From contig JBLYYQ010000011.1 of assembly GCA_048550035.1 (NCBI GenBank), forward strand, positions 1 through 42,459: a DNA stretch of 42,459 nucleotides, read 5' to 3'. The notes below the pieces were generated by a model. The model saw only the letters and a list, made by a program, of their open reading frames with translations. It ran no database searches and had not been told where the DNA came from. Shown here piece by piece: positions 1 to 42,459 of the stretch. Each line of letters begins with the position of its first letter. The first letter of the stretch is position 1. A program made the position numbers and the translations under genes. Source of the stretch: Nitrospinota bacterium. GTDB taxonomy: Bacteria; Nitrospinota_A; UBA7883; JBLYYQ01.

Positions 1-722
1 AGTTGAGCGTTGCTCATTTCAAGCGAAAAAATTGCAATAACCGCTTCAGGCTCTGCGAGTGAGAAATTTTGTGCGATATTTAATGCAAATGCAGTTTTAC
101 CCATTGATGGCCGTCCTGCAATTATTATTAAATCTGACGGCTGCAGTCCTGATGTTTTTTCATCTAAATCTTTGTAGCCTGTTGGAACGCCAGTAATTAA
201 CTCTTTTCGCTCGTAAAGCTGTTCAACAAGCTCGACACCCTGTTTGATTATTGTTGAGATCGGATTAAATGATTTCTTAACCTTGTTTTGTGCAATATCA
301 AATATCATTGATTCTGCTTTATCGATTACATATCCGACATCTTCGCGATCTTCATAGGCAAGTGATGCGACATCATTTGATACTTTAATTAAATTCCGCA
401 ACATTGCTTTGTTATGTATGATTTTGGCATAGATTTGAGCATTTGTAGCAGATGGTGGTGCTAAATTTAGTTCAGCTAGATATGCATCATCTACCGATAC
501 CTTACCTACTTTTTTTAATATATTAGAGAGCGTTAAAAGATCTATCGGTTCATTTTGTTCAAAGAGCTTAAGCATTGCATCATATATAATGCGATGAATT
601 GGTTGATAAAAATCAGATGAGCCTGATAATGTCTCAACTGCCTGCATAATTGCGTCATTATTGATCAATATTGAGCCGAGCAGTGACTGTTCAATCTCTA
701 TATTATGAGGTAATAGCGGCAT
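1..722 (-). CDS. dnaB: Replicative DNA helicase DnaB, N-terminal ~240 aa (partial; C-terminus lies beyond position 1)
   Basis: Not in the ORF track because it runs off the window. Reverse-complement translation from the ATG at 722..720 reads MPLLPHNIEIEQSLLGSILINNDAIMQAVE...ITGVPTGYKDLDEKTSGLQPSDLIIIAGRPSMGKTAFALNIAQN...IFSLEMSNAQL. This shows the DnaB N-terminal domain signature, the GxPTGYxDLD linker and the Walker A GRPSMGKT. Confidence 0.88.
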   Translation of the reverse strand, partial: MPLLPHNIEIEQSLLGSILINNDAIMQAVETLSGSSDFYQPIHRIIYDAMLKLFEQNEPIDLLTLSNILKKVGKVSVDDAYLAELNLAPPSATNAQIYAKIIHNKAMLRNLIKVSNDVASLAYEDREDVGYVIDKAESMIFDIAQNKVKKSFNPISTIIKQGVELVEQLYERKELITGVPTGYKDLDEKTSGLQPSDLIIIAGRPSMGKTAFALNIAQNFSLAEPEAVIAIFSLEMSNAQ

Positions 723-861
723 TTTACTCTCTTTGCCGTATGGTTTTTCTACCGCCTGCTGGATTTTCAATTTACCAAAAGAAATAATTTATTGAAGGAA
801 AAAATTTTACCATCTAAACTCTACACATTAGAAAAAAAATTACAAGACCAGTTTAAACTAA

Positions 862-900
862 CGTTTCCTTATAATGTAAGGGTAAATTATAAGGAAAACG
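862..900. repeat. Imperfect inverted repeat (14/15-nt arms, 10-nt spacer) in the dnaB/rplU divergent intergenic region
   Basis: cgtttccttataat (862-875), spacer gtaagggtaa, then attataaggaaaacg (886-900). The arms are complementary except for one extra A/T. Each arm carries a perfect TATAAT hexamer, at 870-875 on plus and 891-886 on minus. Confidence 0.6.
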
Positions 901-918
901 ATAAATTTTAAAATTTAG

Positions 919-947
919 TTGCAAAGAGTCTAAAATTATCTGATAAT
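919..947 (+). promoter_or_regulatory. Putative sigma70-type promoter for rplU-rpmA (TTGCAA-17 nt-GATAAT)
   Basis: TTGCAA at 919-924, 17-nt spacer, GATAAT at 942-947. GGAGG RBS at 973-977, 10 nt before the rplU ATG at 988. Consensus matching by eye only. Confidence 0.4.
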
Positions 948-987
948 TATCCATTTATAATTGGCTTGAACTGGAGGTTGTTAAAGT

Positions 988-1296
988 ATGTTTGCTGTCA
1001 TAAGAAGTGGTGCGAAGCAATATAAGGTAAAGGAAGGCTCTATAATTAAGGTTGAAAAACTAGAAGGTGACGTTGGCAGCGATGTTAATCTTGAGACATT
1101 GTTACTAGCAACTAGCGATTCAGAGATAGAGCTAAATAGTGATAAATTAGGTAATCAACAGGTTAAAGCTACTATTATATCTCAAACTAGAGGTGAGAAA
1201 GTTATAATCTTGAAACATAAAAGGCGTAAAAATTACAAGAAAAAAACAGGTCATCGACAATCATTGACCGAGTTAAAAATTCTTTCATTGCAATAA
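988..1296 (+). CDS. rplU: 50S ribosomal protein L21
   Basis: MFAVIRSGAKQYKVKEGSIIKVEKLEG... is a typical L21 N-terminus. Length is 102 aa, a GGAGG RBS precedes it, and rpmA follows. Confidence 0.95.
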   Translation: MFAVIRSGAKQYKVKEGSIIKVEKLEGDVGSDVNLETLLLATSDSEIELNSDKLGNQQVKATIISQTRGEKVIILKHKRRKNYKKKTGHRQSLTELKILSLQ

Positions 1297-1329
1297 TAAC
1301 GTTTAAAGATAAGACGGAAGGTAATCTAA

Positions 1330-1593
1330 ATGGCACATAAAAAAGGGATGGGGGCGACTAGCAACGGTCGCGATACTATAGGTAGACGTCTTGGCGTAAA
1401 ACGTTTCGAAGGTCAGCTAGTAAAAGCAGGGAGTATTTTAGTACGCCAGCGTGGTTCTAGGTTTTTCCCAGGTGAGAATGTTGGTGTTGGCCGCGATTTC
1501 ACACTATTTGCTAAAGCAGATGGGTTAGTCGATTTTTCGACTGGAGGTCTACATAATAAGCGATTTATCAATATAAAGACTCTACCGGAGTAA
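1330..1593 (+). CDS. rpmA: 50S ribosomal protein L27
   Basis: [65 protein letters not shown] matches the conserved L27 core. GGAAGG RBS lies upstream. Confidence 0.96.
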
Positions 1594-1618
1594 AAATTCT
1601 CTTTAATTAGAGAATTTT
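1593..1618 (+). terminator. AT-rich 10-bp hairpin just after rpmA (possible weak terminator or attenuator before obg)
   Basis: aaaattctct (1593-1602), loop ttaatt, agagaatttt (1609-1618) is a perfect 10-bp stem. The downstream sequence is T-rich but has no clean U-run, and the stem is almost entirely A/T. Confidence 0.3.
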
Positions 1619-1682
1619 GGTGATCTTTTCTCTTCTTAAATCCGCTTATCTGGTAGCTACGGGAGCTAAGCCTTAAGTTATT

Positions 1683-2711
1683 GTGAAGAAGCAACAAAAG
1701 TTTATCGATGAAGTGACTATTAAAATCTCATCAGGGAAAGGTGGCGATGGTGCTTTATCATTTCGGCGTGAAAAATTTATCCCAAAAGGTGGTCCAGACG
1801 GTGGTGATGGTGGCGATGGTGGTTCTGTAATATTTGTTGCAGAGTCAAACATATCAACATTACTAGATTTCAAATTTCAACCACTCTACAAAGCAGAAGA
1901 TGGCGGATCAGGCCAAAAGCGCTCTTGCAAGGGGAAAGCTGGAGCTGATCTTTACCTTAGAGTGCCAGTCGGCACCGAGATAATTGATATAGAGACAGGA
2001 AGGTTGGTTGCAGACTTAATTCACTCTGGCGATCAATTTGTAAGTGCGACTGGTGGCTTTCATGGATTTGGAAATAAGCGATTCAAATCTTCAACTAACA
2101 GGGCGCCGCGCAAAACAACTAAAGGTAAGGCAGGGGTAGTAAAAGATATCTTATTACGGCTGAAGTTGATCGCTGATGTTGGAATTATAGGTTGCCCGAA
2201 TGCTGGCAAATCGACCCTAATAGCTAATGTAACTGATGCAAAACCTCAAATTGGAGACTATCCATTCACAACTATTACACCAAATTTAGGGATAGTTAAA
2301 ATTAGTCCAGAAAAGAGGCTTACCTTTGCAGATATCCCAGGTCTAATTGATGGTGCGGCTGAAGGGAAAGGGCTCGGGAGCAAGTTCTTAAAACATATTG
2401 AGCGCACAAGAGTTTTAATCCATCTGTTAGATCCGGTCACCTGCAAAACTAATGACGAATTAGTAGATTCATTTAAGGATGTATCTGGCGAGCTAGCAAG
2501 CTTTTCAGCTAAGCTAACGAAATTTCCACAGGTAGTGACATTAAATAAGATAGATAGAATTACTGATAAACGTCTTGACGCAATTAAGAAATTATTTCAA
2601 GATGAGTTAAATATTGAGTTATCATTAATTAGTGCAATTAATAAATTGGGGGTAGATCAGCTAATATTACGGGTAGAAAAGCTACTAGATAGTTATTCTG
2701 ATCAGGAGTAA
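1683..2711 (+). CDS. obg: GTPase Obg/CgtA
   Basis: GTG start. KFIDEVTIKISSGKGGDGALSFRREKFIPKGGPDGGDGGDGGSVIF is the Obg fold with its glycine-rich region. G1 motif GCPNAGKST and G3 motif DIPGLI are present. The rplU-rpmA-obg synteny is classical. Confidence 0.94.
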   Translation: MKKQQKFIDEVTIKISSGKGGDGALSFRREKFIPKGGPDGGDGGDGGSVIFVAESNISTLLDFKFQPLYKAEDGGSGQKRSCKGKAGADLYLRVPVGTEIIDIETGRLVADLIHSGDQFVSATGGFHGFGNKRFKSSTNRAPRKTTKGKAGVVKDILLRLKLIADVGIIGCPNAGKSTLIANVTDAKPQIGDYPFTTITPNLGIVKISPEKRLTFADIPGLIDGAAEGKGLGSKFLKHIERTRVLIHLLDPVTCKTNDELVDSFKDVSGELASFSAKLTKFPQVVTLNKIDRITDKRLDAIKKLFQDELNIELSLISAINKLGVDQLILRVEKLLDSYSDQE

Positions 2712-2822
2712 TAGAGCTCAACCAAATCAGTTAGTGACAATTGTGTGTAAATAGTTTTAAATGTAACTCCGATTTTTGTTATAAAAAATTTGGAAAGTTT
2801 ATTAAAAGAGTAGATTTGGATA

Positions 2823-2850
2823 TTGACAATTGCTAGCTAAGTAAGATAAT
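2823..2850 (+). promoter_or_regulatory. Putative sigma70-type promoter for the nuo operon (TTGACA-16 nt-GATAAT)
   Basis: TTGACA at 2823-2828, 16-nt spacer, GATAAT at 2845-2850, about 60 nt upstream of the ATG at 2913. It lies in a 201-nt non-coding gap after obg. Confidence 0.45.
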
Positions 2851-2912
2851 CAAGCTATAACTTAATATTTTATATGAGCAATTTAATGTTAGCTCAAAAA
2901 AAAGGTTGAAAG

Positions 2913-4736
2913 ATGGGATTGGAATTAAGTAAACCGAGTATATATATAGGAATGGGGACCTGCGGATTAGCGGCAGGTGCTTTAGCTGTCAAGAAAGCGG
3001 TTGAAGAGCATGCCAGCTCTAACGGCCTTGACATTGACATAGTAGAGACAGCATGTGTCGGTATCTGTTTTGCAGAGCCACTACTCGATATTCACTTACC
3101 AGGCAAGAGTAGAGTAGTATATAAGAATGTCAAACCAACCGATGTTTCAAATATAGTAGGACAACACTTTTCAGAAAAACTTGTATCCAAAAAAGTCTTT
3201 GCGCAATGGAAAAATGGTGAACCTCTCTACGATGGTATCCCTGTTTGGGAAGATGTTGAATTAAACAAGAAACAGGTCAGGTTCGTATTAGCTAATTGTG
3301 GAATAATAGATCCAGATAGCCTTGACGATTATGAACGAGGAGGAGGTTATAGTTCACTTCGGAAAATATTGTTAGATGATGGTGCTACTTCAAAGCTATC
3401 TCCTGCTGAAGTTGTGAAGGTAGTAGAGGATGCGAAGTTACGAGGTAGGGGAGGTGGTGGCTTTGACACAGGATGGAAATGGTCAGAATGTGCAAAGTAT
3501 GATGCTGATGAAAAATTTATACTCTGCAATGCTGATGAAGGCGACCCTGGCGCATTTATGGATCGCGCACTATTAGAAGGCGATCCACACTCTGTTATAG
3601 AAGGGATGATTATTGGCGGATATGCAATAGGTGCAACTTCTGGTTTTATATATTGTAGGGCTGAGTATCCTATCGCTGTTCAACGACTTAGTAAATCTCT
3701 AGCTGATGCAAGGGATCGAGGTTATTTAGGAGATAATATTTTAGGATCTGGCTACTCATTAGATATAACAGTAAAAGAGGGTGCAGGAGCGTTTGTATGT
3801 GGCGAATCGACTGCTCTGCAATACTCCATCGAAGGGAAGCGTGGGATGCCACGTCCGAGACCGCCTCAATCTGTTGAAGCAGGGTTATGGAATAAACCGA
3901 CACTCTTAAATAATGTAGAGACATTCTCCAATGTTCCGAAGATTTTTCAGGTCGGGATTGATAAATATCTCTCACTAGGGAGTGAAAAATCTGGTGGGAC
4001 AAAAATTTTCGCACTATCTGGTGCAGTCAAGAATGCAGGGCTAATAGAAGTTCCGATTGGGATGACATTGCGAGAGGTTATTTATGACGTTGGCGGAGGG
4101 ATACCACGAAAGCGAAAATTTAAATCAGTAGCAATAGGAGGTCCTTCTGGTGGTTGTCTGCCTGATTCTTGTCTAGATTATGAGGTCGACTTTGAAACAT
4201 TAGTAGAGGCAGGTGCTATGATGGGTTCTGGCTCTATGGTTGTCTGTGATGATACGACCTGCATGGTTGAGTTATCCCGTTTCTTCATGGAGTTTTGTGC
4301 TGATGAATCGTGTGGGAAATGTACTCCGTGCCGAGTTGGTAATAGTGTAATGTTAGATATTCTAACTAGGATAACAGAAGGCAAAGGGGAGTTAAGTGAT
4401 CTTGATCTGCTAGAAGAGTATGGTGAATATATAATGAGCATGTCTCTTTGCGGTCTTGGTAAATCATCACCTGCTCCGGCACTATCTGCCTTAAGATTCT
4501 ATCGTGATGAATTTGAAGATCATGTCTTGAACAAAAGGTGTAAGACGAGCAGCTGTATTGCACTTCGTGTTTATGAGGTTGTTCCTGAGGCATGTGTTGG
4601 ATGTGGGGCTTGTATCAAACCTTGTCCGACAGGCGCCATCATGGGTAAGAACAAGGAGATAGTCTATCTTAACAAAGAGCTATGTATTGAATGTGGAGTC
4701 TGCTATGACAAATGTAACTTTAGTGCAATTGACTAG
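2913..4736 (+). CDS. nuoF: NADH-binding flavoprotein subunit, long NuoF/HydB/HndC-type: N-terminal thioredoxin-like ferredoxin domain, NuoF core, C-terminal 2x[4Fe-4S] ferredoxin
   Basis: FMN/NADH motifs GRGGGGFDTGWKW and CNADEGDPGAF. N3 cluster motif ESCGKCTPCR...SLCGLG. C-terminal CVGCGACIKPCP and CIECGVCYDKCN. N-terminal GMGTCG...TACVGICFAEP resembles the Trx-like [2Fe-2S] fold. Confidence 0.9.
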   Translation: MGLELSKPSIYIGMGTCGLAAGALAVKKAVEEHASSNGLDIDIVETACVGICFAEPLLDIHLPGKSRVVYKNVKPTDVSNIVGQHFSEKLVSKKVFAQWKNGEPLYDGIPVWEDVELNKKQVRFVLANCGIIDPDSLDDYERGGGYSSLRKILLDDGATSKLSPAEVVKVVEDAKLRGRGGGGFDTGWKWSECAKYDADEKFILCNADEGDPGAFMDRALLEGDPHSVIEGMIIGGYAIGATSGFIYCRAEYPIAVQRLSKSLADARDRGYLGDNILGSGYSLDITVKEGAGAFVCGESTALQYSIEGKRGMPRPRPPQSVEAGLWNKPTLLNNVETFSNVPKIFQVGIDKYLSLGSEKSGGTKIFALSGAVKNAGLIEVPIGMTLREVIYDVGGGIPRKRKFKSVAIGGPSGGCLPDSCLDYEVDFETLVEAGAMMGSGSMVVCDDTTCMVELSRFFMEFCADESCGKCTPCRVGNSVMLDILTRITEGKGELSDLDLLEEYGEYIMSMSLCGLGKSSPAPALSALRFYRDEFEDHVLNKRCKTSSCIALRVYEVVPEACVGCGACIKPCPTGAIMGKNKEIVYLNKELCIECGVCYDKCNFSAID

Positions 4737-4751
4737 AAGGTATTATTTGTA

Positions 4752-7295
4752 ATGAATGAAGAGGATAAAGTAACGCTAACTATTGACGGCATAGAGGTGT
4801 CGGTCGATAAAGGCATGAAAATTTATGATGCCGCAAAAGCTGCAGGCGTTTATATACCTGGCCTATGTTATGATCCAAAGATTACTAGATTTGGTGGATG
4901 CAGGTTATGTGTTGTTGATGTAACTATGCGAGGTAGGACAAGGAGCAAGTGGGCATGTTGCGAACCTGTTGCAGATGAAATGAGTGTTGTTACAGTTACA
5001 GATAAAATAACCAAAGACCGTCAGATTATGATGGAATTTTTACTGATGGATCACCCTTTAGACTGTCCTGAATGTCAAGCGTCTGGCGAATGTGGACTAC
5101 AAGATGCTGCTTACTTTTTAGATTTAAAGCAGGGACGATCACCCTTGAAGAGGAAAGATGAACCACTTCTAATTGATAATCCTGTATTAGAGCGTAACTA
5201 CAACCGTTGTATCTTATGTGGGAAATGTGTTGGAGCTTGTCTTGAAGTTCAAGGTAACGGAGCGATTGATTTTCAGAAGCGAGGCTTTGAATCAGAAGTT
5301 GGCACCCCATTTCGTATTCCACTTGAATGTGATTTTTGTGGTCAATGTCTTGCAGTTTGCCCTACCGGATCGTTCCAAGATCATACTGAAAAGAATTTAG
5401 GCAATGCTTGGGAATATAAAAAGACCGAGACTATCTGTCCATACTGTGCTGTTGGCTGCTCGATTCAGGTCAGGAGTAAAGATAATCAGCTAGCAAAGAT
5501 AGACTCAAATGATGATATCGGTATTAACCAAGGTAATCTTTGTGCTAAGGGTAGGTTTGGTCATGACATGATTTACAGTTCTGATCGGGCTACTAGCTGT
5601 AAGATTAAAGGTGCAACGAGTTCTTTTGAATCTACTATCGATATCGCTGCAACATGGATTAAGGAGCTAATTGCAAAACATGGAGCAGACTCAATCGGGC
5701 TACTAGCTGGAGAATATCTAACTAACGAAGATCTTTATCTGATGAATCGCTTTAGCCGAGCTGGATTGGATAGTGGTGCAATCTATACGATCTCTAATAT
5801 ATTAAATAGTAAGTTAGAGTCTGAGTTGTTTGATCAATTTGGTGATCAGTCTGGAATTATATCGTATGACAATATCAAAAGAAGTGACCTATTCCTCTTT
5901 TTTGGATCAGACCCTGAAAAAGAAAATCCTGTTGTAGCTAATATGGTAAGGATGGCGATGCGCGATAATCCGGCCTCCCTTTTGATTGCAGGTAGCCGGA
6001 ATATTCTCTTTAATCCGGCTGAATCTGAGCGTGTAACATATCAGTATGGTTCAGAAAAGCGATTGCTCGTAGAGTTAATAAATCACTTAACAGAGGCAAC
6101 TGGTGAGTATAGCTCTATAAAGCTAAAGGCGAGTTCTGATAAGAGTCAATATGATTCCAACATAGCAAAAAAGATGGCAAAGCTTCTAAAGGCTGCCAGC
6201 TTACCTGTAATAATAGTTGGCAATGAGATCTCTTCTCATCCAGATTCTGTTGAAATTATGAAGCTGCTAACTATATTCGCCAATCTAACAGATGCAAAAC
6301 TAATTCGGTATAAAGAGCGTTGCAACAGTCAAGGAGCAAATGATTTAGGATTAAGTGGATCTTATCTACCAGGTTATGAAAAGTCTGATGATAGCGAAGC
6401 GGTTGCTAAATATTCGAAGGTATGGGGCAATAAGTTTTCACCTAAAGCTCATAAAGTAACCGATCTTTTTAAAGCAATTGAGGCAGGTTATATTAAAGGA
6501 TTAATCTTAGTAGATGACGATCCATCGCTAACATATCCTAACTATAAACTAGCTAAAGAGATGTTAAGTGGCTTAGAGCTTCTTATTGTTGTTTCGCCAT
6601 TTGAGCTTGATATTCCAAGTAAGCGGACTCTCTTTATCCCATCATTAACAGCATTCGAAAAAGATGGTACATTTACCAATAATGAAGGACGAGTTCAACA
6701 GGTTACCGCTGCAATCAAGAATGAGAATAGTGAGATCAAGAGTGAGTGGGAGATATTTTCTAAATTAGGGACTCATTTTTCGCTAGACGAACGATATGTT
6801 GAGAGTCTCGATATTACAAAAGAGATTTCAGAGAATGTGGCAGGCTATGAAAATTTATATTCTGATATTGAAAACTATAGATCAACTTTAGTTACTTATC
6901 CAAAGAGCAGAGAAGATAGACTAGCTAACTTTCGCCTGACAGATAGTACAATAAGCTTGAACGGATCGTTAGAATATAAATATTTAGCCTTAACTGGCAA
7001 TTCACTGTTTCATCTAGGCAAGCTTACAAGGGCAAGTAAAGTCCTAAACGATATTGAACCTTGCAACTATATCGAAATATCGTATGAAGATGCCATTAAT
7101 GAATCGCTTAATCAGGATGATAAAGTTGAAGTGGAGAGTGAATATAGTAAGATTGTGGCCAATGTGAGAATTGATGATAGATCGACACCTGGTATAGTTT
7201 TTATTCCAAAGAACTTTGAAGACCAGCCTAGTTCTAAACTCTCAGGTGGACCTAACATGACAACCAAAGTAAAACTTACAAAAATCATAGAATAA
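4752..7295 (+). CDS. nuoG: NADH-quinone oxidoreductase subunit G-like (75-kDa Fe-S subunit with molybdopterin-oxidoreductase-like C-terminal domain)
   Basis: N-terminal [2Fe-2S] motif CYDPKITRFGGCRLCVVDV...CCEP. His/Cys cluster HPLDCPECQASGECGLQD. CILCGKCVGAC, CDFCGQCLAVCPTG and the MopB-type CPYCAVGCS are also present. The gene sits between nuoF-like and nuoA. Confidence 0.85.
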   Translation: MNEEDKVTLTIDGIEVSVDKGMKIYDAAKAAGVYIPGLCYDPKITRFGGCRLCVVDVTMRGRTRSKWACCEPVADEMSVVTVTDKITKDRQIMMEFLLMDHPLDCPECQASGECGLQDAAYFLDLKQGRSPLKRKDEPLLIDNPVLERNYNRCILCGKCVGACLEVQGNGAIDFQKRGFESEVGTPFRIPLECDFCGQCLAVCPTGSFQDHTEKNLGNAWEYKKTETICPYCAVGCSIQVRSKDNQLAKIDSNDDIGINQGNLCAKGRFGHDMIYSSDRATSCKIKGATSSFESTIDIAATWIKELIAKHGADSIGLLAGEYLTNEDLYLMNRFSRAGLDSGAIYTISNILNSKLESELFDQFGDQSGIISYDNIKRSDLFLFFGSDPEKENPVVANMVRMAMRDNPASLLIAGSRNILFNPAESERVTYQYGSEKRLLVELINHLTEATGEYSSIKLKASSDKSQYDSNIAKKMAKLLKAASLPVIIVGNEISSHPDSVEIMKLLTIFANLTDAKLIRYKERCNSQGANDLGLSGSYLPGYEKSDDSEAVAKYSKVWGNKFSPKAHKVTDLFKAIEAGYIKGLILVDDDPSLTYPNYKLAKEMLSGLELLIVVSPFELDIPSKRTLFIPSLTAFEKDGTFTNNEGRVQQVTAAIKNENSEIKSEWEIFSKLGTHFSLDERYVESLDITKEISENVAGYENLYSDIENYRSTLVTYPKSREDRLANFRLTDSTISLNGSLEYKYLALTGNSLFHLGKLTRASKVLNDIEPCNYIEISYEDAINESLNQDDKVEVESEYSKIVANVRIDDRSTPGIVFIPKNFEDQPSSKLSGGPNMTTKVKLTKIIE

Positions 7296-7302
7296 GGAAA
7301 AT

Positions 7303-7656
7303 ATGGAAGAATATGGAAGTTTACTGATCTTCCTAGTTATAGGATCAATCGTTTCAGTTGGGATGTTGGCATTAGCTGAGCTATTTGGTCCTAAGGTTAT
7401 ATTTAGAGAGAAGTCAGCCCCATTTGAGTGTGGTGAAAATCAGATCGATTCACCGAAGGGCCGATTTTCAATACGGTTCTATCTTGTTGCACTACTATTT
7501 ATAATATTTGATATTGAGGCGGTATTTTTATTTCCTTGGGCAGTAGTATTTAAATCGCTTGGTCTGCTTGGTTTTGTAGAAATGTTGGTTTTTATTATAA
7601 TTCTTGCAATTGGACTTATCTATGTTTGGAAAAAAGGAGCGTTAGAATGGGAGTGA
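7303..7656 (+). CDS. nuoA: NADH-quinone oxidoreductase subunit A
   Basis: 117-aa protein with three TM segments. PFECGE...RFSIRFYLVALLFIIFDIEAVFLFPWA is the NuoA/ND3 signature. Confidence 0.92.
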   Translation: MEEYGSLLIFLVIGSIVSVGMLALAELFGPKVIFREKSAPFECGENQIDSPKGRFSIRFYLVALLFIIFDIEAVFLFPWAVVFKSLGLLGFVEMLVFIIILAIGLIYVWKKGALEWE

Positions 7657-8216
7657 TCAAGCAAGCGGATAATAAATCAGAATTGAGCTTACTAGATGAG
7701 TCAGTGGTAGTTTCAAGAGCAGATTCAATAATAGCATGGGGTCGAAAGTTTTCATTCTTCCTTTATCCATTTGTGACAGCATGTTGTGGGATGGAGTTTA
7801 TGAGTGTTGCAGGTCCACGTTATGATTTAGATCGATTTGGCGCTGCACTACCTCGGTTTTCACCTAGGCAGGCAGATCTATTGATGGTAGTCGGGACTAT
7901 AACGCATAAGCAAGCTCCAATTTTGGTTAAGGTCTATAATCAGATGACAGAACCAAAATGGGTATTAGCGTTTGGTGCGTGTGTTGTTTCTGGAGGGATG
8001 TATAATAATTACTCTACAGTTCAAGGGATAGATACATTGATACCTGTTGATGTCTATCTGCCAGGTTGCCCACCACGTCCTGAAATGGTTATCGATGCGA
8101 TTATAAAACTTCAAAACAAGGTTGCGAGCACTCCAGATCAGGCGGGGCTTTCAAGTGGTGTATCATTTTTAGGCGAAGCCGATGATAGATTAGTCGATGG
8201 GAAGGGTGGAAGATAG
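7647..8216 (+). CDS. nuoB: NADH-quinone oxidoreductase subunit B
   Basis: PFVTACCGMEFM...GACVVSGG...PGCPPRP are the N2 cluster ligands. I prefer the ATG at 7647 (AGGAG at 7635-7639, 7-nt spacing) over the TTG at 7626 listed in the track. Confidence 0.92.
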   Translation: MGVIKQADNKSELSLLDESVVVSRADSIIAWGRKFSFFLYPFVTACCGMEFMSVAGPRYDLDRFGAALPRFSPRQADLLMVVGTITHKQAPILVKVYNQMTEPKWVLAFGACVVSGGMYNNYSTVQGIDTLIPVDVYLPGCPPRPEMVIDAIIKLQNKVASTPDQAGLSSGVSFLGEADDRLVDGKGGR

Positions 8217-8754
8217 TATTGTGTCAACGATAATTTCAAAAATTACGAGCGAGTTTGAAGGAAGTGATACGATTTTGTTTGCTCATTCGTTTAAGGGTGA
8301 TGATACTGTAGTAGTCAAGTCTGATTCAATCTTAGAGCTCCTTAAATTCTTAAAGAATGATTCAACCTTAAACTACTCAATGTTGTTAGATATCACTGCT
8401 GCTGATTACTTAAAAGGGAGGTCTATCAAACCTGCTAACCGAAAACTTCAGCCATATCTTGACGAGGGCAACTATCGATTTGAAGTTGTCTATCACCTTT
8501 ACTCATTTTTAAAAAATCATACTATAAGAGTCAAAGTTCCACTTAAAATGGAATCTCTTAACCTTAACTCGGTAACTAGTTTCTATCCTGGTGCATCGTG
8601 GTTAGAGCGTGAAGTATGGGATATGTATGGAATAAAATTTTTGGCTCATCCTGATCTTCGTCGAATATTACTGTATGAAGAGTTTGAAGGCCATCCATTA
8701 CGTAAAGATTATGAAAAAACTAAAAGACAGCCATTAATAGGTCCGACAAATTAG
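8197..8754 (+). CDS. nuoC: NADH-quinone oxidoreductase subunit C
   Basis: FEVVYHLYSF...IRVKV...SVTSFYPGASWLEREVWDMYGIKFLAHPDLRRILL is the 30-kDa subunit signature. The start is uncertain (ATG 8197 overlaps the nuoB end; GTG 8221 is an alternative). Confidence 0.9.
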   Translation: MGRVEDSIVSTIISKITSEFEGSDTILFAHSFKGDDTVVVKSDSILELLKFLKNDSTLNYSMLLDITAADYLKGRSIKPANRKLQPYLDEGNYRFEVVYHLYSFLKNHTIRVKVPLKMESLNLNSVTSFYPGASWLEREVWDMYGIKFLAHPDLRRILLYEEFEGHPLRKDYEKTKRQPLIGPTN

Positions 8755-8766
8755 ATAAAATAATAT

Positions 8767-9978
8767 ATGACTCTAGATAATAAAGAAACTCCTAGTTTCC
8801 ATACAACAGAACATACAGATCTGTTTACCATTAACATGGGACCATCTCATCCGGCAACGCATGGGACAGTTAAATTTTTAGTATCATTAGATGGTGAAAT
8901 AATTGAGAAACTAGATGTAGAGATTGGCTACCTCCATCGTGGATTTGAGAAAGAGTGCGAGGCACAAAAATGGAATGGGATATTCCCATTTACAGATAGG
9001 CTAGATTATACGGCTGCTTCGTTAAATAGTATAGGATGTGCGCTTGCTATTGAGAAGCTAATCGGGATAGAGTTGCCAGAGCGTGCTACCTATCTTAGAA
9101 TGATTATGTCTGAGCTATCACGTCTATCAGGTCATTATACATGTCTTGGCGCAGCAGCGTTAGAGCTAGGTGCGATGACTGCATTTTTATATTTCGTAGA
9201 GGCACGTGAATTGGTCTGGGATCTCATTGAAGCTGCTTCGGGAGCAAGGCTTACACATAATTACGTTAGGGTGGGTGGTCTAAATAGCGATCTGCCAAAA
9301 GATTTCAAAGCCAATGTTAAATCAATTTTCAAAAAGAACAAAGAGTTCTATGACAAGTTTGCCAAATTACTTTTGAAGAATAGAATCTTCATTGATCGTA
9401 TGAAAGATATTGGTGGTATATCAGGCGAGGATGCTATTGCATGGGGATTTACAGGACCATGCCTTAGAGCTGCCGGAATTGCTTATGATGTTAGAAAAGC
9501 TAGCCCATACTTAGCATACGATAAGGTAGATTTTGAAATGCCAATCGGAACAACAGGTGACAACCTAGATAGATTTATGGTTAGGATGGAAGAGATTGTT
9601 CAATCGATATCAATTATAGAACAGGCATTAGAAATGCTACCTGATGGTCCTATAAACATTGATGATCCTAGGTATCGTCAGCCATCAAAAGATAGAATCC
9701 ATAAAGATATGGAGTCTATGATATTTCATTTCAAGAGTGAGATTGATGGGATTCAGGTTCCAGCAGGGGAGACCTATCTTGCAGTAGAAGGTGCGAATGG
9801 AGAGTTAGGATTTTATGTTGTGAGTGATGGGTCAGGCTACCCATTAAAACTTAGAGTGAGACCACCTTGCTTTCAGATAACAAGTGCATTACCAAAACTG
9901 ATAAAGGGGGCGCTCCTTTCTGACCTCATTCCAACCTTTGATATGATTAATCTGATCGGTGGTGAATGTGATCGATAA
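8767..9978 (+). CDS. nuoD: NADH-quinone oxidoreductase subunit D
   Basis: INMGPSHPATHGTVKF...GYLHRGFEK...RVRPPCF...IGGECDR is the 49-kDa subunit signature. Confidence 0.96.
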   Translation: MTLDNKETPSFHTTEHTDLFTINMGPSHPATHGTVKFLVSLDGEIIEKLDVEIGYLHRGFEKECEAQKWNGIFPFTDRLDYTAASLNSIGCALAIEKLIGIELPERATYLRMIMSELSRLSGHYTCLGAAALELGAMTAFLYFVEARELVWDLIEAASGARLTHNYVRVGGLNSDLPKDFKANVKSIFKKNKEFYDKFAKLLLKNRIFIDRMKDIGGISGEDAIAWGFTGPCLRAAGIAYDVRKASPYLAYDKVDFEMPIGTTGDNLDRFMVRMEEIVQSISIIEQALEMLPDGPINIDDPRYRQPSKDRIHKDMESMIFHFKSEIDGIQVPAGETYLAVEGANGELGFYVVSDGSGYPLKLRVRPPCFQITSALPKLIKGALLSDLIPTFDMINLIGGECDR

Positions 9979-9998
9979 TATATACTATAGGAGTTTTG

Positions 9999-11084
9999 AT
10001 GAGTAATCCGGCATTGATTGAGACTCTTGCAAAAATTTTATTTGTATTTGGATTAAACTTAGGTTTCTTTGCTCCGATGTTGGCATGGGTTGAGCGGAAG
10101 CAGTCTGCCTTGATGCAAGATAGGATCGGTGCTAATCGTGCTGCAATATTTGGGTTTACAATTATTGGACTATTTCATTCATTGGCCGATCTCATTAAAC
10201 TTGTATTCAAAGAAGATTTCATCCCAGAAGGTGCTGATAAATTTTTCCATAGGATAGCCCCTGTTATAGCTTTGACCCCTGCACTTGTTGCATTTGCGGT
10301 CATTCCATTTGGTGGCCAATATGTTATTGCAGGTCATCAGGTGAACCTTGTGGTAGCTGATCTTGATATAGGTCTTCTTTATGTCTTTGCAATTACATCA
10401 CTTGCAACATATGGGGTTGTTTTAGCTGGCTGGTCATCTAACAATAACTGGGCACTACTAGGGGCGTTGCGCGGTGCTGCTCAAATGTTTTCATATGAAG
10501 TTACGATGGGCTTAGCGATCATATCGCTGGCAATGTACTACCAGTCTCTCTCACTTGTTGAGATTGTAAGTAAGCAAGCAGATTTCTTTCATTGGGGTAT
10601 TATCTGGCATTTCCCAGCTTTTATACTATATATGACCTGTGCGATCGCCGAGAACAAAAGAATTCCGTTTGATATTCCTGAGGCTGAGTCTGAGCTAGTA
10701 GCTGGCTATTTTACAGAATACTCTGGTGTGAAGTTCATAATGTTCTGGACAGCTGAATTTATTGAAATGGTTACGATTAGTGGGCTTTCGGTTGTCCTCT
10801 TTTTAGGTGGACACCATATTCCGTTTGTCACTGTTGACCAGTTAGTAGAGCTATTTGGTGGTGGGGATCTTGGTAATATTATTGCAATGATTATTGGAGT
10901 AAAAGTCTTTTTGCTTAAACTTTCTGCTTTAATATATATTCAGATGATTATTAGGTGGACATTGCCTAGATTTAGATATGACCAGGTTATGAAGCTAGGG
11001 TGGAAAATGATTTTACCTTGCTCATTAGCATGGATTTTAATAACGGGTGTTCTATTATTAATAGGAGTAATGCCAACTCCGTAA
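9999..11084 (+). CDS. nuoH: NADH-quinone oxidoreductase subunit H
   Basis: Polytopic membrane protein. ERKQSALMQDRIGANR and AENKRIPFDIPEAESELVAGYFTEYSG are NuoH/ND1 signatures. The ATG at 9999 (AGGAG at 9989-9993) is preferred over the TTG at 9996. Confidence 0.94.
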   Translation: MSNPALIETLAKILFVFGLNLGFFAPMLAWVERKQSALMQDRIGANRAAIFGFTIIGLFHSLADLIKLVFKEDFIPEGADKFFHRIAPVIALTPALVAFAVIPFGGQYVIAGHQVNLVVADLDIGLLYVFAITSLATYGVVLAGWSSNNNWALLGALRGAAQMFSYEVTMGLAIISLAMYYQSLSLVEIVSKQADFFHWGIIWHFPAFILYMTCAIAENKRIPFDIPEAESELVAGYFTEYSGVKFIMFWTAEFIEMVTISGLSVVLFLGGHHIPFVTVDQLVELFGGGDLGNIIAMIIGVKVFLLKLSALIYIQMIIRWTLPRFRYDQVMKLGWKMILPCSLAWILITGVLLLIGVMPTP

Positions 11085-11118
11085 AATAGGTTAAAGTACG
11101 GATTGAAAGTAAGTTGAT

Positions 11119-11721
11119 ATGGCTATTAATGTAAAAAGGATTGAACGAGCAGCAGAGCTTACTCTGTTAGAGAGAGTATATATTGTAGAAGTTCTGCGAG
11201 GGCTTGGAATAACTATGAGAAGGTTCTTTTATAATTTCAAGCATCTTTTTGGTGAGTTTATTCTACGCCGAGGTAGAGCTTCTCGCTCCATTATGACTGT
11301 CATGTATCCTGAGGAGACATTACCATTTCCTGCCGCATTTAGAGGCAGGCCAGTTTTGATAGTGGGATCAGATGGTAATGATCGTTGTGTTGCTTGCGGA
11401 TTATGTGAAGCAGCCTGTCCTCCTCTTTGCATCAACATTAAAGGGGGAATGAGAGATGATGGCTCATACTACCCTCTGAAATATACTTTAGATGGTGGAA
11501 AATGTATCTTTTGTGGGCGATGCGAGGAAGTCTGTCCTAAACGTGCCATTGTTATGTCTCATGAGTGTAAAGATATCTCTGTCTACGATCGTGAGAACTT
11601 AGTATACGAAAAGGAAGATTTGTCACGAACTGTTAAGCAGGTTACTCCTAGATTGTTTTTTATACAAAATAACTCTTTTTCTAAAAAAAGATATCCGAGT
11701 CTGGAAGATCAAAATGGTTGA
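11119..11721 (+). CDS. nuoI: NADH-quinone oxidoreductase subunit I (2x[4Fe-4S])
   Basis: CVACGLCEAACP and CIFCGRCEEVCP motifs, plus YPEE...FRGR and LVYEKEDL blocks typical of NuoI. Confidence 0.92.
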   Translation: MAINVKRIERAAELTLLERVYIVEVLRGLGITMRRFFYNFKHLFGEFILRRGRASRSIMTVMYPEETLPFPAAFRGRPVLIVGSDGNDRCVACGLCEAACPPLCINIKGGMRDDGSYYPLKYTLDGGKCIFCGRCEEVCPKRAIVMSHECKDISVYDRENLVYEKEDLSRTVKQVTPRLFFIQNNSFSKKRYPSLEDQNG

Positions 11722-12220
11722 AACTCTAGTATTTTATAGTGTTGCGATAATCTCGATTGTGGCGGCAGTTGCGATGATAACATCAAAAAAAGCTATCAGC
11801 AGTGCGGTTAATCTTATATTGATTATGTTCTTGCTTGCAGTTCTATTTGTATTGCAACAGGCAGAACTTGTCGCTGCCATACAGGTTTTAGTTTACGCAG
11901 GTGCAATTATGGTCTTATTTGTCTTTGTTATCATGCTACTTAATGCTGATGAAAAAAGTGGATCATTGGCATTGAATATACCGGCGATTCAGATTGCAAT
12001 TGCTATTTTAATTACTTTTTCACTATCGTTTGTGATTGGATTTTATGAGCCAGACAAGCTCTTAGATGGTGCGGCAGCTGTTGGTAACGACTTTGGGACA
12101 GCTACAGCGCTCGGGCGATTGCTCTACACAGAGAATATACTCCCATTTGAGATTGTCTCAATCCTCTTGCTTGTGGCACTAGTTGGTGCTGTAATGTTAA
12201 CAAAAAGAAAGCTTAGATGA
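11714..12220 (+). CDS. nuoJ: NADH-quinone oxidoreductase subunit J
   Basis: 168-aa polytopic membrane protein. VAAIQVLVYAGAIMVLFVFVIML is the NuoJ/ND6 block. It lies between nuoI and nuoK. Confidence 0.88.
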   Translation: MVETLVFYSVAIISIVAAVAMITSKKAISSAVNLILIMFLLAVLFVLQQAELVAAIQVLVYAGAIMVLFVFVIMLLNADEKSGSLALNIPAIQIAIAILITFSLSFVIGFYEPDKLLDGAAAVGNDFGTATALGRLLYTENILPFEIVSILLLVALVGAVMLTKRKLR

Positions 12221-12235
12221 TAAACTGATTTTAAA

Positions 12236-12550
12236 ATGGATATCTTAACTGTAACATCAACACATTACATAGCATTGAGTGCGATCCTTTTTGCGATTGG
12301 CTTTGCTGGAGTATTAACTAGGCGGAATATAATTATCGTCCTAATGTCTATTGAGCTGATGCTTAATGGGTCAAACTTGGCATTTGTAACATTTGCCAGA
12401 GATTTAAATGATATGACCACTCAGATTTTTGTTCTGATGGTTATTGCAGTTGCGGCTGCTGAAGCAGCAGTAGGACTTGGAATAGTGCTACTTTTGTTTA
12501 GAAACACGAAAAGTGTTAATATCGATGATATTAACTCACTGAAAGGTTGA
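12236..12550 (+). CDS. nuoK: NADH-quinone oxidoreductase subunit K
   Basis: 104-aa protein with three TM segments. [16 protein letters not shown]...[11 protein letters not shown] is the NuoK/ND4L signature. Confidence 0.93.
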
Positions 12551-12566
12551 TCTAAGGGTTTATATT

Positions 12567-14522
12567 ATGATCGGACTAGAATATATTTGGGCAGTGCCAC
12601 TATTGCCACTTATAGGCTCGCTCCTCTGTGCGCTTAGTCGTCATTCTAAGAAGATGGTTACCCTCTTTGCCCTCGGGACAACTGGGCTCTCATTTCTTAT
12701 TGCAATTGTTGCATTCGTTAATCTGCTTGGACTAGCAGCTAATGATCGAATTCATGAATCAATCCTCTTTAACTGGATTGAGGCAGGGAGCTTTGTAGCA
12801 GAATTTGGTATTCAGCTTGATCCATTATCTGCAACATGGATGCTAATGGTAACCGGTGTTGGATTCCTGATTCACCTTTATTCTGTTGGCTATATGGCTA
12901 AAGAAGATGGATACTACCGCTATTTTTCATTTTTAAATCTATTTATGTTCTCAATGCTAATTTTAGTATTAGCAAATAATTACCTTTTAATGTTTATTGG
13001 CTGGGAGGGGGTCGGACTCTGTTCGTACCTACTGATTGGCTATTATTATGAGACCGACTCTGCTCCAGAAGCAGGCAAGAAAGCATTTGTTATGAACAGA
13101 GTTGGTGACTTTGCATTTATTATTGCTATCATTGCCATCTTTGGGCTAACAGGCTCCATTGATTATAATCAGGTGATGACATACGCTACTCAGAATCCTG
13201 CATTATTACAAGAGACTTTGCTTTTTGGTTTAACTGGAGCAACTTTTATAACATTACTCCTCTTTATAGGAGCAACCGGTAAATCGGCTCAAATCCCCCT
13301 ATTTACATGGCTGCCTGACGCAATGGAAGGACCTACACCGGTCTCGGCCTTAATTCATGCTGCAACGATGGTGACAGCTGGTATATATATGCTTGCTAGG
13401 TCAGCTCCACTTTTTGAGCTTGCACCGATAACTATGATTATCGTTGCGATTACGGGGGGTGTTACAGCCCTTTTTGCGGCAACTATTGGAATGTGGCAGT
13501 ATGATATCAAGCGTGTATTAGCATATTCAACTGTTTCGCAACTTGGCTATATGTTCTTAGCCTGCGGGATTGGTGCGTATATGGCTGCGGTCTTTCATGT
13601 GATGACACATGCATTCTTTAAAGCTGCTCTATTCTTAAGCTCAGGTTCGGTTATCCATGGGATGAGTGGTGAGCAGGATATAAGAAAGATGGGTGGGCTA
13701 CGAAAAAAAATGCCAATCACTCATGCTAGCTTTCTTATCTCAACTCTTGCGATCGCAGGAATACCGCCGATGGCTGGGTTCTTCTCTAAAGATGAGATAC
13801 TACTTGAGCTATTCTTAGGGCAGACCGAAGGGCATCTTATTTATTGGGCGATGGCAACTTTTGCATCAGCTATCACTGCTTTTTATATGTTTAGACTCTA
13901 CTACCTCACTTTTGCAGGTGAAAATCGAACTGAAGATGAAACGGTAAAAGATGCTATTCATGAATCGCCTGCCACCATGACTATCCCATTAGTAGTCTTA
14001 GCATTTCTCGCTATTACTGGCGGTCTACTAGGGTTACCAATCAATAAAAATTGGCATGCAATCTCAAATTTCTTAGCACCTCTATTTGTAACAGGAGCTG
14101 AAACGGAAGGACACCATATCTCAGTTGCAATGGAATTTGCTTTTATGGGCGCTTCTGTGACGGTTGCGATAATTGGAATAGCAATTGCCAGGTTTTTTTA
14201 TCTGACCCACCTTCCAAAAGCTATATCGCTTGCTAAACGAGGAGGTCCCCTTAATTTTATATATTGGATAGTGCAGAAAAAATATTTTATTGATGAACTG
14301 TATAATATATTTATTGTCGAACCTTTGAACTGGCTTTATGACAATCTTTTTTACAAAATATTCGATGTCAAAGTTATTGATGGATTTGTTAATAATGTCG
14401 CTCGCTTCTTTCTAACTACAGCTTCAATTTTACGTGAGAGCCAAACAGGGCTGCTCCGAAATTATGCTGCTGTTATGATGGCTGGGACATTCTTGTTAAT
14501 TGTTTTATGGGTTTATTCATAA
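12567..14522 (+). CDS. nuoL: NADH-quinone oxidoreductase subunit L
   Basis: 651-aa antiporter-like subunit. GWEGVGLCSYLLIGYYY, GKSAQIPLFTWLPDAMEGPTPVSALIHAATMV, and the long C-terminal region expected for the lateral helix. Confidence 0.94.
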   Translation: MIGLEYIWAVPLLPLIGSLLCALSRHSKKMVTLFALGTTGLSFLIAIVAFVNLLGLAANDRIHESILFNWIEAGSFVAEFGIQLDPLSATWMLMVTGVGFLIHLYSVGYMAKEDGYYRYFSFLNLFMFSMLILVLANNYLLMFIGWEGVGLCSYLLIGYYYETDSAPEAGKKAFVMNRVGDFAFIIAIIAIFGLTGSIDYNQVMTYATQNPALLQETLLFGLTGATFITLLLFIGATGKSAQIPLFTWLPDAMEGPTPVSALIHAATMVTAGIYMLARSAPLFELAPITMIIVAITGGVTALFAATIGMWQYDIKRVLAYSTVSQLGYMFLACGIGAYMAAVFHVMTHAFFKAALFLSSGSVIHGMSGEQDIRKMGGLRKKMPITHASFLISTLAIAGIPPMAGFFSKDEILLELFLGQTEGHLIYWAMATFASAITAFYMFRLYYLTFAGENRTEDETVKDAIHESPATMTIPLVVLAFLAITGGLLGLPINKNWHAISNFLAPLFVTGAETEGHHISVAMEFAFMGASVTVAIIGIAIARFFYLTHLPKAISLAKRGGPLNFIYWIVQKKYFIDELYNIFIVEPLNWLYDNLFYKIFDVKVIDGFVNNVARFFLTTASILRESQTGLLRNYAAVMMAGTFLLIVLWVYS

Positions 14523-14531
14523 GTAGATTAT

Positions 14532-16106
14532 ATGCAAAACATGTTTCCGATACTTACATTTATCATATTCTTCCCGACTCTTGCAGCAGGGTTAATACTC
14601 TTAGTTGATAAAACGAATAAGTCTCTAATTAGAGGAATAACTTTTATTGCTACACTGATTGTTTTCTTAGCATCAATGGGTCTATTCTTTTATTTTAAGA
14701 ACAATGGTGATCCTCAATTTGTAGAAAAATATGACTGGATGCCAGAGTTCGGGATTGAATATTTTGTTGCTGTTGATGGAATATCACTACTACTGATCTT
14801 ACTTACTACATTAACTTGCCTTATTTGTTGTGCATCGACTTTCAAAGCGATTGATAAACATCTAAAAGAGTTTATGGTCCTATTTCTTATATTAGAAACT
14901 GGCATGATTGGTGTCTTTTGTGCACTTGATTTCTTCTTATTTTATGTATTCTGGGAGCTGATGCTCATTCCGATGTATTTTATTATCGGAATTTGGGGAG
15001 GAGCTAGGAAGGTCTATGCCGCCGTAAAGTTTTTCATCTACACAATGTTTGGCTCATTATTAATGTTGGTTGCGATTATCTGGCTTTACTTTCATTTCTT
15101 TCAGATCAATGGGTACTACTCAACAAATATTTTGGCATACCATGGGCTTGCAATTCCACTATCGGCACAGATATGGTTGTTCCTAGCATTCTTTTTAGCT
15201 TTTGCTATTAAGGTGCCACTATTCCCATTTCATACATGGCTACCTGATGCTCATGTTGAGGCGCCGACTGCTGGATCTGTAATCTTAGCTGGAGTGTTGT
15301 TAAAGATGGGAACATATGGGTTTTTACGATTCTCAATTCCTATTTTACCTCTTGCGACTTTTAAGATGATTGCTCCGATCATGATTTTGTCGGTAGTCGG
15401 GATAATTTACGGAGCATGGGTTGCAACTGTACAAAAAGATGTCAAAAAACTTATTGCCTACTCATCTGTTTCGCATTTGGGATTTGTTATGATTGGGATG
15501 TTTGCGTTGACTGTACCTGCAGTTGGAGGAGGGCTGTTGCAGATGGTCAATCATGGGATATCTACTGGCGGACTCTTCCTTGCAGTCGGGATATTGTATG
15601 AAAGGCGTGGATCAAGATTAATTGAAGATTTCGGTGGCATAACAAAAGTGATGCCACTTTTTACAGTTATCTTTATGATCTTAACATTAAGTTCCATAGG
15701 GCTACCTGGTACCAACGGATTTGTAGGTGAGTTTTTAATATTAGTCGGCGCATGGGATCAATATCCTATTGTAGTTATCCTTGCGGCCTCAGGAGTGATC
15801 TGGGCTGCAGTTTATATGCTCTGGATGTTCCAGCGAGTTATGTTTGGGAAAATTACTAATGATAAAAATCTAAAGCTAGCTGATCTTGATTATAGAGAGT
15901 TAGGTTACTTTGCTCCATTAATTGTTTTAGTATTCTTTATAGGAATATATCCTAAACCACTGTTAGAAAAGATTGAACCATCAGTTGTCAAGCTTATCAG
16001 GCAGGTTGAACTAGCAAAAAAAGAGAGTGAAGTTGCAAAACTACTTAATGACAACAAATTGACAATAGACGATTCGGCAATCAAAAATGCAAGGCAGGGC
16101 CACTAG
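14532..16106 (+). CDS. nuoM: NADH-quinone oxidoreductase subunit M
   Basis: FYVFWELMLIPMYFIIGIWGG and KVPLFPFHTWLPDAHVEAPTAGSVILAGVLLKMG are NuoM/ND4 signatures. Confidence 0.94.
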   Translation: MQNMFPILTFIIFFPTLAAGLILLVDKTNKSLIRGITFIATLIVFLASMGLFFYFKNNGDPQFVEKYDWMPEFGIEYFVAVDGISLLLILLTTLTCLICCASTFKAIDKHLKEFMVLFLILETGMIGVFCALDFFLFYVFWELMLIPMYFIIGIWGGARKVYAAVKFFIYTMFGSLLMLVAIIWLYFHFFQINGYYSTNILAYHGLAIPLSAQIWLFLAFFLAFAIKVPLFPFHTWLPDAHVEAPTAGSVILAGVLLKMGTYGFLRFSIPILPLATFKMIAPIMILSVVGIIYGAWVATVQKDVKKLIAYSSVSHLGFVMIGMFALTVPAVGGGLLQMVNHGISTGGLFLAVGILYERRGSRLIEDFGGITKVMPLFTVIFMILTLSSIGLPGTNGFVGEFLILVGAWDQYPIVVILAASGVIWAAVYMLWMFQRVMFGKITNDKNLKLADLDYRELGYFAPLIVLVFFIGIYPKPLLEKIEPSVVKLIRQVELAKKESEVAKLLNDNKLTIDDSAIKNARQGH

Positions 16107-16108
16107 AT

Positions 16109-17566
16109 ATGTTTTTAACCGATAGCATTATTAGACTTGACGCAATTGCTCCTGAAATTGTATTAGCTTTGGTTGCGATTGTTATTTTGATGTTGGAAGT
16201 TTTTGCACATAATCGTGGCAAGCATCTCTTCTGTTATGTAGCGCTAGGAGGGGTTATCTTGGCAGCTGCTTTCACCCTCTTGCTAGTTGGCAAAGAGTTT
16301 ACTACATTTAGCGGACACTATCAGATCGATAGTTTCGGGCTGTTTTTTAAAATCGTTATTTTGATCGGAACAGGATTAACGTTACTAGTTTCAAATCAAT
16401 ATTTGATAGATAGAGGGCTCAATTATGGAGAATACTATGCGTTAATACTATTTTCTGTTGTAGGGCAGTTCATCATAATCTCAGGGAATGACTTGATGAC
16501 AATATTCCTAGGGATAGAGACGATGTCATTATCGCTATATGTTTTGACAGGTTTTGCCCGAGGATCAAACAGTTCAATTGAGGCATCTGCAAAGTATTTT
16601 GTGCTAGGTGCATTAGCAGGTGCAACAATCCTCTATGGGATTGCACTCATATTCGGTGCAACAGCTACTACCAAGTTAAATCTAATCAATGACGCATTAA
16701 CAACAGGGGCAGTTTCATATAACCTTTTAATTGGTGGATTTATACTGTTGCTAGCCGGTCTTGCACTAAAAGTCTCTGTAGTACCATTTCATATGTGGGT
16801 GCCAGATGTTTATCAAGGCGCGCCAACGCCAGTTACAGCTTTTATGGCATCTACTGCAAAAGTTGCTGGGTTTGCTCTCCTTATTAGAATATTAATGGAA
16901 GCATTTTACCCATTATGGGATCATTGGTCATTGATACTATCGATATTGGCTGTCTTAACTATGACAGTCGGAAATATTATTGCACTGGTTCAAGATAATG
17001 TTAAGAGAATGTTGGCCTATTCCTCTATATCACATGTTGGATATATTTTGATCGGTATTGTTGTTGCGACGAATAGTTCAATAGGAGCAACCGCCTTTTA
17101 CCTTCTAGTGTATACCTTCATGACTATCGGCGCATTTGCTATCTTAGCTATAATTGCTGATAAAGATGAACAAAATCTCTCTTTTGAATCGCTTCGAGGG
17201 CTTGGCGCAAAACGACCATTTTTAGCAGCGACTTTTGCTATAATGATCTTTTCGCTGGCTGGCATACCACCCACAGCAGGATTTGTGGGTAAATTTTATA
17301 TATTTATGGCTGCGGTTGAAAACGATTTTTTATGGCTCGCTATTGTTGGTGCATTAAACTCTGTACTATCAGTCTTCTATTATCTGAAAGCTATCATATT
17401 TACTTATTTTAAAGAATATGACACCAAAACCACACTCTTCGAACAGTCTGCTTTGACGCCAATTATGACGATTGCGTTAGTTGTGATGATTTATGGTGCA
17501 TTAGTTATTGGAATTATTCCTGCGGACTATATCGGATTTGCTAAAGCATTTACCATTATAAAGTAA
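16109..17566 (+). CDS. nuoN: NADH-quinone oxidoreductase subunit N
   Basis: FLGIETMSLSLYVL, KVSVVPFHMWVPDVYQGAPTPVTAFM and MLAYSSISHVGY are NuoN/ND2 signatures. It is the last gene of the operon. Confidence 0.93.
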   Translation: MFLTDSIIRLDAIAPEIVLALVAIVILMLEVFAHNRGKHLFCYVALGGVILAAAFTLLLVGKEFTTFSGHYQIDSFGLFFKIVILIGTGLTLLVSNQYLIDRGLNYGEYYALILFSVVGQFIIISGNDLMTIFLGIETMSLSLYVLTGFARGSNSSIEASAKYFVLGALAGATILYGIALIFGATATTKLNLINDALTTGAVSYNLLIGGFILLLAGLALKVSVVPFHMWVPDVYQGAPTPVTAFMASTAKVAGFALLIRILMEAFYPLWDHWSLILSILAVLTMTVGNIIALVQDNVKRMLAYSSISHVGYILIGIVVATNSSIGATAFYLLVYTFMTIGAFAILAIIADKDEQNLSFESLRGLGAKRPFLAATFAIMIFSLAGIPPTAGFVGKFYIFMAAVENDFLWLAIVGALNSVLSVFYYLKAIIFTYFKEYDTKTTLFEQSALTPIMTIALVVMIYGALVIGIIPADYIGFAKAFTIIK

Positions 17567-17718
17567 CAAGCTGTTCGGTATCTCCTTTGACTGCCTAAAC
17601 CCTACTGCTCATGGCTCCTAATCAGAAACATCTTCAGATCATTAGGCAGATTTAGACTGAAGTTCTAACTTTATAGCCCAAACATATTAACCCATTATAT
17701 AAAAAAGGGTATATTTTA

Positions 17719-17727
17719 TGTTATAAT
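17719..17727 (+). promoter_or_regulatory. Putative extended -10 element (TGtTATAAT) upstream of the HEAT-repeat gene
   Basis: TG at 17719-17720 and TATAAT at 17722-17727, about 30 nt before the ATG at 17757. No convincing -35 element. Confidence 0.3.
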
Positions 17728-17756
17728 AGGTAGCGACTTTAAAGGAATACGAGGCG

Positions 17757-18410
17757 ATGATTTTTAAACGATATTTTGAGGTTGCAGGAATAATAACACT
17801 GCTTTTGATTCCAGCCATAGCGCAAGGAGCAGGTATTAGTGTAAACAAAGCAGATCTTATTACTACCTTATCTGGATATCACGGATTGCCAGATGATAAT
17901 TATTTGAAAAAACTTGATCAAGCCGATCTCAACTCTACATTGCAAGAGATTGTTGATGACAAACTCACGCATACATTTGTCCGATCTAGAGCTGTTTATA
18001 TACTCGGAAAGCTTGCTAGCCCAACTGATCTTAATAGCTATCTGAGAGCGAAAATCAAGGAGGAGCAAAACAGTCATGTTAGAGCATCTATGTATGACAC
18101 AATCGGGAAACGTGGTGGCGATGATACTGTTGATATCTTAGATGAAGGACTTTATGATAGCTCTGAGATGGTAAATATGGTTAGTGCAAAACGGCTGTCG
18201 ATTATTGGTAGTGAGGAGGCAAAAGGAAAACTAATGCAAGCTTCAACGAAAGCCAAAAGTGAGTCTATGAGAAAATATATGCGTAAATCGGTTGATCGGC
18301 TAGACAAAATCAAAGAACGGAAAAAAATAGCTATAATTAATCAAGATGATCGACCAGCAAAAAGCAAACAAGCTGAAGGTGAACTTGAAGGTCGTGGATT
18401 GAATTATTGA
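17757..18410 (+). CDS. Secreted HEAT-repeat-like protein
   Basis: Signal peptide MIFKRYFEVAGIITLLLIPAIAQGAG. Repeated blocks of the form xxVRxxAxxxLGKLxxP / xxHVRASMYDTIGKRGG / xMVNMVSAKRLSIIGS resemble HEAT/PBS-lyase repeats. There is no catalytic motif. Confidence 0.6.
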   Translation: MIFKRYFEVAGIITLLLIPAIAQGAGISVNKADLITTLSGYHGLPDDNYLKKLDQADLNSTLQEIVDDKLTHTFVRSRAVYILGKLASPTDLNSYLRAKIKEEQNSHVRASMYDTIGKRGGDDTVDILDEGLYDSSEMVNMVSAKRLSIIGSEEAKGKLMQASTKAKSESMRKYMRKSVDRLDKIKERKKIAIINQDDRPAKSKQAEGELEGRGLNY

Positions 18411-18506
18411 TCAAAATTAGGATACCAACCAATGTTAAAGTGCCTAGCTTCATATAGTGATTTCAAATCTAAAGTACAGACTTTCATCTAAAGAAAGTGA
18501 AATTAT

Positions 18507-20294
18507 ATGTCTTTTATTAGGTCGATAGGGTCATATATAGCTCTATTAATTTTAGTTGCTCTAATAATCGGTTCTGCCTGCTCGAGTCGTGATGGTGATG
18601 GATCGTTTCCGTCTCCCTCTGACGATGATGATGATGGGCAAACAGGATATGAGGAGTTATTGCAGCGATGCACAGAGGCATCTGTAATAGAGTGTGACAA
18701 GGAGGATGTAGCAGATTATTCCATCGTAGAGGGTTGCACTAGAGCTTATATAGCTAGCTGTACTTCTACTACAGCAGATAAATGTAGTGTAGATTATGCC
18801 ACTAAAACAGTAGTAGGGCGAAACTATGCCAAGCAGAGAAACAGAGATGATTTTGCCGATGATAGCATTGTAGAAACTGCTCGTGACAACTATAGAGTGG
18901 AAATAAAGTCTCTTCATAATGTGACATTAGTTGGCGGTGAATCTAGGATATTTAACATCGAACTTGATGGATTCACAGCTGGAACCATACATTCAGTTAT
19001 CGTATCAGCTGACTATGACTTCGTAATAAATACTGTTACATATGAGAATGGTGGCTCTCCTATTGTAAAAGCATCTACACTTTATGAAATTCCGACTCAA
19101 CCATATAACGAACTAGAATTAGAAGAAGGCTTTGACAGGCTGCCATACTTTTATAGTTTTGCTGGTTATAGTGATCTTTTGACTAAGTCAGTCACACTTC
19201 CACCCTCTTCAGAGACAGTTATCAAAAATAGATTCCAAGATGGAGTTTATAACATTGAAGTTACAAACTATACTAGCAATGAGAACCCGATTGAAATAAC
19301 ATTGGTCACCAGAGAAACTATCACCGAAGCAGAAAAGAAAATTAAACTAAACTTTGTCACCTATAATTACTCAGGCTTCCAAGTTCCTCATATCACTAAT
19401 AGTGAATCGGCTAAGGAGCTTGCTGGCTATGTTTCAGAGATATTTAGGAATGCTGGTGATGTGGTAACAATAGATGTAGATAATGTAACTTTTAATAGTT
19501 TTGAGGATGAATGTTTAGTCGAGGCTGTTAGAAGTGAAACAGATCTTCTTTCCTCTCTCTTGTCGTTGGAGTCGCAATATATTGCAAAACGAATTCAGGA
19601 TGCGGGAGCGAGTGATAATTTTCACGAAGATGGTATTAACATATTACTCTTTGAAAAGATATCTGACGACATCCTTGGGATATCTTCATCAATTCCTGGC
19701 ATGGCAAACAGGCAAGGGACAACCATCTCTTCTGTCATGGCACAGATGACACGTAATTTTGAGGAGGGCTGGATTGTCGGATATGCAAAAATAGTACCTC
19801 TTGCTGATCAATGCGGTGATGGATATAAGTATGTTGGTAATGGTTGGGATGCACACTACTGTTGTCCTGTTGGATATGACTTTTCCTACAGACATGACCG
19901 CTCGATATGTTATATTTTCCTAGATTCAGAAGATGCGAAAAAAACGGCTGATGAACTATTTGTATCAGCTGTATTAGCGCATGAGCTAGGCCATTTTATG
20001 GGACTATTTCACACCATAGAATTCAATTGGTCATATGTCCCTGCAGTCAATGATTTTGTGCGATGTTCATTAAGAGGACATGATTCTAACAACGATGGTA
20101 TTATCTCCTTTGGCGAGTGTGATGTGGCAGGTGCAGATGATAATGCATTGGAGAACCTTATGTTCCCTGCGGCAGACCCCTATAGTCTGGTTACTAAAGA
20201 GACGCTAGCTGACAGTCCTACACAAAATTTTAATGCTCAAAAACTAACTGATGGACAACGTTCGGTGCTAGAAAATTTTCCGGCTGCATACTGA
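18507..20294 (+). CDS. Lipoprotein zinc metalloprotease, metzincin (M43/pappalysin-like) catalytic domain at the C-terminus with a ~490-aa N-terminal region of unknown fold
   Basis: Lipobox LIIGSAC then a poly-Asp linker. HELGHFMGLFH (19980-20012) fits HExxHxxGxxH. A canonical EF-hand loop DSNNDGIISFGE lies at 20082-20117. ENLMFP is a candidate Met-turn, and LTDGQRSVL resembles the M43 C-terminal FTxGQxxRM block. Confidence 0.75.
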   Translation: MSFIRSIGSYIALLILVALIIGSACSSRDGDGSFPSPSDDDDDGQTGYEELLQRCTEASVIECDKEDVADYSIVEGCTRAYIASCTSTTADKCSVDYATKTVVGRNYAKQRNRDDFADDSIVETARDNYRVEIKSLHNVTLVGGESRIFNIELDGFTAGTIHSVIVSADYDFVINTVTYENGGSPIVKASTLYEIPTQPYNELELEEGFDRLPYFYSFAGYSDLLTKSVTLPPSSETVIKNRFQDGVYNIEVTNYTSNENPIEITLVTRETITEAEKKIKLNFVTYNYSGFQVPHITNSESAKELAGYVSEIFRNAGDVVTIDVDNVTFNSFEDECLVEAVRSETDLLSSLLSLESQYIAKRIQDAGASDNFHEDGINILLFEKISDDILGISSSIPGMANRQGTTISSVMAQMTRNFEEGWIVGYAKIVPLADQCGDGYKYVGNGWDAHYCCPVGYDFSYRHDRSICYIFLDSEDAKKTADELFVSAVLAHELGHFMGLFHTIEFNWSYVPAVNDFVRCSLRGHDSNNDGIISFGECDVAGADDNALENLMFPAADPYSLVTKETLADSPTQNFNAQKLTDGQRSVLENFPAAY

Positions 20295-20368
20295 CGCAAT
20301 CTTTTGATTTTGAGATAAAAGACAATATAATTGTATCTGCAATAAATCAATCAATATTTATCTAAGCG

Positions 20369-21301
20369 ATGGCTATAAATAAAATAGATGCATTTGTTAT
20401 GTGTGGGGAAGGTCGTGCTAGCAAGCGGGTGCTCAACAAAAATAAATCAATGTTACAGGTAGGCGAGCTGCCGAGCTTTTTACATGTTATAAATGGCCTA
20501 AATAAAGTTTCGAGAATCGATCGAATTTTTGTTATCGGGATCAAATCAGAGCTAGATCAATATATTAACCAATATAAGCTTCCATTTGATAAAGAGGTGA
20601 TAACGCTTATGCAGCGTAGGAATCTTGTTGAGAACGCTATTTTTGCATTTAATGAGGCGCTTCATTCCTCTGACAAGTTGAGAACTAATGACGATAGTAG
20701 ATTAGGTCTCTATGTAAGTGGTGATGCACCGTTAGTAACAGAATTAGAGTTGAATCAATTTATAGATAATGCAGATACGAACTCTTCTGACTACATTATT
20801 GGAATGACTCCTGATTTTGCATTGGAACAATTTGAACCAAAAGATAATCAACCTGGAGTCAAGATGGCATATCTCAATATTAAACAGGGTCGATTCCGTA
20901 TAAATAATCTCCACCTCGTAAGACCAACTAGGATCAGAAATATTGAACCGATCCAGACCATGTATAATCTCCGTTACCAAAAGAAACTTTCTAATATAAT
21001 ACAGGTTGCGCACTTTGCGTGGAATCTGAAAGTCCGCTCCAGCCTTTCGATATACTTTGCTCTCATTAGCTCTATGGCATTTGCGGGTCTAAAGCTTGAT
21101 AAGATTGCAAAGTATCTTGGAGATTTAGTTGAAGAGGATGATGTCAAATATGTGGTTGGTCAGATATTAGGCTGCGCAGTTGGCTTTTCTATCACAGACT
21201 ATGGAGGTGCAGCGCTAGATATTGATAATGAACATGATTATAAAACTATTCGACTAAGATTTGAAGAATGGAAATCGATAATTCATCAGAGGAAGAACTA
21301 G
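20369..21301 (+). CDS. Nucleotidyltransferase-like protein (MobA-like NTP-transferase / GT-A fold N-terminal domain) with ~120-aa C-terminal extension
   Basis: IDAFVMCGEGRASKR...K.ML.VGELPSFLHVINGL...RIFVIG and YVSGDAPLVT resemble the nucleotide-binding loop and the DxP block of NTP_transf_3-type enzymes. This is by-eye assignment only. Confidence 0.5.
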   Translation: MAINKIDAFVMCGEGRASKRVLNKNKSMLQVGELPSFLHVINGLNKVSRIDRIFVIGIKSELDQYINQYKLPFDKEVITLMQRRNLVENAIFAFNEALHSSDKLRTNDDSRLGLYVSGDAPLVTELELNQFIDNADTNSSDYIIGMTPDFALEQFEPKDNQPGVKMAYLNIKQGRFRINNLHLVRPTRIRNIEPIQTMYNLRYQKKLSNIIQVAHFAWNLKVRSSLSIYFALISSMAFAGLKLDKIAKYLGDLVEEDDVKYVVGQILGCAVGFSITDYGGAALDIDNEHDYKTIRLRFEEWKSIIHQRKN

Positions 21302-22377
21302 TTTAAGAGCTTCTGTAATGTTGCAATTCGATCTCTTAGAACTGTTGGATTGATATTGGACAAGCTATTCTCAAGAAGCGTAGCAACCTTTTCTATCTTT
21401 CCTTGACGCAACAGAGCAATGGCTGCTCTATAAGAATTAAAATAACCAAACGGATCAAGCTTTGCTAATTGTTGATAAAATTTTGCGCTAGAGTGATAAT
21501 CTTTATTTAGCCATGCCAGTTCAGCTAGCAACGATAGCTCGTAGTCATTATCGGCACCAATATTAGAGTTCAAGCGAGCTACTAATTGATTAGCCTGCTC
21601 TATATTTTTAGTTTTTATCGCTAGCGATAAAGATGAGATAAGTGTTAAATGATGATCGTTAATAATTTTTAGAGAGTTTTGATACTGACAAGCAGCTTTT
21701 TCAAAATTAGAATTAATCTGAAACTTGTCACCATTAATCAGATAAAATGTACTTTTTAGCTCATCAAAATTAGCAATATTCTGAATAAAATTGAGAAAGT
21801 GAGCAACAATCCAGCTGATATTTAATCCAAAACGATCAATTATATTTAAAAGCAGGTCAGTGACAACCCAAGAAGAATCTTCTTTGAATTCGGCACCATC
21901 GTCAGATTGATCTTGAGCAAAAATCTCCTTTTCAATTTCGAGTAATAATTTGGCTTGCAACCTAAAATTTAGCTGCTCAACCTGATCTGCGAGCTTGAAA
22001 AGAGAGGTATAGTTATTAACTTTTGCTTCAAGTAAACAGCTTAGCGCCTTGATAAAAAGATTTTTACTAGAGATTGATTTAGCAAAATTTAATTCAATAA
22101 CTGCCTGATCAAATTGAGCGTGGTCGATTAATTTTTCTGCCAAAAACAGATGATATGGCAATGACTTCCCTCGATATGCTACGGCATGTTGAAAATCTTT
22201 TATATTATCCGCAAGAAGAATACGCTGAACAAACGCTTTGAGTATTGTCTTGCTCGTTGGAGCTTTTGAGCTCTCTATTAATGATGAAAGTTTTTCTATT
22301 CTCTTTTTCGACGACCCAAAATGAAGTGCAACTCCAAGCTTCAAATAGTCAATCTTGCTAGCTAGGATAGGAAGCAA
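21298..22377 (-). CDS. TPR-like helical repeat protein, unknown function
   Basis: 359-aa alpha-helical repeat sequence, e.g. LAELAWLNKDYHSSAKFYQQLAKLDP and YRAAIALLRQGKIEKVATLLENSL. TTG start 11 nt downstream of the rplI stop, on the same strand. There is no ATG near the N-terminus. Confidence 0.55.
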   Translation of the reverse strand: MLPILASKIDYLKLGVALHFGSSKKRIEKLSSLIESSKAPTSKTILKAFVQRILLADNIKDFQHAVAYRGKSLPYHLFLAEKLIDHAQFDQAVIELNFAKSISSKNLFIKALSCLLEAKVNNYTSLFKLADQVEQLNFRLQAKLLLEIEKEIFAQDQSDDGAEFKEDSSWVVTDLLLNIIDRFGLNISWIVAHFLNFIQNIANFDELKSTFYLINGDKFQINSNFEKAACQYQNSLKIINDHHLTLISSLSLAIKTKNIEQANQLVARLNSNIGADNDYELSLLAELAWLNKDYHSSAKFYQQLAKLDPFGYFNSYRAAIALLRQGKIEKVATLLENSLSNINPTVLRDRIATLQKLLN

Positions 22378-22388
22378 AGCTCAATCTA

Positions 22389-22970
22389 TCAGTCAGGTTC
22401 AATTTGAGTTGCAATCATATCAGGATCAACCGGCTCATCGTCTTCAGTAATCTCAATTGGTTGTTCTTGCGGACTCTCTTCTGAAACTTCATCATCATTG
22501 CTCGAATCTGACTTTTGATCATCTTCACTTTTGACAATGATGTCAATTTTGGCACTCACATCTTGAAAGAGCTTGATTGAGACATCAAACAGACCTAACG
22601 CTTTAATAGGCTGTGCGAGTGTAATCTGCTTACGTTCAATATTGAATCCCTTACTTGTTAATGCAGCTTCAATGTCGATAGATGTTACAGAGCCAAACAG
22701 TTTCCCAGTCTCGCCTGCTTTTTGAAAGAAAATAAGCTCCTTAACACTCTCTTCCAGCAATTTTTTCTGATCCGTTGCCTCTGATAACACCTGAGCAAGT
22801 TTTCTTGCTCGATGCTTACGATTGTTCTCAAAAGTTTTTAAATTACCGTCCGATGCGACAACAGCAAGTTTCTTAGGGATAAGAGAGTTTCTTGCATACC
22901 CATCTTTTACTTCGACCTCATCACCAGGTGAACCTAAATTAGGGATAAAATCATTTAATATAACACGCAT
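22389..22970 (-). CDS. rplI: 50S ribosomal protein L9 with ~45-aa acidic C-terminal extension
   Basis: MRVILNDFIPNLGSPGDEVEVKDGYARNSLIPKKLAV is a typical L9 N-domain. After about residue 148 comes the tail SEDDQKSDSSNDDEVSEESPQEQPIEITEDDEPVDPD. Confidence 0.92.
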   Translation of the reverse strand: MRVILNDFIPNLGSPGDEVEVKDGYARNSLIPKKLAVVASDGNLKTFENNRKHRARKLAQVLSEATDQKKLLEESVKELIFFQKAGETGKLFGSVTSIDIEAALTSKGFNIERKQITLAQPIKALGLFDVSIKLFQDVSAKIDIIVKSEDDQKSDSSNDDEVSEESPQEQPIEITEDDEPVDPDMIATQIEPD

Positions 22971-23087
22971 AATTACCTCATTTATAAATCAATAGTTTCA
23001 AGTATAGTTTAATTACTTTATGAAAAAATAACTAAATAAACTATTTCAATTTCAAAATATCGTTAATTTTCCTCTAAAAAGAGCTAA

Positions 23088-23333
23088 TTATTTAACCGAA
23101 TAAGTGTAGGGTATTAATGCTATTTGACGTGCCCGCTTAATAGCAATCGTTACTTTTCGTTGATGGTGTGAGCAACTTCCTGATATACGACTTGGTGCAA
23201 TTTTACCACGCTCACTTAATAGATTTTTTAATAATGCCACATTCTTATAGTCAATATTATCAACGTTATCTGTGCAAAACCTGCATAGTCTTTTCATTGT
23301 GGCAGTTTTATCATTTGCAAATCTGCTATTCAT
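23088..23333 (-). CDS. rpsR: 30S ribosomal protein S18
   Basis: CRFCTDNVDNIDYKNVALLKNLLSERGKIAPSRISGSCSHHQRKVTIAIKRARQIALIPY is the S18 signature. Confidence 0.94.
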   Translation of the reverse strand: MNSRFANDKTATMKRLCRFCTDNVDNIDYKNVALLKNLLSERGKIAPSRISGSCSHHQRKVTIAIKRARQIALIPYTYSVK

Positions 23334-23354
23334 ATTTTTTTCTTTCCTAAATTG

Positions 23355-23768
23355 TTAAAACGGTACATCATCGAAATTTTCATCAACAGCAGATGATGAG
23401 CTGCTACTGTCAGTCTCTCTATTAGCTCCGCCACCATCAGATTTTGAACCGAGAAAGATTACACGCTCTGCAACTACCTCATGTTTCGATCGTTTAGTAC
23501 CCTCATTTGTCTCCCAGCTACTATAAGAGATTCTCCCATCAATTGCGACTTGTCTCCCTTTTGCAAGATATTCTGAGCAAGATTCGCCCTGTTTGCCCCA
23601 GACTACAATATCAACAAATGTTACCTCTTCTTTTAGTTCATCACCTGCTTTATATTTCCTATTCATAGCAAGCCCAAACCTTGCTATTGCTACTCCAGAT
23701 GGTGTGTATCGCAACTCAGGGTCGCGTGTGAGATTGCCAATAAGGCAAACTTTATTCAATGAAGCCAT
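23355..23768 (-). CDS. ssb: Single-stranded DNA-binding protein
   Basis: MASLNKVCLIGNLTRDPELRYTPSGVAIARFGLAMNR is an OB fold. A Gly/Ser-rich linker is followed by the C-terminal acidic tip DENFDDVPF. Confidence 0.94.
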   Translation of the reverse strand: MASLNKVCLIGNLTRDPELRYTPSGVAIARFGLAMNRKYKAGDELKEEVTFVDIVVWGKQGESCSEYLAKGRQVAIDGRISYSSWETNEGTKRSKHEVVAERVIFLGSKSDGGGANRETDSSSSSSAVDENFDDVPF

Positions 23769-23776
23769 AATTCCTT

Positions 23777-24226
23777 CTAATTGATTGCTGAATCATTATT
23801 ATCTTTATCTACTGAATCTGATTGATCATCCTTCTCCTTAGTTGAAACCGTATCAGCTGGTGGAGTTTCAACAACAGTTGGGATTGCATTAGCAGTCTGC
23901 TCAGTAGTTTTATCTTCCAATTCCTCCGGTTTTGGGTCGTTATCTAGGATGATAAGAACCTTCAAGAGTAAATCAGAGTATTTACAAAATTTCTCGATTT
24001 CACTAATATCTGCTGGCGCTGCTTCAAACTTTAATAAGATGTAGTAGCCAGACTTTTGCTTTTTTATTGGATAAGCTAAACGTTTTTTACCCCATCTATC
24101 TTCAAGCAATATAGATCCACCATTTGGTTCTATAATCTTCATGAAAGAATTGATGAATTTTGTTATTTTATCATCATCGAGGTCATAACTAAGAATCAAT
24201 ACCGATTCATACTTTCTTAGAATCAT
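23777..24226 (-). CDS. rpsF: 30S ribosomal protein S6 with ~50-aa acidic/polar C-terminal extension
   Basis: RKYESVLILSYDLDDD...GGSILLEDRWGKKRLAYPIKKQKSGYYILLKFEA is the S6 core. The tail is DNDPKPEELEDKTTEQ...DDQSDSVDKDNNDSAIN. Confidence 0.9.
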   Translation of the reverse strand: MILRKYESVLILSYDLDDDKITKFINSFMKIIEPNGGSILLEDRWGKKRLAYPIKKQKSGYYILLKFEAAPADISEIEKFCKYSDLLLKVLIILDNDPKPEELEDKTTEQTANAIPTVVETPPADTVSTKEKDDQSDSVDKDNNDSAIN

Positions 24227-24306
24227 AAAAACTTCTCCTTTCGGTTGTTAAAATCGCCCCAATATTTCAATAAAACTAATGGAGCAAGGAGTTTCAATAT
24301 CCAATG

Positions 24307-24335
24307 ACGATAATCAGTTCTCCTCTATTTGTCAA
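24307..24335 (-). promoter_or_regulatory. Putative sigma70-type promoter for rpsF-ssb-rpsR-rplI (TTGACA-17 nt-TATCGT on the minus strand)
   Basis: Minus strand reads TTGACA (24335-24330), 17-nt spacer, TATCGT (24312-24307). This leaves a ~75-nt leader before the rpsF ATG (24226), with AGGAG SD at 24239-24235. Confidence 0.4.
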
Positions 24336-24376
24336 CAGGAAGTTATAAAGTAGGCTATTATAAACTGTTTTTAATA

Positions 24377-25399
24377 ATGGAAAATTTTTTATTAATGAGC
24401 AGACTAACAGTAGATGAAGCGGTAGGTCAACTCTTGATCATTGGATTTGAAGGTAAGCGCTATAGCTATAAGCTAGAGCAATTTTATAGAAAATATAGAC
24501 CTGCAGGGTTAATTTTATTTTCAAGGAACATTGAAAGTATTAAGCAAACAGAGGCGCTTACGACTGATTTAGCTAAAATGGGAGCAGATATCTCAGGTCG
24601 TCCTCTTCTTCTTGCAATTGACGAAGAAGGTGGAAGGGTAAGTCGCCTATCGCCTGATATGCCAAAGTTTCTATCGGCAAGAGAGATCGGAATTGAAGGG
24701 GATGCTAACGATGTAGTGACTCAATATCGGGCAATCGCCAATTTCCTTGTCTCAATTGGTCTAAACCTTGATTTTGCACCGGTTTTAGATATCAATAGCA
24801 ATAAAAAAAATAGTGTTATTGGTGATCGGGCATTCTCTAGCAACAAAGATCTAGTCGCAATATTAGGAAGAGCAGCAATAGTAGGTCTAAGAGAGGGTAA
24901 AGTTTTAGCATGCGCTAAACATTTTATAGGTCATGGCGGCACACTTTTAGATTCTCATTATACGCTGCCACACGATAGTCGTGATAAGGAGCTTATATTA
25001 GAAGATTCAGCCCCATTTCAAGAGGCTATTAATGAAGGTCTCAATTTTCTTATGCCAGCCCATGTAATCTATGATCAGATTGATAAAAGATTTCCTGCAA
25101 CATTTTCAGAGATAATACTAAAAGATTATCTACGCGATAAGTTTCAATACAAGAATATTGTCATAAGTGACGATCTACATATGGATGCTATATTAAATCA
25201 TTATGAACCTGATAACGTTGCTAGATTAGCATTCAAAGCAGGGATTGATATGCTCTTGATTTGTCATAATGAACAGTATATTAGTAAAATATTTAATGCG
25301 GCTAAAGAGGGGATAGATAGTGGCGACATTGATGAAACCTCTGTTTTGGCCTCAATGTTACGTGTTGAGCAGGCTCTTTCAAAACTTCCCCAGCCTTAG
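24377..25399 (+). CDS. nagZ: Beta-N-acetylhexosaminidase (GH3, NagZ-like)
   Basis: GQLLIIGFEG, IDEEGGRVSRL, KHFIGHGGTLLDSHYTLP and VISDDLHMDAI are GH3/NagZ blocks. The track start (TTG 24329) overlaps the predicted rpsF promoter. ATG 24377 or ATG 24395 (MSRLTVDEAVGQL) is more plausible. Confidence 0.86.
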   Translation: MENFLLMSRLTVDEAVGQLLIIGFEGKRYSYKLEQFYRKYRPAGLILFSRNIESIKQTEALTTDLAKMGADISGRPLLLAIDEEGGRVSRLSPDMPKFLSAREIGIEGDANDVVTQYRAIANFLVSIGLNLDFAPVLDINSNKKNSVIGDRAFSSNKDLVAILGRAAIVGLREGKVLACAKHFIGHGGTLLDSHYTLPHDSRDKELILEDSAPFQEAINEGLNFLMPAHVIYDQIDKRFPATFSEIILKDYLRDKFQYKNIVISDDLHMDAILNHYEPDNVARLAFKAGIDMLLICHNEQYISKIFNAAKEGIDSGDIDETSVLASMLRVEQALSKLPQP

Positions 25400-25413
25400 A
25401 ATTTAAAGATAAT

Positions 25414-25442
25414 CTTGACATAATAGCTATTTATTGCTAGAG
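25414..25442 (+). promoter_or_regulatory. Putative sigma70-type promoter for dnaN (TTGACA-17 nt-TAGAGT)
   Basis: TTGACA at 25414-25419, 17-nt spacer, TAGAGT at 25437-25442, about 60 nt upstream of the dnaN ATG. Confidence 0.33.
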
Positions 25443-25505
25443 TTCACAATAAAATTATGACACATAGTTTACTGGCAATTCAAATAATATTATTTAAGGT
25501 AAGTC

Positions 25506-26603
25506 ATGGAATTTAGAATTAATCGGAATGATTTTTTTAAAGGACTACAGCGGGTACAGTCGATCTCTACAACAAGAGGAACGATGCCAATACTAGCAAA
25601 TATCTTAATTAAGGCATCGGGCGAGAAAGTTTCTATTTTTGCAACAAACTTAGAGATCGGATTGAAAGGTGAGTATGAAGCTCAAGTTGTAGAAGAAGGT
25701 GCTATTACTGTTTCTGCTAAAAAAGTGCACGATATTGTAAGAGAGCTTCCAACTGGAGAGATACTAGTTAAAGAGAGTGATGGTAGGTTAAGATTGTCGT
25801 ATGGCAATTCTCGCTTTAATCTTGCAACATTGCCATCCGCAGACTACCCATCGTTTTTAGATTTCAAAGAATCCAATTTTATTAAACTAAAATCGAAACT
25901 GTTAGCCGATATGATTCGGAAGACTAGCTATGCAATAAGCAAAGATGAGACAAGAAGGACTTTGACAGGAGCATTGCTAGAAATCGATCCTAAAAGTACA
26001 AAGATGGTTGCAACAGATGGACATAGGCTAGGGTTAGTAGAGAGAGCTGGTTCATTTAAAGTAACTGATAATATTAAAATAATTGTTGCCCGTAAAGCGA
26101 TAGAGGAGCTATCTAAATTAATTTTAGAATCAGATGGTGATATTGAATTCTTAGCACATGACAACTATATAATTTTTAAAATTGAGAACCAATATATGAG
26201 TGCCAAACTGATTGAAGGAGCATTTCCTAACTATGATCAGGTTATTCCAAAAGAGCATACTGCAGAGGTCAATATATCAAAAGAGGCATTTTATTACACA
26301 TTAAGGCGTGTTTCTACATTAGCAGACGAAAAATCTCATATGGTCAAGCTGACTTTCCATAATGACAAACTCTCATTTATGAGTGAAGGGGGAGGCATTG
26401 GCGAAGCAAGAGATGAGCTTGAGATCAAATATTCAGGTGAGAGAATAGAGATAGGGTTAAACTCGAACTATCTTTTAGATCTACTCAATGCTATTGATGG
26501 CGACGAAGTAAAAATTAAGATTTCCGACCTTCTAGGTCCACTACTGATAGAATCAGAATCAGACGAAAAATCTATAGGTATTATTATGCCGATGCGTCTC
26601 TAA
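25506..26603 (+). CDS. dnaN: DNA polymerase III beta sliding clamp
   Basis: MEFRINRNDFFKGLQRVQSISTTRGTMPILANILIKA...ATDGHRL...EGAFPNYDQVIP...IIMPMRL is end-to-end DnaN-like over 365 aa. Confidence 0.96.
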   Translation: MEFRINRNDFFKGLQRVQSISTTRGTMPILANILIKASGEKVSIFATNLEIGLKGEYEAQVVEEGAITVSAKKVHDIVRELPTGEILVKESDGRLRLSYGNSRFNLATLPSADYPSFLDFKESNFIKLKSKLLADMIRKTSYAISKDETRRTLTGALLEIDPKSTKMVATDGHRLGLVERAGSFKVTDNIKIIVARKAIEELSKLILESDGDIEFLAHDNYIIFKIENQYMSAKLIEGAFPNYDQVIPKEHTAEVNISKEAFYYTLRRVSTLADEKSHMVKLTFHNDKLSFMSEGGGIGEARDELEIKYSGERIEIGLNSNYLLDLLNAIDGDEVKIKISDLLGPLLIESESDEKSIGIIMPMRL

Positions 26604-26840
26604 CGTAAACAACGACTTACGAATCAAACTATAATAATTCTAGTTACTCTATCTAATCTCGATTTAATGCAAAGCTGAGCTATTGATTTCTAATCACTAA
26701 TAGTTCATTTTTGCAACGTTAAGTAAGTGTAGTCATAATAATTACCTCTATCTATTCTCTTAAAAAAATAAAAAGAAAATTTTGTAAAAAAGTCAATTTT
26801 TTTTGCAACTAGACCTATATTAACACTGTCTCCATCCCCA

Positions 26841-27362
26841 TTGAAGTTGTGTGTGGAAGTGAAGTTATTAAAGAGAAAATCAAGTGAGAAGCAAACTAGA
26901 AGTAAGTTAGCAGCCAGTATAAGTCGCAGTTCAGACAAGTCTGGTTTTACATTAATTGAAGCGCTATTTTCGATGGTAGTGTTATCTATTGGAATGATGG
27001 GAGCAATGTCATTACAGGCAAGTTCACTATCAGGAGCTAGGTATACAACTGGGTTAGGAAACTGTACGAATATGGCAAGTAATACATTAGATCGGGTCAT
27101 AGCAAATCAAGAGATGATAGCTGAGTATGACGGTCTGGAGATCAAAGAAGCTGGAGGCAATAGTGGATCTAGCGATCCTGTAGTAGATTTGGATATTGAT
27201 AGTATAGCAGCGGAAATGACTGTAAATGGTTTTGGAGGAGGTATTGTCGCAATTAATACTACGAGTAATACGCCATCTTCAGAACTAACTACAGTTGACA
27301 TAACGATTACATGGAAACATAAGGGTTCAGATCGGACATGTACAGGTCAAGCAATAATATAA
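26841..27362 (+). CDS. pilV: Type IV pilus minor pilin, PilV-like (prepilin-type N-terminal cleavage/methylation motif)
   Basis: KSG|FTLIEALFSMVVLSIGMMGAM is a class III signal motif followed by a hydrophobic helix. The small size fits, and a PilW-like gene follows. The start codon is ambiguous (TTG 26841, GTG 26853 or GTG 26859; no ATG, no clear SD). Confidence 0.72.
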   Translation: MKLCVEVKLLKRKSSEKQTRSKLAASISRSSDKSGFTLIEALFSMVVLSIGMMGAMSLQASSLSGARYTTGLGNCTNMASNTLDRVIANQEMIAEYDGLEIKEAGGNSGSSDPVVDLDIDSIAAEMTVNGFGGGIVAINTTSNTPSSELTTVDITITWKHKGSDRTCTGQAII

Positions 27363-28453
27363 TTCGAGTGGGTAGTGGTGGTTTTACTCTACTAGAGCTC
27401 CTAGTTACGATAGTGATTGGTGCGATTATTTTAGGAGGAGTCGCAGCAGTCTTTACCAGCAATCGTGATGCGCAGACACTGTTCAAGCGGATGCAAGAGA
27501 CCGAGGAGAATAATCGTATTGCAATAAACTTTATGTCAAGAGATATTAGGATGAGTGAAACTGCACCAATCCTAGCATTAGATAACCTTAGAGCGGGGGG
27601 TGCATACAGTAGTGCAGTAAGTAGTTTATCGGCCAAAGACGGGACCGATATTGTCAGACTATTTGTGCCTCAGCTAGCAGAAGGTCAATCAATAATTCAG
27701 CCAGGCAGCCGTAGTTCTAGTTCTTGTGAAAGCGAGTATGCACATAATGCAACTGCGCTAGTTGGCTATGTAAATCTTCCTGCTGCAAAATTCCAAGGAG
27801 TCCAGAATCTGAGCAGTGCAAACTTAGACCTGCTCACGGATAGTCAGGTTCATTTTTATATTTGCGAGAATCCCACTTTAAACTGTATTTTAAATATCAG
27901 TGAAGTCAGCTTAGCAGGGACTGGCAACTGCTTAGTTCGTATTGGAGTGGACCGAACAGCTACAGCAGATGTTGCAAATCAGAATATAGACTGTAGTCAG
28001 TTAAATACCGAGTTTGATGCCGGAGCAGCTGTATGCGCATCAGTGGGTAAAAGCTATTATTATTATATTCGTGAAGGTGAAAAAGGACTAACGGATGCTT
28101 ACTCATCACAACTTGTAAGAGCTAGTGGTGGGAATGTTGAGGTAATTGCCAATAACCTAGCTGATATGCAATTTAGCTATGGAATTGATAACGATGGGGA
28201 CGATAGAGTAGATATCTGGTCGAATGTTCATGCAGATGCAAGCGATAGCGATCTTGAAGGAGGATCAGTTGATATTCAGATGATAAATGTTCAGCTATTG
28301 CTAGAGAGTAAAGCAGGTGCTAGAGCAGGAGATGTAGCGAAGGTTTCTCCAGTGCTCGCAAATTCAAGCGCAGACTTAGGTAGCCCAGCAGAGACAAAGG
28401 GAAAGTATTACCGGACAATTTCTCGTTCCGTAAAAATTCGTAATCCAAATTAA
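27338..28453 (+). CDS. pilW: Type IV pilus minor pilin, PilW-like
   Basis: GSGG|FTLLELLVTIVIGAIILGGVAAVF followed by NNRIAINFMSRDIRMSE, a PilW-type block, over 371 aa. An alternative GTG start at 27368 would give a 5-aa leader and remove the overlap with pilV. Confidence 0.72.
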   Translation: MYRSSNNIIRVGSGGFTLLELLVTIVIGAIILGGVAAVFTSNRDAQTLFKRMQETEENNRIAINFMSRDIRMSETAPILALDNLRAGGAYSSAVSSLSAKDGTDIVRLFVPQLAEGQSIIQPGSRSSSSCESEYAHNATALVGYVNLPAAKFQGVQNLSSANLDLLTDSQVHFYICENPTLNCILNISEVSLAGTGNCLVRIGVDRTATADVANQNIDCSQLNTEFDAGAAVCASVGKSYYYYIREGEKGLTDAYSSQLVRASGGNVEVIANNLADMQFSYGIDNDGDDRVDIWSNVHADASDSDLEGGSVDIQMINVQLLLESKAGARAGDVAKVSPVLANSSADLGSPAETKGKYYRTISRSVKIRNPN

Positions 28454-28470
28454 AAACAAGAGGGACAAGA

Positions 28471-29172
28471 ATGTTGCTAATAGGAGTTAAAAATAAAAAA
28501 GGGGTAATTTTATTTATCAGTTTAGGAGTAATAGCAATCATAAGTATGTTTGCACTCTTATCGTCAACAGGGCTCCTATCTGAACAGAAAATGGCAGGTA
28601 ATACGAAGCGTTATGTAGAGGTTTTTTATAATGCAGAATCTGGGTTAAAACATGTTGCTAAGGAATTAGGGGAAAAGTATGGAGAGTTTAATTCAAGAGG
28701 AACAAGCGGTAGCTGGTCATTTGCCTTAGATGGTTCCACATTTACAGAGGTATCAAGTAGTGTTTATTGCGAAGGGTGCTTAGATGGTAGTGCTAGTTTA
28801 GCTTCTGGTGATTGGCTAGATAATGGAGTTGAAGTGTTAAGCGAAAGTACAACAAAAAATAATGTTACTTACACATATACTGTACACATTTGGGACAATG
28901 ATGAAAGCAGTGAGACAGGAATAGGATGTCCGGATCTTGACCCTAGCTTTGATTGTGACGGCCTTATAATCGCTAGGTCAGAGTCGGTGGCGCAGATTAA
29001 TTCAGAAGTGATAGCAAGATCAGTACAAGAAACGACACTATTGGGGCAGGTTTCAGGATTGAGCATTATTAATACCACACCACAAGCAGGCGGCGGAGGA
29101 GGCAAAGGGAGTGAATCAAGTGATGTTGCAGATATCAGCACAGTATCAGGTAGTGGCGTAGTCATTAACTAA
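28471..29172 (+). CDS. pilX: PilX-like minor pilin / pilus assembly protein
   Basis: KKGVILFISLGVIAIISMFALLSSTGLLSEQKMAGN...FYNAESGL resembles the PilX N-terminal domain: a hydrophobic helix without the Glu5 motif, then the conserved AExG block. It lies between the pilW-like and pilY1-like genes. Confidence 0.6.
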   Translation: MLLIGVKNKKGVILFISLGVIAIISMFALLSSTGLLSEQKMAGNTKRYVEVFYNAESGLKHVAKELGEKYGEFNSRGTSGSWSFALDGSTFTEVSSSVYCEGCLDGSASLASGDWLDNGVEVLSESTTKNNVTYTYTVHIWDNDESSETGIGCPDLDPSFDCDGLIIARSESVAQINSEVIARSVQETTLLGQVSGLSIINTTPQAGGGGGKGSESSDVADISTVSGSGVVIN

Positions 29173-29187
29173 GGTGAAATATTATTT

Positions 29188-32100
29188 ATGAATATATTAA
29201 AATTGTATCGATCAACACTTTCCATAACATTTAGTCTAGTTGCAATCTTAATAATTAGTGGATCTGTTTATAGTACAGAGATGGCATATGGTGCAGATAC
29301 GGATGGTGCCACTGGTTGCGTGGTGGGTGGTTCTTATATAAGTAGCAGTGGTGGCTTTGTATCGTCTGATATTGATCTAAACACAGCGGAAATAGACTCT
29401 AGTTCCGGTAGCATAAAATTGGCAACAGGCGCAGCAGCAGTTGACTTGCAAGAGCTTGTACTACCATTTCGTCAAGCTGTAAATATGTATTTTATCTATG
29501 AAGGTGCCTCTCAGGCTGGAGCGCTTGGCTGGTATCTAGTAAATTTAGCAGAGATCTGTATGAAAGGTGCCTTTGGGTCGAGTTATGAGTTACCAACAGA
29601 AGCTAATCCTGGGACGGGAATTACATTTAGAGAATTTTATTTAGCTCACCAGTGGTGTATGAATGAGCCGACAATTGCCCAACCATTGATTAACTGGGTC
29701 TTCCCTGCGATCGATGATTATGGGGGTGAAGGAGGTGTCTTTGATGGTCAGATTTCTAATACAATATGGAGTTATGATCCAGACGAAGTGCCAAACAATC
29801 CATTGGGTAGATCAATAAATTTTCACGAGATATCACATAGGGAAGCATCAACTGAAGAAGAGTATGCTGCAATGGGAATGAATGTAAACAATGACGGGAT
29901 ACTAAACATCTTAGATTCAATGGTAAAGCTTCCAGAGTTTGAAGCAGGGACTGAGATTGGATTTTTGTACTCATTAGCAGTAAAAGATAAGTATACCTTT
30001 TTTTCAAAGCCGTTTTGGGATCATCCTAGCTCTGCAACATTTCGAAGTGCAGCTATTCTTGAATGCCCGGCAGCAGATGTGCCAAGTCTATCATGTAAAA
30101 TGAAAGATGTATTAAAGAATCGCAGCTGTGCTTCAGGTAACCCTAGTGAGAGTGTGAAGATAAATTTTAATTTAGAATGGGAACCACTTGAAGATATGAC
30201 ATCAAACAAATGTTCTAGGTTGAAGTGGTTGTACAATGATGCAGATAGTTGGGATATAAATGATCCAAACAGGCATGATAATATCCCGCTATTTACCCAA
30301 GGACTAATAACAGATAGTGCTAGAGATAGATTAACAGATTTCTATTCATTAGATTTTACAGGTTTATCGACCGAGGCAATCCTCCAAAAAGATACTCGAT
30401 ATAATCATTTTATAAGTGTTGCGCCACCGGCAGACAAGTTTCGATGGATTATTGGCTTAGAGAATCAGCCAGAGGGTGGAGATGCTGATTTTAATGATGC
30501 AATATTTTTGATCGAAAAGATAAGTGGAGGTGCTGTAGAGTTAAAAGAAGAGAGTCGAATCTCACCTTCTGATCCTGATGCATATATAACTGCAGTAAAA
30601 TTATCAGTAAGTGATACCATGCCGTGCGATGGCAAGACAAAAATCGAATATATGCTTTCTATCAATAATGGTCTCGATTGGGTTACAATTGGTAAAAATG
30701 ATTGGAATGTAGTAAAAAATTCTAGTGGCAATATAGTAGACGATTGGGAATATGGATTTCCATCTAAAACAACAAGAGAAGTAACAATAAACTTTTTAGA
30801 GAATGGTCTGGTTGGCCGTGAGTTACGCTGGAAATCTCTACTGAGTTCTCGTGACGATTTATGTCAGCCGGAAATTGGATATATAGACTTAGGTTATAGT
30901 GCAGCCAAGAATAGTGAGTTTTCTCGTTCATCAGTGACATTGCTAAGTAATGTATCATACTCGGCTACCTTTGAGACCCCTGCAGTAGACTGGATTGATC
31001 GTGATCTTAGAGGGCACCTATATTCAGAAGAACTATATAAACCAGAAAATGCACGTGCAGATACTGGCTATGATGTTAGTCAGAATTGGGACGCAGCTGT
31101 TTCGTTAAATAGTCAAGGTCCGTCAGTCCGTAAGATAATCACACCTAAGTTAAATGTTTTTGAATATAGGGATATATTAGCAAGAGGAGATGGAACAGGT
31201 ACCTCATTTACAAATCTTCAATTAACAAAAGATCCGATAGTTCATTCTTCATTAGTTATTACAGATGGTGTTGAAACTTTCTATGATAGTGGAACCTATG
31301 CGTTAACAGGGTCTTTAGGTGGAGAGGGAAGATTCAATCGTTATACAGGTGAGATTGATCAGATTACATTTCAAACAGCTCCATCTGCGAATGTTGAAAT
31401 TGTAGCAATCTATTCATACTATACATCGTCTTCAGATATGTTGAATATAGATAGTACAGATATCAATAATGAAACATTAGGGATAACAGATCAGATAATT
31501 TTTAATTCAGAAGGTAGACACTTTGTTCATGATTACAATAATGATAATGCGATAACAGAAGCGGATAGCAACTGGGTTAAGAACTGGATTCGTGGATATA
31601 GGAATGGGTCAGAGCGGAATCAATCAAAGGAATGGTTACTAGCAGCAGTTGATCACTCTACCCCAGCACTTGTAGGGGCACCTGCGATTCATTCTTGGTA
31701 TTACGGCAGTAGCGTAGAGAGTCAGATAAGAGATTCATTTGATCTATTCATGTGCCAGCAACGTAACCGTGAAACCAAAGTCTATGTAGGTTCAAAAATT
31801 GGGATGATTCATTCGTTTAACGCAGGCAAGTTTAGACCATTTCATGTCAATGAATCATTACTTCCTCACTCAAATCAATGTTCAAACTTAGGATTATTTA
31901 AGAATTCAATTAACGCAGTAGTTAAAGCCGATCCGCTAACAAATGATAACTATCCTGTTTATAGTCCAGAGCCTGGAGTCGATATTTATATTAATCGTGG
32001 CTATTATGAATGGACAGGTGGAGAACCTGACTATGGTGATGGTAAGGAGAGTTGGGCAATTATTCCAAACGATCAACTCCCAAAATTAAAGAATCATCTC

Positions 32101-33222
32101 AGTCATGAATCTGACAAATCGTTTGTCGATGCGTCAGTCTCTGTTGCATATGTCCAGTTCAAAGATAAGAGCTGGCATGCAGTATTAATAACTGCAGAAG
32201 GCAATGGTGGTGATACAGTTTTAGCTATAGATATTACCGACCCTGACGATCCAAAATTTTTATGGGAATATGGTGATCCGGAGCTATTTAAATCACGCTC
32301 ATCGCCATCAATGGGTACAGTGGGACGCATATCTGCAGGCGATAGTACAGGTAGATGGGTAGTCTTTTTTGTCTCTGGTGTTAGCTTAGGGGCAGATATT
32401 TACCCTTCAATCTATACACTTGATATTGAAACTGGTGAATTAGTAAAGAAAATTTATCTAGATGGTGAGTCGAACGGAAAAGGTGGAACACCCTCAGGTC
32501 AGCCTGTAATAATAGATTCAGATGGTAACGGTTATGTTGATAAACTATTTGTAGGGAGTGATAAAGGTTATATCTACAAGGTGATCTTACCGGACAATCC
32601 TAATAGGGTGGGTGCAATTGAGTCATGTTCTCAAGCATTTTATAATGCAGGACAACCAATATATGCGACTCCAACTGTTGTAGTCCGTGATCATAATAGA
32701 GGAGGCAATGTAATTACCACTCCGATTGTGCTTTTTGGTACTTCAGACAGTCCGTATCATGAAGATTCATTAGGGAACAGTGAGAATTATAAAATTTTAT
32801 CAGTGGCAGGTCATGAATCAACAAGCTCCTGTGAAGCTGGCGAGCTTTTGTGGGAAGAGGAGCTAGAGGATGGACATAAGGTCTTTGCCTCTGCATTTGC
32901 ATCGGCTAGCAAAATTTACTTTGGGACAACTGTCAGAGAGACAGAAGATCCTTGTTCTTCTAGCAATGCAGCAGCTGGTGAAAGTGGTGATATCTTAATC
33001 ATTGATATTGTTAACGGTCCGTCAGGGGCTGATGGCTATAAGGAAGTAATCAATAATGTCGGGGATATAGTTTCTGCACCAACAGTTGAGGATGAACATC
33101 TTTATGTAAAAAATATTAAAGGTGAGCTTACAGGTTATGGTGGTAGCAATTTTCAAAATAGCACCCAGTCAGGTGGCAGTATAGTTGCGATACCTGGCAC
33201 ATGGCGCGAGATAAATAAATAG
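29188..33222 (+). CDS. pilY1: PilY1/PilC-family tip adhesin, paralog A (1344 aa): signal peptide, DUF4114-like N-module, Cys-stapled middle module, C-terminal PilY1 beta-propeller
   Basis: PilY1 C-domain blocks: RGHLYSEELY, VDHSTPALVGAP, VYVGSKIGMIHSFNAGKF, ESWAIIPNDQLPKLKN, WHAVLITAEGNGGDTVLAIDITDPDDPKFLWEY, and the Ca-loop DSDGNGYVD followed by KLFVGSDKGYIYKV. The N-module ends in GGDADFNDAIF. Confidence 0.85.
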   Translation: MNILKLYRSTLSITFSLVAILIISGSVYSTEMAYGADTDGATGCVVGGSYISSSGGFVSSDIDLNTAEIDSSSGSIKLATGAAAVDLQELVLPFRQAVNMYFIYEGASQAGALGWYLVNLAEICMKGAFGSSYELPTEANPGTGITFREFYLAHQWCMNEPTIAQPLINWVFPAIDDYGGEGGVFDGQISNTIWSYDPDEVPNNPLGRSINFHEISHREASTEEEYAAMGMNVNNDGILNILDSMVKLPEFEAGTEIGFLYSLAVKDKYTFFSKPFWDHPSSATFRSAAILECPAADVPSLSCKMKDVLKNRSCASGNPSESVKINFNLEWEPLEDMTSNKCSRLKWLYNDADSWDINDPNRHDNIPLFTQGLITDSARDRLTDFYSLDFTGLSTEAILQKDTRYNHFISVAPPADKFRWIIGLENQPEGGDADFNDAIFLIEKISGGAVELKEESRISPSDPDAYITAVKLSVSDTMPCDGKTKIEYMLSINNGLDWVTIGKNDWNVVKNSSGNIVDDWEYGFPSKTTREVTINFLENGLVGRELRWKSLLSSRDDLCQPEIGYIDLGYSAAKNSEFSRSSVTLLSNVSYSATFETPAVDWIDRDLRGHLYSEELYKPENARADTGYDVSQNWDAAVSLNSQGPSVRKIITPKLNVFEYRDILARGDGTGTSFTNLQLTKDPIVHSSLVITDGVETFYDSGTYALTGSLGGEGRFNRYTGEIDQITFQTAPSANVEIVAIYSYYTSSSDMLNIDSTDINNETLGITDQIIFNSEGRHFVHDYNNDNAITEADSNWVKNWIRGYRNGSERNQSKEWLLAAVDHSTPALVGAPAIHSWYYGSSVESQIRDSFDLFMCQQRNRETKVYVGSKIGMIHSFNAGKFRPFHVNESLLPHSNQCSNLGLFKNSINAVVKADPLTNDNYPVYSPEPGVDIYINRGYYEWTGGEPDYGDGKESWAIIPNDQLPKLKNHLSHESDKSFVDASVSVAYVQFKDKSWHAVLITAEGNGGDTVLAIDITDPDDPKFLWEYGDPELFKSRSSPSMGTVGRISAGDSTGRWVVFFVSGVSLGADIYPSIYTLDIETGELVKKIYLDGESNGKGGTPSGQPVIIDSDGNGYVDKLFVGSDKGYIYKVILPDNPNRVGAIESCSQAFYNAGQPIYATPTVVVRDHNRGGNVITTPIVLFGTSDSPYHEDSLGNSENYKILSVAGHESTSSCEAGELLWEEELEDGHKVFASAFASASKIYFGTTVRETEDPCSSSNAAAGESGDILIIDIVNGPSGADGYKEVINNVGDIVSAPTVEDEHLYVKNIKGELTGYGGSNFQNSTQSGGSIVAIPGTWREINK

Positions 33223-33245
33223 TGCAAATTTTTGGAGGTAGTTTT

Positions 33246-36200
33246 ATGATTTCAAACAGAATAAGGGGTAGCTATTTACAATTAGTGCCAATATTAGCTT
33301 TGAGTTTATTACTATTAACAGATTGGCGAACAGATTCGAATGCAGCAAGTCTGGGTCAATTAGCAGGTTGCGCAGAAGGCGGCTCTTATTCTACAGGCAG
33401 TGAAGGCTTTGATCTAGAAGATTATGATCTCGCTAGCATTGCAGTAAGCGATTCAGGCAAACTTGTGTTGGAGACCGGTTTAGATGCTATTGATGCGAGT
33501 AATATAATATTCCCATTCAGGCAATCTGCTAGTATAAGTTTTATTTCAGAAGGCGCTGGTGCAATAGGAGCATTAGGATGGCTCAATGTCGGAATGGCCG
33601 ATCAATGTATGAAAGGCCGATTTGGTTCTAGCTATACTTTACCTTCTGCTACTAATCAAACGGGAATATCATTTAGGGATCTATATCTTGCACATCAATG
33701 GTGCTTAAGTGAGCCAACAATCGCACAACCGTTAATCAACTGGATATTCCCATATATCGATGACGAGGATAGCAATGGTATTATTGATAAACAATATACT
33801 GTTAATAATTGGCAATACAACCCAGGGGGAACTCAACCGTCAGCAGGTCGTCAAATAACATTTAGCCGAAATAATAACAGAGAGGCTACAACAGAAACTT
33901 CTTATGCAAATAATGCGAATATGGATCCAAATTTCGATGGCAATTTAGATATTCTAGACTCTCGAGTAATATTACCGGAGTTCCAAGCAGGGACTGAGGT
34001 AGTATTTTTCTATGCACTAAAGAGAAAAGATAAACATCTCTATTTTTCTAAAGACTATTGGGACCTTATAGACAGTTCCACCCTTACAGGTGGTGGCACA
34101 ACTGTCTGTCCCTCAGATGATGCCCCAAGTATATCTTGTTCGTTACGTAAGATATTGGAGGATGACAGAAGTGGTTCCTCACCTTGTAATCCTAATCCAA
34201 GTCAAAGCGTATATTATAACTTTGATCTTGCAGTATCAGCACTTGAGAGGACAACAAGTTCTGCCTGCACCCTTATTAGTTGGAATTATAATAATGCAGA
34301 TCAGTGGGATTCAAGTTCGAGCTTAAGAGATCAATATATACCTCAATTCACTTACGGTCTTATAGATAATGGGTCGCGTCAAAATCTACTAAATTTTCAT
34401 GGGATATCTTTCACAGGAACTACTTCCCAAAAAAAGTTTACTTACAATAATAGGTTTAATCATTATGTAAGCGTTGCTCCACCAGCAGATCAGTATAGAT
34501 GGTTGCTTGGGCTTGAAGATTTACCTGGAGGTGGCGATTTTGATTTTAATGATGTTGTTTTTATGATTGAAAAAAAGACAGGTGGTACTGTAAACCTAAA
34601 ATCAACTAAAGCACTTACTCCTGATGAAGAAGATGCCTTTATTATTTCAGCGACAATTAAGGTTGCAGATACTATGCCATGCTCTGGGGAGACAGTGATT
34701 GATTATTTTGTCTCAGTAGACAATGGTGGAAATTGGGTAAAGATTAATCGAGATGATTGGGCAACAATTGAAACACCGTCGTCTCGTGAAGTGACAGATT
34801 GGGACTACGGTTCACCAGAAAAGACTGTTCGAGAGGTGACTCTAAACTTTATAGATCTAGGAATAGGAGGTCAAGAGCTAGTATGGAAAGCAGACCTACT
34901 TTCTCAGGACCAAGAGTGTATCCCGACCATTGATGAACTGGATATTGATTTTGAAGCGGCAAAAAGTCATGAGTTTTCTAGATCATCGCCAACAGTGTTA
35001 GCCAATGTAGTCTATACGACATCATATGAGACACCAAATGTCGCTTGGGATGAATTTACCACACGAGGACACCTCTATTCAACTGAGCTATATTCACCAG
35101 AAAATGCAAGAGAAGAAGATTCTAGCACTAATGTTCAAAACTGGGATGCCGGACTCTTATTAAACTCTACAGCGTTAACTCAACGAAAAGTATTAACTCC
35201 AGATATTAATGTTAAAGCGTTTACTGAAGTGCTAGGTAGAGGAAGGGATGCTACAGATGGATTGTTTAACTTTACACTCTCTAAAAAGCCTATTGTTTTT
35301 GGAAGTGTCACTATTACTGATGGTCGCGAGATATTTACCGATTCAAGAACAAGTGACCTAGTTGGCAACTTAGGTGGAACTGGCAAAATAGATCGTCATA
35401 CTGGTGCCATTACAGAGTTAAGCTTTAACAGCACTGTTGCTAACAACAGGAAAATTCGTGCCACCTATTCTTACTACAAGACTAGCCCAGATATGGTAAA
35501 CCTAAGTAGTAGCGATATCAATAATAAGAAGCTAGGGATTGATGATAGTTCAATTATAACTTCTAGGGGGAGAATGTTTCTGGATGATTATAATAATGAT
35601 AACCAGATTACCGAAGATGATGCTAGCTGGGTAAAGAAGTGGATAACAGGTTATAAGAATGGCATAGATAGTAGGAAGGAATGGATTTTACCTTCCATTG
35701 ACCATTCGACTCCAGCAGTGGTTGGAGCTCCTGCTATTCATAGCTGGTATTATGGTTTTGATGTCTCATCTGATGTACGGAGTAGTTATGATACTTTTAT
35801 GTGCGAGCAGCGTGAGCGGGCAACAAGGGTCTATGCAGGCTCAAAGATAGGAATGATTCACTCTTTTGAAGCTGGTAAGTTTAGAGCTTATCATATCGAT
35901 GAATCAATGCTTCCTAGAAGCAATAAATGTTCTAATAATAATACTTATAAAAAAGCTATTAATACAAAGGTAGCTTTGGATCCTATAAGTAATGATCTTT
36001 ATCCAGTCTACAAACCCAATAATAGTGATACGGTTTTTATTAATCGTGGTTATTATGAATGGACAGATGGAAACCCAGATTATGGGACAGGTAAAGAGTC
36101 TTGGGCTGTAGTTCCTAACGATTTACTTCCACGCTTAAAAAATCATATTAATGGAAGTGAAGATTTTTCAGAAGTTGATGCATCACCATCTGTAGTTTTT

Positions 36201-37265
36201 GCACAGTTCAAGGACGATAGTTGGCATGCAGTCTTGATGACCGCAGAAGGTAGCGGTGGTGATACAATAGTAGCGCTAGATATAACCTCGCCAGATGATC
36301 CAAAGTTTCTATGGGAGTTTGGTCATCCAGAACTATTCAGATCACGCTCATCACCTTCAGTAAGCGCGATCGGTCAGATCTACTCATCAACAGGTCCTGT
36401 TTGGGTATCGTTTTTTGTTTCAGGTCAGAACAAGGTGGCAACAGATCCAGCATCAATATTTGCAATTGAACTGGAAACGGGTAGACTAATCGAAAAGATT
36501 GTACTTTATACAAGCAGGGACGGACTAGGTGGTACACCCTCAGGTCAGCCAGCCTTAATTGATTCAGATGGGAATGGTTATGCAGATAAGATGTTTATCG
36601 GAACCGATAAAGGTTATATATATAAGATTCTTCTGCCTGACGAGCCTGATTCAAGTTCAAATTTCCAGGTCTGCGATTCTGCCTTTTTTCAGGCAGGTCA
36701 ACCGATTCATGCCTCACCTTCGGTAGCAATCAGGAGTCGATCAGTCGGTGGTTCTATGGCAATGACACCGGTTGTATTAATAGGGACATCTGATAGTCCA
36801 TATCACATTGATGAAGATGTTAATACTGTCACAAAATATAAGTTTTTTTCCATCGGTGGATCAGCAAATAAAACCTCATGCAGGCGCGGAGAAAAGCTTT
36901 GGGAAAAAGAGCTAGATGCAGGTCATAAAGTATATGGATCAGCATACATTTCTGCAGATCGAGTCTATTTTGGAACAAGCGTAGGTGATACTGATGACCC
37001 ATGTTCCACTTCAGGATATGTAGCGACAGGTACTCTTGGCAATCTCTATGTATTAGATATTATTTCTGGGCCAGACGAACATGAAGAGGTCATCGAGAAT
37101 GTAGGGAACATTGTCTCATCACCAATTGTAGAGGATCAACATCTTTATATAAGAACAAAAGAAGGAGAGCTAAAAAGTTATGGTGATGGACCTTATCAAA
37201 ATAGCTCTCAAGTTAGTCAGAATAGTATCACTGTGAAAACAAAATGGCGCGAAATTGCTAATTGA
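33246..37265 (+). CDS. pilY1: PilY1/PilC-family tip adhesin, paralog B (~1339 aa), same architecture as paralog A
   Basis: Collinear with paralog A over its whole length, for example PTIAQPLINW, GGDFDFNDVVF, IDHSTPAVVGAP, VYAGSKIGMIHSFEAGKF, WHAVLMTAEGSGGDTIVALDITSPDDPKFLWEF and DSDGNGYAD. The ATG at 33246 (GGAGG at 33234-33238) is preferred over the GTG at 33222 in the track. Confidence 0.85.
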   Translation: MISNRIRGSYLQLVPILALSLLLLTDWRTDSNAASLGQLAGCAEGGSYSTGSEGFDLEDYDLASIAVSDSGKLVLETGLDAIDASNIIFPFRQSASISFISEGAGAIGALGWLNVGMADQCMKGRFGSSYTLPSATNQTGISFRDLYLAHQWCLSEPTIAQPLINWIFPYIDDEDSNGIIDKQYTVNNWQYNPGGTQPSAGRQITFSRNNNREATTETSYANNANMDPNFDGNLDILDSRVILPEFQAGTEVVFFYALKRKDKHLYFSKDYWDLIDSSTLTGGGTTVCPSDDAPSISCSLRKILEDDRSGSSPCNPNPSQSVYYNFDLAVSALERTTSSACTLISWNYNNADQWDSSSSLRDQYIPQFTYGLIDNGSRQNLLNFHGISFTGTTSQKKFTYNNRFNHYVSVAPPADQYRWLLGLEDLPGGGDFDFNDVVFMIEKKTGGTVNLKSTKALTPDEEDAFIISATIKVADTMPCSGETVIDYFVSVDNGGNWVKINRDDWATIETPSSREVTDWDYGSPEKTVREVTLNFIDLGIGGQELVWKADLLSQDQECIPTIDELDIDFEAAKSHEFSRSSPTVLANVVYTTSYETPNVAWDEFTTRGHLYSTELYSPENAREEDSSTNVQNWDAGLLLNSTALTQRKVLTPDINVKAFTEVLGRGRDATDGLFNFTLSKKPIVFGSVTITDGREIFTDSRTSDLVGNLGGTGKIDRHTGAITELSFNSTVANNRKIRATYSYYKTSPDMVNLSSSDINNKKLGIDDSSIITSRGRMFLDDYNNDNQITEDDASWVKKWITGYKNGIDSRKEWILPSIDHSTPAVVGAPAIHSWYYGFDVSSDVRSSYDTFMCEQRERATRVYAGSKIGMIHSFEAGKFRAYHIDESMLPRSNKCSNNNTYKKAINTKVALDPISNDLYPVYKPNNSDTVFINRGYYEWTDGNPDYGTGKESWAVVPNDLLPRLKNHINGSEDFSEVDASPSVVFAQFKDDSWHAVLMTAEGSGGDTIVALDITSPDDPKFLWEFGHPELFRSRSSPSVSAIGQIYSSTGPVWVSFFVSGQNKVATDPASIFAIELETGRLIEKIVLYTSRDGLGGTPSGQPALIDSDGNGYADKMFIGTDKGYIYKILLPDEPDSSSNFQVCDSAFFQAGQPIHASPSVAIRSRSVGGSMAMTPVVLIGTSDSPYHIDEDVNTVTKYKFFSIGGSANKTSCRRGEKLWEKELDAGHKVYGSAYISADRVYFGTSVGDTDDPCSTSGYVATGTLGNLYVLDIISGPDEHEEVIENVGNIVSSPIVEDQHLYIRTKEGELKSYGDGPYQNSSQVSQNSITVKTKWREIAN

Positions 37266-37274
37266 TAATTTAAT

Positions 37275-37844
37275 ATGAAAACTATGCAAGTTAGAGTTGC
37301 TAATGATGGTGGGTTTACGCTCATAGAACTATTAGTTGCGATTGGAATAATCACAATTCTCACTGGGATTGCAATATTTTCATCCGGTCAATTTTTAACT
37401 AAACTATCTGCCACAGGTGCTAGCAATAGTATTGCTCAGATTATTATGTTTGCAAAGTCTGAAGCTACCAAGCAAGGCAAACAGGTGATAGTTACTATTG
37501 ACAAGAGTAATAATGTCTTTGATGTATCAGATAGCGATTCAAATAATCTAATAACAGCAGATGTTGATGCTAACTATAAGAATATTGAAATTGAGTCAAT
37601 CGAAGATTGTGATAGTAGTGATATTTCTACCATCACCCTTAGTTCATCAGGTTCTGTTATTGCGGTTGGTAACAGTGGTGGATCTCTTAGTGATGGTGCG
37701 ATGCCAGTTGTTATATCGGTTAAACATAAGTCAGCGACTAGTACTGAACCGAGCAAGCTTGTCACAATATATAGATCAGGAATAACTAAGGTCTACAGCT
37801 CTGATAAATTCAAACATAAAGGTGAGAATTCAGCATGCGAATAA
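37275..37844 (+). CDS. GspH/FimT/FimU-family type IV pseudopilin
   Basis: NDGG|FTLIELLVAIGIITILTGIAIFS prepilin motif, then SNSIAQIIMFAKSEATKQGKQVIVTI, which resembles the GspH-domain block (xxARxEAixxxxxV). Length is 189 aa. Confidence 0.7.
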   Translation: MKTMQVRVANDGGFTLIELLVAIGIITILTGIAIFSSGQFLTKLSATGASNSIAQIIMFAKSEATKQGKQVIVTIDKSNNVFDVSDSDSNNLITADVDANYKNIEIESIEDCDSSDISTITLSSSGSVIAVGNSGGSLSDGAMPVVISVKHKSATSTEPSKLVTIYRSGITKVYSSDKFKHKGENSACE

Positions 37845-37894
37845 CTATTTAACAATTAGAGTTTTTGTTTTATCATTACTCTATTGTTAAATAG
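37845..37894 (+). terminator. Long AT-rich imperfect hairpin immediately after the pilus operon (possible terminator)
   Basis: ctatttaacaat (37845-37856) pairs perfectly with attgttaaatag (37883-37894). The stem extends by 4 more bp (agag/ctct) across a 1-nt bulge. It is followed by agagcttttag rather than a strong U-run. Confidence 0.33.
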
Positions 37895-37915
37895 AGAGCT
37901 TTTAGCTAGCGTGCT

Positions 37916-38599
37916 ATGAATTTTGAGATCCAGAATAGAATTGATGCTGTCCGAGATAAGATCAAGGATGCCGCTATTCTCTCTAAGCGCGATCCTAGCG
38001 CCATCAAGTTAATTGTGGTCACGAAATATGCTTCCAACCACGAAACATTAGAAGCTATCAGGCTTGGGAGCAACCATATCGGCGAATCCCGTGTCCAAGA
38101 GGCGATTAGTAAAAAGAGCCTTATCCCTCCAACTGTTCAGATCCATATGATAGGGCCACTTCAGAGTAATAAGGTCAAACATTGTATCGATCTTTTTGCG
38201 TTAATTCACTCTATCGATAGATTATCATTGATGCAAAAATTAAATGAACAAGCTAGAGCGCATAACAAGATTGTAAAAGGATTATTGCAGGTTAACATAG
38301 GCGATGATCCAAACAAGTCTGGCTGTAAGATCTCTGATTGCAAAAATTTGTTAAAAGAAGGCGAGTTACTCAACTTTTTGAAGATTGAAGGATTAATGAC
38401 TGTCTTACCATATAATGTTGAACCTGAGTACTCTAGAGTATATTATAAAGAGCTACTAAATTTAAAAAATGAGTTAAACCAAATAGGGCTTGAGAAAAAT
38501 AGACTCAATGAGATCTCGGCAGGGATGAGTCATGATTATCATATCGCTATTGAGGAGGGCGCTACGATGGTTCGAGTTGGGTCTGCTATTTTTAAATAA
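37916..38599 (+). CDS. yggS: PLP-binding homeostasis protein YggS/PROSC family
   Basis: KLIVVTKYASNHETLEAIRLGSNHIGESRVQEA contains the PLP lysine context VTK and the GENxVQE-like block. LHMIGPLQSNK-type block, MSHDYHIAIEEGATMVRVGSAIF and the 227-aa length also fit. Confidence 0.9.
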   Translation: MNFEIQNRIDAVRDKIKDAAILSKRDPSAIKLIVVTKYASNHETLEAIRLGSNHIGESRVQEAISKKSLIPPTVQIHMIGPLQSNKVKHCIDLFALIHSIDRLSLMQKLNEQARAHNKIVKGLLQVNIGDDPNKSGCKISDCKNLLKEGELLNFLKIEGLMTVLPYNVEPEYSRVYYKELLNLKNELNQIGLEKNRLNEISAGMSHDYHIAIEEGATMVRVGSAIFK

Positions 38600-38625
38600 T
38601 CTATATACAAGGATAAAAGTGACTT

Positions 38626-39453
38626 ATGAATTTAATAGATAAGAAGATAGCGATAATCGGATTAGGATTTATGGGATCTGCTATTGTTGAAGGGATTGCA
38701 ACTAGATCAGATTTAAATCTCAATAATATAATTGGAGCTGATGTTGATAGCTGCAAGAGTCGTGAGCGGCTTACAAAAGATAAGATTAATATCACTGTTA
38801 TTAGTGACAACTCCAAAGCTGCCTCAGCTGCAGATATTATTTTGTTAGCAGTTAAGCCAAATGTAGTGAAGGGAGTTTTAAGTGAGATCAAGGAGAAGGT
38901 AGATGAGAAGAAGTTGATTATCTCAATTGCGGCTGGAATTAATATTAAAGATATAGCGAGTAGCTTGCCAAATACTGCAAAAATTGTCAGAGCAATGCCT
39001 AATGTTGCTGCTACTATTGGTCAGTCAATTAGCGGATTAAGTAGAGGGGCTAATGTTACAGATAGAGATTTTCAAATTGCAGTCGATCTGTTTTCATTGA
39101 TAGGCTCAACTTTGCAAGTGGATGAAAAAATGTTAGATGCTGTCACTGCAATTTCAGGTGCTGGTCCTGCCTATCTATTTTTATTTTTAGAAAGCTTAAT
39201 TGATGCTGGAGTTCTATTAGGCTTAACAAGAGATGAGTCAACACTCTTAGCGAAGAAGATGACTCTAGGTGCCGTGATGCTAGCTGATCAATCAGCATCT
39301 CATATTAGTCAGCTCAAAGAGATGGTAACCTCTCCTGCCGGTGCGACTATTGCTGGATTACAAGAGTTAGAGGAATGCAAGTTTAAAGCTGCTATACTTA
39401 AAGCTACTGCAACTGCCGCCAATCGATCTAAAGAGCTAGGGAAGTTACGCTAG
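38626..39453 (+). CDS. proC: Pyrroline-5-carboxylate reductase
   Basis: IAIIGLGFMGSAIVEG Rossmann motif, ILLAVKPNVV, RAMPNVAATIGQSISGL and VTSPAGATIAGL are ProC signatures. Confidence 0.93.
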   Translation: MNLIDKKIAIIGLGFMGSAIVEGIATRSDLNLNNIIGADVDSCKSRERLTKDKINITVISDNSKAASAADIILLAVKPNVVKGVLSEIKEKVDEKKLIISIAAGINIKDIASSLPNTAKIVRAMPNVAATIGQSISGLSRGANVTDRDFQIAVDLFSLIGSTLQVDEKMLDAVTAISGAGPAYLFLFLESLIDAGVLLGLTRDESTLLAKKMTLGAVMLADQSASHISQLKEMVTSPAGATIAGLQELEECKFKAAILKATATAANRSKELGKLR

Positions 39454-39569
39454 AGGCTGCAAGCATCGGATAGAATTATATTGCGTGTCTGAAGGGTAAT
39501 ATGGTAAACTTAAAAAAGGTTATCTGTTAGAGCCTACAATTATCTGTGTCATTATTTTGGTAAGTTAAT

Positions 39570-39875
39570 ATGTTTATTCTTGGAAATTTCATTGTTGCAG
39601 TCAGCTATATAGTAGATATAGTACTAGTAATCTATATCTGGATGGTCATAATCTCTGTCTGCTTGCCATTACTTGGTGCAGACCCTTATAATCAGATAGT
39701 ATCATTCATATATGCGCTTACGAATCCAGTTCTAAATATTGTCCGCAAGTATATTCCACCGATTAGCAATATCGATATATCACCATTTATTATTATATTA
39801 GCAATATATTTTTTTCGACATTTTTTAGTAGGATCAATGTTCCAGATCGGAGCGCAATTGAAGAGTGGATTTTGA
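39570..39875 (+). CDS. yggT: YggT-family membrane protein
   Basis: 101-aa membrane protein. DPYNQIVSFIYALTNPVLNIVRKYIPPISNIDISPFIIIL matches the YGGT repeat block. It follows yggS-proC. Confidence 0.85.
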   Translation: MFILGNFIVAVSYIVDIVLVIYIWMVIISVCLPLLGADPYNQIVSFIYALTNPVLNIVRKYIPPISNIDISPFIIILAIYFFRHFLVGSMFQIGAQLKSGF

Positions 39876-40170
39876 GCTCATAAAAGAGACTTCAGCTACT
39901 TTATTGAAAGTAGTTATTGTACCATCGTCTTCTTGTTGCAATGTAGATTCTATTATTGATAAGAGAGTGAAAATAAAGTTAAAATCACCGCCGGTTGATA
40001 ATCGAGCTAATCGTGAGTTGATATCGTTTTTAGCCAAGCTACTAAAGCTTAAGAAGGGTGATATCTCGATTAAAAATGGACTAAGTAGTAAGCGCAAATC
40101 TATCCTTATAGAAAATTGTGACTATGAGCAGGTCAAGGGGACTATTGAACAATTATTGGCTAATAAATAA
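39865..40170 (+). CDS. yggU: DUF167/YggU-family protein
   Basis: GTG start. IKLKSPPVDNRANRELISFLAKLLKLKKGDISIKNGLSSKRKSILIE matches the DUF167 core (APPVDGkAN...L..fLAk.l...k..i.i..G..Sr.K). It lies downstream of yggT. Confidence 0.8.
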   Translation: MDFELIKETSATLLKVVIVPSSSCCNVDSIIDKRVKIKLKSPPVDNRANRELISFLAKLLKLKKGDISIKNGLSSKRKSILIENCDYEQVKGTIEQLLANK

Positions 40171-40209
40171 CTATATTGGACTAAACTAAATTTTAAAAAC
40201 ATTGGGTGG

Positions 40210-40629
40210 ATGATGAGACGAGTTTTAATAATTACATTATCTGCATTACTACTTTCTGGTTGTGCAGAGTTTTTAGCAGGTGTTGGCGTTGGCGCTGGTA
40301 GTTATCTTTTTTATGATAAAGGTAATATTTCGTACAAGTATAATCGTCCATTTGAAAAAGTATGGAGCTCTACATTGGCAGCTATTGCAGGATTAGGATT
40401 TGAACTTGTTAAGCGTGAAAAAGATGATTTTTATGGCTCAATCAAGGCAAGAACTAAAGAGGAACGAGAGATTGTTTTTATTCATATAAAGAAAAATGAT
40501 GAAGACTCTACCACTGTTTCAATCTGGGTTGATTGGCATGGTGACAAAGGTCAAGGCGAAGCCATTCATGATGAGCTAGCAACCGTTCTTAAGTCAGGTT
40601 ATAATAGATTTGATGAGGAGGCTAAATGA
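40210..40629 (+). CDS. Small lipoprotein (DUF3568-like by recollection)
   Basis: MMRRVLIITLSALLLSGC has a lipobox. The 139-aa length and pattern (YKYNRPFEKVWSSTLAAIAGLGFELVKREKDDFYGSIKA...TTVSIWVDWHGDKGQGEAIHDEL) resemble DUF3568 lipoproteins. Confidence 0.6.
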   Translation: MMRRVLIITLSALLLSGCAEFLAGVGVGAGSYLFYDKGNISYKYNRPFEKVWSSTLAAIAGLGFELVKREKDDFYGSIKARTKEEREIVFIHIKKNDEDSTTVSIWVDWHGDKGQGEAIHDELATVLKSGYNRFDEEAK

Positions 40630-40654
40630 GTTTAATGAAAGTTATTTTTCGATT

Positions 40655-42187
40655 TTAGTGGCTCCCTTTTTTCTCTTTTGCTTTAAAGCGTTCAAAGACA
40701 TTTTTTTCTTTAATAATTCTGACTAGCTCAGCATCAATTTTCCCAGCGGCTGCACTTTTTTCTAATACCGCCAATGCATGCTCAATTGAGTTCGCTCTTT
40801 TATATGGTCGATCTGGTGCAGTTAATGCCTCTAGTTGATCGACAACGGCAAGTATCCTAGACTGAATCGGCATCTTATCATAGGTCAACTTATCAGGATA
40901 GCCTGATCCATCCAATGCTTCATGGTGCGATCCAGCGTAAAGGGCGACATTTTTTAAATTATCAGGGAAGAATATATCTTCTAACATCCTCTTTGTTACT
41001 ACAATATGATCTTCCATCAATTTTCGTTCATTTTCATTAAGCGAACCATGTTTAATAGCAAGATTTTGTAGCTCATCATCGGTAAGAAGTTTTTTAAATT
41101 CCGCTAAAGGTTTGGATTTTGCTATCAAATATAGTCGATTTAATTTTTTATCGTCCATTTCTACGTTGGGACTGTTACAAGATTTTAAAAAGTTAAGATC
41201 AGATTCGATTACTGCTACTTCCTCATTTAATTTATCCATGATCTCTTTACGATCTGCCGTTGGATCTGCTAACAATTTTTCTAAATAGGCATGCTTAGTT
41301 GCCATAATAAGATGTTTAAATCGCTCTTCGATCAATACAATTCGATCAAATATAGTCTCCAATTTTTTAGATTTATCCATAATATGGGTAGGTGATACAA
41401 TCTTTCCCATATCGTGTATCCAACCTGCGACTGTAAGTTCTTTAAGCTCTGCTTCACTAAATTTGACCATTTGATATGGACCATCATCAACTTCATTGAG
41501 AGCAAGAGCAAGTTCTAAAGTTAGTTTTGCTACACGTTCTACATGTCCATGTGTATATTGGCTCCTAGCATCAAGGCCTGTAATGATGACCTTCATAAAT
41601 GAGTTAAACATCTTTTCAGTTTCAATTAAGAGTTTGCTGTTTTTTATAGCCATTGCAGCTAGTGAGGCGAGTGACTCTGCTAATATTATATATTGATCTT
41701 CAAATCCACTCTTGGATGAGCCATCACTATTGATAGCGTTGACTAGCTGTAATACACCGATTGCATCTTTCTCATGATCTAAAAGTGGAGTAACAAGCAT
41801 AGATTTAGATCGATATCCTTTTAACCTATCAAATTCTTTTGGGCCAGTAAAATCAAACTCTGTTTTGCTATATAGATCTTGAATGTTAATTGTCCGCTTG
41901 TTAATTAACGAGTATGCAGAGACAAATCTTGGATCTTTCGGTATAGGAGGAATATCAACTTCTCCTCCGGTGTGACCTCCAAGCTTAATTCCAAGAGAAC
42001 GATTTTGACTGATCTTCACATGGAGCTTTTCATCCTCTAGAAGGTAGAGTGTTCCCCCATCTGAGTTAAAAAAAGAGCATGCTTCTTCTACAATTTTCTC
42101 AAGTAGGATATCAAGATTTCGTTCTGCTGATAGAGAAACAGCGATCGCAGATAGGCGCGTTAGTAAGGAAAGATCAGATTGAAGCAT
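40655..42187 (-). CDS. GAF domain / HD-GYP domain protein (probable c-di-GMP phosphodiesterase or receptor)
   Basis: N-terminal GAF-like region (ILLEKIVEEACSFFNSDGGTLYLLED...GVLQLVNA). HD-GYP motifs HGHVERVAKL, GWIHDMGKI and HHEALDGSGYPDKL. Confidence 0.88.
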   Translation of the reverse strand: MLQSDLSLLTRLSAIAVSLSAERNLDILLEKIVEEACSFFNSDGGTLYLLEDEKLHVKISQNRSLGIKLGGHTGGEVDIPPIPKDPRFVSAYSLINKRTINIQDLYSKTEFDFTGPKEFDRLKGYRSKSMLVTPLLDHEKDAIGVLQLVNAINSDGSSKSGFEDQYIILAESLASLAAMAIKNSKLLIETEKMFNSFMKVIITGLDARSQYTHGHVERVAKLTLELALALNEVDDGPYQMVKFSEAELKELTVAGWIHDMGKIVSPTHIMDKSKKLETIFDRIVLIEERFKHLIMATKHAYLEKLLADPTADRKEIMDKLNEEVAVIESDLNFLKSCNSPNVEMDDKKLNRLYLIAKSKPLAEFKKLLTDDELQNLAIKHGSLNENERKLMEDHIVVTKRMLEDIFFPDNLKNVALYAGSHHEALDGSGYPDKLTYDKMPIQSRILAVVDQLEALTAPDRPYKRANSIEHALAVLEKSAAAGKIDAELVRIIKEKNVFERFKAKEKKGSH

Positions 42188-42281
42188 GTGTTAGTTAATT
42201 TAAATATAAACTAAACTTAGATCAATTATATTTTATTCTTCTAAATAAAAATTTATCTTAGCATGATAACATACTTTCACT

Positions 42282-42459
42282 ATGCGAATCATAGATAGAT
42301 ATATTTTCATCGAGCAGCTTAAGATATTTTCCGTTGTAACAGCGATGATAATGACAATGTTGTTGTTTGGTGATTTTCGTTTTTTATCAGATATTTTATC
42401 AAGTAACGGAATAAGCTTTGAATTGGCTATAGATATTTTCAGTGGACTTATAGCCAAAT
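42282..42459 (+). CDS. LptF/LptG (YjgP/YjgQ) family LPS export permease, N-terminal 59 aa (partial; runs off the right edge)
   Basis: Not in the ORF track. The ATG at 42282 gives MRIIDRYIFIEQLKIFSVVTAMIMTMLLFGDFRFLSDILSSNGISFELAIDIFSGLIAK. This has the family's characteristic (I/L)DRY(I/L) start followed by TM1. Confidence 0.7.
   Translation, partial: MRIIDRYIFIEQLKIFSVVTAMIMTMLLFGDFRFLSDILSSNGISFELAIDIFSGLIAK

Follow-up and report, generated by a model that had tools for sequence, protein, structure and literature searches.

The window, a stretch of 42,459 nt, carries two adjacent genes whose products, here named paralog A and paralog B, add new members to an already known class of PilY1 proteins, the class with a DUF4114-type head, with insertions specific to the clade of the window and a tandem duplication. 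We estimate at roughly 60% the probability that A and B are tandem DUF4114-headed PilY1 tip proteins, of the PilY1.1/PilY1.2 class of Myxococcus xanthus, with a Ca2+-dependent carbohydrate-binding head, and a pilus tip that binds carbohydrate in a Ca2+-dependent manner is the most likely function of the pair. Homology, modelling and alignment show the N-terminal ~410 aa to be one β-rich DUF4114-type module. The result overturns nothing in current understanding; the class, for which there were so far studies in Myxococcus alone and a mention of one Desulfonema protein, now extends to a low-GC uncultured lineage with Nitrospinota MAGs as its nearest named relatives.

Both genes lie on the + strand, in a cluster of minor-pilin genes on the same strand. 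Upstream are genes for a PilV-like minor pilin (26841..27362; PF07963 N_methyl, E 2.5e-7), the minor pilin PilW (27338..28453; PF16074 PilW and PF07963) and the minor pilin PilX (28471..29172; PF14341 PilX_N), and downstream is a FimT/GspH-like minor pilin, the last gene of the cluster (37275..37844; PF07963 and PF12019 GspH), the pair thereby being flanked by N_methyl, PilW, PilX_N and GspH-like genes. The PilV-like ORF has a TTG start, and since its N-methylation motif is at aa 32-56, the true start is probably downstream; it shares 30% identity with its counterpart at a locus of a Nitrospinota MAG. Synteny in the order dnaN-pilVWX-pilY1-fimT is common to the window and a Nitrospinota MAG (DnaN identity 53%), and the operon layout was also found in the relatives L001, L032 and L033, with the FimT/GspH-like gene in the same position after pilY1 in L032 and L033. 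The host is of a low-GC (38%) uncultured lineage, to which Nitrospinota MAGs are the nearest relatives with a name.

Paralog A (1344 aa; 29188..33222, + strand) was identified by PF05567 (61.9 bits, E 6.8e-17), by PDB entry 3hx6 (E 5.4e-18) and by its collinearity with an M. xanthus PilY1.1-like protein, and consists, in this order, of a signal peptide, the DUF4114-type head, a middle β domain, a neck and the PilY1 β-propeller. Paralog B (1339 aa from ATG 33246; 33246..37265, + strand) was identified by PF05567 (55.8 bits, E 5e-15; cut-off 28.1) and by DUF4114 (29 bits). A longer GTG ORF from 33222 is probably unused, since GGAGG lies 7 nt 5' of ATG 33246 and the gene call of a near-identical contig (P0002) gives 1339 aa. 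In an alignment of about 1308 residues, the two paralogs share 52% identity; their head modules share 48%, with both Ca loops intact.

The C-terminal β-propeller of A spans about aa 785-1344 (31540..33219, + strand), as given by PF05567 and an alignment with 3hx6 from aa 783, and ends in a conserved WREI. It includes an EF-hand-like Ca site, D1110-S-D-G-N-G-Y-V-D1118 (32515..32541, + strand), aligned with DNNSDGVAD of 3hx6, as is the loop at aa 1114-1122 of B; the Ca ligands of this loop are presumably those established for 3hx6. A and B thus resemble Pseudomonas aeruginosa PilY1 (3hx6) in propeller, EF-hand-like loop and minor-pilin operon, which, with the Pfam match and the neighbouring genes, bears out the original prediction of PilY1-type proteins in a minor-pilin operon. 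P. aeruginosa PilY1 differs from them in its own N-terminal vWA/MIDAS domain, in the place of which A and B have the DUF4114-type module. Between head and neck, A has a conserved, β-rich middle domain (about aa 455-600; 30550..30990, + strand), which phmmer found in 85 of 122 relatives and which aligns with aa 464-762 of the M. xanthus PilY1.1-like protein; its Cys480/Cys559 are conserved in the family, and it has no Pfam match and no PDB sequence match.

The head module of A spans aa 43-452, from an invariant GC to IEKISGG (29314..30543, + strand), as delimited by family alignments (A2 and A4), the AF2 model and the profile search, and includes the span first proposed for it, 29464-30529; that of B runs from GC to IEKKTGG (33366..34598, + strand; translation, motif positions and Pfam scan). 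The module is a single β-rich unit; minimal members of the family have about 270 aa of it, and A has ~410 aa. The shared motifs that had been quoted for the two proteins are all present in the translations, at the positions given for them: PFRQ at aa 93 (nt 29464), QWC at aa 155 and DFND at aa 434 in A (translation 29188-33222), with DADFND at nt 30481-30498, and PFRQ at aa 98, QWC at aa 159 and DFND at aa 441 in B (translation 33222-37265), with DFDFND at nt 34536-34553. As A and B are paralogs, motifs common to the two carry no independent signal. In alignments of 15-24 distant homologues, the invariant core motifs are GC, the Q of PFxQ, F, EGA, G..W, E..F and E....GGD.D.ND.

The acidic loop at the end of the module, E...GGDxD[FY]ND followed by a β-strand, reads GLENQPEGGDADFNDAIFLIEK in A and GLEDLPGGGDFDFNDVVFMIEK in B and matches a feature of DUF4114; the family alignments show no variation at its residues E, GG, D, D, N and D. 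In A, this putative Ca2+/sugar loop, G-L-E425-N-Q-P-E-G-G-D432-A-D434-F-N436-D437 (30454..30498, + strand), is indicated by family invariance, by alignment with the lectin LecB and by the DUF4114 Pfam match (aa 403-442), inside which it lies. The putative Ca loop of B, GLEDLPGGGDFDFND, is at 34509-34553 within the head module, and the Ca-site residues D432, D434, N436 and D437 of A have their equivalents in B. The head also has a family-conserved Cys pair, GC...C342, and further Cys pairs whose positions A and B have in common. A lipoprotein signal was considered for the conserved N-terminal GC and rejected: the Cys is ~15 residues past the h-region of the signal peptide in A, and the GC is kept in proteins with an internal module, such as the family member P0013 (aa ~409).

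With the Pfam model of DUF4114 (PF13448; 85 columns, gathering threshold 27 bits), B scored 29.0-30.9 bits, above the cut-off, and A 19.1-19.9 bits (E 0.0027 at 19.1 bits), below it. Deleting the insertion between FFSK and YNHF brought A to 26.1 bits; with the AGTE..FFSK strand region joined to the tail, A scored 26.1 and B 34.2 bits, profile positions 30-83 being covered, from YTFFSK on. The Pfam signal and the family alignments support the proposal of a DUF4114-type N-module with large insertions; the PF13448 hit expected of both paralogs was obtained above the cut-off in B and fell short of it in A, and the expected lack of a VWA hit was found in both. A head strand of the form xVxFlxExAg..LGxY, which had been counted as part of Pfam DUF4114, lies outside the 85-column model, which aligns the AGTE..FFSK strand and the tail; the head strand is nonetheless part of the one conserved module, which folds compactly. 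This strand (PFRQ...GALGW) was rejected as the start of the Pfam model, as head-tail chimeras barely moved the scores (A from 19.9 to 23.9, B from 30.9 to 31.8, and the relative P0003 from 40.5 to 35.4), and the model begins near the AGTE..FFSK strand (P0003 match at aa 239-370). The Pfam model spans part of a structural module of ~270 aa, and members like paralog A consequently fall below its threshold.

In an exhaustive search, a profile of the A and B heads matched about 120 clusters, formed at 50% identity, with E<=1e-3; E<=1e-10 was reached by 70. Among the long relatives with the N-module, 61/64 carry the A-type propeller, a result that bears on the proposed survey of how often the DUF4114 N-module occurs together with the PilY1 C-domain. 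The cluster members that have names belong to Myxococcota, Thermodesulfobacteriota/Desulfuromonadales, "Deltaproteobacteria" and Nitrospinota; those of Myxococcus and Deltaproteobacteria are recorded as 'DUF4114 domain-containing protein' and those of Nitrospinota as 'PilC/PilY family'. A GTDB scan, queried with the 5-sequence alignment A3 on account of the excessive divergence of the 15 sequences in A2, had matches in Myxococcus, Corallococcus, Cystobacter, Archangium, Thermodesulfobacteriota and Desulfuromonadales. A word-indexed homologue search gave nothing with the head alone and essentially nothing with a 15-sequence head profile, which reflects a limit of the word index, as the exhaustive HMM search did find the family.

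Among the closest known systems are the DUF4114-type PilY1.1 and PilY1.2 of M. xanthus (Treuner-Lange 2020; Xue 2022, PMC9109919; PMC13190605). By BLASTP, A aligned with a PilY1.1-like ORF of M. xanthus AM003 (L008:4612-8859; DUF4114 at 38 bits, and PF05567) in three collinear segments, the head (E 5e-4), the tail with the middle domain (9e-27) and the propeller (1e-32). The M. xanthus proteins have the same order of signal peptide, head strand, DUF4114 tail with GGDxDFND loop, middle β domain, neck and propeller, and their genes likewise adjoin pilX, pilW, pilV and fimU/T-type minor pilins. On the other hand, the identity of the PilY1.1-like protein to A is 25-29%, and its head aligns weakly over a short N-terminal stretch (45-110 against A aa 57-119, E 5e-4) and otherwise from the tail on. 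The clade of the window also has insertions of its own (the QWC...PLINW helices and Cys-rich loops), fewer cysteines (14, the reported median being 22-23), and copies in tandem in one operon, whereas those of M. xanthus are in separate clusters.

DUF4114 joined to PilY1 is the published architecture of PilY1.1 and PilY1.2, with genetic evidence for a Ca-dependent role: a D498A substitution in the DUF4114 Ca site of PilY1.1 abolished colony motility, with pili still made, and deletion of the DUF4114 region left PilY1.1 wholly inactive, with no pili in the double mutant (PMC9109919). Sugar binding by the DUF4114 head in M. xanthus is inferred from genetics. Intact Ca-site aspartates distinguish PilY1.1-like from PilY1.2-like proteins (PMC9109919), and by this criterion A and B are PilY1.1-like. 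A 2026 Front Microbiol survey defined DUF4114 clades, placed the domain inside a larger β-rich unit and recorded the DUF4114-PilY1 architecture also outside Myxococcota (PMC13190605).

The AF2 model of A's head (pLDDT 74.7, pTM 0.79) had no meaningful match in the PDB by Foldseek, probably because the insertions of A mask the core, and a minimal family head was modelled instead (pLDDT 85.5, pTM 0.82). The fold match to DUF4114 therefore concerns this minimal member, aligned with A and B, and not A's own model: it matched DUF4114 proteins of giant viruses (Orpheovirus, Yasminevirus and Hokovirus) at E 1.6e-6 to 7e-5, prob 1.0. Against the PDB, no match of the minimal head reached E<=1e-3, and the best ones, statistically weak, were to Ca-dependent mannose/fucose lectins of the PA-IIL family, namely Burkholderia BclA (BC2L-A; 2vnv, 2wr9) at E 4e-3, prob 0.98 and TMt 0.52, and LecB (1our/1gzt) at TMt 0.60-0.62, with an rmsd of about 8-10 Å. 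PA-IIL/LecB lectins are nine-stranded β-sandwiches that bind monosaccharides in a Ca-dependent manner; the two-Ca2+ loop of LecB holds E95, D99, D101, N103 and D104, and its site is completed by Asn21 and by the C-terminal carboxylate of the neighbouring subunit.

A profile of the tail aligned GGDxDfND with D99, D101, N103 and D104 of LecB (loop residues 96-110) at E=1.2, which is not significant alone, the D-x-D-[FY]-N-D loop of the heads matching the Ca ligands residue for residue. An equivalent of LecB E95 would require a loop 3 residues longer, and no equivalent of Asn21 or of the neighbour's carboxylate was identified in the heads of A and B. The whole-head profile had no match among PDB sequences at E<=10, and PF07472 (PA-IIL) did not occur in the Pfam lists at E<=10, where HMMER filters drop most matches above about 0.1. 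PA-IIL lectins are also unlike the PilY1 head in being proteins of about 114 aa that form oligomers with the neighbour's C-terminus in the site, whereas the head is 270-410 aa long in a protein of 1344 aa. The proposal of Ca2+-dependent sugar binding has its sequence-level rationale in the alignment of GGDxDxND with the LecB/BclA loop, the same lectins being the best PDB fold matches. Mannose binding was shown experimentally for the DUF4114 β-sandwich in the mannose-binding protein from Acanthamoeba (PMC11934332). This protein and the giant-virus proteins share the domain family with the PilY1 heads and are unlike them as a membrane-anchored eukaryotic adhesin or viral proteins, without the PilY1 propeller.

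On the model of PilY1 proteins that have been studied, the propeller would dock on the minor pilins of the cluster and would prime and cap the pilus. The head, at the distal end, may then bind carbohydrate such as exopolysaccharide or a surface glycan, through sugar hydroxyls coordinated by Ca2+, and its attachment would let pilus retraction yield movement or adhesion. The two paralogs may represent alternative specificities, and tandem paralogs with diverged heads could be a natural test of tip specificity.

The original prediction regarded the head as a sensing or ligand-binding domain that is new and uncharacterised and has no relation to the known PilY1 subclasses, which would agree with the blank word-indexed search with the head alone, with the lack of a PDB match for A's own model and with A's DUF4114 score under the threshold. 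We consider this highly improbable, as it is already refuted by the 120 clusters of the exhaustive profile search, with named DUF4114 and PilY1 proteins in public records among them, by the GTDB scan, by the collinearity of A with the M. xanthus PilY1.1-like protein and by the published architecture (PMC9109919, PMC13190605). The architecture was likewise supposed not to be an annotated PilY1 subclass already, which it largely is; that the N-module is not a vWA domain stands. Even smaller is the chance that inspection by eye missed a divergent vWA domain, or some other ordinary and well-characterised adhesin domain, in the head. DxSxS strings at aa 315 and 363 of B and aa 981 of A might suggest it and, together with one at aa 986 of B, correct the earlier statement that neither paralog has this motif, but none is in a vWA context. 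Pfam and NCBIfam scans of A and B found no vWA or other known adhesin domain; no VWA or, beside DUF4114, other Pfam family was found on either head at E<=10 (with the same HMMER filtering above about 0.1); the models predict a β-rich fold that has few helices and is unlike the Rossmann-like α/β type; and the Foldseek matches include no vWA structures, so that Pfam, models and Foldseek have already refuted this reading.

A more serious alternative, although still an unlikely one, is that the head, instead of being a lectin, has a structural or mechanosensing role, with Ca2+ as stabiliser, and is the functional analogue of the vWA domain in P. aeruginosa PilY1; it would transmit surface contact or tension or serve only folding, export or pilus priming. 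The lectin similarity is weak, the conserved Cys pairs and GC...C342 suggest a rigid, disulfide-stapled scaffold, and the effect of the DUF4114-region deletion on PilY1.1 activity and on piliation of the double mutant implies more than adhesion (PMC9109919). Against this, the acidic loop is invariant even among very distant members, with variation in the loops around it, a pattern that ligand or metal sites typically show, the experimental mannose binding is that of a DUF4114 domain (PMC11934332), and PilY1.1 D498A is piliated without colony movement, which points to an effect on attachment, not assembly (PMC9109919).

The clade of the window has added about 145 aa of insertions to the head module. 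In the Ca2+-dependent carbohydrate-binding head that we favour, these insertions (two helices and Cys-rich loops) would sit on the outside of the sandwich, where they probably give the binding surface its shape. It is conceivable, if slightly more doubtful than a structural or sensing head, that they provide a second or changed binding surface, the tandem paralogs being interchangeable tips with specificities, possibly for non-carbohydrate ligands, that are not seen in the Myxococcus class; the setting would be a lineage that may be Nitrospinota-related and marine, in which type IV pilus function is unstudied. Insertion 1 of A (about aa 118-171, ICMKG...QWCMNEPTIAQPLINW; 29539..29700, + strand; alignment A2 and AF2 model) occurs in alignment A2 only in A, B and the relative P0004, and partly in P0005 and P0007. 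It has two predicted helices (model positions 80-91 and 109-121, pLDDT 89-97), which carry the QWC...EPTIAQPLINW motif, and a Cys124/Cys157 pair; A has two other inserts, of which the one at aa ~285-330 is a Cys-rich loop and the second lies at ~345-370.

A type IV pilus minor-pilin cluster lies in this chromosomal stretch (38% GC in the window), which also contains rplU, obg, the nuo operon and a ribosomal S6/SSB-family gene pair on the minus strand (S6-SSB-S18 in L002, a near-identical contig), with nagZ and dnaN next. The cluster comes after these last two genes and comprises a PilV-like gene (26841-27362), pilW (27338-28453), pilX (28471-29172), two large tandem pilY1 ORFs (29188-37265) and a FimT/GspH-like pilin (37275-37844), and then come yggS, proC and yggT. 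The first pilY1 ORF, A, spans 29188-33222 (1344 aa). Mechanical ORF calling started the second, B, at a GTG at 33222 overlapping the stop codon of A; because GGAGG is found 7 nt upstream of an ATG at 33246 and the gene call in a near-identical contig is 1339 aa long, this ATG is, from the sequence, the likely start, giving B as 33246-37265 (1339 aa). The PilV-like ORF opens with TTG and shows a prepilin N-methylation motif only at aa 32-56, and translation probably begins some 20-25 codons further downstream. It is overlapped by small antisense ORFs (26705-27100 and 27307-27636) that are probably spurious.

The original prediction was that both proteins carry an uncharacterised DUF4114-like N-terminal module (the head) instead of a vWA domain. 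The motifs on which it was based were all found at the positions it gave: PFRQ (aa 93 in A, 98 in B), QWC (155 and 159) and DFND (434 and 441; codons 30481-30498 and 34536-34553). Their conservation between A and B is no more than paralogy predicts; core head positions, however, also stay unchanged across alignments of 15-24 distant relatives. By Pfam, the PilY1 C-terminal propeller (PF05567) was detected with E 7e-17 in A and 5e-15 in B, and neither head matched a vWA family even at E<=10, as predicted, while DxSxS strings, supposed to be absent, do occur by chance. The expected DUF4114 match exceeded the gathering score of 27 in B (29.0 bits) and fell below it in A (19.1 bits, E 0.0027), and NCBIfam returned nothing further for A and B. 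The head strand taken in the prediction as the DUF4114 start lies outside the 85-column Pfam model, and joining head and tail hardly altered the score. In P0003, a relative, the model begins near an AGTE..FFSK strand (aa 239-370); when this region was joined to the tail, the DUF4114 score increased from 19.9 to 26.1 bits in A and from 30.9 to 34.2 bits in B. At the other end of the protein, A matched the P. aeruginosa PilY1 C-terminal domain structure 3hx6 (E 5e-18), whose EF-hand-like loop DNNSDGVAD aligned with DSDGNGYVD of A.

A word-indexed protein search, which is almost blind to this family, gave three matches: the window's own protein, a near-identical B copy from another sample, and P0003, a metagenomic protein 36% identical and encoded in a GspH-pilW-pilX-pilY1 operon. 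An exhaustive HMM search with an A+B head profile against 1.84 billion representatives retrieved 120 clusters at E<=1e-3, of which 70 reached E<=1e-10 and 8 reached E<=1e-30, the typical match consisting of three stretches (head, middle strand and tail). By local phmmer with pieces of A, an A-type propeller was present in 61 of the 64 matches of >=1100 aa, and a conserved middle domain in 58. Propeller-less matches were mostly short gene fragments. For practical purposes, then, the DUF4114-type head belongs to PilY1 proteins. Scanning GTDB species genomes revealed at least 29 loci with head homologues, the matches listed including Myxococcus (M. xanthus among them), Corallococcus, Cystobacter, Archangium, a Thermodesulfobacteriota MAG and a Desulfuromonadales MAG. 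Relatives bear the public names 'DUF4114 domain-containing protein' (Myxococcus spp., a Deltaproteobacteria MAG), 'type IV pilus assembly protein PilY1' and 'PilC/PilY family type IV pilus protein' (a Nitrospinota MAG). In several relatives (P0011, P0013, P0018, P0021, P0022; L003 5194-9327) the head is internal, preceded by hundreds to ~1650 residues with other domains, suggesting that extra modules are possible at the pilus tip; PF18998 InlB B-repeat-like domains precede it in a Thermodesulfobacteriota ORF, and P0011 reaches 2799 aa.

An ORF of M. xanthus AM003 (1416 aa) carries both DUF4114 (38 bits) and PF05567, and aligned with A in three collinear blocks: the head (A aa 57-119 vs 45-110, E 5e-4), the DUF4114 tail with the middle domain (407-652 vs 464-762, 29% identity, E 9e-27) and the propeller (757-1330 vs 777-1397, E 1e-32). 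Xue et al. 2022 (PMC9109919) described DUF4114 at the N-terminus of PilY1.1 and PilY1.2, in the place taken by vWA in PilY1.3 and P. aeruginosa PilY1. In the same study, D498A in the PilY1.1 DUF4114 Ca site abolished colony-level motility while pili still extended and retracted, and Ca-dependent exopolysaccharide binding was proposed. A 2026 survey (PMC13190605) defined DUF4114 clades 1.1 and 1.2, reported that strict cut-offs often miss the domain and that it forms part of a larger β-rich unit, and found DUF4114-PilY1 also in Desulfonema, so that the class is wider than Myxococcota. We consider A and B members of the DUF4114-PilY1 class, with a probability of about 0.9. The observation was real and the domain call essentially right, but the head is neither uncharacterised nor different, its architecture being largely that of an already annotated PilY1 subclass (PMC9109919, PMC13190605); the class is known, and what is new is these somewhat elaborated, tandemly duplicated members.

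The duplication took place within one minor-pilin operon (29188-37265). A and B are ~51.5-52% identical over their whole length vs 46% with the close relative P0004, which is the only pilY1 copy in a locus (L032 10001-14032) that otherwise shares the pilVWX-pilY1-fimT-yggS-proC-yggT synteny. The duplication is therefore specific to this lineage but not a recent one. The pilY1 of a Nitrospinota MAG is likewise single-copy with the same synteny (L033 10001-13969). The order dnaN-pilV-pilW-pilX-pilY1-fimT is common to the window (25506-29172) and Candidatus Nitrospinota bacterium M3_3B_026 (L033 5906-9980), with DnaN 53% identical, which hints at the affiliation of the window but is no proof of it. 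For ten housekeeping proteins encoded in the window, no close relative with a name was found.

The elaboration concerns the head, which measures ~414 aa in A and B vs 266-280 aa in minimal family members. The excess consists of insertions common to P0004 and, in part, to P0005 and P0007: aa ~118-171 (ICMKG...QWCMNEPTIAQPLINW, containing the QWC motif), a Cys-rich one at aa ~285-330, and aa ~345-370. An AlphaFold2 model of the A head (15-sequence alignment) formed one compact unit (pLDDT 74.7, pTM 0.79), in which pLDDT was 89-97 both for the core strands and for insertion 1, predicted to fold into two helices. Since cysteines occupy equivalent positions in A and B, and the family as a whole retains the N-terminal GC and Cys342, disulfides are probable.

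By Foldseek, the A head model had no neighbour in the PDB (best E 0.44). The model of the minimal, P0015-type head (24-sequence alignment; pLDDT 85.5, pTM 0.82) matched DUF4114-annotated giant virus proteins with E 1.6e-6 to 7e-5 in alignments of 228-329 columns; the whole ~270-aa unit is therefore a DUF4114-type fold. Its best neighbours in the viral library belong to the amoeba-infecting giant viruses Orpheovirus, Yasminevirus, Hokovirus and Dasosvirus, which fits published suggestions that DUF4114 moved horizontally between bacteria, amoebae and amoebal viruses. In the PDB, where none reached E<=1e-3, the top matches of the minimal head were two Ca-dependent lectins, BclA/BC2L-A, with E 4e-3 to 6e-2, prob 0.75-0.98 and a TM of ~0.5 relative to the lectin, and LecB/PA-IIL, with a TM of 0.60-0.62; rmsd was 8-10 Å for lectin matches. 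A 44-column tail profile searched against all PDB sequences also picked LecB, with an E of 1.2 that is not significant alone, aligning gGGDaDfNDlvflie with LecB 96-110, DGTDNDYNDAVVVIN. LecB D99, D101, N103 and D104, four of its Ca2+ ligands, fall on D432, D434, N436 and D437 of A, invariant in the family. A DUF4114 domain of Acanthamoeba, shown by experiment to bind mannose, is similar to a Myxococcus protein and, to a weak degree, to the lectin BclA (PMC11934332). Two weak independent lines, from modelling and sequence, thus converge with two papers on a tentative PA-IIL-like calcium loop.

Both paralogs combine a PilY1 propeller with a Ca loop, a minor-pilin operon context and a DUF4114-class head with its acidic loop intact. 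By analogy with studied systems, the propeller would dock on a PilV/W/X/FimT stem and the head would project distally, where it may bind carbohydrate through Ca2+, and the two paralogs could provide alternative specificities. The head could instead be a Ca-stabilised structural or mechanosensing module, the main rival explanation, in favour of which are the weak lectin statistics and the inactivation of the M. xanthus protein by deletion of its head. On balance, we lean slightly towards a lectin mechanism for the head.

The conserved β-rich middle domain (30550-30990 in A, aa ~455-600; 34599-35040 in B), with the sequence …AYITAVKLSVSDTMPC…WKSLLSS…C.PEI…FSRSS…ETP, recurs in the majority of class members, M. 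xanthus PilY1.1-like proteins among them, and has no match in Pfam or among PDB sequences. An RGD tripeptide, a motif whose role in integrin binding is under discussion for P. aeruginosa PilY1, occurs in A at aa 666-668 (31183-31191), where B has GRGRD, and is probably due to chance. Finally, a W-R-E-[IV] motif lies at the extreme C-terminus of both proteins (33199-33219 in A, …TWREINK; 37242-37262 in B, …KWREIAN), is found unchanged or as a close variant in relatives (WREITL, WREVY, WRELF, WSEVF), and may serve in strand pairing with minor pilins.
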